DNA from: a virus
Direction: 5' to 3' (one strand)
Virus record (IMG/VR): IMGVR_UViG_3300034279_000305
Location: 22,962 to 86,961 of that record
Length of the DNA: 64,000 nucleotides
Part shown: positions 1 through 64,000 of the stretch, piece by piece
Layout: each line of letters begins with the position of its first letter
Position numbering within the stretch: position 1 is the first letter of the stretch
Made by a program: the position numbers and the translations under genes
Notes under the pieces: generated by a model
Database searches by the model: none
What the model saw: only the letters and a program-made list of their open reading frames with translations
Told to the model about the DNA's origin: nothing

Positions 1-322
1 CCTTCACCTTTATCTCTGCTATGTATCCAGGAGTAACTCCTGCGACCTCGTTGAGAGTCGGAGTGTCGCTCATTACGAACCTCTCGGCAGCCTGAGCAGT
101 CACAAAATCCTTTAGGTAGACGTCCCAGTCATGGACTTCTTCATATAGGAATAGAGACGCGAAACATCCACCAGTCAAGATAGATTCTTTGAAATATGGA
201 TAGGTATCGGTTGGTAGGTCGGATAGTAGTTCGCGCAGTTTCTTCTGCGCGATATCCTTCACGGACTCGATTTCTTTACGTTCAGCGTCAGAGAATGTAG
301 CGATCAAAATAATTTCCTTCAT
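1..322 (-). CDS. Pol-beta superfamily nucleotidyltransferase-like protein (3' end runs off window)
   Basis: Own translation from ATG at 322: MKEIILIATF...SILTGGCFASLFLYEEVHDWDVYLKD; GG..S plus DxD motif; early promoter directly upstream. Confidence 0.6.
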   Translation of the reverse strand, partial: MKEIILIATFSDAERKEIESVKDIAQKKLRELLSDLPTDTYPYFKESILTGGCFASLFLYEEVHDWDVYLKDFVTAQAAERFVMSDTPTLNEVAGVTPGYIAEIKVK

Positions 323-332
323 AATATAAACA

Positions 333-362
333 CATTCTACCGTAAATTGGTGGAAAAGTCAA
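333..362 (-). promoter_or_regulatory. sigma70-like early promoter
   Basis: TTGACT-N17-TAGAAT on minus strand; motif recurs through the window. Confidence 0.75.
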
Positions 363-1798
363 GCGATATTTGGAATAAATCCGAACGTAGATGTTTCTTT
401 TTTGATTGTCGCTGGGATGAGTGCATCTACCAGACTGTTCATATTGAACACCTGCGGAGCGATGAGTGTGATGACATCACACGCAGTAAATGGATTCTGC
501 CCAGACAGAATCTTGACGATCTTGTCGATGCAGTTAAATACAGTGCCGACGATTGGGATTGCCTTGACAAATCCAGGAGCAGCATCGATGAGAGCATGTA
601 TCTGTGCAATCAAACTACCGCGGAAAATGCGTCGCGCCTTGTCGATGTAGTAATCGAAGGCATCCTCCAGTTGGTGGAACAGATATTCCTTACCGAAGTG
701 CACCTTGTTCTTCTTGAGTTCAGTCGATATATCGCTTATGCCAATCATACTACCGACGCTACCGAGAAATGGTATACTGATGCCAAGCACTGTATTGATG
801 CCATCATCCAATAGACTCTGCGCTGATAATATCTTGTCGTTGATCTGTTGCTGCGCTTCTTCCTTCGCAATCTCGGATAGATTACCGTCAGCAATGGACT
901 CTGCTAATGTCTTTGCGCTGGTAATCTGACTGGCGACAGATGTCTTAATAGAATCAAGAGATGCCTTGATGGCAGTCTCGATAGCAATTGTTGGATCGAC
1001 ACCACTTAGCACTGCCTTGATTGCAGTACCAATAACTGGGATATTCTCTAGCAGACCGACGATTGCATTGATAGCACTACCAATCCAGTCGTTGAGAGTC
1101 TTATTCAACCAGTCTTGTGCCTTCTGCCATACCTCTTCCGCAGTCATCTCTGGAACATTAACGCCAAGTTTACCATCAAATCGATACGACAATCCAAGGA
1201 TAGATGCTGCTGATGTAATGTTGCTGGCAATTGCTGCCTTGATGGTAGCATTACCAGATGGCGTGAACATGTCACCAACTACAGCGCCTGGAGCAAATGG
1301 TAGTGGTATATCGAGGGGTGTTGGTATACCGAGAACACCGATGATCTCAGTCAGAATCTCGACAACCTTCTTCTTGAAGAATTGCTCGATGTTCTTGTGG
1401 ATCTCTCGTGCCCGATACTTTGCCTCCATCTCTTTCGAGTGCAGGACAGAAAATGGTCGGGGAGATAGGAATGATTGGATTTGGTCGATTAACTCCTCGA
1501 CCTGCATCATTTTGTCCAGCACATCCAGCACTTGCTCTGGTGCCAAACGCTCGAGTGCAGTTGTCAGGTTTGCAGCATCAACAGAACTGATGTATCCCTT
1601 CGTTCTGATTATAGTACGCTTCTGGTTAGAGATGTCATCCTCCGCAGCGTTCATTGCTGTTGCCAACTGGGATTTTATCTGTCCTGGAAGTTGCGAGACG
1701 CCTCGGAAATACTCGTTTAGATTTCCGAGCGACAAATCTCCTCCTGCACCTGCACAGTCGAGATTAGATACGATGGGGAGTTGGATCGTTACTGTCAT
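359..1798 (-). CDS. hypothetical protein, possibly virion-associated
   Basis: 479-aa ORF, Ile/Gly/Ala-rich amphipathic helices, no recognised motif. Confidence 0.6.
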   Translation of the reverse strand: MTVTIQLPIVSNLDCAGAGGDLSLGNLNEYFRGVSQLPGQIKSQLATAMNAAEDDISNQKRTIIRTKGYISSVDAANLTTALERLAPEQVLDVLDKMMQVEELIDQIQSFLSPRPFSVLHSKEMEAKYRAREIHKNIEQFFKKKVVEILTEIIGVLGIPTPLDIPLPFAPGAVVGDMFTPSGNATIKAAIASNITSAASILGLSYRFDGKLGVNVPEMTAEEVWQKAQDWLNKTLNDWIGSAINAIVGLLENIPVIGTAIKAVLSGVDPTIAIETAIKASLDSIKTSVASQITSAKTLAESIADGNLSEIAKEEAQQQINDKILSAQSLLDDGINTVLGISIPFLGSVGSMIGISDISTELKKNKVHFGKEYLFHQLEDAFDYYIDKARRIFRGSLIAQIHALIDAAPGFVKAIPIVGTVFNCIDKIVKILSGQNPFTACDVITLIAPQVFNMNSLVDALIPATIKKETSTFGFIPNIA

Positions 1799-1807
1799 AA
1801 GAGATAT

Positions 1808-2014
1808 TTATTCCTTATTCATAAGACTCTTATGTATTTCCGCCATACGAATTATGAGATTGGCAACAGCAAGTACGAAGCAGATAGGAAGCATCGCAAA
1901 GAAGTTGGTCTGTCCAATTGCAGTACCAACGATAATGAAGTGTGCAGCAGCAATTCCTAGCGCGAGTAGGACTGCGTCTGCCACAACCTTCATGGATAGA
2001 TTAACAAACATCAT
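1808..2014 (-). CDS. small membrane protein
   Basis: 68 aa, two hydrophobic segments, overlaps stop of upstream gene. Confidence 0.6.
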   Translation of the reverse strand: MMFVNLSMKVVADAVLLALGIAAAHFIIVGTAIGQTNFFAMLPICFVLAVANLIIRMAEIHKSLMNKE

Positions 2015-2550
2015 CGACCGACCAATATATCTAAACCACGCTCCTGCCAGTTATCGCAGATATCGTTCGAGTGTTCCCAGAGCATATCGTAATACTCGTC
2101 GCTGTCCTCTTCCAGTTCCTCGAGAGCAGGAACCTCGCGTCGAATCATTGCTTCGATTTGGTCAGAGTCTAAGGATGAACCAGTGTCTCCGAGAGCAGTG
2201 AAAATGTGGTATCCAATGAAGTTCGGACACTCATCCTCGTATTCGATCTCGAGTCTTGCATCAGGATCGATTGCGATAATCTGGTCTGCCATCCACTGAA
2301 CAAAATGTTGCGGCCAGTCCCATGCGCTAACTACACGCACGCAATTGTCCCATACCGTGTCAACATAGCAATACTTAGATCCGATGTTTTCCAGCATCCA
2401 GTCCCAAGTGATGTCTTCCTTGGCGACATCGAACAATGAGGTTACTGATGCGTGCGGATCAGTATCTATCTTGGCAAACCACTGATTGACAAGATCCATT
2501 GCCTGTTCGTTGCAAACGAAAGCAATTCTAGTAGTAACATTATTCGCCAT
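2011..2550 (-). CDS. DUF1281/YubB-like ferredoxin-fold protein
   Basis: W..ENIGSKY, SAWDWP and YEDE..FIG resemble the family motifs; own promoter and GGAG SD. Confidence 0.5.
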   Translation of the reverse strand: MANNVTTRIAFVCNEQAMDLVNQWFAKIDTDPHASVTSLFDVAKEDITWDWMLENIGSKYCYVDTVWDNCVRVVSAWDWPQHFVQWMADQIIAIDPDARLEIEYEDECPNFIGYHIFTALGDTGSSLDSDQIEAMIRREVPALEELEEDSDEYYDMLWEHSNDICDNWQERGLDILVGR

Positions 2551-2574
2551 AACAATCTCCTTATCGTATACACA

Positions 2575-2604
2575 CAGTATACTTCATTTCAGGAGAATTG
2601 TCAA
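2575..2604 (-). promoter_or_regulatory. sigma70-like early promoter
   Basis: TTGACA-N17-TATACT on minus strand. Confidence 0.7.
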
Positions 2605-3260
2605 GCCATTTTTGAGTAATTTTGTGAAGTTTTTTTGAAGCATGCCCATGCTGCTTCTTGGAACTCGTCTGTCATATGAGAGGAGAGTCCATACTTATCG
2701 ACTGCGATAGAGATATCTTTATACTTAATCTCGCACCAGCGCCATACATTGTCCTTGACATATGCATCGTAGTATTCGTTGTCAATCACGTAGTCGTGTG
2801 CCATGATAATATCGTCTGTCTTCAGAATACGAGAAAACAGATTAAACTCAGCAGGTTTATTACCGCCATCGCATAGCACGAGAGTCTGTCCATCACTCTG
2901 AATGTAGTCAAAGATGCGATCCAGATCCTCGAATGCATCCATTACTCGAACATCGACACCTCTGTTGCGCAGTCGATCTGCATGTTGAGTTTCTCTAATG
3001 TCATATGTGATGATTGGGGTATCACGGACCTCTGCACCGTTGGTAAAAATGATGTCTGTAAGTGCAAGTGTGAGTCCACCCTTTGCAGTACCAATCTCTA
3101 GGACGCGAGTGATGTTCTCTTGTGCAAATAGTTTATCAAATGCAGCGTAGAAGTTCTTGTTCTGTTGCGTGAAGATACCATTATAGATGCCACCACCCCA
3201 TTGGTGCTTCCAGTTGGGAAACTCTGATTCGAATGCTTCTTTGGGAATTTCAAACGCCAT
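2601..3260 (-). CDS. class I SAM-dependent methyltransferase (Methyltransf_24/CmcI-like)
   Basis: VLEIGTAKGG motif I, CDGG, AHDY. Confidence 0.7.
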   Translation of the reverse strand: MAFEIPKEAFESEFPNWKHQWGGGIYNGIFTQQNKNFYAAFDKLFAQENITRVLEIGTAKGGLTLALTDIIFTNGAEVRDTPIITYDIRETQHADRLRNRGVDVRVMDAFEDLDRIFDYIQSDGQTLVLCDGGNKPAEFNLFSRILKTDDIIMAHDYVIDNEYYDAYVKDNVWRWCEIKYKDISIAVDKYGLSSHMTDEFQEAAWACFKKTSQNYSKMA

Positions 3261-3826
3261 CAGAATCCTCCATATGACCAGTGGACGGTGGAGTAACGAA
3301 TACCCGACGTTAGTTCATCCACTTGGTGTCTAATATATGAGGGAAATACTAATAGATCCCCCTGATCAAAATCGAATGATGCTCGTTTCTCGTCCACTGT
3401 CAATGCAAATTTACCACCTTCGAAGGAACCACGATCAGAGAGCAGCACGATTGCGCTGATTTTTCTAACTGGTCGAGAAACGTGGTTGGCATAATTTGTC
3501 GGGTAGATAATGTCGTGGTGCATCTTAAATTTACCACCAGCATTGTAACGAATGAAGTTGTTCTCACTACAATGCTCGAAAATATTGATGTTCCACATCT
3601 CTTCGTTGAGTTGTGCAACTGCTTGTTTAACTTTAAGACAATATGGATTTGTAGGATTAATCATGCACTGCTCAGAGGTGCGTGCATCGTTGACTCCAGA
3701 ATTATATCCACCAGTGGTTTGACTTGGGGCGAGAGGTTTCTCGAGTTGCTCTTTAATAAACTCTTCTGCCTCTTGCTTCATATAACCACGCCAGATAAAG
3801 GCAGGACCAATTCTCTCAAATGCCAT
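3260..3826 (-). CDS. 2OG-Fe(II) oxygenase (PKHD-type hydroxylase-like)
   Basis: Y..GGKF.MHHD, RKISA, FEGG, FPS...HQV, RYS. Confidence 0.85.
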   Translation of the reverse strand: MAFERIGPAFIWRGYMKQEAEEFIKEQLEKPLAPSQTTGGYNSGVNDARTSEQCMINPTNPYCLKVKQAVAQLNEEMWNINIFEHCSENNFIRYNAGGKFKMHHDIIYPTNYANHVSRPVRKISAIVLLSDRGSFEGGKFALTVDEKRASFDFDQGDLLVFPSYIRHQVDELTSGIRYSTVHWSYGGF

Positions 3827-4149
3827 CAGTAATATATTCCCTTGAATGCTTCTACTGGAATCTCTCCTTTAGGAATGCGATCATTCACATCGTGTTCCAG
3901 GGTGTCCAGTGCGTATTGTGTAATAGATGCTGCCCATTTTTGTTTATCTCCCAAGGCAGAGGTCAAAATATTTTTGGAGATAACTTGGAGGAATGAACCG
4001 ATAGCAATTAGATCCTGTGGATCATCGCAATACTGGATAGATTCACAGATAAAATCGTCAATTTCCTCTATCATAACATGTATTTTCTCTCTCTTCTCAG
4101 AGACAGTTAAACGTCGATGCTGACGAGATGGTATGTTTTCTTCGTTCAT
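3826..4149 (-). CDS. hypothetical protein
   Basis: 107-aa ORF in tightly packed operon. Confidence 0.6.
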   Translation of the reverse strand: MNEENIPSRQHRRLTVSEKREKIHVMIEEIDDFICESIQYCDDPQDLIAIGSFLQVISKNILTSALGDKQKWAASITQYALDTLEHDVNDRIPKGEIPVEAFKGIYY

Positions 4150-4160
4150 GCATCTATTTA

Positions 4161-4340
4161 TTACCCGTCAATACGACCCAATCTGTGAATCAGGTTAGAG
4201 ATAATTGCCACATCTGGATGCGGGTCTCGTTCGCTGACACCTTCTGTTCGCATGCACTCGATAAGATACGAGTGCAATGCACGCTTAATTACTGGATAAT
4301 CTGTTGGTGCGAATGTTCCACCTTTTGCTTCTTTAACCAT
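4161..4340 (-). CDS. hypothetical protein
   Basis: ORF coupled to upstream stop (TAATG). Confidence 0.55.
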   Translation of the reverse strand: MVKEAKGGTFAPTDYPVIKRALHSYLIECMRTEGVSERDPHPDVAIISNLIHRLGRIDG

Positions 4341-4891
4341 TAGTCCCATAGTCCTCTAAAGTAGACACCAAACAGACGGGTGCCATTGTCAATACGCTTG
4401 TTATGTGCCTTCCATCCCTCAACATTGAGGACACCATTTTTGAAGTAAATATCATCGTTACCATCTTCCACCATCTGTTCGAATGTCCATATCATTTCAT
4501 CCATGACCCAGTCCCAACGCTTGTGCCAGTTGCTGTCAGTTTCAAACTCATGTCCTGGATCTTCGGAGGCAGCAAAGCGAAGTTCTTCTGGAACATCTTC
4601 ATCTGCCACGGCAGGTGAACCATGCTTGGTTGCCTTGAGTTGCTTTAACATAGGAAGAATAATCATAGCAAGAGTATCGTCCATACTCCATGTGTCATAT
4701 GGGTCGATACGAATCTCGACTTTCCTCTTATTGAAAAAATATGCGGATATTTCGGTAATTGGTGTATGCTTATCCAACCATTCTCCGAATGCAAAAACTG
4801 CATCATCGTCCTTGTCTTTCCAGAACAGAATCTTTTCTGCAATCTGGTATGGACCGAACCAACGTGGATATGGACCAATGTTAATCTTCAC
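4340..4891 (-). CDS. hypothetical phage protein
   Basis: 183 aa, Trp-rich (DTWSMD.TLA..I.P.L). Confidence 0.7.
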   Translation of the reverse strand: MKINIGPYPRWFGPYQIAEKILFWKDKDDDAVFAFGEWLDKHTPITEISAYFFNKRKVEIRIDPYDTWSMDDTLAMIILPMLKQLKATKHGSPAVADEDVPEELRFAASEDPGHEFETDSNWHKRWDWVMDEMIWTFEQMVEDGNDDIYFKNGVLNVEGWKAHNKRIDNGTRLFGVYFRGLWD

Positions 4892-5078
4892 GAGAATTCT
4901 TCGAAAGTTCAGTTAGATACGGATCTTGTCCCCAGTCAAGTGGAATATCCATACCATCGAGTGATTGTGCGATCTTGGTGATGCCATAAACTGCTAGTGC
5001 GGCAACACCAAACACTGCAACATAGGGAATCGCTTCAATTGCCTTGTCCTTTAAATCATCCTTGGTCATTGCCATCAA
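4881..5078 (-). CDS. small membrane protein
   Basis: One hydrophobic helix, overlapping neighbours. Confidence 0.5.
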   Translation of the reverse strand: MMAMTKDDLKDKAIEAIPYVAVFGVAALAVYGITKIAQSLDGMDIPLDWGQDPYLTELSKNSRED

Positions 5079-5343
5079 TTCCTGGAAATATAGTGCTAAT
5101 GCGGGACAAACCGTAATCTTCTAGTTGCTTGTCAGTGCAATACCATGACAGTATAACATCAACTGCATCGATATGCTTCTGAAGTTCGACGTTTTCTGCC
5201 TCCTGATCATCCCAGTTAAACACACCACTACCACCAATCATAAGATCATTAACCCATGACTGGCGACAACGAATCAGTTCGTCTGCGACAATGCGGTCGA
5301 CCTGCTCTATATCAAGTTCTACAGTATACTTACTCATCTTCAT
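5056..5343 (-). CDS. hypothetical protein
   Basis: 95-aa ORF in operon. Confidence 0.6.
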   Translation of the reverse strand: MKMSKYTVELDIEQVDRIVADELIRCRQSWVNDLMIGGSGVFNWDDQEAENVELQKHIDAVDVILSWYCTDKQLEDYGLSRISTIFPGIDGNDQG

Positions 5344-5725
5344 TTACCTTCTTATAACGATTGAGAGACCCATCTGCTTCGACTACCATAATCTCGCCAA
5401 GATTTTGTGCCATTATACGTTGCTCGCCTTCTGCTACGATGTGTTCACGTTCGCGCAGAGTGCGCATGACTGCATTGGCAATACCGAACTTGTTGCGCCC
5501 AGTGTCCATAGCATTCTGCGCTGCCTCTGCGCATTCTTTGTAGACGTCGTCGGGTAAAGACCACGAGATATCCATCGCATTACCAAAATCACCTACGCGA
5601 CGCAGATACTCCTGCCCACCATCTACTGAAACAGCACCACACGTGCATGTAACAAAATCGTGGCGATGCTTGGAGACGATCTTATCCCCGCAACTCAAAC
5701 ATAATACTGCATTCTGAACAATCAT
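5330..5725 (-). CDS. zinc-ribbon protein
   Basis: CLSC...HRHDFVTCTCG..VDGG.EYLRR. Confidence 0.7.
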   Translation of the reverse strand: MIVQNAVLCLSCGDKIVSKHRHDFVTCTCGAVSVDGGQEYLRRVGDFGNAMDISWSLPDDVYKECAEAAQNAMDTGRNKFGIANAVMRTLREREHIVAEGEQRIMAQNLGEIMVVEADGSLNRYKKVNEDE

Positions 5726-5949
5726 GATGAAACTTTCTTATGGACCATAGTAATGTGCTTACACTTATTATGGAAATTGAACCCCGTGCAATCACAAACC
5801 CATCCACTCGGAGTCATAGTGGTATGGTAAGTCTTACCCTTGCAGTTGGTATAAGGCCAAGCGAATCCAACTAGATGGTGTTCATTACTGAAGTTGATAC
5901 CAGCAAGAGCAACGGGACGTCGATATGGACTAACACCTGCAACATTCAT
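5722..5949 (-). CDS. SWIM zinc-finger protein
   Basis: CDC-x8-CKH (CxCxnCxH). Confidence 0.65.
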   Translation of the reverse strand: MNVAGVSPYRRPVALAGINFSNEHHLVGFAWPYTNCKGKTYHTTMTPSGWVCDCTGFNFHNKCKHITMVHKKVSS

Positions 5950-6077
5950 GGGAACATTTCCTTATCATTTAGCATTTCGTCACGCTCTTCAGCAGTAACC
6001 TTATTAGACACTATACCATATATGGTGACAGAAATCAATAGAATTACCAAAATAAAAAGAATATTATCACTGTCCAT
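5946..6077 (-). CDS. small membrane protein (43 aa, not in ORF track)
   Basis: Own translation MDSDNILFILVILLISVTIYGIVSNKV...; fills the gap and overlaps both neighbours. Confidence 0.5.
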   Translation of the reverse strand: MDSDNILFILVILLISVTIYGIVSNKVTAEERDEMLNDKEMFP

Positions 6078-6342
6078 AATTAATCACATTCACGAAATCA
6101 AGTTTCTGGTCTTCATCCCAGTCTTTAAGATAGACATTATCCTCGTCAAACATACGAAGATATTCTGCGCTAGTAATCTCACGAGTGGATGAAATCATCT
6201 CGTCGAGATGGAGTTGTGAGAACTCTTTGAAGTCATCGCCTACGCACATCGTTACCTCATCCTTAGCATCGGATGCACTGTTTGCCTCAACGACATATCG
6301 CATACGGAATACGCTAACTGTTTCTACAAGATATTTTGGCAT
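6067..6342 (-). CDS. hypothetical protein
   Basis: 91-aa ORF, coupled start/stop. Confidence 0.6.
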   Translation of the reverse strand: MPKYLVETVSVFRMRYVVEANSASDAKDEVTMCVGDDFKEFSQLHLDEMISSTREITSAEYLRMFDEDNVYLKDWDEDQKLDFVNVINYGQ

Positions 6343-6830
6343 TAGTCCAACTTTCCATCATATGTGCGCAACCATGGTTGCCCAGCGTTTACATTAATCT
6401 CTCGTTCTGTCTCGAAAAGCATCACACCTGCCTCTTGGAACATCTCACGAGTGACATCCCAATTGAATCCTTCGCCTTCGCGATTTGGTTTGTAACTGAC
6501 TACCTTCGAAATACCATTTTGGATAATCGACTTAGCACACTCGTTACAAGGAAGGAGAGGCACATACATCGTGCAACCTTCTACGCTATGTGGTGCATTG
6601 TCAAGAGCATTGCGTTCAGCGTGACAAACAAACAGATGTTTAGTTGGGCGATCTTCATAACGCTTGACATCATCTTTAACTCCTCGAGGGAAACCATTGT
6701 ATCCCATAGAGACGACACGCTTCTTATCATCTACGATGACTGCGCCTACTTTCGTGCGAGGGTCGTGTGACCACTCAGCGACGTGCTCGGCGAGGTCAAG
6801 AAATCGTTGTGACCATTTACTCACTATCAT
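6342..6830 (-). CDS. cd: dCMP deaminase
   Basis: KVGAVIV, GYNG, HAERNA, PCNEC zinc motifs; start placed at MIVSKW. Confidence 0.92.
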   Translation of the reverse strand: MIVSKWSQRFLDLAEHVAEWSHDPRTKVGAVIVDDKKRVVSMGYNGFPRGVKDDVKRYEDRPTKHLFVCHAERNALDNAPHSVEGCTMYVPLLPCNECAKSIIQNGISKVVSYKPNREGEGFNWDVTREMFQEAGVMLFETEREINVNAGQPWLRTYDGKLD

Positions 6831-7053
6831 CTTCCCCGACGAAATCGTAGGGAACATCTTCGTCCTGCTTACGACCCATATAGTGGTCATCGCTTACGCA
6901 ATAGAACTGTGCCTGTAGTTGACTATTGATAATGGTGCGAGTGACATCACCAGCAAAAGCAACGCATTGCTCTTTGTTTGCAGACTCGTAGACATCCTTT
7001 GCTACGAACTCACCCTCAGTGGTAAAAAGGAATACAATCAACCAATAACTCAT
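6817..7053 (-). CDS. hypothetical protein
   Basis: 78-aa ORF in operon. Confidence 0.55.
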   Translation of the reverse strand: MSYWLIVFLFTTEGEFVAKDVYESANKEQCVAFAGDVTRTIINSQLQAQFYCVSDDHYMGRKQDEDVPYDFVGEDDSE

Positions 7054-7283
7054 ACTATAACTCCCACAAGCAAAATACCAACGACGAAAGCATTTACTGC
7101 AATCAACGCTTTATCCTTCATAGCGAACCCAGCATAACCCCAGAGACCAGCACCAGCGATAGAGACCAGAAGATCTACTGTGTGATAATCAAATGCGCGA
7201 CAGGTCGCAGCGACGACGACACATGCAGTTCCTGCCCATTTCACGGTTTCAAGGAACACGTTCTTTTTTACAACTTCACTCAT
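7050..7283 (-). CDS. small membrane protein
   Basis: Three hydrophobic segments. Confidence 0.6.
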   Translation of the reverse strand: MSEVVKKNVFLETVKWAGTACVVVAATCRAFDYHTVDLLVSIAGAGLWGYAGFAMKDKALIAVNAFVVGILLVGVIV

Positions 7284-7486
7284 GCGAATTCATCATCCTT
7301 CAAAACCATCACGCCACCAACAAGCATCATCAGAAAACCAACAATCATCTGGACGCCGAAAGCAACTGCGCTTGGGGGATCCCCCGCAACACAGTCAGCA
7401 GCAGCGCGACATTCGACGTAGAAATCTTCAGCGCCGATCGTACCAGCAACGAGGAGAAAACCAGCGAGGAGCAAAATATATTTCAT
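7280..7486 (-). CDS. small membrane protein
   Basis: Two hydrophobic segments; promoter and AAGGAA SD upstream. Confidence 0.6.
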   Translation of the reverse strand: MKYILLLAGFLLVAGTIGAEDFYVECRAAADCVAGDPPSAVAFGVQMIVGFLMMLVGGVMVLKDDEFA

Positions 7487-7512
7487 AACAAATTCCTTTT
7501 CAAACTATAACT

Positions 7513-7542
7513 CATTCTACCCTAAAACGGAGATAAAGTCAA
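7513..7542 (-). promoter_or_regulatory. sigma70-like early promoter
   Basis: TTGACT-N17-TAGAAT. Confidence 0.8.
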
Positions 7543-7865
7543 GCTTTAATTTCATCAAAACCAAACGTAGCACAACGGAACAGTTTTCCGTCTACCTCGA
7601 GGATGTCGCCTACTGACATCGAGGAGCAGGGACCGAGTTTCTCAACCGTAGCACCTTCCCAAAGATTCATGGCAGCGAATGCTTCTTCCATGTCAGCGGT
7701 ATCAACGTTAGCAACGTGGGTATAATACTGGAAGTTCTCTGCCTTGAAGGGGACGGCAAACGAACGGGTGAAGTATGCCTGGATGCGGTCGCTAGTTTCG
7801 CCGTTGTTAACAGCAGTGATTTCAGCATCAGTCAGTTGAATTTGGTAAACCTTAATCATTTTCAA
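7539..7865 (-). CDS. YodL-like protein
   Basis: KVYQI N-terminus and SMSVGDIL...F.C.TFGF motif. Confidence 0.55.
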   Translation of the reverse strand: MKMIKVYQIQLTDAEITAVNNGETSDRIQAYFTRSFAVPFKAENFQYYTHVANVDTADMEEAFAAMNLWEGATVEKLGPCSSMSVGDILEVDGKLFRCATFGFDEIKA

Positions 7866-7884
7866 TTCCTTTTCTTATTGTTAC

Positions 7885-7914
7885 CATTCTACCCCAAAAC
7901 GTGGTAAAAGTCAA
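7885..7914 (-). promoter_or_regulatory. sigma70-like early promoter
   Basis: TTGACT-N17-TAGAAT. Confidence 0.8.
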
Positions 7915-7947
7915 GCCCCTAAATGAAAATAATTGCTTTTTTTTGAT

Positions 7948-8469
7948 TTAAATTTTAAATTGGGCGAGGCAATCATCGTAAGATTCTCGCATTCCTCCTA
8001 CTTGGAAGAATATCCTTTGTGCTTTGTTATCTGGCAACCCATGCACGATGGAGGTGTTGATCAGTGTCGCTTCGCTGGAATAATCATAGTTGCAGACCTC
8101 GACGTCATTCTCATACCAGACGATAGGAGCATGAAACGTTACAAGAGGTATGGATATTACTGCAGTTCTAGTGTCAGTGTGTTGCGGGAGTTTGCCCTCT
8201 ACAAAGGATACCTGACTCCACTGGTATACGTGATTCGGATCACTATACGGAGATTCTGGGACAAATAGGTCACTAATCTTCTTGAAGAGTTGGTGTTCTC
8301 TGTAGTCTTCAGTTGCATCTCGGAGAAAATATTGAGAGTATTGTTCAATCGTATGACCCTGGACTACGTAATGATATGCCTGCGACTGATAGTTGTGTGA
8401 CAGAAAATTCATAAATCTCCAATCAGTGCTGTCTAGTGCCAACCCGAGTGGTTTATAATAAGGGTACAT
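7948..8469 (-). CDS. cupin/2OG-Fe(II) oxygenase-like protein
   Basis: PQHTD (HxD)...INTSIVHG...R.FFQ. Confidence 0.55.
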   Translation of the reverse strand: MYPYYKPLGLALDSTDWRFMNFLSHNYQSQAYHYVVQGHTIEQYSQYFLRDATEDYREHQLFKKISDLFVPESPYSDPNHVYQWSQVSFVEGKLPQHTDTRTAVISIPLVTFHAPIVWYENDVEVCNYDYSSEATLINTSIVHGLPDNKAQRIFFQVGGMRESYDDCLAQFKI

Positions 8470-8470
8470 G

Positions 8471-9112
8471 CTAATATACTCTCATCTTTTTGATAAATTC
8501 TTTCATAGTCTCATAGTCAGAAGAAGCCTTAACATTCAACACCAACATGGTGCAGTCATCGACATATGAGAACAAAGAATGTGCTTTGGTGGTATTCATA
8601 AAATACGTGGTCCCTTCTCTCAGTTGCACAACCTTACCATCAAAAATCCAAGACATGCTTGACGAGTGAAAATTGTAGAATGGTACGACGATTCTAAACA
8701 TGTCATTAGGCAGACCGAAATTGTGGTCTCTGTGTGGCGGGAAAAAACCACCCTTGTCTAACCGCAGGAAATGTGACCGACCCAAGTCTTCTCCGAAAAA
8801 ATTTAACAGTTCATTTACTTCAGGTATCTCGCATGACAAAGGTGTGCGAGTTTTAAAATCAGAATCACGATGTATTATACCAGTTTCGTTATAATATTCT
8901 CCCAAACTTTCAAGATCCGGAACACCTGAGTATCCGCCATCTAAACTGGTCATCGATAATCCGTAACGATTGTACCCCTGTTTATATGTGTTGTATTGCT
9001 TCCATTCTGGATGCCCGAGAATAAGATCTCTATACTTGTTTACGGGAATATTTGGAAATCCCAGTTCTATTATATCTCCATATGAGATTACGAATTCAGT
9101 TAGTGGGTTCAT
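8471..9112 (-). CDS. aspartyl/asparaginyl beta-hydroxylase-like 2OG-Fe(II) oxygenase
   Basis: RSHFLRLDKGGFFPPHRD...FMNTTKAHS. Confidence 0.7.
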   Translation of the reverse strand: MNPLTEFVISYGDIIELGFPNIPVNKYRDLILGHPEWKQYNTYKQGYNRYGLSMTSLDGGYSGVPDLESLGEYYNETGIIHRDSDFKTRTPLSCEIPEVNELLNFFGEDLGRSHFLRLDKGGFFPPHRDHNFGLPNDMFRIVVPFYNFHSSSMSWIFDGKVVQLREGTTYFMNTTKAHSLFSYVDDCTMLVLNVKASSDYETMKEFIKKMRVY

Positions 9113-9793
9113 TTAATTAGTTCCTGGATCTATTTTGCCGAGTTGATCAAACGCCCACTGTCTTTCCCTACAATGGTAGCACCTGCCGCATCTGCCATAT
9201 GTTTGCTGCGTGCAAGTATGAGATATCTCAAGCAATCTTTCGGTACCATGCATAAAATGTAAATCAATTGTATGCGATTTCATCAATTCATTGAACGGCA
9301 TGCCCAGATATTCCGGAAATGGATTTGTATCTACTCTATACGGTTTTTCTTCTGGAGTAAGGATCAACTCGGACGTTTCTCTATTGTCCGCTAGATAAAC
9401 AAACAGTTTCCCACCCGCTGCATATTCGTCGAATACTGCACGAACGCTTTGTTGAATTTGTTGTGAGTGGTGTAGTTCTTGGACGTTTTCTGCACCAAAA
9501 ATAGTAGGCGCAGGTAAGTTTATATCCAGCATCTCATTTATGGCAGCGACTATTCCAGGCGAGTGCACCTCTGCACCATCTGTCTTGGGCACCGTAAAGA
9601 TATACTTTATTTCATCGACACTACGACCCTTCTTGATCAATTCTGAACAAATCATATACAATAAAATAGAACTGTCTGCCCCGCTACTCAACATAATCGC
9701 AAGGTGTCGGTTTTCGGGTAAAGGTAAAACGAAAGAACGTCTATCCTCCGTCGGTCCACAAGTAAATACTGAGAAAAAAGAAGTATCAATCAT
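9113..9793 (-). CDS. QueC-like PP-loop ATPase
   Basis: SSGADS PP-loop; C-terminal HTC-x7-CGRCYHC zinc site. Confidence 0.75.
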   Translation of the reverse strand: MIDTSFFSVFTCGPTEDRRSFVLPLPENRHLAIMLSSGADSSILLYMICSELIKKGRSVDEIKYIFTVPKTDGAEVHSPGIVAAINEMLDINLPAPTIFGAENVQELHHSQQIQQSVRAVFDEYAAGGKLFVYLADNRETSELILTPEEKPYRVDTNPFPEYLGMPFNELMKSHTIDLHFMHGTERLLEISHTCTQQTYGRCGRCYHCRERQWAFDQLGKIDPGTN

Positions 9794-9848
9794 GCGGTTT
9801 CTCCCCGCAATTGCTGGAATTTGTCAACTTTAGCATTACATTTTTTCC

Positions 9849-11468
9849 TTATGTTTCAACATAATCTAACTTTTTCTTTTTATAATCTTCAATGAATGCA
9901 ACTTTCGTATACTCCGAGGGACGAATACCGCCAAGTTGTCGAAACGATTTCATCATATCCTCATCAGTTTTTCCATCTACATACCAATCATCCATTCTCC
10001 AATGGTCGACTCCGTAATCTAAATAAGAATCATTCGCCCAGAAATTTTTGATGACCCATAGCACAACGTCCCTTTCTGTCAACCCTGTATTACTTTGCCA
10101 TCTATTAAATAGGACTGATTCATCCATGTGTCGCATAAACAATCTTACCTGATTTTTCATCTCGGGTTCAATCTGATTACTCTGGAATATAGGTAGTAAT
10201 TCAGGATCATCCTCTGACAATTGATGCCCCTTGATGTCTATTAATTTATATCCCTGTTTTTCGTACTGCGTTGACAATACGCTAGGACTGGTATTCTCTA
10301 ACGTATTACTAGGAATAACCAATGGATGTATAAGTACGTTGTTGGTTTTCCAGTGTTCTTCGCACCATTTTAGAGTCTCACCCATTGTCTCTTCTGTGTC
10401 ATACGGTAGTCCTGCGATGAGACTGATTGAACCTCTGTAATACCCATTATGCTTTAGAAAGTATGCTTTGGTATCTAGAAGTACTTGTTTAATTTTATCG
10501 CTGTCCATACCCTTACCGATTGCAGCAGCACTTGGGCGATTAAATGATTCTATACCATAAAATTGTCCGTTAAACTGCATGCGAGCTAAATGCTCTATGT
10601 CGCCTGGACGAGTGTGTAACAGATCGGCACGAATATAACCGCCAAACAATGGTTTGAAGGAAAACTTTTCAACTTTATCTGCATATTTGATTATCTTATT
10701 GGTATAATCATTGAAAGTTTCATCTGCAATAGAATATCTGTATAACCCCCAGTTGTCATAATTTCGTATAAGATTGTCGCTAAAATCTTCTGCATCACGA
10801 GTATGATCATCCTTTACTCCCAGTACAGGATACGTGCAGAATGAACATTTGAACCGACACCCTCTGGATGTTTCTATGGTTGTATGCTCAAATGGTTGCA
10901 TGAAATCACGGTTTTCATAATCAACAGATAAATTACGCATAGGAAATGCAGGATAGTGTGCAATAGCATCGACAACTTTTCTCTTGTCCCCCTCCTTGTT
11001 AATGACTTCTTCTGTCCACTTAGCAGTGCCTTTCAAAATCTCAAGCATGGCATGTTCACCATATCCTGTTACCATGTAGTCAGCAGGAATTAAATGTATG
11101 TTATGAAACTGCGTTGATCCAGTAATGATAGTAACGTCTGGATAAGTTTGCTTCAACCATGTAAAACAGCGATATAATGTCTCTGTGTTCATTCTAAACA
11201 ATGCACCCAATCCAACAAATTTGAACGACGGTGACATTCGTGAACGTATCAACTGTTGAAATTCGCGAAATGTCCAAGAAGGAGCAAAATCAACAACCTC
11301 GACAGAGAGACCATTTTGACGCAAGAATGATGCAATTCTGTGCGCTCCTGCGCTTCGGCGAACGGAACTATAACTGATTGTTGCATCCTGCCGACGAAAA
11401 CCCTTACTGTCCGTTGAAGGAGTTTCATCTATATTGATCATACCACCAAAGATAATGCCATCAAGCAT
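9849..11468 (-). CDS. B12-binding domain radical SAM protein
   Basis: N-terminal cobalamin-binding-like region, ETSRGCRFKCSFC, ADETF, GIES, LIAGLP. Confidence 0.85.
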   Translation of the reverse strand: MLDGIIFGGMINIDETPSTDSKGFRRQDATISYSSVRRSAGAHRIASFLRQNGLSVEVVDFAPSWTFREFQQLIRSRMSPSFKFVGLGALFRMNTETLYRCFTWLKQTYPDVTIITGSTQFHNIHLIPADYMVTGYGEHAMLEILKGTAKWTEEVINKEGDKRKVVDAIAHYPAFPMRNLSVDYENRDFMQPFEHTTIETSRGCRFKCSFCTYPVLGVKDDHTRDAEDFSDNLIRNYDNWGLYRYSIADETFNDYTNKIIKYADKVEKFSFKPLFGGYIRADLLHTRPGDIEHLARMQFNGQFYGIESFNRPSAAAIGKGMDSDKIKQVLLDTKAYFLKHNGYYRGSISLIAGLPYDTEETMGETLKWCEEHWKTNNVLIHPLVIPSNTLENTSPSVLSTQYEKQGYKLIDIKGHQLSEDDPELLPIFQSNQIEPEMKNQVRLFMRHMDESVLFNRWQSNTGLTERDVVLWVIKNFWANDSYLDYGVDHWRMDDWYVDGKTDEDMMKSFRQLGGIRPSEYTKVAFIEDYKKKKLDYVET

Positions 11469-12090
11469 CAATCCACCTCGCATCTTCTAGAATTTTCTTA
11501 AACTGTTCTTTATAGTGTTCATTCCAAATCATATACAACATCCATTGTTTTGTATAGTTAATTTTAAACGGTCCATTGTCGGGTAATGTATATGGGTGTA
11601 TTCTGAAGTTTGGTTTTCCAAAATGCTTCCCGTCCTCGTAGTAATACTTAGGATAATTCACAGGATCGTTTATTGCCAGATATCTAAGTAATCTCTTGTT
11701 AAATTCATTGGCAGTATTGATTGCTCCATACCTTCCTGCTTCGATGCTACGATCTATTGCTATCGTATGAATGTCACCGTGTGCTCTTGCGAGTTGCATT
11801 CCTGGAATAGTATAACTACGCGAACTCAAATGTGTCATGTGAGAATCTATGTTCGATTCATGATATCCACCTCCACAAAGTATTTTACCATCTCTTCGGT
11901 AGAGAATATATCCATTTCCAAGTCCATCATATCTCTTTTGAACATACAACGCATGTAGAAACGAAGATCGAGTATTCTCCCAATTAACGGGACTCATGTT
12001 TGTTGCTCCAGGTCTTGTATCATCTATTGCATGGTTACAGAATGGCAACAACTGATCAATGGGATATGTGCTGTCTATCTGTTCAAACAT
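11461..12090 (-). CDS. hypothetical protein, possible GNAT-fold acyltransferase
   Basis: Pattern YILYRRDGKILCGGGY...SRSYTIP...N..N is GNAT-like; weak. Confidence 0.4.
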   Translation of the reverse strand: MFEQIDSTYPIDQLLPFCNHAIDDTRPGATNMSPVNWENTRSSFLHALYVQKRYDGLGNGYILYRRDGKILCGGGYHESNIDSHMTHLSSRSYTIPGMQLARAHGDIHTIAIDRSIEAGRYGAINTANEFNKRLLRYLAINDPVNYPKYYYEDGKHFGKPNFRIHPYTLPDNGPFKINYTKQWMLYMIWNEHYKEQFKKILEDARWIDA

Positions 12091-13094
12091 TACCCAATCT
12101 CCGCATAATGACATTTTCTACAAATCTCATCTCTGGCGCGAACGATTACCTCAGCATGTGTTTCGGACACCCATATATCACTCAGAGAAGATTTCGAAAG
12201 GTCTCCGAAAACATACTCCATGTTGTAATCATTGCAGCAAAGAAAAGTTTCTCCCAAAGAATTTATATGAATCCATTCAGTAGTTCTATCCGTCTTAACA
12301 TCTTCAAATCCCCGACAACCTATGACAGTGCCAGTTTTTAATCTCTCTTCGATCGAAGGTTGGTTTGAAATTAAAGACGACAACAATCCTGCTCTATCAT
12401 GCAGCACGTATTCCTTGTATGGGATGAAGTTCTTAAACTTTCTCTTGGCAAATTTGTACGCCTGGAAACGTTCTCCCTTTACTGGATGCATATCAATTTG
12501 CAGGTTATTTAATTCCTCGCCTCTGTGAATGTCATTATCCCAGACCTTATCGTCGACCCCATTAATCAGTATGATCAAATTATCAAAGTCTGCCAGTTCT
12601 GTATCTGCATATTCTAAATTTGCTATCAATCTATCGTATTGATTGACATGCAACCCAGAACGACTTGCCCAAGTTTCTGGTTCGAATGATGGGATGTTCA
12701 GTATAATCTCAGAGATAACATCCTTATTAGACTTGATCATGTCTATCTTTTTGGGAGTAAGATTAATCCCATTGCTGAAAATGGTAGTGGTGAAGTTATA
12801 CTTGCGAAGTAACTCCAGAAATTCTTCGAGATACCTATACAATAACACCTCACCGTAGTGTGCAGTGTAGATGTTTCTCATTGAGAGAGATACAACTCCA
12901 CTCTCGTCGTTACGATGCGATGCCAAATCGGCAAGAATCTTTTCTACTAGATCTAGAGGCATGTGCACCCTTGTTCGCTCAGGCTGTGGGATATATTTTA
13001 CTGGACAATACCAGCATGCAGCATTACAGAACCCAAACAAGTCAAGTTGGACGTGTTGGATCTTTATGTCCCGTAAGTTCTGTAAAAGATTCAT
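12090..13094 (-). CDS. radical SAM protein with SPASM/twitch domain
   Basis: CNAACWYC; C-terminal C...INSLGETFLCC...GDL...IW...CRKC. Confidence 0.88.
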   Translation of the reverse strand: MNLLQNLRDIKIQHVQLDLFGFCNAACWYCPVKYIPQPERTRVHMPLDLVEKILADLASHRNDESGVVSLSMRNIYTAHYGEVLLYRYLEEFLELLRKYNFTTTIFSNGINLTPKKIDMIKSNKDVISEIILNIPSFEPETWASRSGLHVNQYDRLIANLEYADTELADFDNLIILINGVDDKVWDNDIHRGEELNNLQIDMHPVKGERFQAYKFAKRKFKNFIPYKEYVLHDRAGLLSSLISNQPSIEERLKTGTVIGCRGFEDVKTDRTTEWIHINSLGETFLCCNDYNMEYVFGDLSKSSLSDIWVSETHAEVIVRARDEICRKCHYAEIG

Positions 13095-13735
13095 GATATA
13101 ATATTAAGACGAATTCGTGCTTCTTCTAAATCTTCATTAAACAGGTCATCATAATTTTCTGCAAGTAAGAACTTAGCATTCTTCCCTCGTAGATATGCAT
13201 GTTGGACCATCGACAGATTTTTGTATGTAAGACCATACTTCAACAAACCAAGCAGACATATCGCGATCCAACCAATTGATTTTGTTTGTGCAAACGAAAA
13301 TGCAGCAAGGCAAATTTCGCCTGTATCATTTGCAGGATATCCTGTCAATGTATGCCAAGTGTCATGTGTGTCGCGATATCTGCGTGCCATCCAATTATAC
13401 GGATGTTTCGCTTCGATCCATTTACTGTTGTTTGATTTTCTCCTGCTGAGTTTCAGCAGGATTTCTTGGTTTGGAAATAGTTTGTGGCATTCTCTACCAA
13501 CAGACCCTTCTGGTCTCTCGGAAAGTGTCGGGAAATACTCGGAAATTTCTTCAGAGGAGTATGCTATCTCACCACCCGATTCAGTCTTCATTAACTGATC
13601 GAGACTCCAGCGTAATGATGGAGGATTTAATGCATGAAGGATCTCGAAAATGAAAATTGTATTCGCAGGATTTCTACGAAGTTTCTTAAATGCTTTGTAT
13701 GCACGAAGATAGTCAATTTTGTATTCTAGACTCAT
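13091..13735 (-). CDS. Coq4-family protein
   Basis: PEGSVG, RYRDTHDTWHTLTGY....GE (HDxxH-x11-E). Confidence 0.8.
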   Translation of the reverse strand: MSLEYKIDYLRAYKAFKKLRRNPANTIFIFEILHALNPPSLRWSLDQLMKTESGGEIAYSSEEISEYFPTLSERPEGSVGRECHKLFPNQEILLKLSRRKSNNSKWIEAKHPYNWMARRYRDTHDTWHTLTGYPANDTGEICLAAFSFAQTKSIGWIAICLLGLLKYGLTYKNLSMVQHAYLRGKNAKFLLAENYDDLFNEDLEEARIRLNIIS

Positions 13736-14471
13736 TTACAATAACCTTCAATTCGCGAAGCACTTTCTTAATTTCAATTGGATTACTTAGGAAGGCATAG
13801 AAGTTTCCACTATCTTCCAAGTCATAGACATATAGATGCTCATCAGTAAGAACATAGTTTATGTCTGGATTATAGTATAATTTATATGATGCTACGACAT
13901 CCTCTGAACCGAGAAATGTCTCGTCGAAATTGAAGGAATTGACAACTTTGTTAGAATACAGTAACATTCTATTTTGCAGAAGATTTGCCGCCAAAAATTT
14001 ACCAAGTTCGATTAGGCGTAATCCATGCGAACCTTTTACGTTCGCGAACTTGTAGATATCAGCGCTGTTGAAGAATGCATTACCAGTGGTATTATTTCCA
14101 TTATATGTCATAACTCCATCAATCAAACCAACCACATCAACATCGGGATTATCGTCCACGATCGTAGCGAGTTTGCTCAATGCATCAGGAGCGAGATAAT
14201 CATCAGCATCGACTTGCATATAATAGTCATGCGGGCGAGATCGGAAAATCTCTAGAACAGAATTCTTTCCCCTCGCAGGTGTCCCGTTAGATTCAGTTAC
14301 CAGAAACTCTACATTGTATTCCTCTGCAACAGATCTCGCTTGCTCTACAAATGAAAAATCGAGAGTGTTACATACCACAACCACATCACTGGTTTGAGGT
14401 AGAACACTCTCGATACAACGTTTTAATTTTTCAACATCCCTTGAAGTAAGGAGTGCAACCAATATGTTCAT
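13713..14471 (-). CDS. glycosyltransferase family 2
   Basis: KRCIESVL, GKN, QVDADD (DxD), SED motif. Confidence 0.85.
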   Translation of the reverse strand: MNILVALLTSRDVEKLKRCIESVLPQTSDVVVVCNTLDFSFVEQARSVAEEYNVEFLVTESNGTPARGKNSVLEIFRSRPHDYYMQVDADDYLAPDALSKLATIVDDNPDVDVVGLIDGVMTYNGNNTTGNAFFNSADIYKFANVKGSHGLRLIELGKFLAANLLQNRMLLYSNKVVNSFNFDETFLGSEDVVASYKLYYNPDINYVLTDEHLYVYDLEDSGNFYAFLSNPIEIKKVLRELKVIVNESRIQN

Positions 14472-14785
14472 CCGATCAATGAACCTCCTGCTTTCTTCTT
14501 CGCCTTGGCAACTGCCTCTTGCGTCTTGACAGTCTTATGGTCTTTTTTACCATAGTCTTTGGCAAGGGGACTGTTGGGATTCGCGTCTGCAATTTTCGAC
14601 ATCACTTCCTTGAAGTGGTCTGGTGGTTTGACGCCATCACCTACACCACCGATAATATTCGGTGCAGTTATACCTTGGATAAGGTGTGGATTTTTCTCTA
14701 GAAACTCTTGTAATGCGTCAAATGAACCCCAGAAATCATCCTGAGGTTCACGTGTCTCTGCATCTAAAACTGTATATAAGGGCAT
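14468..14785 (-). CDS. FmdB-like T4-type phage protein
   Basis: MPLY N-terminus and FKEVMSKI...NP.S as in cyanophage FmdB-like proteins. Confidence 0.55.
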   Translation of the reverse strand: MPLYTVLDAETREPQDDFWGSFDALQEFLEKNPHLIQGITAPNIIGGVGDGVKPPDHFKEVMSKIADANPNSPLAKDYGKKDHKTVKTQEAVAKAKKKAGGSLIG

Positions 14786-14813
14786 TGTTATCGCTCTCTA
14801 ATTAATACCAAAA

Positions 14814-14889
14814 TGGTACGGAGTGACGGGCTCGAACCGCCGACATTCTGCGTGTAAAGCAGACGCTCTACCAACTGAGCTAACCCCGC
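14814..14889 (-). tRNA. tRNA-Val(TAC)
   Basis: Cloverleaf, TCTGC-TTTACAC-GCAGA, encoded CCA. Confidence 0.95.
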
Positions 14890-15317
14890 ACAACGTGGTC
14901 CGCTGCATGGGTGGCAGCGAACGAATCAGGTTTGACCTTGGCATCAATACCAGTCGAACCCTTAACGTATCCCAGTGCTTCTTTCACTGCGATATTACTC
15001 TTATACCTTGGATTTGGATTTAAGTCAAGGTGTATTTCCAATTTTCTTTGACCAACTACGTCTAAAATTGCAGTTGCTGCTTCAATAGCAAATCCTGCTT
15101 CAGTAATTAGACGTTGACGTAGATTGCCAAAGTCGCGCATCTCTACGTTTCTAGAGAATAAATTACCACCATGCTTAGAATCCTTGTGGAGAATAATAAC
15201 AGTGGAATACTTAGCAAACCAAAGACCGTTGCGTTTGAATCGAATGGAGTCCGCACCTACATAAACAGATGACGTCTCGCTTGAATTTAGAATTGCTTGT
15301 CTTGCTTCATCATACAT
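14880..15317 (-). CDS. RNase H-like YkuK (DUF458) family protein
   Basis: VYVGADS, RL..EA, EIHLDLN, KPDSFAA..AAD. Confidence 0.8.
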   Translation of the reverse strand: MYDEARQAILNSSETSSVYVGADSIRFKRNGLWFAKYSTVIILHKDSKHGGNLFSRNVEMRDFGNLRQRLITEAGFAIEAATAILDVVGQRKLEIHLDLNPNPRYKSNIAVKEALGYVKGSTGIDAKVKPDSFAATHAADHVVRG

Positions 15318-15335
15318 AGGTCACCTATTGAAAAT

Positions 15336-15411
15336 TGGCGGCGGGTGGTAGGAATTGAACCTACTTCTCAAGGTTTTGGAGACCCGTGGATTACCGTTTT
15401 CCCTCACCCCC
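15336..15411 (-). tRNA. tRNA-Trp(CCA), atypical
   Basis: CTCCAAA loop, GTAGG-TTCAATT-CCTAC T-arm, G73-CCA; bulged acceptor stem. Confidence 0.8.
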
Positions 15412-15426
15412 GTAATACTTATAAAA

Positions 15427-15503
<77 letters not shown>

Positions 15504-15564
15504 AAAGTCAAGTCGCACTGTGACGCCTGACCCCGTACTGCCCAGAAAAACAGTACGTCGTATA

Positions 15565-15646
15565 TGGTACCCAAGATAGGATTCGAACCTACATCTTACT
15601 TCCAGTTACCTTTGGCTCCGTTCGTAGCGGAGAGGGATACTTGGGC
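15565..15646 (-). tRNA. D-armless tRNA-like RNA with ACG (Arg) anticodon
   Basis: GCCCAAG/CTTGGGT acceptor plus ACCA, CTCCG-CTACGAA-CGGAG arm, GTAGG-TTCGAAT-CCTAT T-arm, no D arm at normal position. Confidence 0.7.
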
Positions 15647-15651
15647 AAAAA

Positions 15652-15726
15652 TGGAGCGGGAGATCGGGATCGAACCGACGACGAACAGCTTGGAAGGCTG
15701 ACACTCTACCACTGAGTTACACCCGC
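15652..15726 (-). tRNA. tRNA-Gly(TCC)
   Basis: Cloverleaf, CTTCCAA loop, CCA. Confidence 0.95.
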
Positions 15727-15743
15727 ATTAAACTTATTTATAT

Positions 15744-15820
15744 TGGCGACTCGTACGGGACTTGAACCCGTGGCCTCTAGCGTGACAGGCTAGCGATCTA
15801 ACCAACTGATCTAACGAGCC
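15744..15820 (-). tRNA. tRNA-Asp(GTC)
   Basis: Cloverleaf, CTGTCAC loop. Confidence 0.95.
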
Positions 15821-15825
15821 TAAAC

Positions 15826-15911
15826 TGGTGGACAGGGTTGGATTCGAACCAACGTAGCATTACTGCGGCAGATTTACAGTCTGCTGGTATTAACCACTCA
15901 CCCACCTATCC
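15826..15911 (-). tRNA. tRNA-Tyr(GTA)
   Basis: CTGTAAA loop, long variable arm. Confidence 0.95.
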
Positions 15912-15916
15912 AAAAA

Positions 15917-15992
15917 TGGTGCTCCCGAACGGATTCGAACCGCTGACACGTGGTTCTTCAAACCACTGCTCTACCAACTGAGCTACAGGAGC
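15917..15992 (-). tRNA. tRNA-Phe(GAA)
   Basis: GTGGT-TTGAAGA-ACCAC. Confidence 0.95.
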
Positions 15993-15998
15993 ATATAA

Positions 15999-16081
15999 TG
16001 GTACGCCTAGAGGGACTCGAACCCCCACGCTTTCGCACTGGTACCTAAAACCAGCGTGTCTACCAATTCCACCATAGGCGC
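15999..16081 (-). tRNA. tRNA-Leu(TAG)
   Basis: CTGGT-TTTAGGT-ACCAG, variable arm. Confidence 0.95.
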
Positions 16082-16091
16082 ATAAAAGAGT

Positions 16092-16204
16092 GACCACCTA
16101 AGTGTGCCTTGATTGCTTACTTCGCGACGTTGCAATCTTCCCATGTGAAGAAATATATTGCAAATTATTTCCGCACAACTTCTCGAGGTTCAGCATAGGT
16201 GGTC
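16092..16204 (-). ncRNA. candidate rod-shaped small RNA
   Basis: Spacer between two tRNAs closed by perfect 9-bp stem GACCACCTA/TAGGTGGTC with further interrupted pairing. Confidence 0.45.
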
Positions 16205-16209
16205 TATAT

Positions 16210-16285
16210 TGGTGGAGAATAACGGGATCGAACCGTTCACCTTCTGCGTGCAAGGCAGACGCTCTACCGAATGAGCTAATTCCCC
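16210..16285 (-). tRNA. tRNA-Ala(TGC)
   Basis: CTTGCAC loop, G3:U70. Confidence 0.95.
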
Positions 16286-16296
16286 GAATCTATAAA

Positions 16297-16465
16297 GCGA
16301 AGTGGGAGGATTCAGTTGTACCTCCATGACCCAGTCAATTACTATCTGTAATCTCGGTCAACGACTCGTTACTGGTTAAGAGGAGTACCACTCCCCGAGT
16401 CTACATTATCCCCACTGACGAGGGGATTATTCAGTCACACTTCTTACGCCGACCGTCGCCAGCGA
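16297..16465 (-). ncRNA. structured RNA, manA-motif-like
   Basis: GAAGTG/CACTTC closing stem, GTGTGACTGAATAA...TAATGTA...GTGGT...ACCAG...GGAGG-loop-GAATCCTCC; resembles the phage tRNA-associated manA motif as recalled. Confidence 0.55.
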
Positions 16466-16469
16466 TATT

Positions 16470-16548
16470 TGGTTGCAGAGGTTGGATTTGAACCAACGAT
16501 TTCCGGCTTATGAGACCAGCGAGGACGACCAGACTCCTCTACTCCGCG
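16470..16548 (-). tRNA. tRNA-fMet(CAT)
   Basis: C1:A72 mismatch, CGCGGAG start, CTCATAA loop. Confidence 0.88.
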
Positions 16549-16554
16549 ATAAAC

Positions 16555-16629
16555 TGGCTCCCTAAGATGGATTCGAACCACCGACCAATTGATTAACAGT
16601 CAACTGCGCTACCGCTGCGCCATTAGGGA
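16555..16629 (-). tRNA. tRNA-Asn(GTT)
   Basis: CTGTTAA loop. Confidence 0.95.
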
Positions 16630-16636
16630 ATAAGAA

Positions 16637-16712
<76 letters not shown>

Positions 16713-16821
16713 AAAACTTATTTAAAGAACACACTATATGCCTATTGACACGCATCTTAAGCGGGACTCACAATAATGTGCTCATTAAATAAGTCTCGAA
16801 AGACTTATTTTATTATAACAA

Positions 16822-16833
16822 TGTCAAAGAGCA
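16822..16833 (-). promoter_or_regulatory. rrn-type boxA antitermination element
   Basis: TGCTCTTTGACA immediately downstream of promoter, upstream of tRNA run. Confidence 0.65.
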
Positions 16834-16840
16834 GGAACTT

Positions 16841-16878
16841 TATTTATACATTCTACTACAATTTTTGTAGAAAGTCAA
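16841..16878 (-). promoter_or_regulatory. tandem early (TTGACT-N17-TAGAAT) and late (TATAAATA) promoters of tRNA operon
   Basis: Both motifs read directly. Confidence 0.75.
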
Positions 16879-16907
16879 CACTTATTTTCATTTTTACCAA
16901 AATAATT

Positions 16908-16983
16908 TGGTAGGGTCGGTGGGACTCGAACCCACACTGGAGGGATTTTAAGTCCCTTGTCTCTGCCTTTGGACTACGACCCC
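16908..16983 (-). tRNA. tRNA-Leu(TAA), short variable loop
   Basis: AGGGA-CTTAAAA-TCCCT, 5-nt variable loop. Confidence 0.88.
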
Positions 16984-16984
16984 A

Positions 16985-17062
16985 TGGGGTGGAAGACGGG
17001 ACTCGAACCCGCGACATTCGGCATCACAAGCCGACGCTCTAACCAACTGAGCTACAACCACC
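16985..17062 (-). tRNA. tRNA-His(GTG)
   Basis: TTGTGAT loop, G-1:C73. Confidence 0.93.
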
Positions 17063-17063
17063 A

Positions 17064-17152
17064 TGGCGGAACATCAGGGAGTCGAACCCTGTCTACCCTT
17101 TACAGGTAGTACGCATTAGCAGTGCGCTGCATTACCGTCCTGCCCATGTTCC
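17064..17152 (-). tRNA. tRNA-Ser(GCT)
   Basis: CTGCTAA loop, long variable arm. Confidence 0.9.
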
Positions 17153-17157
17153 AAACC

Positions 17158-17235
17158 TGGAGCGCCGAGTCGGATTCGAACCGACGACTGGAAGGATTTG
17201 CAGTCCTTTGCATTTGACCACTCTGCCATCGGCGC
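17158..17235 (-). tRNA. tRNA-Cys(GCA)
   Basis: CTGCAAA loop, U73. Confidence 0.95.
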
Positions 17236-17236
17236 T

Positions 17237-17308
17237 TGGTACCAGCAGTAGGTAACGCTCCTACCAAACCAACCTTATGAGAGTCGGTCGGACACTTATC
17301 CTGCTGGC
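17237..17308 (-). tRNA. degenerate tRNA-like RNA with CAT anticodon
   Basis: GCCAGCA/TGCTGGT plus ACCA, CTCATAA loop on 7-bp stem, mini D arm, T-loop AGCGTTA. Confidence 0.65.
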
Positions 17309-17310
17309 AT

Positions 17311-17386
17311 TGGTGCGTCTAGTAGGCTCCGACCCTACGACCTCACGGTTATCAGCCGTGTGCTCTACCAACTGAGCTATAGACGC
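17311..17386 (-). tRNA. tRNA-Ile(GAT)
   Basis: CTGATAA loop; non-canonical T-loop GTCGGAG. Confidence 0.9.
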
Positions 17387-17393
17387 ATTAACT

Positions 17394-17588
17394 CTACTTC
17401 GAATCTGCCTGCGGAGTTACTGCCGCATCTAGAGGTTTTTCTGCTGCTTCTTCTGTTGCATTTGCTGTAGCAAGTGCTTCATCTGCTGCAGGACCAGCAG
17501 CTTCTGCAACTGATGGCGTTTCTGCGCTGGGAGCACATGCTGCTGTAAGTGCTACAACTGCTGCTGCCATAAAAGTCTTGATATTCAT
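17394..17588 (-). CDS. small lipoprotein
   Basis: Signal peptide ending LTAAC, Ala/Glu/Pro-rich tail, AAGGAAG SD. Confidence 0.75.
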   Translation of the reverse strand: MNIKTFMAAAVVALTAACAPSAETPSVAEAAGPAADEALATANATEEAAEKPLDAAVTPQADSK

Positions 17589-17665
17589 ATTATTACTTCC
17601 TTCGTTAATAGAGTTTGAGAGACTAACCGTGATCTCTCGCGTGCTTATTAAGTAGCAACCCTAAC

Positions 17666-17741
17666 TGGTGGACACTCTGGGGCTTGAACCCAGGACCTAC
17701 AGGTTAAAAGCCCGTTGCTCTACCTACTGAGCTAAGTGTCC
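17666..17741 (-). tRNA. tRNA-Lys(TTT)
   Basis: CTTTTAA loop. Confidence 0.95.
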
Positions 17742-17746
17742 GAAAC

Positions 17747-17822
17747 TGGTAGACCCTGTTGGATTCGAACCAACGACCTGCGGATTAAGAGTCCGATGCT
17801 CTACCGACTGAGCTAAGGGTCC
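17747..17822 (-). tRNA. tRNA-Lys(CTT)
   Basis: CTCTTAA loop. Confidence 0.95.
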
Positions 17823-17828
17823 ATAAAC

Positions 17829-17904
17829 TGGTAGACGAGGAGGGACTCGAACCCCCAACCAAACCGTTATGAGCGGTCGGCTCTAACCATTGAGCTACTC
17901 GTCT
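17829..17904 (-). tRNA. tRNA-Ile2(CAT) (or Met)
   Basis: GACCG-CTCATAA-CGGTT, body resembles alphaproteobacterial lysidine tRNA-Ile2. Confidence 0.85.
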
Positions 17905-18103
17905 AGATGTAGATTCGATGCTCGAAATCCGGATTCACATGAGCGCCAACTACTTGACGCACGATGTAATAATAATCGATGAACCGATCACCGTCACGAG
18001 TATACACACCATGGGCATTCCGTGCTTCATCTTCCGACGCATACACGCCAAGGAGCACAGAACCTGCCATATCGAACTCACCTAGTAATGCAAAAACTTC
18101 CAT
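17903..18103 (-). CDS. hypothetical early protein
   Basis: 66 aa, own promoter and GAAAGGAA SD. Confidence 0.65.
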   Translation of the reverse strand: MEVFALLGEFDMAGSVLLGVYASEDEARNAHGVYTRDGDRFIDYYYIVRQVVGAHVNPDFEHRIYI

Positions 18104-18129
18104 AACAATTTCCTTTCAAACTATACACA

Positions 18130-18159
18130 CAGTATACCCCAGATTTAAGAAAAAGTCAA
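18130..18159 (-). promoter_or_regulatory. sigma70-like early promoter
   Basis: TTGACT-N17-TATACT. Confidence 0.8.
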
Positions 18160-18191
18160 GCCCCTATTTTGCATTTTATCAAATTATTTTT

Positions 18192-18268
18192 TGGTGACCC
18201 CTACGGGATTCGAACCCGTGATCTTCGCCGTGAAAGGGCGATGTCCTAGACCGCTAGACGAAGGGGCC
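18192..18268 (-). tRNA. tRNA-Glu(TTC)
   Basis: CTTTCAC loop. Confidence 0.95.
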
Positions 18269-18270
18269 AA

Positions 18271-18359
<89 letters not shown>

Positions 18360-18365
18360 TAAACG

Positions 18366-18602
18366 TTAGAGACCAATCGCGGTACGATATGTCTCTAGAA
18401 TCATATCTTCTTCTTGCCGAATATGCGCTTCCTTTTTACGGAGACGAATAATCTGGCGAGTCGCTTTAGCATCGTAACCTTCGCCTTTCAACTCAGAATA
18501 GACTTCCTTACGATCTGCCTTCCTAGCATCAAGATCCGCTTCGATATTTTCGATGCGCTCGATGAAGAGGCGATACTTATCAACTGCAATAATGTCACTC
18601 AT
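18366..18602 (-). CDS. gapR: GapR/DUF2312 (UPF0335) DNA-binding protein
   Basis: FIERIE..E...KEVYSELKGEGYD.KA.RQIIRLRKK...EE..ILETY..AIG. Confidence 0.88.
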   Translation of the reverse strand: MSDIIAVDKYRLFIERIENIEADLDARKADRKEVYSELKGEGYDAKATRQIIRLRKKEAHIRQEEDMILETYRTAIGL

Positions 18603-18619
18603 AATATTCTCCTACAAAA

Positions 18620-18695
18620 TGGATGCCCCGTCAGGTCTCGAACCTGAACTCTTCTGAATCAAAATCAGACGTGTTGCCAATTACACCACGGGGCA
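18620..18695 (-). tRNA. tRNA-Gln(TTG)
   Basis: TTTTGAT loop, U1:A72. Confidence 0.95.
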
Positions 18696-18758
18696 AGAAC
18701 CTCAATAACAAAACCAATATACTATAGATTTATAAAATAGTCAACACTTTTCTTCAAA

Positions 18759-19253
18759 CTATTTGTATGGGTCGTAATTTCTTCCCCATAACCATCCACT
18801 CGGTAGACTGAACGATCTTGGGTCGACCAGATGCGTCTTACCACTAGGTTCAACACACCACCTTCGCACCCGCATACTTTGCATAAGACTCATCTTGCGA
18901 CGAGTCTCGTAGGAGTGCCTCCGATTATACATCGGATTATTCTCTCCCCGACGAGTTCCCTTCATCGTCCTGCTAATCTTTGCTCGATGCTCGTCTGACA
19001 ATCCATTGGCATTTGGGTTTTTACTACCCTTCTTTGCCTCGGCAATTTTCTCTCTGCCTTCTGGAGTGTGCAATCTATTTCGTCGGCGAGTTACCTTGTC
19101 AACGACTTTAGAGATCTTTTGTTGCTTAGAAGCAGTTTCGCGAATCAACTCAATGTTGGTTGTCTGTAGAATCAGTTCGCGAGGTTTTGGGACGATTGTT
19201 GGATCTTTTACGATCCACAGTTCCGTTTTATGTTGAAAGAGGTAAAACCTCAT
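18759..19253 (-). CDS. NUMOD3-repeat DNA-binding protein (no nuclease domain evident)
   Basis: HTPEGREKIAEAKKG..NP, SDEHRAKIS, GENNPMYNRRHSYETRRKMS, W.WGR. Confidence 0.7.
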   Translation of the reverse strand: MRFYLFQHKTELWIVKDPTIVPKPRELILQTTNIELIRETASKQQKISKVVDKVTRRRNRLHTPEGREKIAEAKKGSKNPNANGLSDEHRAKISRTMKGTRRGENNPMYNRRHSYETRRKMSLMQSMRVRRWCVEPSGKTHLVDPRSFSLPSGWLWGRNYDPYK

Positions 19254-19638
19254 TTACAATGCCTTTATCAATCAACGTCAAATCATGTTCCCGATCAATG
19301 TATTTAAACTCTACATGGTCTGGATCAAATTCCTGTAGCGCCTCGAAGACATCCTTCGTATTTAGCGCCGAGCACGTATACACATCCAGTTGCATGAGAG
19401 CAGGAGAAACCTCATCCCAAACATGCATAGCAATATGCGATGTTTCGATAATAGTAACTGCAGTCAAACCACGATTGCCTTCCATGTCACTGTAAACAGC
19501 ATATGGACCCATTAGTATCTTCATACCAATTTTATCAACCAGAGTCTTCATCCAGTCCTGGATTGCCTCTGCGCATTGTGGTGGATTCTTCAATTCAGCT
19601 CTGATAATCAGATGTTTATGCTCAAGAATTTGCCCCAT
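19228..19638 (-). CDS. speD: S-adenosylmethionine decarboxylase proenzyme
   Basis: HKHLI, IETSHIAMHVWDE, LDVYTC. Confidence 0.85.
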   Translation of the reverse strand: MGQILEHKHLIIRAELKNPPQCAEAIQDWMKTLVDKIGMKILMGPYAVYSDMEGNRGLTAVTIIETSHIAMHVWDEVSPALMQLDVYTCSALNTKDVFEALQEFDPDHVEFKYIDREHDLTLIDKGIVNEVLPLST

Positions 19639-19672
19639 CGATGTTCCTTCTTCGTAGGTGCTGGAAAGATCT

Positions 19673-19680
19673 TATTTATA
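19673..19680 (-). promoter_or_regulatory. T4-type late promoter
   Basis: TATAAATA upstream of speD. Confidence 0.55.
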
Positions 19681-20176
19681 AGACCGACAAAGACTTTTTT
19701 GCTCGAGACTGCTTCTTAACCTCTGGTTTCTTCCATCCAGGAAGGAATGATTCTAGCACATCTGCTAATGTAGGATACTTATCGAGGAGTTTCTGGTCCT
19801 TGACAAGATCGAGCAGTTCTACCTCAGTAGCTACTACGCCCTGACAGATCTGCATCCAGAGTTCTTCCCTACGCCACTGACCGAGATTCTTTGCGCTTCC
19901 ATCTGGTAGCAGAGTTAGAAGACGACGAAACTCCTGTGTGATGGTGGTGTCGCCCATATTTTCGGGGAGACCTTCATCCTTAAAGGGAGTCTTACCTTCT
20001 GGTAGATTCCATGGACCTTGTTCGTAACCCACACCCCATGCAATAAATCGCATAAGAATAGAGTTGCCGACTGAGATTGCACCAACACGTGCGGAAAGTT
20101 CTTCTGTTGTTTTTGCTTCAACTGCCCAGTCAAGAGCCTCGTTGATTTGCCTAAATTTCTTGGGTACTATTGCCAT
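19676..20176 (-). CDS. conserved T4-like phage protein (DUF6433-like)
   Basis: LPEG.TPF, RREE.W.Q, E.ELL..VKD.KL; next to rnh. Confidence 0.65.
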   Translation of the reverse strand: MAIVPKKFRQINEALDWAVEAKTTEELSARVGAISVGNSILMRFIAWGVGYEQGPWNLPEGKTPFKDEGLPENMGDTTITQEFRRLLTLLPDGSAKNLGQWRREELWMQICQGVVATEVELLDLVKDQKLLDKYPTLADVLESFLPGWKKPEVKKQSRAKKSLSVL

Positions 20177-21058
20177 TTAAAATTCATCCACTAGTTCAAT
20201 CAATTGTGTCATACGATTAGCGATAAAGTAGTTCAATAGACCAGAACGGTCGCCACCCTTCTGCATCTCGTAACTATCTATAATACTTTCCTTAATATCT
20301 TCAGGAATTCTTGATAGATCAACCAGTTCGCGGTTGCGCTGGTAGTTGCGCCACATTTCATCACTGTTGATAAACTCTTCTGGTTTCTGAGTTTTCCATT
20401 CAGCGAGTTTATCTTTACGAATAGGACGCTGACGGTCACCATTGATGAAAGTGTCATCACAGGAAAGGATATTCGGAACACCGTCACCCTTATCGCCCAT
20501 GATAATATGTTCCATGAGCACTGCTTCAGGTGATTCCTTCAACTTACAGAACTTCTTTTGAACAGGAGCATACTGTTTAACATTGTTCCACTTCTGCAGT
20601 TGCTGGAAGTCATGGTCACCAGAAAGAATAAGGAAAGGTTCAGCACTAGGCATGAGACCATCAGTGTTCATAGTCTGACTATACTCGGCGAGCACTGCGA
20701 TAACATCATCTGCCTCAGCACCATCAACGTCGATTACAGGATAAGGGAAATGCTCTGTGAGTTCGGAGCGAACAAGGTGTAGCGCCTCGAAGATAGAGTT
20801 CCAGTCGAATCCACTTTCATCACGCGACTTCTTACGGTTTGCCTTGTAGTTCGGGAAATACTGACGACGCCAGTAGTGACGATTGTCACAGGCGATAACC
20901 ATATCGCCAAACTCAGGACCAAACTTCTTACGATATGACCGAAGCGCATTGATAATCATGTGACGAACGAGAGGGATGTTTACCTCAACGTCACGACGAC
21001 CCGCCAAATTTGCCATCAGACTGCTGATTGCAGTCTGGTTATAATCTACAACAATCAC
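20177..21058 (-). CDS. rnh: T4-type RNase H / 5'-3' exonuclease
   Basis: YWRR..FP.YKANRK, EADD.I, SGD.DF.QL, GDKGDGVPN. Confidence 0.93.
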   Translation of the reverse strand: MIVVDYNQTAISSLMANLAGRRDVEVNIPLVRHMIINALRSYRKKFGPEFGDMVIACDNRHYWRRQYFPNYKANRKKSRDESGFDWNSIFEALHLVRSELTEHFPYPVIDVDGAEADDVIAVLAEYSQTMNTDGLMPSAEPFLILSGDHDFQQLQKWNNVKQYAPVQKKFCKLKESPEAVLMEHIIMGDKGDGVPNILSCDDTFINGDRQRPIRKDKLAEWKTQKPEEFINSDEMWRNYQRNRELVDLSRIPEDIKESIIDSYEMQKGGDRSGLLNYFIANRMTQLIELVDEF

Positions 21059-21408
21059 GTTTCATCATTCCCATCATTTAATTTTGTATCAAGTGCATTA
21101 CGAATATCAGTTAGTAGATACGTTTCAGGCGTATCAATCCCACGTTGACGCAAGAACATCCCATATACCAGAACAGAAATTACTGCTGCATCAGCATAGA
21201 AACTATCGTGTTTTGTAATGCCAAACTTCTCAGTGCAAACCTTGGTGATTCCTGCCATGACTGATCGACCTGCACGTTCGGCGTCTTGATACGAGTTGTA
21301 GTCATCAATACCTTCGAGGAAGTATGTAAGAGATTCCTTATCTGGATTTGTATCTTCGAACTTCTTCTTAGGATTAAGAAAAGTCACGTTATCATTATCG
21401 CTCATCAA
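21055..21408 (-). CDS. hypothetical protein
   Basis: 117-aa ORF in operon. Confidence 0.6.
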   Translation of the reverse strand: MMSDNDNVTFLNPKKKFEDTNPDKESLTYFLEGIDDYNSYQDAERAGRSVMAGITKVCTEKFGITKHDSFYADAAVISVLVYGMFLRQRGIDTPETYLLTDIRNALDTKLNDGNDET

Positions 21409-22526
21409 AACACTTTCAAAATTAATGTAGTCGGAGTCAGTCGCGCACGAACAGGTGCAGGCTTACTCTTAACGGCTGAGTACCATTTAGTCAAGTCTTT
21501 TTTCGCCAGTTCAGCAAATTCTTTTACTTGAGTCTCTGGTTTACGTAGCAACCGTGAGTTAGAGAAGTTCTCATCAAATCCTACAAGACTTGCACCCTTG
21601 ACAGTAATGCTACCACTGACTGGGTTATAGTACTTGGAGATCTTTCGAGTCTTGGTGTCGAAAGTCCACACTTCACTACAGTTTAGCAGATTGATAGGTT
21701 CGACACTGGCGATACCAAGTGCAGTATCTTCCTTGAGGAACTTTAGGTTCTGGACCAATTTGGTCTTATCCTTTGGTTTCTTCTTACGAACCTTAGCAAC
21801 CTGCTTGCTGACATGCGACTTTTTAAGATCGTTGACATAGGATTCGAGCAACTTGACGATATCCTTGACAATCTTCATACCAGACAGATGTTCGTAACTC
21901 TCGAGCAACTGCGATTGCATGTCAGTCAGTTTTGCCTTGGGTATACGACGAACTTCTACCAATTCAGCAAACTCGGCGAGGATAGGTTGAATCTTTTCGA
22001 CGCACTCAAGGTAATGTCTGTCTGCCATACGATATGGCATAAGAATTTGTGCTATATTCTTTACATCTTCGCCAATGACCAGATTCTCGATCTCGTCATT
22101 AACATCAGATACAATGAAGTGACCTGCAATCAACGGTTTCTTTGCAACCTTGACTACAGGTTCTGGAGAGGTGTCATCCTCTTCGAGTTTGGTACGCTTA
22201 TTGAAAGTTTCCTCGACCTTCTCCCAGATACGAGAGGTATCTCTGTCGTTAAGAGGGAACCCACGCATAGCGATACGAGCTGAATTAGCATAGGTGCGTG
22301 GAAGCAACTTGTCAGGAATCTTACTGAGAGTTTTCAGTTTATCCCTATCACCCTTGAACCAGTCGCTCAAGAATGCACGACAATCCTTAGCATCCACGAT
22401 GTAATTATACCAAGAGAGAGCATTACCAAACTCTGCCTGATAGTTTACAGGTTCGTAGTCGGCAACCCAAATGGGTTCGACACCAACGAATTTCGATTCA
22501 GCAATAGGGACTTTCAACTTATGCAT
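21405..22526 (-). CDS. conserved T4-like phage hypothetical protein
   Basis: 373 aa, own promoter, ALSWYNY and VKG....FD...S...LRKP segments. Confidence 0.7.
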   Translation of the reverse strand: MHKLKVPIAESKFVGVEPIWVADYEPVNYQAEFGNALSWYNYIVDAKDCRAFLSDWFKGDRDKLKTLSKIPDKLLPRTYANSARIAMRGFPLNDRDTSRIWEKVEETFNKRTKLEEDDTSPEPVVKVAKKPLIAGHFIVSDVNDEIENLVIGEDVKNIAQILMPYRMADRHYLECVEKIQPILAEFAELVEVRRIPKAKLTDMQSQLLESYEHLSGMKIVKDIVKLLESYVNDLKKSHVSKQVAKVRKKKPKDKTKLVQNLKFLKEDTALGIASVEPINLLNCSEVWTFDTKTRKISKYYNPVSGSITVKGASLVGFDENFSNSRLLRKPETQVKEFAELAKKDLTKWYSAVKSKPAPVRARLTPTTLILKVF

Positions 22527-22554
22527 GGGTTCACCTCATCAAATTTATAGATTA

Positions 22555-22583
22555 CTTATACCGCATTTCTGCAGAAAAGTCAA
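22555..22583 (-). promoter_or_regulatory. sigma70-like early promoter
   Basis: TTGACT-N17-TATAAG. Confidence 0.65.
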
Positions 22584-22837
22584 GCCATAAATTTGACATT
22601 TGTGATAGTATCATATCTGAAAGAGCGCCAAGCAGACTTTTCAGTATCCCAGACAGGTAGAACATCAGGGTTTACCACCTTACTTTCAGCAGGAGTTGTT
22701 TTCTTCTCGGGCACTACGCTTTCCTGCAGAGTACATTTGATGACTCGAACATCACCATTAAGTTTTGTGAACGTCACTTCGGCGTTCATCTTCTTAAGAT
22801 TCTTTACGAGCATTTCACGGTCAATTTCCATAATCAC
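22580..22837 (-). CDS. WYL_2/DUF2693 SH3-like protein
   Basis: FTKLNG..R...CTL ... WDTEKSAWRSFR. Confidence 0.75.
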   Translation of the reverse strand: MIMEIDREMLVKNLKKMNAEVTFTKLNGDVRVIKCTLQESVVPEKKTTPAESKVVNPDVLPVWDTEKSAWRSFRYDTITNVKFMA

Positions 22838-23832
22838 ATTTTCCTTACATTATTTTCGTCTATAATAATTTTACCATCTCTCCAAGATTTTCTGGGAGGA
22901 TCTGGTGCGGGTATATCGTGGGTTGATAGATTATTTTTTTCCATAGCGAAGAAATCAGTGGGGTTTTCTACTACCACCTCAATTTTCTTCTTTGGTTTAT
23001 GCTTCTTAACAACCTTCTTCGGTGCCACTGTTGGTGGAGTTGGATCAACCTCATCAACAGCGACAAAGTCTACTATACCCGCTTCTTCCTTTTTAGTCAA
23101 GCTTAAAATTGAAATATTTGCTGCAATAACCAAAAGAATTGCCAGAGGGTCGAATACGAAGATAAGAACAATAATCATCAAGCGCACTGCTTTGTCGATA
23201 GTAGCAGTATCGCCACTACCGTAGAACAGTTCTGCGATATATTTTATCGGACCTACTTCTGCTTCGAGTTTGAGATTTTCTGTTTTGAGCGGTATGAGAT
23301 CAGTCTCAATAGTCTCAATGTCTGCAGTCGCACTCTCAATTTCTTTATTGAGAGACGCACGTTCCCGTTTCTGTCTGTTTCGAATGAAATTAGCATCGAG
23401 CACATCCTCTGCAGTAGTGAGTCTGTCCAAAGTATCCAAAGATGTTTGCGCATTTTTGAGTCTCCTTTCTGCAGATGTTTTCTTGCTCTCGAGTTGTTCT
23501 ATCTTAATTTGCGTGGAACCGCCAACAGTGCTATGTTCGATGTGCGCTCCACTTAGATAACCGAATACGCCAATACTTGTGATAAATGATAATACCACAA
23601 TCGCGATTGTGAAATATGTTTTCAACAGTTTGTTTGCGGTTTTCCAATTCCTATACACCCAACTCGCAGTAACGAGTTTAGCAAATTCTAAAGATCCACC
23701 CATCGCTGCAACAGCAATAGGGGATGCGGGGAAAATCGCCATCAAACCTAATATCGAAAAGTAACCAGCAACTGATGTAATCGCCAGCGCTGCCAACATT
23801 AATAGTGCTATGAATAGCATCCAGGTCTCCAA
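22834..23832 (-). CDS. membrane-anchored coiled-coil protein
   Basis: Three N-terminal TMs, coiled coil, VGPIKYIAE, C-terminal TM IFVFDPLA. Confidence 0.7.
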   Translation of the reverse strand: METWMLFIALLMLAALAITSVAGYFSILGLMAIFPASPIAVAAMGGSLEFAKLVTASWVYRNWKTANKLLKTYFTIAIVVLSFITSIGVFGYLSGAHIEHSTVGGSTQIKIEQLESKKTSAERRLKNAQTSLDTLDRLTTAEDVLDANFIRNRQKRERASLNKEIESATADIETIETDLIPLKTENLKLEAEVGPIKYIAELFYGSGDTATIDKAVRLMIIVLIFVFDPLAILLVIAANISILSLTKKEEAGIVDFVAVDEVDPTPPTVAPKKVVKKHKPKKKIEVVVENPTDFFAMEKNNLSTHDIPAPDPPRKSWRDGKIIIDENNVRKM

Positions 23833-24155
23833 TCAGGTAATTTTAATTCTTTCAAGTGATCAAGTCTCAGACGCACATTCCACATTTGATTGATGCATCT
23901 GTCGTCGAGTCTATGCTCCCATTGCAGGATATGTTCAACTGCTTTGGCATGCGATTTGCTGTCGTATTCAGCGACAACTTCCTTGCGCATTTCGCCTTCA
24001 TAGTTAGTCACATAAGAGGAACTTCCGAAGTATGTTTCGAAAAGTTTCTCTGTCTTACATGAATACCCAATATAAAATTTGCCGTCGTCGAAGTAAGTGC
24101 AATATACTCTATGCACCTTCTTCGGCAACGGCTTACGTTTTTTTCTAATTACCAT
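23808..24155 (-). CDS. stand-alone GIY-YIG nuclease domain protein
   Basis: VYCTY...KFYIG, YFGSS, A...E..L, C-terminal N. Confidence 0.7.
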   Translation of the reverse strand: MVIRKKRKPLPKKVHRVYCTYFDDGKFYIGYSCKTEKLFETYFGSSSYVTNYEGEMRKEVVAEYDSKSHAKAVEHILQWEHRLDDRCINQMWNVRLRLDHLKELKLPDWRPGCYS

Positions 24156-24178
24156 AATCTACTCCGTAAGTAGACTAT

Positions 24179-24337
24179 TTATTCGCTTTCTTGATCGGAA
24201 TCGAAATCATATTCTTCTTGATCGATCCCTTCGCCGCAGAAAGGACAGTACAACACTCTATAATATTTACCGTCCATATCATGCTCTACAGAGAATAGAG
24301 CATTACAACTAGAACATTCGTGCTCCTCGTCAAGCAT
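24179..24337 (-). CDS. small zinc-ribbon protein (52 aa, not in ORF track)
   Basis: Own translation MLDEEHECSSC...YCPFCGE...acidic tail. Confidence 0.7.
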   Translation of the reverse strand: MLDEEHECSSCNALFSVEHDMDGKYYRVLYCPFCGEGIDQEEYDFDSDQESE

Positions 24338-24342
24338 GTAAA

Positions 24343-24645
24343 TTACACATCAGTAATAGTTGTAGTAGATATAATACCAACGGAATTATGATATTCGTCC
24401 ATTGCACCACCTAGATTACCCGAGGCAACAAATGCTTCAAACTCTTCAGCGACTGCATCATCTGTGAACGTATATTCTAATACCTGGACATACATATCAT
24501 TCAGGATATCGAAATGAAATGTAACAGTATCTCTATTATTTTCTAACCATTCATCCAATAAAGAATTCTGCGGGGGATTGGTCTGAAAATACCACAAAGT
24601 TTGATGTGACGGTCTAGTATTTGTAATAGTAAGTTTCTTCGCCAT
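24343..24645 (-). CDS. hypothetical protein
   Basis: Start MAKKL with AAGGA SD. Confidence 0.6.
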   Translation of the reverse strand: MAKKLTITNTRPSHQTLWYFQTNPPQNSLLDEWLENNRDTVTFHFDILNDMYVQVLEYTFTDDAVAEEFEAFVASGNLGGAMDEYHNSVGIISTTTITDV

Positions 24646-24668
24646 GATAGTTTCCTTCTCGTTTAAAT

Positions 24669-25643
24669 TTATGCTGCCACACCCCAAACATCATCCCACT
24701 TGCCTGATAGTGCACCCTTGGCATAGTCGGTAGCACGATTTTCAAAGAAGTTGGTGTGTGTTGGTGCGTTGATCATTTCCTCGACCCAAGGCAGAGGATT
24801 TTTCTTAATCTTAAAGATACCCTTGAGACCGAGACTAATTAGTCGACGGTCACAAATATAACGGATATACTTCTTTACATCTGCAGATGTGAGATCTTGC
24901 ATCTCACCCATCTCGAATGAAAGATCAATAAACTTATCTTCCAGTTCTACCATTTTCTCGGCGATGGTATAGATACTGGACTTCAATTCATCGTTCCAGA
25001 GTTCGCGATTTTCCTCGACATAAGTGCGGAACAACTTGATCATCGACTCAGCATGCATCGTCTCATCAACGATTGACCAAGTAACAATCTGTCCCATTCC
25101 CTTCATCTTTCCGTGACGAGGGAAGTTGAGGAGCATAATGAAGGATGAGAACAGTTGCATACCCTCAGTGAATGCACTAAATGCAGCGATATTGGTCGCG
25201 ACCGATTCAGGTGTTCCATTTGCATTCGACAAATCCGTAAAGTAGTCGTGCTTTGCTCGCATTGAGTCGTATTCAAGGAATTCTTGATATGTCGTTTCTG
25301 GCATACCCAGAGTTTCAATAAGGTGAGAATACGCTGCAACATGTAGTGCCTCCCTTGCCGCAAATCCCATCAACATCATACGAATTTCAGGTTGAGGGAA
25401 ATACGGTAGATAGTTCTTCACATAACCGCCAGCAACATCGATGTCACCCTGTGTGAAGAAGCGGAAAATGTTAGTCAGAAAGTGTTTTTCACCATCGGTA
25501 AGACGCTTCTTCCAGTCTTGCACGTCTTCGACCATTGGCACCTCAGTATGCAACCAATGTGACTGCTCATGCTTTAACCAAGCATCATACGCCCAAGGAT
25601 AGTTGAACGGTTTGAAATACGATCTTTCACTCATTAATGTCAT
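24669..25643 (-). CDS. nrdB: ribonucleotide reductase class Ia beta subunit
   Basis: FFTQGD, EALH..AY, EG.QLFSSF, DE.MH, NFFE. Confidence 0.95.
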   Translation of the reverse strand: MTLMSERSYFKPFNYPWAYDAWLKHEQSHWLHTEVPMVEDVQDWKKRLTDGEKHFLTNIFRFFTQGDIDVAGGYVKNYLPYFPQPEIRMMLMGFAAREALHVAAYSHLIETLGMPETTYQEFLEYDSMRAKHDYFTDLSNANGTPESVATNIAAFSAFTEGMQLFSSFIMLLNFPRHGKMKGMGQIVTWSIVDETMHAESMIKLFRTYVEENRELWNDELKSSIYTIAEKMVELEDKFIDLSFEMGEMQDLTSADVKKYIRYICDRRLISLGLKGIFKIKKNPLPWVEEMINAPTHTNFFENRATDYAKGALSGKWDDVWGVAA

Positions 25644-25798
25644 GGACGACCCTGACCCCTATACTTTTTGAAGTTTTGCTTTTTATTTTTATTCATTGTG
25701 CTGGTTTTAATCTTCCCATTACCAATCGAAGTACCTCTCTTATGAGTTTCGTTGATGCTGTTTTTCGTTGTCCCAGTAGACTTGCTGCCTTTTGCCAT
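25640..25798 (-). CDS. small basic protein (52 aa, not in ORF track)
   Basis: Own translation MAKGSKS...MNKNKKQNFKKYRGQGRP; coupled at both ends. Confidence 0.65.
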   Translation of the reverse strand: MAKGSKSTGTTKNSINETHKRGTSIGNGKIKTSTMNKNKKQNFKKYRGQGRP

Positions 25799-26034
25799 TA
25801 ATTATTCTCCGCCCATTTGATTAAACCATCATAACCACCGACGTGATGTCCATTAATCCAAATTTGCGGAACAGTTGTCACCCCAGGAACTGCGGCAACT
25901 ACATCTTCCCATAATACATCTTCACCCACCACACTTTCAATATACTGAATTTCCATACCAGTCATGAATTCCTTTGCCAATACGCAATAGGGGCAATCAG
26001 GTTTGGTATAAATCTCTGCAAAAAATTGTGTCAT
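25798..26034 (-). CDS. nrdC: glutaredoxin
   Basis: CPYC, TVPQI, VGGY. Confidence 0.92.
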   Translation of the reverse strand: MTQFFAEIYTKPDCPYCVLAKEFMTGMEIQYIESVVGEDVLWEDVVAAVPGVTTVPQIWINGHHVGGYDGLIKWAENN

Positions 26035-26037
26035 TTC

Positions 26038-27840
26038 TTATCCTTCGCATGCAACACAGGTGTCACCTTCGATCATTGCTTTGAAGTCGAGTTCTTTAAT
26101 TACTTCTCGTTCAATACGCTTTGATACCTTATCTGCCTTACCAATCTTCTCGGAACGGCAATAGTATAGAGTCTTCAAACCTTGCTTCCATGCAAGATAA
26201 TGGACTGCATGAATATATTTGATATTTGCATCAGGACGGAAGAATAGATTGAGGGACTGTGCCTGATCAATAAACTTCTGTCTGTCTGCTGCATGTTCAA
26301 TAACCCAACGCTGATCGATTTCCATCGAGGTTTTGTAGACACTCTTAGTAATATCGTCCATCCATGTAAGGTGCTGCACCGAACCATCGTTGGCGATAAT
26401 CGAGGACCAAACCTCGTCATACCAACCAGCAGGTCTGCCGAATGCCGCTTCTTCTAGAATAATCGCGTCAAGATATTTATTCTTATTCAAAAATGAACCC
26501 GATAGTGTATCTTGACGATATGCATTTGCTCGCCATGGTTCAATCGACGGACTAGTATTACCCATGATGATTGACGACGATGCGTTTGGAGCAATTGCCT
26601 GCATATGTGAGAAACGACGACCAGTGCCAGCAGCATCAGGTGCTTCGCCACGCTCTGTTCCAAGTTCTAGATTCGCAGTATCTAGACGATTCTTGATTAG
26701 TTTGAACATTCGCATGTTCGTTCCCTTAGCGACTGCCGACTCCCACGCAATACCCTTGCGCTGAAGATAAGCATGGAAACCTAGTGCACCGATACCAATA
26801 GAACGTTCGCGCTTTGCTGAATAGATCGCACGAGCAACCTGCTTCGGAGCATTGTCAATAAAGTATTGTAACACGTTATCTAGCATTTCCGCCATGTCCT
26901 TGAGGAACAACGGATCTTTCGACCATGCATCATAGTATTCTAGATTAACGGACGAGAGGCAGCAAACCGCAGTACGCTTCCTATCCGTTGGAAGAATGAT
27001 TTCTGAACAGAGATTTGACTGATGAATCTTTAGACCAAGATCCTTCTGGAACTGCGGCATTGCACGATTAGACGTATCAATAAAGTGTAGGTATGGTTCA
27101 CCTGTCATCATACGAAGTTCGAGAATCTTCTGCCAAAGTTCCTTCGCTGAAACTGTGTCGCGGATTTCACCCGATTTCGGATCGGTAAGGTTCCAACTGT
27201 CGTCGGCATCCTTGTCCGTCATACAACGCTCAACGATTTCCATAAACGCATCCGAGATGTTGATCCCATGGTGCAGGTTCAGTGCACGCATGTTGGGATC
27301 ACCCGTCGGTTTGCGCATCTCTAGAAATAACCCAACATCAGGGTGAGAAATATCCAGATAAGCAGCATAAGAACCACGACGAGTGCGACCTTGACGGTAA
27401 GCCATACTAGAAGCATCATAAGTGCGAAGGTGAGGCATAACGCCAGTAGACTTATCATCTGCGGCGCGAATGCCAAAACCAATACCAACGCCGCCACCAA
27501 GCATAGACAACCAGTTAGTTTCTGAAAGATTTTCAACTAGACCCTCCGCAGTATCGTCAATGAAGTTTAGAAAACATGAGATTGGCATACCACGCTTCGA
27601 CCGACCAAACGAGAGGATCGGAGTGGCATATGACAACCAGTGCTTTGACGCATATTCGTATAGACGCTGCGCATGTTCAGGATTAGAACCGAACGTCTTT
27701 GAAACAAAAGCGAACCGATGTTGTGGAGACGTTTCGTCGTCCTTCATATATGATTCTTGAAGTCGCTGAATACCTAGTTTGTCAAACAGGGAGTCCCGTG
27801 ATAGGTCAATTTCAATATCCAGATAATTCTCTCTTGCCAT
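26038..27840 (-). CDS. nrdA: ribonucleotide reductase class Ia alpha subunit
   Basis: SCF, SNLCSEI, APNASSS, KTLYY, C-terminal CVAC. Confidence 0.96.
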   Translation of the reverse strand: MARENYLDIEIDLSRDSLFDKLGIQRLQESYMKDDETSPQHRFAFVSKTFGSNPEHAQRLYEYASKHWLSYATPILSFGRSKRGMPISCFLNFIDDTAEGLVENLSETNWLSMLGGGVGIGFGIRAADDKSTGVMPHLRTYDASSMAYRQGRTRRGSYAAYLDISHPDVGLFLEMRKPTGDPNMRALNLHHGINISDAFMEIVERCMTDKDADDSWNLTDPKSGEIRDTVSAKELWQKILELRMMTGEPYLHFIDTSNRAMPQFQKDLGLKIHQSNLCSEIILPTDRKRTAVCCLSSVNLEYYDAWSKDPLFLKDMAEMLDNVLQYFIDNAPKQVARAIYSAKRERSIGIGALGFHAYLQRKGIAWESAVAKGTNMRMFKLIKNRLDTANLELGTERGEAPDAAGTGRRFSHMQAIAPNASSSIIMGNTSPSIEPWRANAYRQDTLSGSFLNKNKYLDAIILEEAAFGRPAGWYDEVWSSIIANDGSVQHLTWMDDITKSVYKTSMEIDQRWVIEHAADRQKFIDQAQSLNLFFRPDANIKYIHAVHYLAWKQGLKTLYYCRSEKIGKADKVSKRIEREVIKELDFKAMIEGDTCVACEG

Positions 27841-28383
27841 TTATAGTCCCTGTTCCTTCAACACTTTTTCGATGTCTGGTTTGAAATATGATTCTGGTTT
27901 CAGAATCTTACCATCCTCGCGCTTTTTAATCTTACCATTATCAGAAACCTTGCTCATGTTAGAAGCACGCACTTCTTTCCACACTTCTTCAAAGTTGATA
28001 CCAAGAGTTGCAAACAATCCTTGAACAACCCAGACTAGATCGGCACCACCGTCAGCAATGTCTCCAATATGACGACGAAGAAACCCATCGCAAAGTTCGC
28101 GGTATTCTTCATCGATTAGATTAATATATAGGCTTGCTTGCGCCATATTATCATCATTTAGATGAGGTTTTACACCAACATATTGATCCGCTGCGGACAT
28201 AAATTCAGTAACGTCTTCTTGATAATTCATAGTATTTTCTTTCATTAGTGTAAAACTTCCATCTTCATTGGCAACCCACGTGATAGTATCACCTTCTTTC
28301 CATTGCAGTTTTTCGAAACCTTCCCAAACAATATAGTGCTCGTCTGCGAAAGGATCGTATTCAACTTTAATAGTATCACTCAT
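27841..28383 (-). CDS. MazG-like NTP pyrophosphohydrolase with AbrB-like N-terminal extension
   Basis: LIDEEYREL, D...DL..V, EV..SNMSK, REDGKILKP. Confidence 0.8.
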   Translation of the reverse strand: MSDTIKVEYDPFADEHYIVWEGFEKLQWKEGDTITWVANEDGSFTLMKENTMNYQEDVTEFMSAADQYVGVKPHLNDDNMAQASLYINLIDEEYRELCDGFLRRHIGDIADGGADLVWVVQGLFATLGINFEEVWKEVRASNMSKVSDNGKIKKREDGKILKPESYFKPDIEKVLKEQGL

Positions 28384-29096
28384 TTGCGCACCTCTTCAAG
28401 AATGTGATATTTAGGTTCCCATCCGAGTCTGCGCATTTCATCGATATTGGCATGAGTGACTTCTCTCTCACCAACAACATCTTTGAAAGGAACATCTCGG
28501 TATCCATAGGTATCCAAAACTTCACTGACAGAGATCGGTTCATCCGACCCAATATCTACTATACCCGAATAATTCGGATTAGTCAATAGAATTTCAATCG
28601 CAGAGCAAATATCTTCAACATGCGTCCAGTCTCGAAGATGTTCTGTTTTATATTCGATTTTATTATTAAGCATCATATCATAGAACATATCAGGGCGACT
28701 GTCTGGACCATAAACTGTATGGAATCTCATACCAATTGAGGTATATGGCGCAAGTTCTTCCATCGCCTTTTTGCTGGTAGCATATGGATTTTTCCACCAC
28801 TCATAAATTGAGGAGGAAGATGCATAGATTACCTTTACCCGATTAATCTCTGCCCATCTAAAGATGCGATTCGATGCAGTCACATTAGTTTCCCAATAAC
28901 CTTCTGGATCGTCCCAACTTTTGCGAACACCAGCGAGTGCTGCTAGGTGTAGAACAACATCTGGGTTCCCGTAAGACTCTGTCATCTTCCATTCACGAAT
29001 ATCTCCCTCGTATGGAATTACAGTGTGATTCTTAGAAAGAATACGAAGCGCATTCCTACCGATAAACCCTTCATGTCCAGTTAGTAGAATTCTCAC
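28380..29096 (-). CDS. NAD-dependent epimerase/dehydratase
   Basis: TGHEGFIG, HLAA, ASSSS, YATSK, RF.TVYGP, RD.THV.D. Confidence 0.9.
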   Translation of the reverse strand: MRILLTGHEGFIGRNALRILSKNHTVIPYEGDIREWKMTESYGNPDVVLHLAALAGVRKSWDDPEGYWETNVTASNRIFRWAEINRVKVIYASSSSIYEWWKNPYATSKKAMEELAPYTSIGMRFHTVYGPDSRPDMFYDMMLNNKIEYKTEHLRDWTHVEDICSAIEILLTNPNYSGIVDIGSDEPISVSEVLDTYGYRDVPFKDVVGEREVTHANIDEMRRLGWEPKYHILEEVRK

Positions 29097-29791
29097 GGGA
29101 GTTTTCTTTCAAACTCTGCTTGTGCTGCCATGCTATCTAGAGCTGCCTTGACATCAGGGAAGTGATGGGCAATTATATCCCAGCACTGCACTGCAACGAT
29201 ACGGTGTTCCTTTTGAGTCGCCTTATCCATGCGCAACTGACAGTAGTGAACCCATGACCGAAGCGAACCTGCCATGATGATAGTTGATTCTGTTAGACCT
29301 TCAGGGAGAACAGCACGTGCCTGTTCCTTGGCGATACCATTTTCAATTGCCCACTCATAAGCATCTACCGCAGCATGAGTTAAGGTTCGTTGTTTCAAAT
29401 CCCACTCTCCAGCAAGTTCGCTATCTTCAACTTCTACTGAGTTCTGTCTGTTCTTGGCATCCTGCAGACGTGCTTCCCGTACAACAAATCCCAGATCCTT
29501 GGTTGGATCGGCGTAACGCTGACTGTACTCTTGGAATCTGAAAGAACTATGCCGCAAAATCTGGCGGGCAATATCTCGTGTTGTTTTAATTTCCATTGCG
29601 ACATGGACCATCTCCAGTGGTGACCAGTGTTGGTTCTTAATAAGATACTGAACCAGTTTAGGTGCTGTTGCGGTGTTGTTTTGGTTTGACGGATTAGATA
29701 CTCTTGCTGCCCATGCAACAAGTTCATTAGCAGTATTACATTCTGTGTAGGCAGAAGGTTTCGACAGACTTACTAGGTTTACTTCACTCAT
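29093..29791 (-). CDS. thyX: FAD-dependent thymidylate synthase
   Basis: HWSPLE, RQILRH...QEYSQRY, EQARAVLP, TQKEHR. Confidence 0.95.
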   Translation of the reverse strand: MSEVNLVSLSKPSAYTECNTANELVAWAARVSNPSNQNNTATAPKLVQYLIKNQHWSPLEMVHVAMEIKTTRDIARQILRHSSFRFQEYSQRYADPTKDLGFVVREARLQDAKNRQNSVEVEDSELAGEWDLKQRTLTHAAVDAYEWAIENGIAKEQARAVLPEGLTESTIIMAGSLRSWVHYCQLRMDKATQKEHRIVAVQCWDIIAHHFPDVKAALDSMAAQAEFERKLP

Positions 29792-29985
29792 TAAATGTTT
29801 TCCAATGCTTCCAACTTGTCTTTGTATTCAGCGATATGACCAAGTTCTAGTTCAATCGCACCCATGAAGTCAGTATGCTCATGAATTGCCATTGGGTTAT
29901 TCATCATAACACGCACGTTCATTGCATGCTTTTCAATGTGTGCTTGAAAATGCTTCCGAAGCACATGTTTAATATCATCTTTCAT
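29791..29985 (-). CDS. hypothetical protein
   Basis: 64-aa ORF, coupled. Confidence 0.6.
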   Translation of the reverse strand: MKDDIKHVLRKHFQAHIEKHAMNVRVMMNNPMAIHEHTDFMGAIELELGHIAEYKDKLEALENI

Positions 29986-30527
29986 TCAACTCTCCATGAT
30001 TTTGTATTCAGTTTAATATTAGTCGGCCAATCACCCTCGGTAAATGACTTGTCGTGGAACCGTAGTTCATTTGTTGGCATGATACACAGTCTGCCATTGT
30101 CTAGTTCTATAAACATAAACTCCTTAGACTGCGATGGATGCATACTGTAACCATCGTTCATCGGAATGGCAGTAAACAGATAGCGACCAAACTCTCCAGT
30201 GCTCCGTATCTCTGCTCGCTGGGTGTTTAGATAATCATAACTGACAACTGAGAATTGATCACCATAACAATCCCATACCTGTGTATCATCAAGTCTCCAA
30301 AATGGTTCTGGTTCTACAGAAAATGCCAGAGCATGCGGAGGAACGCCACGGTAGACTGCACCACATTCCAACATCACATGGCAACCCCATGAATGTCCAG
30401 GTTTTGAATGTAATGCAAACCAAACGCAGGGTTCAAAGATATAAGGTTCTACATCTTTACGAATGAATGATGATTGCACCCAGCAGTAAATATGATTTGG
30501 GATGTTTCCCGATCCAGTATAAAGCAT
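29982..30527 (-). CDS. hypothetical phage protein
   Basis: 181-aa ORF, coupled. Confidence 0.65.
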   Translation of the reverse strand: MLYTGSGNIPNHIYCWVQSSFIRKDVEPYIFEPCVWFALHSKPGHSWGCHVMLECGAVYRGVPPHALAFSVEPEPFWRLDDTQVWDCYGDQFSVVSYDYLNTQRAEIRSTGEFGRYLFTAIPMNDGYSMHPSQSKEFMFIELDNGRLCIMPTNELRFHDKSFTEGDWPTNIKLNTKSWRVE

Positions 30528-30805
30528 TACTCGACTTCAAATTCTTTGACAGTCTGGAACTGTGCCTTGCTTACGAAACCAATGCCCAATAGATGGTCTA
30601 CACGGTCAGTTGCATCGGCATAATTTGCATACCTGCCATCATCGAACCACCACCATCGGTCGAGACCAAGAAACCAGCGAGGTTCGCGTCGGTATTCGAC
30701 CAACCACATATCGTCTGTTCGATGAATACGCAACTTTGTAATTCTGGTATGACGGATTTCTACGCCATATTCATTAGCGACCAATTCGCTCATACTTTCC
30801 TCCAC
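30527..30805 (-). CDS. hypothetical protein
   Basis: 92-aa ORF. Confidence 0.55.
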   Translation of the reverse strand: MEESMSELVANEYGVEIRHTRITKLRIHRTDDMWLVEYRREPRWFLGLDRWWWFDDGRYANYADATDRVDHLLGIGFVSKAQFQTVKEFEVE

Positions 30806-31821
30806 ATGGCATACTTTGCCTTTGCTGATAGACCTTGAAACGTATTATCATTTATAATACTCTGGATTTCACCAGAAGTCAATCCATTTTCAATCATTTC
30901 ATTAATATCTTTTCCTGGAACATCTGGCCAGATGACCATCTTATACCCCATATCAATATACTTATTCATCAACTTACCAACGTCTCTGTTTTTAGGTTGG
31001 TTGTCGAAAATAATTGTTATTTTTTCTTTCGGTATCGGGAGTTGGTCGATTTTTCCGAATGACGTTCCAGCACAAGCGATAGAATTATCCAGAAAAAGGG
31101 AGTCAAGGGGTCCTTCGACGACGAGTACTTCTTTTGTAGGATCGATTTGATCCAAACCGAAAATCGATGGTGCATCTTCATCTACCTTAACATTGATATA
31201 CCGTAATGACTCACCTCTGATTCCACGAAGACTAACAACAAGTAGTTTACCAGCGCCATCAAGAAAAGGAATCGCGAGTCTCGGTTCAGTTGTGATGATC
31301 GAATCTTTGTATTTAGCATTAAGTTGAACCACGTCTTTAACATTAGGAATGAAATACAACCGATCAAAAGCAGAGCGAGGGATTTTGCGGTCAGTAACAT
31401 ATTGGATTACCTCATGATCATCTGGTAGTGTGTCAAGTCGATCCATAATCGAGTCGAGTAGTTTGGGTTCAGGTTTCTTGGCAAACTTCGGTTCTTCAAA
31501 CTTGAGAACTGATTCTACAGTCTTGTGTGATGTCTTATTATGAGCGCCATCGGCATAACGCTCTACGACATATTGACTATAAAGATTTGAATCGAAGTTC
31601 TTCAGGAAGGTTCCGAAGTGATGACTCGCGCCACATTTATGGCACTTGTAATACAGATCGTTCTTCCCGCGATAGAAGTATCCTCGCGCCTTGCGCTTAT
31701 TACGCTGTGAGTCGCCGCAGAGAGGACACCTGCAGTTATATAGATCTTGTGATTTTTTCTTGAAGTTCTCGAGACGATACGAAACCGAATGGAGATACTT
31801 GATATCAATATATAAACTCAT
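30790..31821 (-). CDS. 61: DNA primase (T4 gp61)
   Basis: RCPLCGDS...KARG, CHKC, VVEGPLDSLF, FDNQP, KDINEM. Confidence 0.95.
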   Translation of the reverse strand: MSLYIDIKYLHSVSYRLENFKKKSQDLYNCRCPLCGDSQRNKRKARGYFYRGKNDLYYKCHKCGASHHFGTFLKNFDSNLYSQYVVERYADGAHNKTSHKTVESVLKFEEPKFAKKPEPKLLDSIMDRLDTLPDDHEVIQYVTDRKIPRSAFDRLYFIPNVKDVVQLNAKYKDSIITTEPRLAIPFLDGAGKLLVVSLRGIRGESLRYINVKVDEDAPSIFGLDQIDPTKEVLVVEGPLDSLFLDNSIACAGTSFGKIDQLPIPKEKITIIFDNQPKNRDVGKLMNKYIDMGYKMVIWPDVPGKDINEMIENGLTSGEIQSIINDNTFQGLSAKAKYAMWRKV

Positions 31822-31861
31822 AATATAGTTATACCCGATTTCATCGGAGAAGTAAAGGCTT

Positions 31862-32329
31862 TTATTGAATAAATTTCATAAGCATTGGAAGTATCTTGGT
31901 AATGATAGCACCAAGAACGATACCACCACCAATCATAATATACTTGGTTTTTTCCAATTTGTCAATACGATTTTTATGTTTTTCTTCTTCTTTATCAACT
32001 GAACCTTTAAGATCCCTGATAGCAGCAAGCATCTTGTCTTCAGTCGACTGAATTTTTGCCTCGAGTTCACGAGTGGTTGTCGTGATACGCGAATGTAACT
32101 CGGCGTTACTTTCCTTGGTTTCTTGTCTATGCACTTCTAAACTCGTGTAGATATCTTCGTTGACTGTTTCTTGCGCATCGAGTTTGGTGTCATGGACAGC
32201 GAGCATCTTATTGATGCAGTTGGAAACATCACCAATCTTTTCGATGGCAAGGTCGAGACGACTGAACACGACCTGAATTTGCTTCAGATCGTGTTCGATT
32301 ACCGCGACTTTTGTTTCCAAAGATTCCAA
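31862..32329 (-). CDS. coiled-coil protein with C-terminal TM
   Basis: Heptads plus YIMIGGGIVLGAII; next to endolysin. Confidence 0.6.
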   Translation of the reverse strand: MESLETKVAVIEHDLKQIQVVFSRLDLAIEKIGDVSNCINKMLAVHDTKLDAQETVNEDIYTSLEVHRQETKESNAELHSRITTTTRELEAKIQSTEDKMLAAIRDLKGSVDKEEEKHKNRIDKLEKTKYIMIGGGIVLGAIITKILPMLMKFIQ

Positions 32330-32500
32330 TTACTTTGCCTTTGGTTTACGTGCTTTTTTGACAACTGCTTTAACTTCTTCAAACTTGTCTTCTGCCTTGT
32401 CAACTGCTGCAGTAATCTCAGCAAGATCGACCTTGCCATCCTTGTTAGTGTCAACAAAACCGAAAAGTTTCTTTAGTGCGTCTTTGATTTGATTAAGCAT
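32330..32500 (-). CDS. small EF-hand protein
   Basis: DTNKDGKVDLAE loop. Confidence 0.6.
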   Translation of the reverse strand: MLNQIKDALKKLFGFVDTNKDGKVDLAEITAAVDKAEDKFEEVKAVVKKARKPKAK

Positions 32501-32504
32501 ATTC

Positions 32505-33680
32505 TTATCCCCATGCTGCGAATTGTTTGGTTTTCTTAATGCGGTCATCTAGACCATGCGTACCACCATTTACACGACGAGTAATCTGACCGATGACTGC
32601 ATCAGATACACCCTTACCCGCGATTGCGAACAGACCGTTCTTGTTGAAGAACCATAGTGCTGATTCGAATGCGAGTTCAGTTGCGACGATATCTGGATCT
32701 GTTAGAACGTCTGGGCGACCGATGTCTTGGGCGAATTGAGTGTAGTTGCTCTTACCAGTTAACTGGATCGGACCACGTCCACGGAATTTCCATCCATCAC
32801 CCGATGACTCTGGACCATTGCCCATACGATTAGCATAGACCTTGTTAGCAATCTTCTCTGGTTTGCGAGCATACCCTGCAGTCGATGCGATTGTTGGGAA
32901 ATACTTCTTGAAGATACCGTTCAGACCCTTGTCTGAGTAGTTCAGGTTCTCTTGGAATACCTTGAAACCACCCGACTCGTGTGCGCACTGTCCGAAGAAG
33001 TGAGCAGCACCAGCTGTCGACAACTTGTAGTAATCTCTTGCTGCCTTGAATGTTCCTGGACCCCACTTACCATCGGCAGTAATACCGCACTTAGTTTGAA
33101 GTGCTGCCATTGGTCCAAGACCAGCAACAGTTGGTGCTTGGACTGCTGCCTTAGCAACCTGCGCGACTGCTTGAACGGCAGGAGCACCTGCTTCTCTAGT
33201 AGTCGATGGATCGAAATCTTTAACAGGAGTATACTTTGTTCCACCTGCCTTAGACTTGGTAGCAACCAGACGCTGCTTGCGGTTTCCGCCTTCCTTCTTA
33301 ATGGAAGCATGGACCCAACCAGAGTTCTTATCACCAGCAGCATAGAATTCTAGGATGACTTGGTCAAACTCTAGATTGTCAGCAACCCAGTCAGCAACCT
33401 TCTTATTGTCAACACCCTTTACTTCAAAGTCAATTGCTTGACCATTAACGTGCTGGGAAGTAGCAGATCCACCAACTGCCTTATTGACAAGTGGTGCACG
33501 ATACGAAGAGTTGATTGTTACTGGACCAAACTTGGCACGAACAGGTTCGAGAATCTTTTCACAGCAGTAACGCATGTTCTCAATATGTTCAGCAGTTGGT
33601 GTGTTAGGAATGCCAAGACGCTTTGCGGTTGGCGATACAATCATTTCTGCGAGAGTAAAATGTTCAGTTAGTTGTGTCAT
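32505..33680 (-). CDS. endolysin: peptidase M15 + GH19 glycosidase
   Basis: HFTLAE, SSYR, SQH..GQAID, WVH; then AHESGGF, FRGRGPIQLTG..NY, RRVNGG..GL.DR. Confidence 0.92.
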   Translation of the reverse strand: MTQLTEHFTLAEMIVSPTAKRLGIPNTPTAEHIENMRYCCEKILEPVRAKFGPVTINSSYRAPLVNKAVGGSATSQHVNGQAIDFEVKGVDNKKVADWVADNLEFDQVILEFYAAGDKNSGWVHASIKKEGGNRKQRLVATKSKAGGTKYTPVKDFDPSTTREAGAPAVQAVAQVAKAAVQAPTVAGLGPMAALQTKCGITADGKWGPGTFKAARDYYKLSTAGAAHFFGQCAHESGGFKVFQENLNYSDKGLNGIFKKYFPTIASTAGYARKPEKIANKVYANRMGNGPESSGDGWKFRGRGPIQLTGKSNYTQFAQDIGRPDVLTDPDIVATELAFESALWFFNKNGLFAIAGKGVSDAVIGQITRRVNGGTHGLDDRIKKTKQFAAWG

Positions 33681-33691
33681 TATCTTACCCC

Positions 33692-34141
33692 TTAAAATGG
33701 ACCGAAGTCGTCGTCGCTGTCTTTATACTTATCGATAGCAGCCATTAGTTTGATTTCAGTATCTGCTTCGATCGACTCTGCTTTGGCGTGTTCAGTGTGC
33801 GCCTCAGCAAGATGCTTATAGTCAGTCTTACCAAGTTCCTGAACCTTAACATTTGGATCAAACTCAGTGACCTTCATGCCCATCATCGTTGCAAAAGCAC
33901 CAACAAAAGCACCAATAATCATCGAGAACGCAGGACCAATAATCTTAAAGATCTCATTATTATCGATTAGATCGTTTGGCATGAACATGCCAATAAGGAA
34001 GATGAATACAACTGCTAACATGATAGATGCTAGAACAATCGTTACCATCTTCATAATGGTAAGTTGGACTTTGCCCTTCTCGAGTTCAAGTTGTTCCAGC
34101 GATTCAATCGGTGGTGATGAGAAAAAATTTGACAAATTCAT
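33692..34141 (-). CDS. two-TM membrane protein (holin candidate)
   Basis: Two TMs directly upstream of endolysin. Confidence 0.5.
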   Translation of the reverse strand: MNLSNFFSSPPIESLEQLELEKGKVQLTIMKMVTIVLASIMLAVVFIFLIGMFMPNDLIDNNEIFKIIGPAFSMIIGAFVGAFATMMGMKVTEFDPNVKVQELGKTDYKHLAEAHTEHAKAESIEADTEIKLMAAIDKYKDSDDDFGPF

Positions 34142-34146
34142 GGGAA

Positions 34147-34686
34147 TTATTTCCTTCTTATAATTTTATTCTTTTTACGCCACTTCTTCTGAGCAGCCTT
34201 AGAAACTCCAGGTTCCGCTTGGTTTGGAATACTTGGATTATTTATACCGATACCAGCAATAGCACCACCAGCGACGCCCATGCCTTCTTCAGTAACATAG
34301 TCTTTAAATGACAACATTGTATTCAATTCCAATTGTTCTGCAATAGATTTAGTTTCTTCGTGTTCCATTGTCATATAAAGAATTTCTTCTAGGATATCCT
34401 CGTCGTATTCGACGTTTTCCTTAACAAGTGCAATAGCAGCAGCGAAAGAAAGAAACTTACTATTCGCAAATGGAACTTTTTCTATGATTCGCTTCAACTT
34501 AAAGACCATACGGTGAAGGAGACTGTATGATTCTCTTTCTTCTTCCGTTGCAAGATCCTGTTCTCTCTTCAGGACATTACCATGTGCATCGATGATACCG
34601 AGACGATATGCATCTGTCTCGGTAAATGAAGTCGTCAACATACGTAAAATGCGGTATGTTATCAGTGCATCGACAAACCTGGCCAT
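34147..34686 (-). CDS. conserved T4-like phage protein
   Basis: YR.L..L...F...DAY.LGIID..G..LK; internal MLSFKDYVTEE. Confidence 0.65.
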   Translation of the reverse strand: MARFVDALITYRILRMLTTSFTETDAYRLGIIDAHGNVLKREQDLATEEERESYSLLHRMVFKLKRIIEKVPFANSKFLSFAAAIALVKENVEYDEDILEEILYMTMEHEETKSIAEQLELNTMLSFKDYVTEEGMGVAGGAIAGIGINNPSIPNQAEPGVSKAAQKKWRKKNKIIRRK

Positions 34687-35039
34687 TAAATCCCTCTTAA
34701 CTTGTTAACGATCGTCTGATCCATAAAGACATCTGGTAACTCATCTTCTGTCATTCGATTTAAGAACAACAGAAACGGTTTAATCAGAGGCATTAGATCC
34801 GAAAGTTTATAGACAATCATATCTGTCGCTGCTTGATTGAACACATTATATAGAACCAACAAATGATTTATAATAAGACGATCGTTTAAAACATTAGTAT
34901 TTTGATATCGCGTCAACAATCTTCGAAGATAAACAAACCGCTTTAAATCTTCCTGTAAATCCGAAATACCAGTGCATCCAGGACTATCATAGTGTTTAAT
35001 TGCGAACATTAAAAAAGTTTCTTCATTCAATACATTCAT
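34686..35039 (-). CDS. conserved T4-like phage protein
   Basis: FAIKHY..P.C, EDLKRF.Y..RL, RLI.NH...LYNVF. Confidence 0.7.
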   Translation of the reverse strand: MNVLNEETFLMFAIKHYDSPGCTGISDLQEDLKRFVYLRRLLTRYQNTNVLNDRLIINHLLVLYNVFNQAATDMIVYKLSDLMPLIKPFLLFLNRMTEDELPDVFMDQTIVNKLRGI

Positions 35040-35040
35040 A

Positions 35041-35493
35041 TTATGTTACCGTTGCTGTGCCTCCAATGAAATACCATCTTCCAGTCAAGCACATCAACGT
35101 TGCAGTATCACCCGCTGAATTGAAAACAATTGAAGAATGACCAATATTATCATTGATTGTTAGAGCATGACCACCAGTATTACTTGTCATTACAACAACT
35201 TTAATCTGCCCGTCAGTTCCATCTACGATAGAAAGAGTCCCTGCACCATCAGGCGAAGTAATCTTTGTTACCAGTGAAGCGATACTGATGGCGCCAGCAG
35301 AAGTCATTGTCTGCACAGCGCCACCAAGAATCAGATCGTCTTCCAGAACTACAGGAACTGGAATACCACCAAACAGATTAGCAACACTTACCTTGTGATC
35401 ATATGGAGATGTTGCTGGTTTAACAACATACATCAAGTCTGTAGCAACAAGCGATGACGCTGTTGTTAGTGCGACAAGTTTGCTATCTGCCAT
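35041..35493 (-). CDS. probable virion structural protein
   Basis: MADSK..L, beta-rich Thr/Gly composition. Confidence 0.55.
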   Translation of the reverse strand: MADSKLVALTTASSLVATDLMYVVKPATSPYDHKVSVANLFGGIPVPVVLEDDLILGGAVQTMTSAGAISIASLVTKITSPDGAGTLSIVDGTDGQIKVVVMTSNTGGHALTINDNIGHSSIVFNSAGDTATLMCLTGRWYFIGGTATVT

Positions 35494-35496
35494 TTA

Positions 35497-37080
35497 TTAG
35501 TCCTCTGGGAACGCAATATCATCAGAAGCATCGCTAGTGATGCCGTTCTTCGAAAGTGCAACTAGAACTTCATACTGGATACGACCAGCATGAGCACCAG
35601 TTAGAACCTTGCGATGCACCCAACCAGTGTGAGCAACAGCACCAGATTCTGCCTCATCAATACCTTGGTTTACACCAAGAGCAGCATTAGCAGTCGCAGT
35701 AGTTCCTGCAACAATTTCTAGATACTGAGCATTATTACCAGTTCCGGAAATGTTAACCAGAGTTCCTGCCTTGTAAGTCAGACCAGTTGGAGTACCAGCA
35801 GTTGTAACAATTGCACCACCTTCTTCATCTGTTAGCGTGAACCCTGTCACACTCGGAGATGTTCCAGTTACTGCCGACACCTTATATACTGTTCCAGTTG
35901 TGTAACCAGTAATCGAACCAGTGCCACCAAGAGTTCCTGTAATCTGAACACGGTCACCTGTAGCAAGAGTCGCATTCGCGCAAGTGAATTGACCACCTGT
36001 GCCTGAAATAGCAACAGTACCAAGTGTAGTACCAGCAGAAAGGACTGACGAAGATGCCAGGCGTAATGCGTTAGCACTTAGACCGATAGTAGAAACGTAG
36101 TAAGTTGTGTTATCAGTCAGACCACTAGCAGCAGTGCCACCGCCATCTTGGTATTTTAGAGCAGCGCCCTGTGCTTGACCGTGCGCAGTATATTGGATGT
36201 AGTCGAATGTTGGACTGACTGTGCTTGTTGGTAGAGTTAGAACAGGACCAGCAACAGTAACTGTTGGAGCAGTTTCATATGACGAACCGTTGTTTGTTAC
36301 TGCGATTGCAGTAACTACGCCATCCGCGATTGTTGCTGTTGCTTCAGCATCAGCGCCGCCGCCACCAGAGAACGAAACACCAGGAACTTCAACGTATCCA
36401 GCACCACCCTGAATTAGAGCAACTGCCGAAATATAACCACCTGTTTGGTCACCATGGATTTCGTCGCTTCTTACACCGAATACTTGTGTTGATTCGAAGT
36501 CAGTTGTCGCAACAGAAGAAACAAAGGTTGGTTTCTCGTGGATTCTATAACTCTCATCATCAGCAAATGCAGTCAGAGTCGTACCTGGATTCGCGTTAAT
36601 TACAGTAGCAAGTGTATCGCTAGTAACTGCGATTACAATCATTTCCTGATTGCCACCCGTTGCCGAAGCGCGAACAATGTCACCGACAAACAGTTCTTCA
36701 GTAAATATGGTGCTGTTAGTACCCGTTAGAGTTCCACGACCAAATGCAAGTGGTAGTGTGAATGTATGTGAAGTGCCAATACCATCGGTTGATGCGATTG
36801 TGGTTGGGAAATTGTGCAGTGCATCCGCCTCTGTAGCAGCAACCATGAAAGTGTTTGCTGTTACATTAGTAACATAGTATGTGTTACCAGATGTTAGACC
36901 AACGACCGAAGTTCCTCCGCCGTTTGAATAAACAACAGGATCACCAAGTTGGAATGGATGACCTGCTGAAGTATAAACGCCAGCAGCGTGACCTGTGGCG
37001 CCATTGAATGTGATAGATGGCGCAGTAAGAGTTACCGTACCATCTGATGATTTATTATCTGATTTACCCCATGCGGACAT
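35497..37080 (-). CDS. virion structural/fiber-like protein
   Basis: MSAWG N-terminus, repeated H...GD.V.Y...GL....TYYV modules, G.GY...P.V, HTGWV...EVLVA C-terminus. Confidence 0.7.
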   Translation of the reverse strand: MSAWGKSDNKSSDGTVTLTAPSITFNGATGHAAGVYTSAGHPFQLGDPVVYSNGGGTSVVGLTSGNTYYVTNVTANTFMVAATEADALHNFPTTIASTDGIGTSHTFTLPLAFGRGTLTGTNSTIFTEELFVGDIVRASATGGNQEMIVIAVTSDTLATVINANPGTTLTAFADDESYRIHEKPTFVSSVATTDFESTQVFGVRSDEIHGDQTGGYISAVALIQGGAGYVEVPGVSFSGGGGADAEATATIADGVVTAIAVTNNGSSYETAPTVTVAGPVLTLPTSTVSPTFDYIQYTAHGQAQGAALKYQDGGGTAASGLTDNTTYYVSTIGLSANALRLASSSVLSAGTTLGTVAISGTGGQFTCANATLATGDRVQITGTLGGTGSITGYTTGTVYKVSAVTGTSPSVTGFTLTDEEGGAIVTTAGTPTGLTYKAGTLVNISGTGNNAQYLEIVAGTTATANAALGVNQGIDEAESGAVAHTGWVHRKVLTGAHAGRIQYEVLVALSKNGITSDASDDIAFPED

Positions 37081-38348
37081 TAATTGTCTCCCTTTTTAAA
37101 TTCTTGATCTACGTGGTTGAAAAATTCTTTTCTCTTTTCTTCACCAAGTTCCGAGGGAGACTTGATGTTATAATGTTCTAGAGCAGCATCGAACTTCATT
37201 TTGTATGACTCGTGCATCGACTTTGCTGTATCAATATCTTCTTTAGTCAGTTTCTTGACTGCCATTGAAATACCCTTATGGCGCTTTGTGAGTTTTTTCT
37301 CTAGCGGATTATTTGATTTATATGGAGTCGATGAAGAAATCGCTGTTCCATCTTTTATACCGCTTCTATATGATGTGTTGTCAATCGAGTCTTTTGCCTT
37401 GTTAATATAGCGACCCATTGTTGCCTTCGAGATCTCATCGACCTGTTCGACTTCTTCATTAGTTTTTCTTTTCTGAAGAGATTGAAGACCCTTTTCTCTT
37501 TTCATGTTATTCATTGAAGCTTTGAATGAAGTTGACTTATCTGTCACATAGTCACGAACCTGATCAGATGCCTTGTTGCCGTATGACTTCAGTGTTGCCT
37601 TTGAGAGTTCATCGACCTGTTCGACTTCTTCCTTGGTAATTTTATCAACTGCTCTCTTGATGCCTGTCTCACGATTCTTACGGAGACGCTCTGCTTTATC
37701 ATAAGTTGCTTGGTTGAATCTCTTACCGAAGTGTCCTGTTTCGCTGTCGCCTTGGTATGCAGCAATCTTTGTCAAAGGAACATTCTTTGGTGACATTACA
37801 TTCTTTGGTTGCTCAGCGCCTGATGCTTTCTTGACATAAGAACCCATAGTCTTCTTTGACAGTTCGTCGATCTGCTCTTCGTTCACCTCACCTTGGAGAT
37901 AGTTAGCAGCAGTTGAGATATAATCTTCAGCAAGAGTAATCTTCGACTGAACCCACTCAGGAAGATTTGTATCTTCACTCAACGAGTCATGCATACGCTG
38001 CGAGTTGGCAATGATTGACTTTAGTTGGGACATTGCCATGTCGCCTTCGTAATCATACTCTTGCTTTTCTTTTGCTTCAGTAGCATAAGTCTTAGCACCA
38101 GCACGTGCCTTATTAAAGATTGAATCGTCGCCGAGAACAATGAACATCATCGAGTTAATGAAGTTTGCCATGACATCACGTTCTGCGCCCTGAAGTGTCA
38201 TACCACCTTGCACCTTCGCAATTGCCTTACGAAGAACAGGAATTGTATTTGATGGCATCAGACCAGCACGAACTAGTTGCTGAAGACGACCATCCAAGTC
38301 TTGCGATTCAGCAATGATAGTATCTTTAATTGTTTGCTCTAGACTCAT
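37080..38348 (-). CDS. probable internal head protein with EEVEQVDE repeats
   Basis: Three EQ(V/I)DE(L/I)SK.T...Y..KA modules; late promoter upstream. Confidence 0.65.
   Translation of the reverse strand: MSLEQTIKDTIIAESQDLDGRLQQLVRAGLMPSNTIPVLRKAIAKVQGGMTLQGAERDVMANFINSMMFIVLGDDSIFNKARAGAKTYATEAKEKQEYDYEGDMAMSQLKSIIANSQRMHDSLSEDTNLPEWVQSKITLAEDYISTAANYLQGEVNEEQIDELSKKTMGSYVKKASGAEQPKNVMSPKNVPLTKIAAYQGDSETGHFGKRFNQATYDKAERLRKNRETGIKRAVDKITKEEVEQVDELSKATLKSYGNKASDQVRDYVTDKSTSFKASMNNMKREKGLQSLQKRKTNEEVEQVDEISKATMGRYINKAKDSIDNTSYRSGIKDGTAISSSTPYKSNNPLEKKLTKRHKGISMAVKKLTKEDIDTAKSMHESYKMKFDAALEHYNIKSPSELGEEKRKEFFNHVDQEFKKGDN
37435..37631. repeat. 23-bp direct repeat (37435-37457, 37609-37631)
   Basis: TCATCGACCTGTTCGACTTCTTC twice; degenerate third copy near 37863. 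Confidence 0.85.
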
Positions 38349-38372
38349 TTGATATTCCTCTAATCTTTTCTA

Positions 38373-38380
38373 TATTTATA
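38373..38380 (-). promoter_or_regulatory. T4-type late promoter
   Basis: TATAAATA. Confidence 0.7.
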
Positions 38381-38818
38381 TTATTTAGAGGTTGCCCGTA
38401 GCATCCATGCATGTTTAGCATGAACATCGAGACGCTCTTCAATAAGGTTTACCAGACCGCGATTGCTATCTGCATCCGCCAATTTATGTGCAGCATTTAA
38501 TGCTTCAATTACCGAGGCATTAGCAGTAATAAGATCTGCAAGCATTCCTGAGACATCAACACCGTAAATATTTGACTCTTTGATTGTAGTCATAGATGCC
38601 AATTCGGTCATATTATACGGAGCATACTCATCGAGTGCTCGAATCTCTTCCGCAATCTTGTCGATCGTAGCAAATAGTTCTTCGTAAATGCCAGCAAAGA
38701 AATCATGCATCTGGGAGAAGTCTTTACCTTCTACATTCCAGTGAAAACCATGTGCCTTAAAATACATTGCATATGTATTCGCAAGAACCACCTTCATTGA
38801 TGTCTGTAATTCATCCAT
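38381..38818 (-). CDS. dps: Dps/ferritin-like protein
   Basis: HGFHWNVEG..F..MH.FF..IYEE...D.IAE.IR, K.AWML. Confidence 0.92.
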   Translation of the reverse strand: MDELQTSMKVVLANTYAMYFKAHGFHWNVEGKDFSQMHDFFAGIYEELFATIDKIAEEIRALDEYAPYNMTELASMTTIKESNIYGVDVSGMLADLITANASVIEALNAAHKLADADSNRGLVNLIEERLDVHAKHAWMLRATSK

Positions 38819-38819
38819 A

Positions 38820-39185
38820 TCAACAATTCCATTTACGTAGTGCTAGTGCCTTGCGAGTCGGACGACCCTTCTCATCTTTCATTGGACCTTCTACACCAGA
38901 CATTCTAGCACAGAAAGACTTGCGACGATTCGCTGCTTTACTACCTGCCTTCAACTTAGAGGGAGGAGTGGTTACAGGTGCCTTTAGATTACCACCAGAC
39001 TGTCTGTTATAGTAGTCACGACCTTTTTGTGTGAGTCCGCCAGTAGAGGACTTATGTCCCTTACCATCAACTGCTGCCTCTTTAATGCACGAACCTTGTG
39101 CACACGGTTTAGTTCCTGGTTTGCGTTTGTAACCAGTCCAACAGGTGCATTCCTTTTCGGCAAGATAATCAAAAAACGAAAGCAT
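38820..39185 (-). CDS. basic phage protein (DUF6321-like), capsid-targeting-like N-terminus
   Basis: MLSFFDYLAE; CWTGY; GGLT.KGR, RRKSFCARM, ALRKWNC. Confidence 0.7.
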   Translation of the reverse strand: MLSFFDYLAEKECTCWTGYKRKPGTKPCAQGSCIKEAAVDGKGHKSSTGGLTQKGRDYYNRQSGGNLKAPVTTPPSKLKAGSKAANRRKSFCARMSGVEGPMKDEKGRPTRKALALRKWNC

Positions 39186-41608
39186 TACTTTTTCTTTCTT
39201 TTATTTCTATTGTTGATTCTCTTGCGGTCGATCATACGTTCTTTTTGTTGAAGGCGAAGGGAAAGTCTACCGACCATTGGCGCCATGCGCTTTACCATTC
39301 CTTCAATTCTTGTTTTCTCAGTAGCAGAGAGTGTAGAACGGTCACGACCACGGAGGACTCTGCTATAAACCATGTTACGAGCAGCGCGAACAGATCTTGA
39401 CTTAATACGATCAGGAGTCGCGACACGCTTCAGTGCAAGGTTTCTTGCCATGTTACGACGTGATTTACTACGCATCATATTGAAACGCTTCTTCAGACGA
39501 CCTTGTGGAGTAATACCCTCAGCGATATCTTCATCGGAATCTTCGTAGTTTAGATCTTCATCGTCATAATAGAAAACTAGATCTTCCCACTCAGAGTTTT
39601 CGATCTGGGCAGCAACATCATTTTCGATTGCGACCATATCATATTCATCGTGACGATCGTCGCTATTGTAGTCCGTTATATCATCGCGGACTGGTGGAGT
39701 TGGATAGTTAGCAGGAGTGATAGAATCTGTGTTAGGTTTTTCCTGACTGAAGTCAGCAAATTCTTCGTGGATTGCTTTAAGGAAATCTTCATGCGACTTA
39801 TGTGCACGCTTGATTAATGATTCCTTTTCGATCGACGACTTCAGACCATGATACTTGTTCATAAATTTGTCGTGATGGTTAGGAGCAATCTCATGTTCCT
39901 TACCATCATAGAACTTTACCTTGGCATTAATCGACTGAGACTTATGAAGTTGGTGAACCAGATTCTTTGGTTCATTAGCAGCTGCCTCTTTCGCCTTCGC
40001 CTTTTTTCTTGCAATAACTTTTTTAGCACGTGCAATATTTGCAGGGTCTGACATAGCACGTTGGATTTTTTGTCTAAATTCGTCCCTAGCAGAAACCCCC
40101 TTAGCAGAAATTTCCGTCAGAGTTTCTTCGTTAACATGACCATCGTGTTCCGAATCAAGACTTTTAAATCCAGACTTAACACCATGATGGAATCCAGTTG
40201 CCTGATACCCTTTTTTGAATTTATATGCAGCGCCTTTATCAGAAATGTAGTGTAGTTCACCACCCCACCCCTTTAGATGCTTTTTAAACTCTGGTGAGTT
40301 GTGATCTTTACTATCGCCCTTGACATGGACAGAGTAGACCTTACCTTCGACTTCTTCTGGAAGAATGCTCGACTTAGTTACCTTCGACTTGAACACCTTG
40401 TGATCAACGCCAACTCTCTTTGCAGCAACCTTGTGAGCATGAGCAGTGTTCTGCGCCTTAACGTGAACAGAACCAGCAGCGACTGCCTTACCAGCATGTT
40501 GCTTAGGGAAGTCTACCTTCCACATGCCATGCGCTTCTTCAGTCTGTGATGCCTTCAGTGCTGCCGCAGTAGGTGCACCCTCAGATCCAGGTTTGCGCAT
40601 ACGCTCACCCGATCCTGCTTTAATGCGCTTACGCTTGGCATGAATGTTATCCCACAGTCCACGCTTTTCTTCGAGTTCTGATTCTTCCTTGACAGCATTC
40701 TGACGAAGACTCTTGTAACGACGAATAGCAGATTTACGCTCAGAAGAACCACCAGGAGTTTTTATAAGATCAGCATATGCTTTCTTGATTTCTGGATTAG
40801 TCACACCTTCATCAATTTCAACTTCTTCGTGCATCTCTGGTTTATATTTCTTTTTAAATTCAGAGAATCTGCTAGTGATGTTTTTATCAGTTGGATTGTC
40901 AGCAATATGACGACCATGCGCAGAATCAAGGAAGTGCTTGACCATTACGTTTGGTTTCTTTGCATCAGAAAGATGTCCAGCAGCACCCACTAGTTTCTTA
41001 GCATAACGATGCATGGCAGAATATCTCTTATCTTTCTCAGCATCGTCGCGTGCTTCTACAGTACCATGGTATCCGTAACCTTTGTTACCTGAGGTAACAC
41101 GAGTCAGTGCTTCGTCAAGTTCTGCTGTATCACATTGACCGCAGCACTCTGGAGTTCCGCAATTGTCATGTTCGATAATCTTTGCATTCAATGGTTTGCG
41201 AGCTTCTTTCTCAGTTGCTTTCTTGTATGCCACATCCATATCTTTGTCTGAATCGCTCTCCTGTGGTTTCATACCAGGATTTGGGTGGTAACCATAGTCA
41301 CCCTCTTCTGGGAATCCCTCTCTAGGATGCTTCATAGAGTCTGCTTCATCAAGACCCTTTTTGCGTCTTAGGGCGGCAGTGAAATGATCAGGTGTTCCAG
41401 TATCTGGATCCATCTTTAGTTTGGCACCTGCTTTTTTTGCAACTGCTGCATTCTTATTGACCGATTCCTTGACAGCATTCATCGCCTTGCGTGCAAGGTG
41501 CTTGGCAACGTTCTTAATCTCGTTGCCATACTTATCCTTACGCTTCTCGCCTGATCGACGAGTCGGGTTTTTAGGATCTTCTTGCCATGGTGGTGAATCA
41601 TTTTTCAT
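39185..41608 (-). CDS. large modular protein, probable processed internal head protein
   Basis: Basic modules separated by acidic (I/L/V)xE linkers; late promoter upstream. Confidence 0.6.
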   Translation of the reverse strand: MKNDSPPWQEDPKNPTRRSGEKRKDKYGNEIKNVAKHLARKAMNAVKESVNKNAAVAKKAGAKLKMDPDTGTPDHFTAALRRKKGLDEADSMKHPREGFPEEGDYGYHPNPGMKPQESDSDKDMDVAYKKATEKEARKPLNAKIIEHDNCGTPECCGQCDTAELDEALTRVTSGNKGYGYHGTVEARDDAEKDKRYSAMHRYAKKLVGAAGHLSDAKKPNVMVKHFLDSAHGRHIADNPTDKNITSRFSEFKKKYKPEMHEEVEIDEGVTNPEIKKAYADLIKTPGGSSERKSAIRRYKSLRQNAVKEESELEEKRGLWDNIHAKRKRIKAGSGERMRKPGSEGAPTAAALKASQTEEAHGMWKVDFPKQHAGKAVAAGSVHVKAQNTAHAHKVAAKRVGVDHKVFKSKVTKSSILPEEVEGKVYSVHVKGDSKDHNSPEFKKHLKGWGGELHYISDKGAAYKFKKGYQATGFHHGVKSGFKSLDSEHDGHVNEETLTEISAKGVSARDEFRQKIQRAMSDPANIARAKKVIARKKAKAKEAAANEPKNLVHQLHKSQSINAKVKFYDGKEHEIAPNHHDKFMNKYHGLKSSIEKESLIKRAHKSHEDFLKAIHEEFADFSQEKPNTDSITPANYPTPPVRDDITDYNSDDRHDEYDMVAIENDVAAQIENSEWEDLVFYYDDEDLNYEDSDEDIAEGITPQGRLKKRFNMMRSKSRRNMARNLALKRVATPDRIKSRSVRAARNMVYSRVLRGRDRSTLSATEKTRIEGMVKRMAPMVGRLSLRLQQKERMIDRKRINNRNKRKKK

Positions 41609-41636
41609 GTTTGGGTTACTCTCCAGTCGTTTGCTA

Positions 41637-41644
41637 TATTTATA
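41637..41644 (-). promoter_or_regulatory. T4-type late promoter
   Basis: TATAAATA. Confidence 0.7.
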
Positions 41645-41648
41645 ATAA

Positions 41649-42731
41649 TTACTGCTTGTATTTGAAATCGCACATCAAACGAGATGGAAACCCTTCTTTC
41701 CCCTGTGAATCTCGAATGTTTAATTTGAATTCATATTTGGGACTGTCAATCACAATATCAATTCTTTTGCCCCTTCCACCTTTACCACCATAGTAGATAG
41801 TTTGCGACAGAGCATTTGCACCAGATCGCATATAGACTTCATCGACTTTATATGATTTAATTTTTCCAGGAAATTTATGGATAACGTGGTATCCATACCC
41901 AATACCAGATTCAAGTAGAGTCTTTAATTTAAGTAGATTAGGAGAAACTACTGGCACAATCTCGCCTTTACCAGTCCCGTTAAAAATGTCGCAGAATTTT
42001 TTATGGTCAATCTTAAACAAGTCCAACAGTGCCTGTCCATCTTTATTTGTAATTGAACCTGTTTGTATTTCATTCTTAGTAAGAATAGTTTGAACGCCAA
42101 CATTAAAGAATGTAACAGTACTCTCAAATTTCAAACTGAGAAATAATGTTTGTGCAATTTTATTCTTATCTTTCCATGTAACAGTAATATCAGTTACTGC
42201 AGCACCAATATCGTTACCAACCCCCTTAGTATTGGTCAATTTAATTCCACCAATAAATGACAACGGTCTTTTGGTATTTTCACCACCAACCGCATCAACC
42301 TTGAAATCAGAACCTTGTCCAATACCATAAGTTTTATCTAGACCCTCGATGGTTTCTAGCACCATTCGATCCATACCAGTAGTTTCACCTGCTCGCCAGT
42401 CTTTTAATGCTTGGGTGAATTCCTCTTCAAATGCATTACCGCGATTTGCAGCGCCTCTGTTACCAGAAGATCCATCTCCAAATTTTACCTTAAATGGTTG
42501 CTTAACTCCAGACTGAGTTAAGATTTGCTGCTCGGTAAGAGAACCTTTAATGGCACGAACGACATTGATTGGTCCTCGGTCAACATCAATGTTAATCGGA
42601 GTGGCAATTGTTGCGTATTTTTTACGCAGAAATTTAAATACCGCCTTACAATTATCACGATACGCTTTAGGTTTGGTCTTAAGAGTGGAATCGATATCTT
42701 CCTCAGATGTTGGGAAAAAATTGTAAGCCAT
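41649..42731 (-). CDS. hypothetical protein, possible PD-(D/E)XK nuclease fold
   Basis: GNAFEE...TDITV...FLSLK pattern. Confidence 0.45.
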   Translation of the reverse strand: MAYNFFPTSEEDIDSTLKTKPKAYRDNCKAVFKFLRKKYATIATPINIDVDRGPINVVRAIKGSLTEQQILTQSGVKQPFKVKFGDGSSGNRGAANRGNAFEEEFTQALKDWRAGETTGMDRMVLETIEGLDKTYGIGQGSDFKVDAVGGENTKRPLSFIGGIKLTNTKGVGNDIGAAVTDITVTWKDKNKIAQTLFLSLKFESTVTFFNVGVQTILTKNEIQTGSITNKDGQALLDLFKIDHKKFCDIFNGTGKGEIVPVVSPNLLKLKTLLESGIGYGYHVIHKFPGKIKSYKVDEVYMRSGANALSQTIYYGGKGGRGKRIDIVIDSPKYEFKLNIRDSQGKEGFPSRLMCDFKYKQ

Positions 42732-43252
42732 TATTTCTTCTTCTTTGAATTTTTTTCGTTCACTGCATCGACTGCCTCTTTGTTGTCAGCAATCCATTTC
42801 TGAAGCGCAATTAATTGCTCGGCGTTTTGCTGGCATCTGGAGTAGTTTCCGATGATGCCGAGGAGGGCTGTAGTGTCTGTAATTCCAGAGGGGGACGCAT
42901 CAGAACTTCTGGTGGGGTCGGCATCACTGGCAGTGGCACTAGAGTCGTGCGCGAACACCCAACCGTTAGACATAACATGCTGAGTAGGAACATTTTCTTT
43001 GATAATGTCGCGATATACATATTCTTTTTCCTTGATTGTATTGGTTCTGTCTACATACTGAGTCACCACTTCAGTGGAGATCTCAGAGTTTTTCTTTTCC
43101 ATATCTGCTACTAATGTTGCATTCTTTGCAGCAAATCTTTGTAGTTCTGCATCAGCATAAGCAGATCCCTTCATGTATCCATAAACAAAAACACCAAGTA
43201 TTAAGGCAACACCTGCCAGTAACTTATATGGTAACGGGATCATACCAAACAT
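42731..43252 (-). CDS. Rz-like inner-membrane spanin
   Basis: N-terminal TM, coiled coil, C-terminal NY..C....QL.ALQ.W. Confidence 0.75.
   Translation of the reverse strand: MFGMIPLPYKLLAGVALILGVFVYGYMKGSAYADAELQRFAAKNATLVADMEKKNSEISTEVVTQYVDRTNTIKEKEYVYRDIIKENVPTQHVMSNGWVFAHDSSATASDADPTRSSDASPSGITDTTALLGIIGNYSRCQQNAEQLIALQKWIADNKEAVDAVNEKNSKKKK
42811..43020 (-). CDS. Rz1-like outer-membrane lipoprotein spanin, nested in Rz
   Basis: AAGGA SD, lipobox LTVGC, Pro-rich mature part, fully embedded in another frame. Confidence 0.75.
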   Translation of the reverse strand: MYIATLSKKMFLLSMLCLTVGCSRTTLVPLPVMPTPPEVLMRPPLELQTLQPSSASSETTPDASKTPSN

Positions 43253-43262
43253 ATTTAATTCC

Positions 43263-43502
43263 TTATTCTTCTTCTGACTTCTTAGTTGGTTTCTTGGGCG
43301 CAAACTTCTCCACGCCTGTAATGCCAAGAGTACCGATAACAATATACATTACACCATTAAAGATAAACTCTTCAATTGTGAAATCCCAGAATAGATTTGC
43401 AATATAACCAATGGCAACAAGAATAGTAGCAACAACTGCAATCATACGTTTAGTCGATGGATTGCCATTGTCTGACATCATATCTATTAGAAATTTACCC
43501 AT
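43263..43502 (-). CDS. two-TM membrane protein (holin candidate)
   Basis: Two TMs, basic tail, upstream of spanins. Confidence 0.55.
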   Translation of the reverse strand: MGKFLIDMMSDNGNPSTKRMIAVVATILVAIGYIANLFWDFTIEEFIFNGVMYIVIGTLGITGVEKFAPKKPTKKSEEE

Positions 43503-43503
43503 C

Positions 43504-44112
43504 TTACAGTCCTAGAAATGTTTTGAATGATAGTGACTCGTGGATACCCATACCATGGCGAACGTCTTTATAGAGTTCGTGCTTATGCTTTGTTGACATG
43601 GCACTTGGTGCCATCTTATGGAATTCTTTTTCGTTACCAACAGAGGCATGATGACGCATCTTGGTAGCAGATGCACCACCGACTCCAGTGTCTGCATCAG
43701 AACGTTCTCCGCCGACCTTGTGGATCTTGATACCCTTGAAGTTGAAGTAACCATGTTTACCTTCAACACCATTATATTTATGGATCAGCGTATGAAATTC
43801 GTGCGCACGATCGGAACCCACGTGCAAGTGAAGGTGCGTCACACCCGACTTGTGTAGATTCGAAAGATGGTGAAGCATTGTTGGTGATTCTTTGGTGGCA
43901 AGTTTAACATTTGCTCCAGGGAATGCACGCTTGGCATGCTTTAACTTTTGTTCAGGTGTCAGAGGATTCTTTTTGGAATCATGACTGCCAGTGAGAATGA
44001 TAGTGTGTCCATGTTCACCTGCTGTCTTACGAACCTGATTGACAACTGCTTCGTGACCAACAGTAGGAGGGTTCATTCTCCCCTGTGTAATGTGGTGATG
44101 GACTTCGCTCAT
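43504..44112 (-). CDS. cytidyltransferase-like (HIGH) nucleotidyltransferase
   Basis: GRMNPPTVGH, KNPL, VGSDR, SATKMR. Confidence 0.85.
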   Translation of the reverse strand: MSEVHHHITQGRMNPPTVGHEAVVNQVRKTAGEHGHTIILTGSHDSKKNPLTPEQKLKHAKRAFPGANVKLATKESPTMLHHLSNLHKSGVTHLHLHVGSDRAHEFHTLIHKYNGVEGKHGYFNFKGIKIHKVGGERSDADTGVGGASATKMRHHASVGNEKEFHKMAPSAMSTKHKHELYKDVRHGMGIHESLSFKTFLGL

Positions 44113-45248
44113 TTTTTACCCTTGCCTGCTCTCAGGATGGCGCTGCGTTCACGATTCGCTTTCGAGAATCCTTCGCGGTCAACAACCTTTAGTCCGTTTG
44201 CAACGTAACCTTCACCACCTGCTGCCTTGCCATTAATCTTTGTGTGGAATCCACCGCCACCAGAAGAATCAAGACCACGTGCTAGATGATTGGTTGCTTG
44301 TTGAAGATGATGATGGATCTCAAATGACTTAGCGAAGTGTTCTTTGTTCTTTGTAACATGCGAGAGGTCAGCATGCATTGTTGCAGTCTTACGCTCTTTA
44401 GCAGCAGCAGTTTTAACTGCGTCAATCTTCTTCTGGTGGACTGCTTGAAGATGCTTCTTGTATCCAGCAACTGATGGAGTTTCCTCACTTGTAACTGTCT
44501 TATTGATATAAGAACGAGCAGTAATCTCATGACCGTCGAGGTGATGGTAGGAGTGATCCTTCATCAATTTTTCTGCTTGCGTTAAGTGATGATCAGCAGA
44601 TGCCTTTACTTCGCTCGACAAGTTGCGCTCATGTGGTGCTACCAAGTGCTGAACCATGTGAACATCTGGGTGCGAACCGAAGTGTGAGGTGTCAGTAATA
44701 GGATGTGCAGTCTTGTGTTCACCCTTCAGTTCTGTATGAACCGTGGCGCTTACTTTTGACCTTTGGAGTTTCTGTCCTTCTTCACCACTAACAGGAGTGT
44801 GATACTGAATCGTGTTAGGAGTGTGGGAAATGTGTCCATCTTTGGTTTCGCGAGTATGCGGTTCGCTCATATATCCACCCTGATATTCACCAGCGTGTTT
44901 TGGCAGAACTTTACCTAGATGTTTATGGAGCGCCTTCAGCGGACCAACAAGATATGGTTTGTGACCATGTTGTCTATCAATATCTGATGCGGAGAAATTA
45001 TAGTGTGCTCCTGGACCCTTGTACTTTACACCGACCTTACCTTCTGGGGTGCGGATGGCATGGAACGACATCTTGTCGTCAATCTTACGGGTGAGAGGAG
45101 TTTTGCCTGATGCGACACCTTGGAGTGTCTTCAGAGCATGATGTGCTGCATCGGCATTATCGAATGATCTATCCGACGGGTGTTCAATATGTTGAATCCC
45201 AGCAGCAGGTTTTTTTTCTTCAGAGAGATATTGGGTAAATGATAACAT
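44109..45248 (-). CDS. conserved T4-like protein (DUF6267-like), partner of cytidyltransferase
   Basis: MLSFTQYLSEE, HIEHPSD, KIDD, TPNTI.Y, EGYV, KVVDR..FS.AN. Confidence 0.7.
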   Translation of the reverse strand: MLSFTQYLSEEKKPAAGIQHIEHPSDRSFDNADAAHHALKTLQGVASGKTPLTRKIDDKMSFHAIRTPEGKVGVKYKGPGAHYNFSASDIDRQHGHKPYLVGPLKALHKHLGKVLPKHAGEYQGGYMSEPHTRETKDGHISHTPNTIQYHTPVSGEEGQKLQRSKVSATVHTELKGEHKTAHPITDTSHFGSHPDVHMVQHLVAPHERNLSSEVKASADHHLTQAEKLMKDHSYHHLDGHEITARSYINKTVTSEETPSVAGYKKHLQAVHQKKIDAVKTAAAKERKTATMHADLSHVTKNKEHFAKSFEIHHHLQQATNHLARGLDSSGGGGFHTKINGKAAGGEGYVANGLKVVDREGFSKANRERSAILRAGKGKK

Positions 45249-45275
45249 GGTGTTCCCGTTCAATTGTATCTCTCA

Positions 45276-45283
45276 TATTTATA
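45276..45283 (-). promoter_or_regulatory. T4-type late promoter
   Basis: TATAAATA. Confidence 0.7.
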
Positions 45284-45289
45284 ATAAAA

Positions 45290-45377
45290 ATGCCTTACAA
45301 TTACTCCGACTTGTATTATATTTTCTCGCTAAGAGAATGTGATTACTACGAGTAGACCGTTGGTAATTGTTTGGCAT
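45290..45377 (-). ncRNA. candidate long-hairpin small RNA or terminator
   Basis: ATGCC..ACAATTAC / GTAATTGT..GGCAT arms, apical TTCTC/GAGAA, followed by T-run. Confidence 0.4.
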
Positions 45378-45391
45378 CACCATAGTATTTA

Positions 45392-46087
45392 TTAAAACAC
45401 TTTTTTCCAAGGGAAGTTAATCTGTTTATCATGGTGTATAACTTTATCTCTATAGAAGTTTGGAGTAATCATCAACATTTTTTCGTTGTCGTAAATTGGT
45501 GCAGATAATGTATTATCAAAATATACTCGACGCCCTGCTCGCATACACTGAATGGTAATATCAGTCAATTCTTCCCGAGGGAATTTTGAATCCATCATGT
45601 CAAGATATTCTCTGTCTCCATAATGATGTGGAACAAATGACTCGTCATACCCACCACCTGCGTGAAACATTTCTTTACTGCACATAAATGAATTTAATGA
45701 TGGGAATGTAATATCATTATGCCTCGTGATAAAACTATACCACTTTTCCATAGACAAATTCATTGTTTGAAGTTTAATTAAGTCTTCAGATGTAATGGCA
45801 TGATCTATATCTAAGAAAATTATCCAATCAGTTTCAGCAACTGATGCGCCAAGATTGCGGCAACCATGACTGTTGAACCCTATATCTTCTTCAACAACAA
45901 GAAATGAAACGTTAAGATTGTCATTGAATTTAGCAGCAGTAATAATATCGGAAGCAGGATATTTGTTAGAACCATCATCAATCAGAATAATTGAAACTGG
46001 AGTTGTAAATGTATTCCAGTGTTCTATTGCCTGTTTTAAAAATTCTACATCATTATAATATGTATGCACTATTGTGATTGCGTTCAT
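45392..46087 (-). CDS. glycosyltransferase family 2
   Basis: IDDGS, RNLGA, FLDID, GGYDE.F. Confidence 0.85.
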   Translation of the reverse strand: MNAITIVHTYYNDVEFLKQAIEHWNTFTTPVSIILIDDGSNKYPASDIITAAKFNDNLNVSFLVVEEDIGFNSHGCRNLGASVAETDWIIFLDIDHAITSEDLIKLQTMNLSMEKWYSFITRHNDITFPSLNSFMCSKEMFHAGGGYDESFVPHHYGDREYLDMMDSKFPREELTDITIQCMRAGRRVYFDNTLSAPIYDNEKMLMITPNFYRDKVIHHDKQINFPWKKVF

Positions 46088-46785
46088 AAAACCCTCTCCC
46101 AATCAAAATTTATACGTTGTTCGATCGGTGTAATATTAGTTGGATCAAATTTTCTGGTATAGAATATCATCTTCTCGTCATCATATACTGGAATAGCAGC
46201 ATCGTCAACAATAACTGCCTTTCTTCCACCACGACGACAAGTTAGATTCAACCACTCTAGATTTTTGGTATCATAACTAGATGAAAGTCTACTCAGAAAT
46301 TCTCTATCTCCAGTATGAAATGGAACAAATGATTCATCGTATCCACCAGATTCAAGATAAAGTTTTTTTGGTATGATAAACTGATTCAGCGCCACATAAG
46401 GATCTCCATGACCGTTAAACTTTGCATTCATTTCATACCAAGTATTCTCGGCGAGGGATTCTCGTTGTAACTTTATTAAATGAGAGGGTTGTATCGTATA
46501 ATCAATATCCAAGAATACCAACCATTCAGTATTTGCTAATCGTGCACCAAGATTGCGACAACCATGACTATTAAATCCGATATCTTCTGTTACTTTATAC
46601 AGAGAGAAATCTATGTTCTCTGAAAATGAAACACCCCGCAAGACTTCCTCGGCAGGAACCTCTTGGGATCCATCGTCGATTAGGATAATCTTGATCGGGG
46701 TGTTGTATACGTTCCACCTCTCGAGTTGTGTCTCGAGAAGCGAACGTTCGTTATAATAAGTATGGATTACTGTAAATTGATTCAT
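46084..46785 (-). CDS. glycosyltransferase family 2 (tandem paralog)
   Basis: IDDGS, GFNSHGCRNLGA, FLDID, GGYDESF. Confidence 0.85.
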   Translation of the reverse strand: MNQFTVIHTYYNERSLLETQLERWNVYNTPIKIILIDDGSQEVPAEEVLRGVSFSENIDFSLYKVTEDIGFNSHGCRNLGARLANTEWLVFLDIDYTIQPSHLIKLQRESLAENTWYEMNAKFNGHGDPYVALNQFIIPKKLYLESGGYDESFVPFHTGDREFLSRLSSSYDTKNLEWLNLTCRRGGRKAVIVDDAAIPVYDDEKMIFYTRKFDPTNITPIEQRINFDWERVL

Positions 46786-47147
46786 CCAACAATCTGTTGA
46801 AGTTCTTCTGTTGCATCAATTTCAGTTAGGTCGATTGCAGGAAATTCAATCTGCTCAGTCAGACTATACTGCAGATACTCATTATGAGTAACATTCTGGT
46901 CAAGATACAATTGCCAACCAGAAAGAGTTTCGTGGAATTGCTTGGTGTGAGTTTCGATCAGATGACGTTTTGCTTCACATGCCTTACCAATTTGTTCAAG
47001 GGTTGGTTCGACGTCGAATCGAGCAATGATATATTCTTTGGCACCAATAGTTTTCCAAAGTGGCATGTCATCAGTTGCAGAGTTTGCCCATAGTGCAGTT
47101 GTTGCAACCAACTTGAGATTCAGTTCTTCATTTGTTTGTTCAGTCAT
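46782..47147 (-). CDS. hypothetical protein
   Basis: 121-aa ORF. Confidence 0.6.
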   Translation of the reverse strand: MTEQTNEELNLKLVATTALWANSATDDMPLWKTIGAKEYIIARFDVEPTLEQIGKACEAKRHLIETHTKQFHETLSGWQLYLDQNVTHNEYLQYSLTEQIEFPAIDLTEIDATEELQQIVG

Positions 47148-47169
47148 TTATTCATTCCCTAGTTAAAAA

Positions 47170-47246
47170 TGGTGATGCCAGTAGGATTCGAACCTACGAC
47201 CTAGAGCTTAGAAGGCTCTTGCTCTATCCAGCTGAGCTATGGCACC
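47170..47246 (-). tRNA. tRNA-Arg(TCT)
   Basis: AGAGC-CTTCTAA-GCTCT, CCA; own promoter at 47261-47288. Confidence 0.95.
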
Positions 47247-47295
47247 AATGTCAATTATTGTTATACTATATCTATTGTAAAAAGTCAAGTGTTTT

Positions 47296-47871
47296 TTATC
47301 GAACATCTAATCTTTCTGGATATTCAAACCATCCAGTAGCGATATACTTATTCCCGACAAGATCGGGTGCAGCACGATGAACATGGGTATATGCTGCAGG
47401 CCAAATAAGCAAAGTTCCTGCTTCTGGTTTTACTGCCAGATCTTGGAATTTAAACTCTGTCTTACCACCTTCTTCTACAGTGTTCAGATACAACATCCAA
47501 ACACCAAACCTGCCTCGATTATTTTTTCCAGATCCTTGTTCAGTATGCCATTGGTGGAATCCACCACCAGTTTCTGATTTCTGGAATTTCCAACCTGGAG
47601 TAAACAGTTCTAAGAATGCTCGACTAGCAGCACCATATTGTTTGTTATATTTTCTCCAACCTGCATGTACTGCATCGACAACAGATTCTTCAAAAAACTT
47701 TAATGACCCATATCTACCAGTAAAGATATTCCAGTCTGTTCTGTTTGCATCATCCGATAGAATACAGGCAGTTCCTGGATCTGGACGTGAGATAATAACG
47801 TCCATGGCATCGCAAATCTGTTTACATTTTTCTGCACTTAGTGCATTGGGGTATGATTCTATAAAATTCAT
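47296..47871 (-). CDS. 2OG-Fe(II) oxygenase (prolyl-4-hydroxylase-like)
   Basis: WHTE, MLYLN.VEEGG.TEF, WPA..TH.HR, KYIATGW. Confidence 0.88.
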   Translation of the reverse strand: MNFIESYPNALSAEKCKQICDAMDVIISRPDPGTACILSDDANRTDWNIFTGRYGSLKFFEESVVDAVHAGWRKYNKQYGAASRAFLELFTPGWKFQKSETGGGFHQWHTEQGSGKNNRGRFGVWMLYLNTVEEGGKTEFKFQDLAVKPEAGTLLIWPAAYTHVHRAAPDLVGNKYIATGWFEYPERLDVR

Positions 47872-49268
47872 TAGAAATTAAACTTCGAAAAGTCCCTCTG
47901 TTGACGTTGACCGATTGTAGTTTTCTCGAACACTGGCAGATCGTCTTGACCTGAATCCATAATTCCCTTTTGGGCAGATTCTTCTAGGTCATACAAACGC
48001 ATCTTACCACGATCGATACCAACCATGAACCTCTTATTTATTCCTGGATCATTGTAGCGATTTTTCAACTGCTTGACCATCAGTTGTCCCATCTTCTCAA
48101 GTTCTTCTGTCGAGATTAGGGCAAACATCAAGTCGGCAGTTGCTGGCAAACCAAATGATTCCGAGGTATCAGTCAGTTCAACGTCACTGTTCGCATATCC
48201 ACCACGAGTAGTTTGGGTGGCAGAAACAACAGGTAAATCAAACTCAACTGCGAAACCACGAAGTTCTTCGGCGATTGCCTTCACATATGTATAAGAGTTT
48301 ACACCTGCTCCTGGTTTGAATCTACTCGAGGCACAGATGTTAAGATAATCGACAAACACAATATCAGGAGCAAAGTTTCGCTTCAACATCAATTCGTTTA
48401 GCAGCGCCTTGAAATGACCAACGTGTGCAGATGCAGTTGGATATTCTTTGATGATCAACTTACCCTCAGTCTTGTTTCGAATTTTGTCAATTCGAGTATC
48501 AAACATGGAACGGGAAAGGTCTTTCAACTCACCAATGTTTACATTCATCATGTTCGCATCGATACGCTCGGCAATCTTCTCTTCACTCATTTCCATGGTA
48601 ATGTAGAGAACATTCTTACCCTGCGCCAATGCTCCTGATGCCATGTGACACATGAACAAAGACTTACCCACACCAGTACCAGCAAGTGCAATATTCAGAG
48701 TCTTGTTTGGTAGACCACCACCTGTAATCTTGTTGAACATTTCAAGATCGAATGGCATCTTATTCTCAACACGGTGATAGAAGTCAAACCGCGACTCAGA
48801 ATTATCTAGATAATCATGACCGACATTATTATCAAAGCAAATTCCCAATGCTTCCTGTAAGATGGAAGGGATACCATCCTGAGAATGCTCCTTGTCTCCA
48901 CCATCGATAATCTGAATCGACTTCATGATTGCATTATAGACTGCCTTGTCTTTACAAAACTTCTCAGTCTCTTCAAGCAACCACTTCTCATTCACATCAA
49001 GAGAATCATCAAGATGTGTCAGTTTCTCATTGATGTTTTTAAATTCATTTTCGTTGATACCACGGTCATTCTGCACTACGATTTCAATTGCTTCGACTGT
49101 CGGAAGTGAATTATACTTCTCGATAAACTCTCTAGCATAATTGAAAATCTTGCGCTCGGAAGTATCATGGAAATATTCTGGTGTTATGAATGGAATTACC
49201 TTGCGAGCATAGTCTTCATCAGAAAACAACTTACTAAGGATGATTGTTTCAATTTTTTGCATATTCAA
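47871..49268 (-). CDS. 41: replicative DNA helicase (T4 gp41)
   Basis: AGTGVGKS, EM.EE, IKEYPT, DYL, SATQT.R, SESFGLPATAD, KNRY. Confidence 0.96.
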   Translation of the reverse strand: MNMQKIETIILSKLFSDEDYARKVIPFITPEYFHDTSERKIFNYAREFIEKYNSLPTVEAIEIVVQNDRGINENEFKNINEKLTHLDDSLDVNEKWLLEETEKFCKDKAVYNAIMKSIQIIDGGDKEHSQDGIPSILQEALGICFDNNVGHDYLDNSESRFDFYHRVENKMPFDLEMFNKITGGGLPNKTLNIALAGTGVGKSLFMCHMASGALAQGKNVLYITMEMSEEKIAERIDANMMNVNIGELKDLSRSMFDTRIDKIRNKTEGKLIIKEYPTASAHVGHFKALLNELMLKRNFAPDIVFVDYLNICASSRFKPGAGVNSYTYVKAIAEELRGFAVEFDLPVVSATQTTRGGYANSDVELTDTSESFGLPATADLMFALISTEELEKMGQLMVKQLKNRYNDPGINKRFMVGIDRGKMRLYDLEESAQKGIMDSGQDDLPVFEKTTIGQRQQRDFSKFNF

Positions 49269-50131
49269 TTTACTTTCTTCGCATTTATTTCTTCGCGTGA
49301 CAATTGTCGATGTGGTATATTGATTACAGGCAGCGCATCACCAAACCCCTTACAGAATCTACAGGCATTTATGTTAATTTTTTCACTGTTAATTGCCTCG
49401 GTATACTTCTCAGTAAACTGCTCGTCGATTGATATACCATCTAGTTCTTTCAGATCATATGGTAACGGAACACCGATTGCTTTATAATATCCTGGTCGAT
49501 GAATACTTACTGCACACCGATAGTATTTTCCACCAAAGAACGTGGAATAATAGGTTTTTCCGGAACAAGAAGTATATACTGCTTGTGCGGTGTCTTCGTC
49601 TAGTTCTTCGAATTGATCTAGTACACGAAATTGCTCGCCTATTACGAGATCTACATTTTGTCGATCTATTACAACTTGGTCTTTTTTCCAAGCACTCATA
49701 CTTTTTGGATGGTTAATAACGTTGTTAAAGTTCCATCGTTTTCCTCGCTCGTCTAAATAGTTAAGAATTTTGTCATAGTTTATGTTCACATTTTCATATT
49801 TACTAATGCTAACAATATCACAATTATCATAAAACTCATCTGACAAAGACAATAGGTTTATTCCATTGGTTACGATGGCAGTAACATCACAAAAATTACT
49901 CTGCTTTGCATATTTCAAATATTCTGTAATATCTGGATTAAGTGTTGGTTCGCCACCAATAAAACGCAAAACACCAACATGCATGTACTGCGAAAGATTG
50001 TCCATATCTCGTTTAAAACTTTCAAGATCAAAAGATTCTTCGTCGCGGTATGGCGATCCAGTACTGCAGTTCGCACATTTTAAATTACAATGAAAACTTA
50101 TATAGTATTCAATAGATGGAAGATTAATCAT
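49265..50131 (-). CDS. radical SAM protein
   Basis: CNLKCANC, GGEPTL, TNG, C-terminal Cys cluster. Confidence 0.85.
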   Translation of the reverse strand: MINLPSIEYYISFHCNLKCANCSTGSPYRDEESFDLESFKRDMDNLSQYMHVGVLRFIGGEPTLNPDITEYLKYAKQSNFCDVTAIVTNGINLLSLSDEFYDNCDIVSISKYENVNINYDKILNYLDERGKRWNFNNVINHPKSMSAWKKDQVVIDRQNVDLVIGEQFRVLDQFEELDEDTAQAVYTSCSGKTYYSTFFGGKYYRCAVSIHRPGYYKAIGVPLPYDLKELDGISIDEQFTEKYTEAINSEKININACRFCKGFGDALPVINIPHRQLSREEINAKKVN

Positions 50132-50136
50132 ACACT

Positions 50137-50358
50137 TTAATCTTCTTCTGCAACTTTTAAATTCTCTATCTCATCATATTCATTTGCAATTCTAATGCAA
50201 CATGGTTCACAAACAAACATCTCATACTCGAGACCCTCTTCAATACCATGAAGGCACATGGCAGGGTCATTCTTTTTCAGAACGACCCCACATTGATTAC
50301 ATATCTTGATTTTCGTAGTCTTCTGAAATATCTTCGTCAGAAATGTCCACATTTTCAT
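50137..50358 (-). CDS. small Cys-rich protein
   Basis: CNQC...CEPC; overlaps uvsX end. Confidence 0.45.
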   Translation of the reverse strand: MKMWTFLTKIFQKTTKIKICNQCGVVLKKNDPAMCLHGIEEGLEYEMFVCEPCCIRIANEYDEIENLKVAEED

Positions 50359-51367
50359 TCTCCATCATTTGTCCACCTGCCATGCGATAGCGACCTTCAA
50401 TCCACTCGCCGAACGTTGGATCAGTCAGAACTGGCATCCAGAATTCTTTGTTGTAAGTATCATTCAAGCGATACTTCTTTTCTTCGCCAACTCGCTGATA
50501 CCAACCGTTGTTCGGTTTAACCACGTGTCCTGACTCGAGCGCCATGTCTAGTAGACCAGACCATTTACTGATGCCACCTTCGAAGGTAACTTCAATAGGA
50601 ATCTTGGACTTTTCACGAACATAACGAGACTTCTCGACGTTAATGATAAAGTTATAACCAACTACCTCGGTACCAGTCTTTTCCTGCTGACGACCAATGA
50701 TAAAGATGTTATCGGCAGAGTAATAGATGCCAGTACCACCAGAGACGATTGCCTTGGGGAACATACCAATTTCCATATAAGTGTGATTGACCACGACCAT
50801 AGGAATATCCTTGATGGTAAGGTGGGGAGTAATCATACGGAACAACGACTTCATCTGCTTTGCACGAGTCATATCTGCGACTGACTTACCGTCAAGCGCA
50901 TCGTCTACTTCCTTCTTCGATGCCAAATTGCCAACTGAGTCAACGACAATCATGACACGATCCTTACGCTCAAGTTCGTTCACCTGCTTCATAATATCAT
51001 GCTTCAACTGCTCAATGTCAGTGATGGGAGTATGAATAATTTTATCGGTGTTAATACCGAAGTTCTCAAAGTACGACTGCGGAGCACCAAACTCCGAGTC
51101 ATAGAACAGGACAACACCATCGTCATACTTATCCAAGAAACTCTTGACTAGCATCATTGCAAATGCAGTCTTGAAGTGCTTAGATGGACCAGCAAAAATG
51201 GTCAATCCTGGAGTTAGACCACCGTCTAACTTACCAGAAAGTGCTACGTTCAGTGCAGGAACTGCAGTCTGAATTAGATCTTTCGTACTGAACAACTTAC
51301 TCTGAGAGAGAACATTAGTCTCTTTGATTGTGCTGTTCTTTTTAAGTCTATCAATTAAATCACTCAT
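50297..51367 (-). CDS. uvsX: UvsX RecA-like recombinase
   Basis: AGPSKHFKT, YDSEFG, DSVGNLASKKE, DMTRAK. Confidence 0.96.
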   Translation of the reverse strand: MSDLIDRLKKNSTIKETNVLSQSKLFSTKDLIQTAVPALNVALSGKLDGGLTPGLTIFAGPSKHFKTAFAMMLVKSFLDKYDDGVVLFYDSEFGAPQSYFENFGINTDKIIHTPITDIEQLKHDIMKQVNELERKDRVMIVVDSVGNLASKKEVDDALDGKSVADMTRAKQMKSLFRMITPHLTIKDIPMVVVNHTYMEIGMFPKAIVSGGTGIYYSADNIFIIGRQQEKTGTEVVGYNFIINVEKSRYVREKSKIPIEVTFEGGISKWSGLLDMALESGHVVKPNNGWYQRVGEEKKYRLNDTYNKEFWMPVLTDPTFGEWIEGRYRMAGGQMMENENVDISDEDISEDYENQDM

Positions 51368-53892
51368 GTAAATAAATCCTCTAGTGTTGCGGTTACTTCG
51401 GTCTGCCAACCAAGACCTTCGATAATTTGTTTAATTGGTTCCAAGAAACTCTTCTCGAACATTGTATTATAGTCTATATACCTATCTAAGTCAAGCTCTT
51501 TTGGAATCTTTCCAATAAAAGCGATACAATTTTCTCGAATATGATTAGGTTCCTTCAAGTAGAGAAACTTAATCTTTTCCCCTTCTTGAATCAACTCATA
51601 TTTCTTATCTAGTTTATTCTTACGCAAAAGGTGGTTATACATTAACGCACCTCGAACATGCATAGGTGTTCCCTTGGCATAGATGTCTGCACCAGAAGTA
51701 TACTTCATAAGACCATTCACACCACGAGGGAATGCAATTTGCTCTGGTTCAAACTTGTTGAACAAGATGCGAGTATGCTCGATAAAACCCTGTAGAGTTT
51801 TCTCGTCAGTTGTCAGTGCCAGTCTTACTGCTTCCTTGAGACTTTCTCGAACAGGTGCTGGAGTGGAAGAACGAACGATCTCAAGACCCATGACCTTGAG
51901 TTTCGGATCTTTGTATCGGACACCTTCATTATCGTAGACGTTGAGTGCATACCTTTTCTTCGCAACCCAGAGACCACGTTCTGCGATTGCTTCACGTTTG
52001 AAGATAATCTTCTTTTGAAATGCGTTCGTGTAGTCCGCAAGTCCATCGCAACTCTTGTTGATCGTCTCTGTGATTTTCTCTTCGCAGATTTTATCGAGAA
52101 CGTCAATGAGTTTATCGCGTGGTAGATTGCTATAATACTTACGAACAAGAGGGTCCAAGGAAATATAACAAGAATCAGTATCACTGTAGAAAGAGTAGTT
52201 GTGTCCATTTGTTCCTACGACTTTATTAAGATAAACATCAAGTGCTGTGCCGACTTTGCGAATAATATATTGACCAGTCATTGTGATACCCTCGGCAATA
52301 CGAGAGTCATAATAACGGAAGTATTCGTTACCCCACGCACCGAACAGCGAGTTCAACTGAATCTTTCTCGCCATCTGGAAGTTGTTATACTTTGAGATGT
52401 CATTCTTCAGTCGAGAATCTTTAGTAATTTCATATTCTTTCTCGGCAGCAATCATCAATTTCTTATAACGCTGTCGGTCATCGAAGAACTTCTGAACAAT
52501 CTCAGGAAACTTACCCTGCTTTTCTCGAGTATAACAATAACCATTGGCAGTCATGGTGTAATCGTTGGTCTGTAGATCATCAAGATTATACTTGCCTTCG
52601 AGCAATCCGTTGACTGTCGTGTCTTTAACATGACCCTCGACGAATGTTTCGGGCGACTGATTATACTGCATAATGATTGACGGATACAGGGAGGTCGCAT
52701 CGAATGACACAACCCAGTCGTACTGTCCAGGTTTTGGTTCCTGCACAAACGCACCTTCAATCTGTCGACCACGACTCTCTTTCTTCTGAGGAATCTGGAT
52801 ATTCTGATTATGAAGGTGATTGTAGATGATACAATCCCATGTTCGAACCTGAGAGAACACATCATTGAAGTTACACTTAGCATCGTATGCCATCGTCAGA
52901 ATCAGTTCAATCAACTTCATCTTGTGCTCGAGTGCATCAACGATCTCAACGTCTCGAATGTTATACTCTACAAACTTCTGCCAGTCCTTGACATAAAATT
53001 CACGGAAACTCTCATATGGATTTTCCATCTTTTTAAGACCAAGTTCAACCTCACCGATGTAGTCGAGTTTATAACTTTCCCGACGAACATAGGTAAACTT
53101 CTTATAGAGATCGATGTAGTCAATGATGGCAACACCAGTGATGTCATAGGAGACATGTTCACGACCCATGATAGTCACATTCTTACGACGAACAAGTCCC
53201 CATGGAGAGAACTTCTTCTTCATAGTTGTGTCATCCTCGGAGCAGAACAAACGCTCAACGCGAGAGATTAGATACGCAATATCGAATAGGTCGCAGTTCC
53301 AACCTGTGATGATGTCAGGATAATTCTCAGAGTAAAAACGAACGAACGTCTCAAGGAGATCACGCTCATTATCGCACTTGACATACAAGAACTTGTTGCC
53401 TTGGGCGCGAAGACTCTCGACTTCCTCGCACTTGTCATCAAAATCACCGCAACCAAATGTGATGATTTGGCGAGTGATAAGATTCTTGACGGTGATTAGA
53501 AGAACTTCTTCGATAGGGTTTTGAACGTCAGGGAACCCATGTTCCGCCGACGTTTCAATATCGATAGTCTGAATGTTTAGTTGCGTAATATCCCACTGGA
53601 TTTCTCCAGGATATGTATGGGTGATATACTGATACCCATAATTAGTCTGACCGTAGATCGGGAAGTTCTCTACCTGACCATAAGTTTGAACAAATTCTTT
53701 TGCTTCATTGTTATTGGCAAATTCTACAGGTTGTAAATCTTCGCCATACAAAGACTTAAACTTGCTTGGTTCTTTTGACTTCACATACAAAGTCGGGGAG
53801 AAGTCTGCCCTCTTAGTAAAACGCACACCATTATTTACTCCACGGACTAAAACCTTGGAACCATATTGGTGTGCGCATGTATAAAATTTCAT
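51364..53892 (-). CDS. 43: family B DNA polymerase (T4 gp43)
   Basis: DIET exo, SFDATSLYPS, KIQLNSLFG, YSDTDS, KKRY. Confidence 0.97.
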   Translation of the reverse strand: MKFYTCAHQYGSKVLVRGVNNGVRFTKRADFSPTLYVKSKEPSKFKSLYGEDLQPVEFANNNEAKEFVQTYGQVENFPIYGQTNYGYQYITHTYPGEIQWDITQLNIQTIDIETSAEHGFPDVQNPIEEVLLITVKNLITRQIITFGCGDFDDKCEEVESLRAQGNKFLYVKCDNERDLLETFVRFYSENYPDIITGWNCDLFDIAYLISRVERLFCSEDDTTMKKKFSPWGLVRRKNVTIMGREHVSYDITGVAIIDYIDLYKKFTYVRRESYKLDYIGEVELGLKKMENPYESFREFYVKDWQKFVEYNIRDVEIVDALEHKMKLIELILTMAYDAKCNFNDVFSQVRTWDCIIYNHLHNQNIQIPQKKESRGRQIEGAFVQEPKPGQYDWVVSFDATSLYPSIIMQYNQSPETFVEGHVKDTTVNGLLEGKYNLDDLQTNDYTMTANGYCYTREKQGKFPEIVQKFFDDRQRYKKLMIAAEKEYEITKDSRLKNDISKYNNFQMARKIQLNSLFGAWGNEYFRYYDSRIAEGITMTGQYIIRKVGTALDVYLNKVVGTNGHNYSFYSDTDSCYISLDPLVRKYYSNLPRDKLIDVLDKICEEKITETINKSCDGLADYTNAFQKKIIFKREAIAERGLWVAKKRYALNVYDNEGVRYKDPKLKVMGLEIVRSSTPAPVRESLKEAVRLALTTDEKTLQGFIEHTRILFNKFEPEQIAFPRGVNGLMKYTSGADIYAKGTPMHVRGALMYNHLLRKNKLDKKYELIQEGEKIKFLYLKEPNHIRENCIAFIGKIPKELDLDRYIDYNTMFEKSFLEPIKQIIEGLGWQTEVTATLEDLFT

Positions 53893-53950
53893 ATAAATCC
53901 CTCATCATCAAATACTACTATACCGTAAAAACATAATAAAGTAAAGGGAT

Positions 53951-54598
53951 TTATCGTAGTTTGTAACCAATCTTTGCTTCTAGTTCTTCCAGTTTCATAG
54001 TTGAAACCTGTGACTTGGGAACTAGATTGTCTACAATATAGACTGCAACATTTCCACTCTCGAAGAATGCTACCTTATAAAGAAAGTCTGGAACAGGAAC
54101 CTTACTCTTACCAACCAGTTTTGGATTCTTAGAGTAATGTGCACCAGTCACAACCCACTTGAACGGAACCGAACGAACACGTTCCTCAAGATTCTTCCAT
54201 GCTATACGGTTGACCGAAGGCAACTGTGGAGTCATGTTTGTCATCAGGAAAGTATCTGACATTTCGTTTGGATCGTCTGCGTTTGCAGCAGGAACCATAT
54301 GCCCACGATCGTAACCAGAGTTGGTATAATCAGCATGGGTTGGTGAATCAGCGATGCGCTTATCTGGACGGAAGTCGTCGGTGCGTGGTGTTTTCTTTAC
54401 TCGTTCCTGTGCAATCTCCGTCGAGAAAACATTTGCATTACGAGCATCGTCATAAACAATTGCAAAGAAAGAGTTGCAGAGAACCGTAGTATTAGGTACT
54501 ACGATTTCCTTACCATTTGGATAGAACTGATCGCAGGGGGACGCATTAGCAGCAGTCGGTAGAGCGAATAAAAATAGAGCAGCAATAAAGTTCTTCAT
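53951..54598 (-). CDS. secreted DNA/RNA non-specific endonuclease
   Basis: Signal peptide, YDRGHM.PA, TF.MTNM.PQ...N...W..LE. Confidence 0.88.
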   Translation of the reverse strand: MKNFIAALFLFALPTAANASPCDQFYPNGKEIVVPNTTVLCNSFFAIVYDDARNANVFSTEIAQERVKKTPRTDDFRPDKRIADSPTHADYTNSGYDRGHMVPAANADDPNEMSDTFLMTNMTPQLPSVNRIAWKNLEERVRSVPFKWVVTGAHYSKNPKLVGKSKVPVPDFLYKVAFFESGNVAVYIVDNLVPKSQVSTMKLEELEAKIGYKLR

Positions 54599-54900
54599 AT
54601 AATGATTTTACTTTCTGGAACGACTAGACCCGATCCATACCGAGTGTTATACTCATTCAGCATACCAGTTTCTGGATCGAAAATTGAAACGATTGCACCA
54701 CCGCGAATAGGAACAATGTTGTCCTTCGCATAGGGGCAGAATGGAGCAAGTCCAATACCAAACTGGTTATTTTGACCTTGGGGAACCATCATAATTAGTA
54801 GAGGTTTACTGAGAACAACAAGGTTTCCATCATCAAACTCAGAAACATCTGCAATGATTTCATCCCCACTGATCAACTTAACACATTTGATATTGGACAT
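54595..54900 (-). CDS. conserved T4-like Sm-fold protein
   Basis: KLISGDEII; C-terminal Y...YGSGLVVP. Confidence 0.65.
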   Translation of the reverse strand: MSNIKCVKLISGDEIIADVSEFDDGNLVVLSKPLLIMMVPQGQNNQFGIGLAPFCPYAKDNIVPIRGGAIVSIFDPETGMLNEYNTRYGSGLVVPESKIII

Positions 54901-54929
54901 ACTTTATACTTTCATTATTTAGATTAAGA

Positions 54930-55415
54930 TTATTTAGTTTTACCTTCTGCTAAGAATTCGGCAGCCTGCGATGGATATTCACTATCATCGGTAATGTCGA
55001 TTTTCTTCGCTTTCTTTTCTTCTGGAATAAATGCTTCTAACCAAATCTTCAGCATACCATTAACCAGAGAAGAACTTTTTACTTCCACATTGTCAGCAAG
55101 AGTGAATTCACGTTTGAATCCTCGCTCTGCGATTCCCTTGTAGAGATATTCAGTAGACTCAGATGAATCGCACTTTCCTTGGATGCTCAGCATACCCTCT
55201 TGCAATTGAATATCAATGTCCGCTTTACCGAAACCAGCAACTGCCAGTTCGATTACGTAGCGATCTTCATCGACTTTCTTGATATTGTATGGAGGATATT
55301 TAATTGGCATCATCTGTGCCGATTGATCAGCAATATCTGCCAACCGTTTCATGACGCGATCAGCGCCAACAAAATAACGGTCGAAGTCTGCTAAATTAGT
55401 TGTATTAAATTTCAT
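54930..55415 (-). CDS. hsp20: small heat shock protein Hsp20 (IbpA-like)
   Basis: YPPYNI, ELAVAGF, YLYKGIAER.F.R.F.LA, NGML. Confidence 0.93.
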   Translation of the reverse strand: MKFNTTNLADFDRYFVGADRVMKRLADIADQSAQMMPIKYPPYNIKKVDEDRYVIELAVAGFGKADIDIQLQEGMLSIQGKCDSSESTEYLYKGIAERGFKREFTLADNVEVKSSSLVNGMLKIWLEAFIPEEKKAKKIDITDDSEYPSQAAEFLAEGKTK

Positions 55416-55421
55416 ATTTTG

Positions 55422-55436
55422 CTCCTATTAAGCGAG
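55422..55436 (-). promoter_or_regulatory. ROSE-like RNA thermometer hairpin
   Basis: CTCGCT-TAAT-AGGAG: U(U/C)GCU motif pairs with SD leaving a bulged G. Confidence 0.6.
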
Positions 55437-55445
55437 TTTAAAAAA

Positions 55446-55470
55446 GTGTGCCATCCGAAGCATGGCACAC
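55446..55470 (-). terminator. stable hairpin followed by U-tract
   Basis: GTGTGCCAT-GCTTCGG-ATGGCACAC-TTTTTT; could instead be the 5' hairpin of the hsp20 leader. Confidence 0.55.
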
Positions 55471-55511
55471 TCTATTTATACTACAATTTAGAAGAAAAGT
55501 AAATAGTTTTT

Positions 55512-55931
55512 TTAATTTCTTTTTGCGCCAATATTATATTTTTGAACCAGTTCCCACTCGCCCTTTTCTTTATAGGCGATAATCTTAATCTGATTTAGTG
55601 GTGCACAATTTTCGTGCAGTTCTGGATTCTTAATATCTATTAGACCCCAGTCACCGAGCAACTTGGCAATAGTATTTCTACGTTCTAAATCATTGTCACT
55701 AAAGTCAGCACCCTTACCATCTAAGGCAAAGAGTTCCTTGAAGTGAACAATAAAGTATCTGCTCTGTTTGTGGAGGATATGGCAGGACTGGAAAAGAGTC
55801 TTTTCCTTGCGTGATGCTACCCCAATACGAGAAAGAGTTTCTCGCACCTTTAGAAAGTCGTCGGGATTCTTGAGGGTTACTTCTAAGGGTGCATACCCTG
55901 GAAAGTCGATATCAAAAAAATCATCAGTCAT
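55512..55931 (-). CDS. regA: translational repressor RegA
   Basis: DDFLKVRETLSRIGVAS, QSCHILHKQ..YFIVHFKELF.LDG, RRNTIA.LL.DWGL. Confidence 0.96.
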   Translation of the reverse strand: MTDDFFDIDFPGYAPLEVTLKNPDDFLKVRETLSRIGVASRKEKTLFQSCHILHKQSRYFIVHFKELFALDGKGADFSDNDLERRNTIAKLLGDWGLIDIKNPELHENCAPLNQIKIIAYKEKGEWELVQKYNIGAKRN

Positions 55932-56389
55932 TTGTTGCCACCTTTATTCAATTTCTCTTTTATGTATTGTTTTTGTTCTTCAGAGAGAATTGAGAGTGCT
56001 TGGCGTGCTTTTTCATTGCTATAACCATAATACTCTTTGATCAACTCTACATCAGCATTCTTTTCGGACTTCAACCATGGATTCCATCGGTTTTTCGCCC
56101 TTATAGTATTTATAAGAAATGCATTTTGGAGAGCATGAGCTAGGTGAGGACGGCAATTGACCTCATTCGCTTGAACGATGGTTTCTCGATCTAGCGAAAG
56201 TGCTCGATTAATGATATATGGGGTGTATTGTTTTTCTGATCGTTCGTCTACAATGAGATTCTTTTGTTGATTGATGTTCTTGACAAATTCAAATGGACTT
56301 ATCTTAGTTATCTTCTCAACATAATCTTCTGCAGTGTAAATCTTAGTAGGTTCACCCAAACCTTCTAGGATTGCTTCCTTCATTTCCAC
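55928..56389 (-). CDS. 62: clamp loader small subunit (T4 gp62)
   Basis: Y.PYIINR.LS, ANE.N, IKEYYGYSNEKA..AL; between 44 and regA. Confidence 0.9.
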   Translation of the reverse strand: MEMKEAILEGLGEPTKIYTAEDYVEKITKISPFEFVKNINQQKNLIVDERSEKQYTPYIINRALSLDRETIVQANEVNCRPHLAHALQNAFLINTIRAKNRWNPWLKSEKNADVELIKEYYGYSNEKARQALSILSEEQKQYIKEKLNKGGNK

Positions 56390-57315
56390 ACCGCAGTCGC
56401 CATAATGTCAGTCAAACACGCAACCAGATTGATTTCCTGATCGACTGCAAATGCTGCCTTGTATTGATAGTCAGCGAGAAGAAGAATGATGGCAGGAATA
56501 TTTTTAAATTCATCAAGATAACTGTCATAGATCTTACGAATGATTGCATTAGGATCACTATCCATATTTTCTACAACCCATGCACGCATCTTCGTCCAAT
56601 CCTTGCCTTGAAGATAAGTCAAAAGACTCTTCATATCAAGATCACGACTGGTATTAAGAACACCCTCGTCAATAGTGCCGCCGACACTATACCGCTGCAG
56701 TTCGTTTAAAACACGGCGATAGTCAGGGAAGTGCTTCTTGAGAACATGAGCGACCACCTTCTCATCGAAGGTGACATTTTCTCCACGAAGAATGTCAGTC
56801 AATCGTTTCATGAACCGACCTGCCATTTTCGGACGGTCTGCCTTGGTAAGTTTAAATTCGATGACTGCACAACGACTATGCAGAGGAGAGATAATCTTAT
56901 CCTTGAAATTACAAGTAAAGATAAACCGACAGTTGTTTGAATATTGCTCAATAAACGCACGAAGCGCAGGTTGAGTTGAATTTGGATTGAGGTAATCTGC
57001 CTCATCAAGAATTACGATCTTGGGTTTACCATTAAATGAAACCGACGCAGCAAACTCTGTAATCTTGACACGCAGAGTTTCAATATTTCTATCGTCAGAA
57101 CCGTTGATGATGATGTAATCGCACCCAAGTTCTTCACAGACTGCTCGAGCGATGGTAGTCTTACCAACACCCGCAGTACCACAAAGAAGCATGTTAGGAA
57201 TTTCACCAGACTCAACAAACTGGCGGAAGGTGTTCAATTGTGCATCTGGAAGGATACAGTCGTCCAATTTACGAGGACGATACTTTTCAACCCAAAGGAA
57301 TTGTTCATTGCTCAT
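56380..57315 (-). CDS. 44: clamp loader large subunit (T4 gp44)
   Basis: LWVEKYRP, GTAGVGKTT, DEAD, SRC, FPDYRR. Confidence 0.95.
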   Translation of the reverse strand: MSNEQFLWVEKYRPRKLDDCILPDAQLNTFRQFVESGEIPNMLLCGTAGVGKTTIARAVCEELGCDYIIINGSDDRNIETLRVKITEFAASVSFNGKPKIVILDEADYLNPNSTQPALRAFIEQYSNNCRFIFTCNFKDKIISPLHSRCAVIEFKLTKADRPKMAGRFMKRLTDILRGENVTFDEKVVAHVLKKHFPDYRRVLNELQRYSVGGTIDEGVLNTSRDLDMKSLLTYLQGKDWTKMRAWVVENMDSDPNAIIRKIYDSYLDEFKNIPAIILLLADYQYKAAFAVDQEINLVACLTDIMATAVWK

Positions 57316-57398
57316 AATAATCTCCATAATAAAAGGTGGGTGATGCCTCATCGATGACGCTCTTCGCAGCAGCAGACATCACCCTCAGCGAAGTTTGA

Positions 57399-57938
57399 TT
57401 AACTATTCGTTTGCAACCAATGCAAGATAGTGTATGGATCAGTCTCGCCATACGGATCAGTCTCGCAGTTATCTTCCTTCCCAGGTTCGATAAACCACTT
57501 CTCGATCTTACCATTATCTACAACAACTGCATACCGCCAAGAACGAATGCCAAAACCAAGATTGTCCTTATAAACTTCCATGTTCATACCAGAAGTAAAC
57601 TCTGCAGAACCATCAGGGATAACCTTAACATGCTCTAGTTTCTGATCCTTCGCCCAACAATTCATAACGAATGAATCGTTGACTGACAGGCAGTAGATAT
57701 CGTCAATACCATGAGAGTAGAAACGCATCGCCAGTTCTTCGAATCCAGGAAGTTGCATTGTCGAACAAGTAGGCGTAAATGCTCCAGGAAGCGAGAATAG
57801 GATGACACGTTTACCCGCGAAAAGATCGAACGATGTCACATCCTCCCAACGATAAGGATTCAAATCCTCAATAGTATCATCACGAACACGAGTCTTGAAG
57901 ACTACACTCGGAACAACTGTCGGTAGATTATCAACCAT
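57399..57938 (-). CDS. peroxiredoxin (Prx5-type)
   Basis: SLPGAFTPTCS, SVND.FVM..W, RSWRY. Confidence 0.92.
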   Translation of the reverse strand: MVDNLPTVVPSVVFKTRVRDDTIEDLNPYRWEDVTSFDLFAGKRVILFSLPGAFTPTCSTMQLPGFEELAMRFYSHGIDDIYCLSVNDSFVMNCWAKDQKLEHVKVIPDGSAEFTSGMNMEVYKDNLGFGIRSWRYAVVVDNGKIEKWFIEPGKEDNCETDPYGETDPYTILHWLQTNS

Positions 57939-58104
57939 TAACATTCTCCACTTGAGCATCCCAATCATTGACAATCAGGAATTTATTAAACTGACGAATG
58001 ACTTCTTCAACACTACTTGTAGTGAATTCGATAGACATTGCACGACCATCTACATCATTGTCATACGGAATTCGTGCACTAAATGTAATTTCTAACTTAT
58101 CCAT
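57931..58104 (-). CDS. hypothetical protein (57 aa, not in ORF track)
   Basis: Own translation MDKLEITFSARIP...; AAGGA SD; fills the gp45-prx gap. Confidence 0.55.
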   Translation of the reverse strand: MDKLEITFSARIPYDNDVDGRAMSIEFTTSSVEEVIRQFNKFLIVNDWDAQVENVNG

Positions 58105-58114
58105 GACTGTATCC

Positions 58115-58774
58115 TTATACGACCGACGAAGGTTCCATCGCCAACCAGTATTCCAACTTCTTGGTCAGGTTGTTAAAGTGCATTGCCTTCTTCTTTCCGA
58201 GTGTTACCTCATAGTCATCAGCAATAACCTTCAGGTTCTCGACCTTCAGACGACAATCAAAGTCACCATCTGCGTTATTGTCTAGTTCGCGACGGAATGC
58301 ATTTGCACGAGGATTAGCAGGGTCGCTAACAGTCAGAGTCACCTTACCGCCCTTTGAGACAACGCTCATGGTCGGAGCAGAAAGAATGGATGCTGCCTTC
58401 TGGACCATGCCAATCTCAGCAGCAGTCATCTTGAAGGTGAAGAACGGATCAATCTCGAGTGACTTATAGGGAGCAGCGGTAACTACTGATGGGTCAGCAT
58501 AACCATACTCGAATTCCGACTTGTCCTTACGCAAGAACATACTCGACTGTTCAAACTCGATATCTTGTTCGTCCCAGATGCTGAGAAGAGCAAGGAGGTT
58601 GGGCAAATCATACACTGCGAATTCGCGAGGGAATGATTCGGAGACAGTGGCAAGAGTCAGAATGTTCTTACCTTCACTCACGGTCGCAAGAACTGAACCC
58701 TCGCGAACGACAATGTTCGTATTAATCGAGGCAAAGTTCTTTAGAACGGCGAGAGTTTCATTTGAGATCTTCAT
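58115..58774 (-). CDS. 45: sliding clamp (T4 gp45)
   Basis: MKIS.ET..VLKNFASIN, F.VYDL...L, YWLAME. Confidence 0.93.
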   Translation of the reverse strand: MKISNETLAVLKNFASINTNIVVREGSVLATVSEGKNILTLATVSESFPREFAVYDLPNLLALLSIWDEQDIEFEQSSMFLRKDKSEFEYGYADPSVVTAAPYKSLEIDPFFTFKMTAAEIGMVQKAASILSAPTMSVVSKGGKVTLTVSDPANPRANAFRRELDNNADGDFDCRLKVENLKVIADDYEVTLGKKKAMHFNNLTKKLEYWLAMEPSSVV

Positions 58775-58780
58775 AATATA

Positions 58781-59227
58781 TTAATCCTTAGTAGTCAGAG
58801 AGGTTTTAAGACGTGGTAAAGTAATAGTACCACCATCAGTTATACTATCATTATTGAAGAAAGTCAAGGTATTTGTTGCACTTCCCATGGTAGTAAATGA
58901 TTCAGTATCGGTGTTTAGAACAAAAGTATTTTCGTCGAAATCATCTTCGACTCCAACTTCTTCATCATGCACATGTAATGCAATGATTGCGTAATGAATG
59001 ACCTTCATGAGATCCTTACGCCAGTCTTCAGGTGTTCCCTTGTGACCATAACGTTGAGCATACTTTAAAATATTCCCAACAGTAAATCCAATACCATGAC
59101 CACCGTCGATAATAAACTCGGTCGCCTGATATTGGTTTTGTGCGTAATGTCCATCATATGTGGAATCTACGTAGTCGGTGATCTCCCGTAGGAGATCACC
59201 CTCATTATATCTGTATTCAATTGTCAT
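58781..59227 (-). CDS. DUF3310 (T7 gp1.7-like nucleotide kinase) family protein
   Basis: HY, GF..GNILKYAQRYG.K, DL.K.IHY. Confidence 0.75.
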   Translation of the reverse strand: MTIEYRYNEGDLLREITDYVDSTYDGHYAQNQYQATEFIIDGGHGIGFTVGNILKYAQRYGHKGTPEDWRKDLMKVIHYAIIALHVHDEEVGVEDDFDENTFVLNTDTESFTTMGSATNTLTFFNNDSITDGGTITLPRLKTSLTTKD

Positions 59228-59236
59228 AGTTTCTCC

Positions 59237-60382
59237 TTAGAATGGGACTTCTTCAGTCATTTGGTTAAAATATGCATCTTCATTCACACCATCATCTGGC
59301 ACTGCATCAACGTCGACTTTCTTATAGAGGTCGAGGAATGCTGCCTTGGTATCGGCATCGAAGCGATTAACGCAAAGTTCGATTGCCTTGCTGCGTGAAT
59401 TAAACATCGCGTAAGCATTGACGATGTGCTCAAGACGACGAGTAGAAACCAGTTCGTCGACGCCACCGTCGTAGAAAGTCTTACGGATGATTTCCGCCCA
59501 CGTGGTCAGTTTATCGGCGAATTCTTCGTCGACCTTTCCTGCCTTCTCCATCTTGTTCAGCACGATCTTCTTTTCGATCTTGGCGGAAGGATATTCCTGC
59601 TCAACGGTGATGGCGAAACGCTCAAGGAAAGCATCGTCGAGGATTTGGGCAGACATAAACTTGCCATCGTCAGAACCACGACCCTTGGTGTTGGCAGTGG
59701 CGATAACGTTGAACCCTGCCTTGGGAAAGATAGTTTCACCAGTCTTCTTATTGAAGTAAGGTTTGCCCTCAAGGATTGCTTGAAGACACATCATCTTGTT
59801 CGAACCACGGTCGATTTCGTCGAGGATGAGGATAGCACCACGCTTCATGGCGGTCAGGACTGGACCTTCGCGGTAAACAACGTTACCGTCGATCAGGGTG
59901 TTACCACCGATCAGATCGTCTTCATCGGTTTCAATCGAGATATTGACACGAAGGCATTCGCGCTTCAACTTGGCACATGCCTGTTCAATCATCGTGGTCT
60001 TACCGTTACCAGAAAGACCAGAGACGAACGTCGGATAGAACACACCAGCGTTCAAGATCTTGATTAGATCTTTATAAAAACCGAATGGAACGTAAGTCGT
60101 GTCAGCAGCAGGAACGAGGTTCTCAATAAGAACTTCCAACTTAGGAGCGATAACAATCTTCGCTGCTTCGCGAACTGGCATCGGGGTAACGTTGCCTACC
60201 ATCAGAGGAGACAGGTTATACTTACCACGACCGATACGGTGTTCGGTCATGTTCAACAACCAGAAGGGAACCTTCTGACCAAGGTCACGGGCAGCGGCAA
60301 CGATTTCCTTCTTAAGGAAAACACCGTTCTTGGTGTTGTTGGCGGAGAGTTTTTCAAGCAGTGCTTCACGGTTCATAATCAT
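59237..60382 (-). CDS. cobS: CobS-like MoxR AAA+ ATPase
   Basis: GLSGNGKT, LDEID, ATANTKG.G, AFLERF, STRRL. Confidence 0.9.
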   Translation of the reverse strand: MIMNREALLEKLSANNTKNGVFLKKEIVAAARDLGQKVPFWLLNMTEHRIGRGKYNLSPLMVGNVTPMPVREAAKIVIAPKLEVLIENLVPAADTTYVPFGFYKDLIKILNAGVFYPTFVSGLSGNGKTTMIEQACAKLKRECLRVNISIETDEDDLIGGNTLIDGNVVYREGPVLTAMKRGAILILDEIDRGSNKMMCLQAILEGKPYFNKKTGETIFPKAGFNVIATANTKGRGSDDGKFMSAQILDDAFLERFAITVEQEYPSAKIEKKIVLNKMEKAGKVDEEFADKLTTWAEIIRKTFYDGGVDELVSTRRLEHIVNAYAMFNSRSKAIELCVNRFDADTKAAFLDLYKKVDVDAVPDDGVNEDAYFNQMTEEVPF

Positions 60383-60414
60383 ATTCATCATCCTCACATC
60401 ATCATAATATAATA

Positions 60415-60444
60415 CATTCTACCGCAAAACGCAGCAGAAGTCAA
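60415..60444 (-). promoter_or_regulatory. sigma70-like early promoter
   Basis: TTGACT-N17-TAGAAT. Confidence 0.8.
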
Positions 60445-60451
60445 CAGTTTT

Positions 60452-60646
60452 TTAAGAAATAATCAACTCACGCGACTCAACTAGTTCATGAGAACCGTCA
60501 TTGCAGAAGTCATAATATTCAACGGTTTCATTGCGAAGAAGCATAAACCCAGCACCATTGGGATATACAGCACGAAGGACACCATTTTCATCACGCGACC
60601 ACGAGCAGAGGACGAGAGTTTCAAGTTCAGAGGGGAAATCAACCAT
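60452..60646 (-). CDS. hypothetical early protein
   Basis: Own promoter and AAGGAA SD. Confidence 0.6.
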   Translation of the reverse strand: MVDFPSELETLVLCSWSRDENGVLRAVYPNGAGFMLLRNETVEYYDFCNDGSHELVESRELIIS

Positions 60647-60676
60647 AATAAAATTTTCCTTTTCAAATTATATACA

Positions 60677-60705
60677 CAGTATACCCCAAAAACGAGATAA
60701 AGTCA
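60677..60705 (-). promoter_or_regulatory. sigma70-like early promoter
   Basis: TTGACT-N17-TATACT. Confidence 0.8.
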
Positions 60706-60860
60706 AGCCCTATTCTTGCGATATATGTAAAAAAGATACAAGATTATCCACAGCGGCCATAGCGAAAGCGCAATCAAAAACATTGCACCCAATACATAAA
60801 ATGCAATAACCAAAACTGTCAACAAACCAATCAATTCTAACACAGACCATCTCCCTATCA

Positions 60861-63125
60861 TTATGCTACTGCCCGAATCATTTTGGTAAGCAGAACACGG
60901 TTTGCTTGCTTTCCGTTCTGCATCTTTTTGAATGCTTGGAAGATTTGCTTCGTATTCTCACTATCAACCTGCAAAGTATCAGCGCCAATCTGAAGGTTCT
61001 TGCCACCTGGAACGAGGAAGCGATTGTGGAACCCACCGTGGTTGTCGAGAGTGAACACACGGTCCTTGACCCATTCTGTCTTCCACTTGGCATCGAAATT
61101 GAAGTCATCACCGAGCATACGACGAGCAGTATGCTTTTCGCTGTATCCTACGATGAAGAAATTGATCACTCGCGAACCAGTCACCTGACCGTAGAGTTCG
61201 AGCAATGCCTTCGAGTAGGCAGAGCGCATACCCTTATCGCGGTCATACTTCACAGTAACCGACTTACGAGTCTTAGCATCTTCAATAGTCAGATTGCTAT
61301 TGCCGTAGTAGTTATAGGTATTGGTGTTAAAGTTATTGTCACCGTCACCATCAGTCAAGAACACGGTCGACAGAACTTCGAGACGATGCTTCGAGCGGAA
61401 CTGTTCAGCAATCGAGCGAGCAACGATAACTGATTCCTCGAGAGGAGTCGAACCAAGACCGAAGTGATCAGGATACCTGTAAATCAGATTTTTATAACTA
61501 CCATACGAACGACGATTTTCATATGCATGACCAAGATGCAGCAACTTTTTTACAGCATTATTAAACTGTGCACTAGAGCAACTCCCGTCGAGGAACTGAT
61601 ACAAGAAGAAATTTGAATCAGCAATCTGGATATCGTTCTTGTTTTCACCAGTGGTAATTTCACGATGTTCACGATTGTGCGCAGGGAATGCAGACTTAGC
61701 AAACTGGTTATTGATGAAACCGTAAACTTCCAACGGGATACGAACCTTACGGCAGAACATTGCCAGCGTAACCATCTGCTCAATCGTGCCTTTCATGTTC
61801 ATGTCCATAGAACCAGACATGTCGAGGAACATAAGCATGCCATGGTTCTTACCGTTAGGCATAATGGTGTGACGAGCGAACAAATCTTCGCTGATCTTAT
61901 GTGCCCACAAACGATCAGTGTCAAGACGACCAGTCTTAGCAACAGTCGCACGAGCAAACTCAGATGCCTTACGACGCATTTCGAATTCTTGAACCATCAG
62001 ATTGATATACTTTTGGTTGTTCGCACGAAATTCGTTGTAAACCTTAGTTGCATCAGTTTCAGAATTGACAGTGTTGTAACCATCACGAACAGTAATCTTG
62101 ATGCTATCAATCACCCGTTTCATTGGAATAATATAGTCAGAAGGTTTTACGATCGTCAGGTTGCCATAGACATATGGACGCGACTTATCATCGACCAGTT
62201 CGTCTTCACGATTGCGGAAGTGTTCGTCGGTTTCAGCGATAGGATTTTCGTTGTAATAAGGTTCTTCTTGAAACCCCTTTGAACCATCTGGTTCGCGCGA
62301 ATCATATTCTTGATCGTCGCCATTTTCACCAGATTCATCTTCATCAGTTTCAGAGGTGGTGTTCTCATTGTCAGTTTCGTCAGTCATTCCACCCGATTGA
62401 CCTTCGCCATCTTGCGTGTCATCGGTTTCTTCCGACTCATCATCAGACTGACCATCAGAGGTTTCGGAAGGAGCAGAGGAAGATGAGTCCATGTCGAATT
62501 CATCACCCATCATACCACCGAGTTGATCCATCAACTCATCAAAGGCAGTTTCTTCGGGAGTCTGTTCAGTCTTAGCGAGACCGTAGAGTTCGGTTGCCAA
62601 CGCCGAAACTTCTTCCCAAGTTTCTAGAACGTCGATGCGGCGCAGGATTGCCTTCTCATCTTCCGAGAACTGAATGTTCAGGAAAGCACCAACCTTGTAA
62701 TAAAGGTTGACACGGTCGATGAAGCGAAGTGTATCGAGGTCGCGACCCTCTACGCCGAAGAAGTTACGCTCAAAGAGTTCCTTGTAACCAGCGTAGAAGT
62801 TCTTGCGAATTCCAGGATACTTGTCCTTAACCTTACGCTCAATACGAGCATCTTCGAGAATGTTTAGGAACGACTTGATACCGTTACCACCGTCAGTGAT
62901 GGCATCGTGCCATCCCGCAGCAGGAGTGTAGAGAGCATGACCGATTTCGTGACCGATAAGCAGGTCATAGAGGTCAGCAGACATTTCCTTCCAGATAGGA
63001 AGGATCAACGCACGGTCTTGAAGGTTGAACGCTGCGGTTGCAACCTTCTGGTGCTCAATGCGGATATTCTCGGAAGCAAGCAACTTAGCGAGAATGGACT
63101 TTTCAGAGTTAGAAACGGACATCAC
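60861..63125 (-). CDS. CobT-like protein: HEXXH metallopeptidase-like domain, acidic linker, VWA domain
   Basis: HEIGH, NILEDARIE, DMSGSM MIDAS, TP, LTDG. Confidence 0.85.
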   Translation of the reverse strand: MMSVSNSEKSILAKLLASENIRIEHQKVATAAFNLQDRALILPIWKEMSADLYDLLIGHEIGHALYTPAAGWHDAITDGGNGIKSFLNILEDARIERKVKDKYPGIRKNFYAGYKELFERNFFGVEGRDLDTLRFIDRVNLYYKVGAFLNIQFSEDEKAILRRIDVLETWEEVSALATELYGLAKTEQTPEETAFDELMDQLGGMMGDEFDMDSSSSAPSETSDGQSDDESEETDDTQDGEGQSGGMTDETDNENTTSETDEDESGENGDDQEYDSREPDGSKGFQEEPYYNENPIAETDEHFRNREDELVDDKSRPYVYGNLTIVKPSDYIIPMKRVIDSIKITVRDGYNTVNSETDATKVYNEFRANNQKYINLMVQEFEMRRKASEFARATVAKTGRLDTDRLWAHKISEDLFARHTIMPNGKNHGMLMFLDMSGSMDMNMKGTIEQMVTLAMFCRKVRIPLEVYGFINNQFAKSAFPAHNREHREITTGENKNDIQIADSNFFLYQFLDGSCSSAQFNNAVKKLLHLGHAYENRRSYGSYKNLIYRYPDHFGLGSTPLEESVIVARSIAEQFRSKHRLEVLSTVFLTDGDGDNNFNTNTYNYYGNSNLTIEDAKTRKSVTVKYDRDKGMRSAYSKALLELYGQVTGSRVINFFIVGYSEKHTARRMLGDDFNFDAKWKTEWVKDRVFTLDNHGGFHNRFLVPGGKNLQIGADTLQVDSENTKQIFQAFKKMQNGKQANRVLLTKMIRAVA

Positions 63126-63150
63126 AAAACCTCATCATCAATTTATATTC

Positions 63151-63180
63151 CATTCTACCCCAAAATGAGATAAAAGTCAA
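63151..63180 (-). promoter_or_regulatory. sigma70-like early promoter
   Basis: TTGACT-N17-TAGAAT. Confidence 0.8.
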
Positions 63181-63204
63181 CACTTATTTTGAGATTTTTG
63201 TAAA

Positions 63205-63561
63205 TTAATAACAGGCAGTGACCCTTGCGTATCGCACGAAACGACCGTAAGAATCATATAGCGGTTCAAATTTCTCGTAACAAGTAGGTTCTGGTGGACG
63301 ACGATAGTGATAGTCATATTCGCGGTCATAGACTTCACGATCGGTTGCACGATCGTTGCGACGATTGCTGTTTGTCGCGGCACCAAGAATGAATGCACCT
63401 ACGCCGATAGCGATTGCCTCGCCTGTGCTAATGCGTGAACGTTTTTCGCGTCGTTCCTTGCGCTGTTCCCATCCATATCCATCGCGGTTGCGTGCTTCAG
63501 CAGCAACAGGAACAAAGGCAACACTCAGAGCAACTAAACTTACAACAACTGTCTTAATCAT
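63205..63561 (-). CDS. exported protein with glycine-zipper-like segment
   Basis: Signal peptide (AAEA), AIAIGVGAFILGAA. Confidence 0.65.
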   Translation of the reverse strand: MIKTVVVSLVALSVAFVPVAAEARNRDGYGWEQRKERREKRSRISTGEAIAIGVGAFILGAATNSNRRNDRATDREVYDREYDYHYRRPPEPTCYEKFEPLYDSYGRFVRYARVTACY

Positions 63562-63582
63562 AACTTTCTCCTTCTATTATTC

Positions 63583-63612
63583 CATTCTACCCTAGAACAT
63601 GACAAAAGTCAA
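63583..63612 (-). promoter_or_regulatory. sigma70-like early promoter
   Basis: TTGACT-N17-TAGAAT. Confidence 0.8.
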
Positions 63613-63616
63613 GCCC

Positions 63617-64000
63617 TTATTTACGATATCTTGTCATCGTTCCATCATGGTGTGCAAGGTATGCTTCAAAATCAATATCAGGATATTCAGTCTTTAAACC
63701 CAGTAGCATATCTAGATTTGAGATAGCGTCATCGAACAGACGGACACGAGCGTATTTACCCGTTTCGAGATACTGTTTGATAACGATTTTCTTACCAGCA
63801 GCAGAGTTGGGAGCATCGAGATTACCCGAACGATGAACGTGCACATCATCAATGTCAATTCCCTGCTGACGGAACGTATCTAGGAAGGTTTCACGATCAT
63901 CGAAATCTGAGCGAGCAGTGATGATAATCATCTTACTACCAGCACGATTCTTAATGTTTTTGTGGATTGCTTTCGCCTTCGCGATTGCTCGAGCAATAGG
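63617..64000 (-). CDS. HAD-superfamily phosphatase-like protein (5' end outside window)
   Basis: IITARS, KK, LFDDA..NL; frame is open to the window edge. Confidence 0.65.
   Translation of the reverse strand, partial: PIARAIAKAKAIHKNIKNRAGSKMIIITARSDFDDRETFLDTFRQQGIDIDDVHVHRSGNLDAPNSAAGKKIVIKQYLETGKYARVRLFDDAISNLDMLLGLKTEYPDIDFEAYLAHHDGTMTRYRK

What the first reader, a model, noticed from the sequence alone, without database searches (positions are those of the whole stretch)
15565..15646. D-armless tRNA(ACG) with a D-arm-like hairpin on the wrong side of the anticodon arm
Seen: acceptor stem GCCCAAG/CTTGGGT with ACCA, a canonical T-arm (TTCGAAT) and a perfect anticodon arm (CTCCG-CTACGAA-CGGAG). 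Only 7 nt (TATCCCT) link the acceptor to the anticodon stem. The 23-nt variable region holds CCA-AAGGTAAC-TGG, a hairpin with the GGTA typical of D-loops. No canonical tRNA-Arg(ACG) exists in the window. Inference: an arm-rearranged tRNA that could rebuild the elbow from the variable position, or a tRNA mimic/decoy for anticodon nucleases. Intact stems argue against simple decay.
Basis: partly seen in the sequence, partly recalled or inferred. Interest (0 to 1): 0.8.

Follow-up and report, generated by a model that had tools for sequence, protein, structure and literature searches.

The report
Rewired phage arginine tRNA gene
This 82-base phage gene is very probably a working arginine tRNA in which one strand of the D stem and the whole D loop lie after the anticodon arm instead of before it, a non-cloverleaf layout shared by many phages and missed by standard tRNA finders.

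Summary
The element (window 15565-15646, minus strand) is real. It sits in the tRNA array of a freshwater T4-like phage contig. ARAGORN and Rfam do not call it.

It belongs to a large family. One pattern scan hit at least 116 viral contigs, giving 69 unique sequences. I saw members in six cultured phage genomes and inferred a seventh from a BLAST hit; all are unannotated there. Acceptor, anticodon and T stems covary strongly: 96% of cells paired, 0 of 500 shuffles as good.

What is conserved is this order: U8-A9, a short C-rich strand, the anticodon arm, a G-rich strand, then AACUGGA. AACUGGA is the D-loop sequence of the ordinary tRNA-Arg(ACG) of sister phages. The two short strands pair in 75 of 75 sequences, with compensatory changes. 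The G19 equivalent covaries with T-loop position 56.

My reading: a tRNA-Arg with a permuted D domain, charged by host ArgRS. It occupies the slot where a sister phage has the ordinary gene.

Expression and charging are not shown. Eight literature searches found no description. This scan reached the same reading earlier on other genomes.

The parts
15640..15646 (-). Acceptor stem, 5' strand (tRNA positions 1-7, GCCCAAG)
   Evidence: Pairs with 15569-15575. All 7 acceptor pairs show changes on both sides across 56 family members, and 99.5% of cells are paired.
15638..15639 (-). U8 A9
   Evidence: The linker begins with UA in 75 of 75 unique members. Their roles as partner of A14 and as an A21-like base are inferred.
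15633..15637 (-). UCCCU: a strand equivalent to D-stem 3' strand 22-25, plus position 26, running straight into the anticodon stem
   Evidence: C23 and C24 pair with G12 and G11 (15609-15610). Pair 12-23 is standard in 75 of 75 (G-C 58, U-A 16, C-G 1). Pair 11-24 is standard in 75 of 75. Slid registers give at most 74 of 150. Further compensatory forms occur in UCU members.
15616..15632 (-). Anticodon arm CUCCG-CUACGAA-CGGAG; anticodon ACG at 15623-15625
   Evidence: Four of the five stem pairs show changes on both sides; G31-C39 was fixed by the search pattern. The loop is the same as in the ordinary tRNA-Arg(ACG) of sister phages.
15612..15615 (-). CCAA joiner after the anticodon stem (positions 1'-4')
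Evidence: This stretch is variable in the family.
15608..15611 (-). AGGU: a strand equivalent to D-stem 5' strand 10-13
   Evidence: See the 15633-15637 entry. It lies directly 5' of the D-loop sequence, as positions 10-13 do in a cloverleaf.
15601..15607 (-). AACUGGA: D-loop sequence A14 A15 C16 U17 G18 G19 A20
   Evidence: The same heptamer forms the D loop of the ordinary tRNA-Arg(ACG) at L068:2123-2200. The G19 equivalent covaries with T-loop position 56 (G-C 70, A-U 5, no mismatch). An A follows the GG in 75 of 75.
15593..15600 (-). Connector AGUAAGAU from the D loop to the T stem; the last U is equivalent to U48
   Evidence: Its length is 6-10 nt in 57 unique members. In 18 members it is 19-22 nt and forms an extra covarying hairpin. 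The last base is U opposite A15 in 75 of 75.
15576..15592 (-). T arm GUAGG-UUCGAAU-CCUAU
   Evidence: 99.3% of cells are paired, and 3 of 5 pairs change on both sides.
15569..15575 (-). Acceptor stem, 3' strand (CUUGGGU)
15565..15568 (-). Discriminator A73 and encoded CCA
   Evidence: CCA is encoded in 74 of 75 unique members. The discriminator is U in 45, G in 19 and A in 11.

Best explanation
The gene encodes a functional elongator tRNA-Arg(ACG) whose core is wired differently from the cloverleaf.

**Proposed layout.** After the acceptor strand and U8-A9 comes a short strand equivalent to D-stem positions 22-25, then position 26. This strand runs directly into the anticodon arm. After the anticodon arm come a few joiner bases, then a strand equivalent to D-stem positions 10-13. 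Next is the D-loop sequence A14-A15-C16-U17-G18-G19-A20. A connector ending in U48 leads into an ordinary T arm and acceptor strand with encoded CCA.

**Inferred fold.** The two D-stem strands pair around the anticodon arm and stack on it. G18-G19 reach the T loop, and A15 pairs with U48. The L shape would then be rebuilt with three backbone joins moved: 9 to 22, 44 to 10, and 20/21 to 48.

**Inferred steps of function (none shown here):**
- RNase P and 3' processing release it from the polycistronic array.
- The host ArgRS charges it through A20, C35 and G36.
- Host TadA makes I34.
- It then reads CGU, CGC and CGA, the phage's commonest arginine codons.

**Shown here:** conservation, covariation, synteny, and the identity of its parts with those of the ordinary tRNA-Arg.

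**Inferred:** the three-dimensional fold, processing, charging and decoding.
For: 1. **Large, conserved family.**
- That gave 128 parsed instances and 69 unique sequences. 66 of 69 have all 12 acceptor and T-stem pairs.
- On 56 members, 96.0% of cells are paired and 16 of 20 pairs change on both sides. None of 500 shuffles is as good. Slid registers give 33-49%.

2. **Descent from an ordinary tRNA-Arg(ACG).**
- Sister phages carry a cloverleaf gene at L068:2123-2200 (the same sequence as L069:9697-9774).
- That gene has nearly the same acceptor stem, differing at one 5'-strand base. It has the same T arm and discriminator as some family members, for example L015.
- Its D loop starts with AACUGGA.
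- In L069 the ordinary gene lies in the stretch Gly(UCC)-Met(CAU)-Arg-Pro(UGG).
- Of the 8 family loci listed, 6 have the order Gly(UCC)-rewired gene-Pro(UGG), as the window does. L064 has a Leu(UAA) gene between Gly and the rewired gene. In L079 the rewired gene follows Ala.

3. **D-stem pairing across the anticodon arm.**
- Pairs 12-23 and 11-24 are standard in 75 of 75 unique members. Pair 12-23 takes three types (G-C 58, U-A 16, C-G 1).
- The chosen register gives 150 of 150 paired. Slid registers give at most 74 of 150.
- Members with UCG or UCU anticodons carry other complementary pairs of strands, written as positions 22-25 / 10-13, each 5' to 3':
  - UGCC/AGCU
  - UCGG/CCGU
  - ACGA/UCGU, which gives four Watson-Crick pairs

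4. **Tertiary partners are kept.**
- G19-C56 is G-C in 70 and A-U in 5, never mismatched.
- A15-U48 holds in 75 of 75.
- U8-A9 is present in 75 of 75.
- A follows the GG in 75 of 75.

5. **Arginine identity.**
- The review PMC9976931 (passages read) lists A20, C35, U/G36 and A/G/U73 as bacterial arginine determinants. A20 is the main one for E. coli ArgRS.
- All of these are present. The scaffold is found only with Arg anticodons (ACG, UCG, UCU) in the DNA I held.

6. **Need for this tRNA.**
- CGU, CGC and CGA make up 70.5% of 1,162 Arg codons in 97 long ORFs of the contig.
- The only other Arg tRNA on the contig is Arg(UCU).

7. **Re-ordering test.**
- With segments placed in cloverleaf order inside a script, ARAGORN of 75 as tRNA-Arg with the right anticodon. 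In gene order it of 75.
- With D-stem complementarity destroyed it-35 of 75.

8. **No phage ArgRS.** None was found in five complete cultured genomes that carry the gene, nor in the contig itself. A host enzyme would have to charge it.

9. **Weak RNA evidence.** Contigs from 2 of 4 metatranscriptome libraries cover the element with no mismatch.
Against: - **No direct evidence of function.** Nothing here shows transcription, end processing, charging or decoding. The RNA-library contigs cannot exclude DNA carry-over and cannot show ends.
- **The D-stem is very short in this subgroup.** It has two Watson-Crick pairs, flanked by U.U and A.C.
- **Energy does not favour it.** RNAalifold does not predict the pairing.
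- **Within the ACG family the paired letters hardly vary.** The compensatory evidence rests on about six sequence types. Several come from rarer UCG and UCU relatives.
- **The A19-U56 cases may be one event.** The five unique sequences come from one subfamily.
- **The window's CCA could pair with UGG** and so compete for G18-G19.
- **An ordinary Arg(ACG) gene sometimes coexists with the rewired one.** This is so in Stenotrophomonas phage DLP6 and Microbacterium phage Zooman, and in loci L111 and L166. The rewired gene is therefore not always the sole reader.
- **Close relatives L055 and L056 have nothing between Gly and Pro**.
- **The contig is about 53% complete**. An ordinary copy elsewhere in this phage is not excluded.
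- **The ARAGORN re-ordering test has moderate power.** 30-35 of 75 are still called after the D stem is broken.
Confidence: 0.75

Rival explanations
1. It is a tRNA-like decoy or sponge. It keeps an Arg-type anticodon arm, elbow and CCA end so as to bind or absorb a host factor, such as a tRNA-Arg-directed defence nuclease or a modification enzyme. It does not take part in translation.
For: - Ordinary tRNA-Arg(ACG) genes coexist with it in DLP6, Zooman, L111 and L166. In those phages it adds something other than the sole CGN reader.
- The anticodon loop is kept in the ordinary form, CUACGAA.
- No charging data exist.
Against: - A decoy for an anticodon-directed factor would not need the ArgRS determinant A20. 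It would not need the G19-C56 and A15-U48 partners or a 7-bp acceptor stem with CCA. All of these are kept in 74-75 of 75.
- It occupies the slot where a sister phage has the ordinary gene.
- In RHph_I1_18, X1, Cp1R7A-A1 and the window contig, no ordinary Arg(ACG) was found in the arrays examined.
- Duplicate isoacceptors are common in these arrays anyway, so coexistence proves little.
Confidence: 0.12
2. One reading: a D-armless tRNA in which a self-contained hairpin, CCA-AAGGUAAC-UGG, in the variable position acts as a displaced D arm.
For: The MFE fold of the window sequence contains this 3-bp hairpin. It is worth -2.6 kcal/mol over the three main helices alone.
Against: - CCA is present in only 7 of 75 unique members. 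The other members cannot form the stem.
- The stem would tie up the GG that covaries with T-loop position 56.
- Complementarity of three free bases to UGG is expected by chance in about one in eight cases if wobble pairs count. This is my estimate.
Confidence: 0.05
3. It is a decaying pseudogene of tRNA-Arg(ACG) left in the array.
For: Neither ARAGORN nor Rfam calls it in the window.
Against: There are 69-75 unique variants with intact stems, many compensatory changes and an encoded CCA. They occur in phages of at least three bacterial classes.
Confidence: 0.02

Closest known systems
Ordinary class I bacterial and phage tRNA-Arg(ACG) (Rfam RF00005 cloverleaf), for example the gene at L068:2123-2200 in a sister phage
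   Same: - Acceptor stem, discriminator, CCA and T arm.
- Anticodon arm with loop CUACGAA.
- D-loop letters AACUGGA, including G18, G19 and A20.
- U8 and A9, and the A15/U48 partners.
- Position in the tRNA array.
   Different: - The D stem is not a hairpin. Its 22-25 strand comes before the anticodon arm; its 10-13 strand and the D loop come after it.
- The usual 4-5-nt variable loop is replaced by the D loop plus a connector.
- The window copy is not detected by RF00005 or ARAGORN.
D-arm-lacking mitochondrial tRNAs, such as animal mt tRNA-Ser(AGY) and nematode mt tRNAs (features recalled; the review PMC4394434 was seen only in search listings)
   Same: There is no D hairpin between the acceptor and anticodon stems. 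The anticodon helix is in effect lengthened by pairs formed with the 5' linker.
   Different: - Those tRNAs have lost the D-loop letters and the G18-G19 contacts with the T loop. Here the letters are kept, moved, and covary with the T loop.
- Those work with dedicated organellar factors. These must work with ordinary bacterial machinery.
Circularly permuted tRNA genes of the red alga Cyanidioschyzon merolae (recalled; no paper read here)
   Same: tRNA parts are encoded in a non-standard order.
   Different: There the 3' half precedes the 5' half, and processing through a circular intermediate yields an ordinary cloverleaf. Here the acceptor strands are in normal order. No simple cut-and-join would restore a cloverleaf, so the mature RNA itself must be non-cloverleaf.
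Class II tRNAs with a long variable arm (Leu, Ser, Tyr)
   Same: 18 of 75 unique members carry an extra 5-bp hairpin before the T arm. It often has a GNRA loop and shows compensatory changes.
   Different: Class II tRNAs keep an ordinary D arm. Here the extra hairpin comes in addition to the moved D loop.
tRNA-like segment inside the annotated 'RNAX' of phage T5 (AY734508.1, L194:386-460)
   Same: It has an acceptor-like stem, a T arm, and GUAACUGG followed by UGGAAGAU before the T arm. It scores 31-34 bits with my models.
   Different: It has no anticodon arm with an Arg anticodon and no CCA. A 4-bp hairpin, ACGG/CCGU, stands where the anticodon arm would be. Kinship is not shown.

Membership tests
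tRNA (Rfam RF00005, cloverleaf) | 7-bp acceptor stem, discriminator, 3' CCA | tested here: met
   Read directly. 99.5% of acceptor cells are paired and all 7 pairs change on both sides. CCA is encoded in 74 of 75.
tRNA (Rfam RF00005, cloverleaf) | T arm: 5-bp stem and 7-nt loop of the UUCRANY type | tested here: met
   The window has GUAGG-UUCGAAU-CCUAU. 99.3% of cells are paired. T-loop variants are tabulated.
tRNA (Rfam RF00005, cloverleaf) | Anticodon arm: 5-bp stem and 7-nt loop with U33 and a purine at 37 | tested here: met
   CUCCG-CUACGAA-CGGAG. The stem pairs covary.
tRNA (Rfam RF00005, cloverleaf) | D hairpin between positions 9 and 26 | tested here: not met
   Only 7 nt lie between the acceptor and anticodon stems, in the window and in all 75 unique members parsed.
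tRNA (Rfam RF00005, cloverleaf) | Score at or above the family's gathering cut-off (29 bits) | tested here: not met
   There is no RF00005 match on the element, even at E up to 10. Of 9 other members tested, 3 pass narrowly at 31.9-38.8 bits.
Bacterial tRNA-Arg identity set (PMC9976931, Table 1 and the section on arginine identity, passages read) | C35 and G36 or U36 in the anticodon | tested here: met
   The window's anticodon is ACG. Relatives on the same scaffold have UCG and UCU.
Bacterial tRNA-Arg identity set (PMC9976931, Table 1 and the section on arginine identity, passages read) | A20 in the D loop, just after G18-G19 | tested here: met
   An A follows the GG (or GA) in 75 of 75 unique members. 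That it occupies the same place in space as A20 is inferred.
Bacterial tRNA-Arg identity set (PMC9976931, Table 1 and the section on arginine identity, passages read) | Discriminator A, G or U at position 73 | tested here: met
   The window has A. In the family it is U in 45, G in 19 and A in 11 of 75.
Bacterial tRNA-Arg identity set (PMC9976931, Table 1 and the section on arginine identity, passages read) | Aminoacylation with arginine by ArgRS | not testable with these tools
   This needs in vitro charging or acid-gel northern blots.
D-arm-lacking mitochondrial tRNAs (features recalled) | D arm replaced by a short loop, with loss of the G18-G19 contacts to the T loop | tested here: not met
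   The short linker is present. But the GG is kept after the anticodon arm and covaries with position 56: G-C in 70, A-U in 5.
Permuted tRNA genes (red alga; recalled) | The 3' half is encoded upstream of the 5' half, and the mature tRNA is an ordinary cloverleaf | tested here: not met
   Acceptor 5' strand, anticodon arm, T arm and acceptor 3' strand are in normal order. Only the D-stem strands and D loop are displaced.
tRNA-like decoys or mimics | Binds a tRNA-recognising factor without serving in translation | not testable with these tools
   No sequence criterion defines this class. See the rival explanation.

The most novel reading that the evidence does not exclude
The rewiring is adaptive rather than a tolerated accident. 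Phages of many hosts keep and exchange an arginine tRNA whose backbone path through the core differs from every cellular tRNA. Under this reading it stays chargeable by host ArgRS and usable by the ribosome. At the same time it escapes a host or phage factor that reads the ordinary D arm of tRNA-Arg, such as a tRNA-directed defence nuclease, a toxin or a modification enzyme. That would explain three observations:
- It is confined to Arg isoacceptors.
- It coexists with an ordinary Arg(ACG) copy in some phages.
- It is spread across unrelated phage lineages.
Probability: 0.25. Interest if true: 0.9.

Novelty: new variant of a known kind. Interest (0 to 1): 0.8.

Why it matters
- **A new tRNA architecture.** The cloverleaf is treated as universal outside organelles. 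If this is a working elongator tRNA on ordinary bacterial ribosomes, the L shape can be built from a different backbone topology. That bears on how RNase P, ArgRS, TadA, EF-Tu and the ribosome recognise tRNA, and on the design of orthogonal tRNAs.
- **Annotation.** The family is missed by ARAGORN and mostly missed by the Rfam tRNA model. It is unannotated in every cultured phage record I inspected. Phage tRNA repertoires and codon-usage analyses therefore undercount arginine readers.
- **It can be tested now.** The gene is present in cultured phages of Rhizobium, Mesorhizobium, Xanthomonas, Stenotrophomonas and Microbacterium.

Tried and rejected
**Structures rejected**
Only 7 of 75 unique members have CCA there.
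- A mini-hairpin AG-GUAA-CU with a GNRA loop inside the conserved motif. The C that would pair is missing or changed in RHph_I1_18, Cp1R7A-A1, DLP6 and the UCG and UCU members. The linker pairing holds in all of them.

**Searches that added nothing**
- Two exact-pattern scans for the same scaffold with other anticodons or other 5' halves. They returned the same 14 contigs. The remaining 2 and 37 stretches were unrelated when read.
- The genome-contig scan. Of 10 stretches, 5 are family members, all on metagenome-assembled contigs. The four longer ones carry phage-like tRNA arrays; the fifth, L192, is a 718-base contig that ARAGORN was not run on. The other 5 are chance matches in coding DNA. 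No isolate cellular genome was found with it.
- The search for a phage ArgRS (PF00750). There was no match in 5 cultured genomes or in the contig.

**Methods that gave no support**
- Thermodynamics. RNAalifold on my own alignment did not return the linker pairing, and its nearest-neighbour energy is slightly unfavourable. Support for the pairing is comparative only.
- MAFFT alignment A3 puts the GGUU subfamily one column out of register around the D-stem strand. As a result, one search shows 16 'unpaired' cells at pair 11-38. The right-justified count resolves them as U-A pairs.
- The first control of the re-ordering test, with both strands reversed, kept complementarity and so was uninformative. 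One search replaced it.

**Sequencing runs**
- Runs X15 and X17 gave no cover of the element. This cannot be interpreted.
- The contigs of X18 and X20 stop at the element's ends. Flanks differ among related phages, so this is not evidence of RNA ends.

**Not used or not visible**
- Complex prediction and the protein structure tools do not apply to an RNA.
- Supplementary tables were closed, including S3 of the DLP6 paper, which lists its tRNAs.

**Literature.** Eight searches found no description of a phage or bacterial tRNA with this layout. I read passages only, in PMC9897764, PMC9976931, PMC5349666 and PMC6409571. All other papers I saw only as listings.
Full report
**Where it is.** The window is bases 22962-86961 of an 86,961-base IMG/VR virus record that CheckV rates about 53% complete. 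Its DNA polymerase is of the T4 type and is about 49% identical to that of cyanomyoviruses. Near-identical DNA stands in 14 lake or fresh-water metagenome runs filed under 14 studies.

Bases 14814-18695 hold a minus-strand array. ARAGORN finds 22 tRNAs there, Rfam adds one more at 15340-15411, and there is a manA RNA. The element lies at 15565-15646 on the minus strand. It starts five bases after the CCA of tRNA-Gly(UCC) and ends 61 bases before tRNA-Pro(UGG).

**The observation.** ARAGORN does not call the element. No Rfam family matches it, even at E up to 10. No ordinary tRNA-Arg(ACG) exists in the contig; the only Arg tRNA found is Arg(UCU).

**It is a gene family, not a relic.**
- An exact pattern from the unusual part found 14 viral contigs with the whole element, in different flanks.
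- A covariance model built from these found more distant versions next to homologues of the neighbouring 145-residue ORF.
This gave 128 instances and 69 unique sequences. 66 of 69 have all 12 acceptor and T-stem pairs.
- On 56 members with short connectors, 96.0% of 1,120 cells form standard pairs, and 16 of 20 pairs change on both sides. None of 500 shuffles reaches any of the five measures. Slid registers give 33-49% pairing.
- A second, more general model separates the family cleanly over 1.03 Mb of held phage DNA. There are 87 hits at 66-100 bits, three variants at 47-55 bits, and ordinary tRNAs at 36 bits or less.

**What the conserved parts are.** The three bases concerned are CCA in 7 of 75 unique members and cannot pair with UGG in the rest.

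Four things are conserved:
- U8-A9
- a C-rich linker, UAUCCCC in most members and UAUACCC in a subfamily
- the loop CUACGAA
- after the anticodon stem, a few variable bases, then AGGU (or GGUU), then AACUGGA

Sister phages that lack the element carry an ordinary tRNA-Arg(ACG), at L068:2123-2200 (the same sequence as L069:9697-9774) and at L078:15075-15152. The L068/L069 gene has nearly the same acceptor stem, differing at one 5'-strand base. It shares the T arm and discriminator of some family members. Its D loop begins with AACUGGA, that is A14 A15 C16 U17 G18 G19 A20. So the D-loop sequence has been kept but lies after the anticodon arm.

**The D stem.** I numbered the linker as 8, 9, 22-26, and the four bases before AACUGGA as 10-13.
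- Pairs 12-23 and 11-24 are then standard in 75 of 75 unique members. Pair 12-23 takes three types: G-C 58, U-A 16, C-G 1.
- The register is specific: 150 of 150 paired, against at most 74 of 150 when slid.
- Members of the same scaffold with other Arg anticodons give further compensatory forms, written as positions 22-25 / 10-13, each 5' to 3':
  - UCG at L096:3294-3371: UGCC/AGCU
  - UCU at L193:1848-1926 and in Rhizobium phage RHph_I1_18: UCGG/CCGU
  - UCU in Microbacterium phage Zooman: ACGA/UCGU, four Watson-Crick pairs
- Position 26 pairs with the second base after the anticodon stem in 60 of 75 (C-G 53, G-C 6, U-G 1). The window is one of the exceptions.

**Tertiary partners.**
- The second G of UGG is G with C56 in 70 members and A with U56 in 5. 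It is never mismatched.
- A15 faces a U at the last position before the T stem in 75 of 75.
- An A follows the GG in 75 of 75.

These are the G19-C56 pair, the 15-48 pair and the A20 of an ordinary tRNA-Arg. The equivalence is my inference, from the sequence match to the ordinary gene and from the covariation.

**The model.** The strand 22-25 continues into 26 and the anticodon stem, exactly as in a cloverleaf. The strand 10-13 is followed by A14 and the D loop, exactly as in a cloverleaf. Three backbone joins differ: 9 to 22, 44 to 10, and 20/21 to 48. From what I recall of tRNA crystal structures, U8-A14 stacks on pair 13-22, A21 lies beside it, and positions 44-45 lie beside pair 10-25. These joins would therefore connect neighbours in space.

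In 18 of 75 unique members the connector is 19-22 nt. It forms an extra hairpin with compensatory changes, for example GGCCA/UGGCU, GGACA/UGUCC and GGAUA/UAUCC.

As an in-silico check, I placed the segments in cloverleaf order inside a script.
- ARAGORN then of 75 as tRNA-Arg with the right anticodon. In gene order it of 75.
- With D-stem complementarity destroyed it-35 of 75.
- With the D loop shuffled it of 75.
- The finder is tolerant, so this test has moderate weight.

**Function.** The bacterial arginine identity set is A20, C35, U/G36 and A/G/U73, with A20 the main determinant for E. coli ArgRS (PMC9976931, Table 1 and the arginine section, passages read). All of these are present. In the DNA I held, the scaffold occurs only with Arg anticodons.

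The contig's 97 long ORFs use CGU, CGC and CGA for 70.5% of 1,162 Arg codons.

In the sister phage L069 the ordinary gene lies in the stretch Gly(UCC)-Met(CAU)-Arg(ACG)-Pro(UGG). Of the 8 family loci listed, 6 have Gly(UCC)-rewired gene-Pro(UGG), as the window does. L064 has a Leu(UAA) gene between Gly and the rewired gene, and in L079 it follows Ala.

No ArgRS gene is present in five complete cultured phage genomes that carry the element, nor in the contig. The host enzyme would have to charge it.

Two of four metatranscriptome libraries hold contigs covering the element without a mismatch. Such contigs do not prove transcription and cannot show ends.

**Points against.**
- In the window's subgroup the D stem has only two Watson-Crick pairs.
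- Nearest-neighbour energy does not favour it, and RNAalifold does not predict it.
- The compensatory evidence comes from about six sequence types.
- The A19-U56 cases belong to one subfamily.
- An ordinary Arg(ACG) gene coexists with the rewired one in DLP6, Zooman, L111 and L166.
- Close relatives L055 and L056 have neither gene between Gly and Pro.
- The contig is incomplete.

**Spread.**

| Cultured phage | Accession | Anticodon(s) of the rewired gene(s) | How seen |
|---|---|---|---|
| Rhizobium phage RHph_I1_18 | MN988519.1 | ACG and UCU | fetched and matched with the model |
| Mesorhizobium phage Cp1R7A-A1 | MT188704.1 | ACG | fetched and matched with the model |
| Xanthomonas phage X1 | OQ427096.1 | ACG | fetched and matched with the model |
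| Xanthomonas phage BUDD | ON758385.1 | ACG | blastn only, not fetched |
| Stenotrophomonas phage DLP6 | KU682439.2 | ACG | fetched and matched with the model |
| Microbacterium phage Zooman | OK040793.1 | ACG and UCU | fetched and matched with the model |

- No feature is annotated at any of the ACG copies. I did not inspect the annotation at the two UCU copies.
- ARAGORN overlaps 0 of 140 ACG-pattern instances in the DNA I held.
- Rfam's tRNA model passes 3 of 9 other members narrowly, and does not pass the window.
- In 185,579 species genomes the pattern found only five real copies. All lie on metagenome-assembled contigs; the four longer ones carry phage-like tRNA arrays, and the fifth is a 718-base contig that I did not scan for tRNAs.

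**Prior knowledge.** Eight full-text searches found no paper describing such a tRNA. The DLP6 paper reports 30 tRNAs found with tRNAscan-SE and does not mention it in the passages I read. Its tRNA table is a supplement that I could not open.

The scan's own notebook shows that other agents met the same family on other genomes, and on this stretch read in another window. They reached the same reading. I looked those notes up after I had derived the model. I count them as agreement, not as evidence.

**Verdict.** The element is best read as a functional, topologically rewired tRNA-Arg(ACG), and it is one member of a widespread, unannotated phage family.

Noticed in passing
window 15340-15411 (-): Rfam calls a tRNA here at 43.8 bits that ARAGORN misses. 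The anticodon loop reads CUCCAAA, so it is probably tRNA-Trp(CCA). In related loci ARAGORN finds Trp(CCA) at this place, after Pro(UGG).
   Followed up: partly
L118:749-817, L148:7045-7113, L131:3168-3239, L165:2384-2455, L152:1274-1345: A second kind of odd phage Arg tRNA, 69-72 nt long, with anticodons CCG, UCU or ACG. A CCG..GGA..CGG hairpin follows the acceptor strand directly, with no U8-A9, and the anticodon stems look lengthened. ARAGORN does call these.
   Followed up: no
window 16908-16983 (-); L127:10767-10843, L131:4433-4509 and 5684-5760, L087:12283-12359: Leu tRNAs of class I size, 76-77 nt with no long variable arm. Their anticodons are UAA, CAA or UAG, and they have A73. They are common in these phage arrays.
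   Followed up: no
L194:386-460 (phage T5, AY734508.1, inside the annotated 'RNAX'): A tRNA-like segment with an acceptor-like stem, a T arm, and GUAACUGG..GGAAGAU before the T arm. It has a 4-bp hairpin where the anticodon arm would be, and no CCA. It may be a degenerate relative of the rewired family.
   Followed up: partly
L197:545-765 (Microbacterium phage Zooman, between tRNA-Arg(CCG) and tRNA-Arg(CCU)): A 221-base match to bacterial RNase P RNA class A spanning the whole model. It scores 53 bits (E 7e-14), below the 100-bit cut-off. It could be a much reduced RNase P-like RNA inside a phage tRNA array.
   Followed up: no
L014:3574-3666, L015:650-743, L184:2559-2649; DLP6 104738-104829: ARAGORN or GenBank calls tRNA-Ile(UAU) genes of 90-94 nt, far longer than an ordinary Ile tRNA. 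They recur in several of these phage arrays.
   Followed up: no
L195:949-1221 (Rhizobium phage RHph_I1_18): A permuted alpha-proteobacterial-type tmRNA (60 bits, above the cut-off) next to the tRNA array. The same array, and those of L067 and DLP6, hold a tRNA with anticodon CUA, which would read amber codons.
   Followed up: no
window 16295-16464 (-): A manA RNA (RF01745, 65 bits, above the cut-off) sits inside the tRNA array, between tRNA-Met and tRNA-Ala.
   Followed up: no
window 17237-17308 (-): Another first-stage note describes a third CAU tRNA here with a remodelled elbow. Neither ARAGORN nor Rfam lists a tRNA at these coordinates in my.
   Followed up: no
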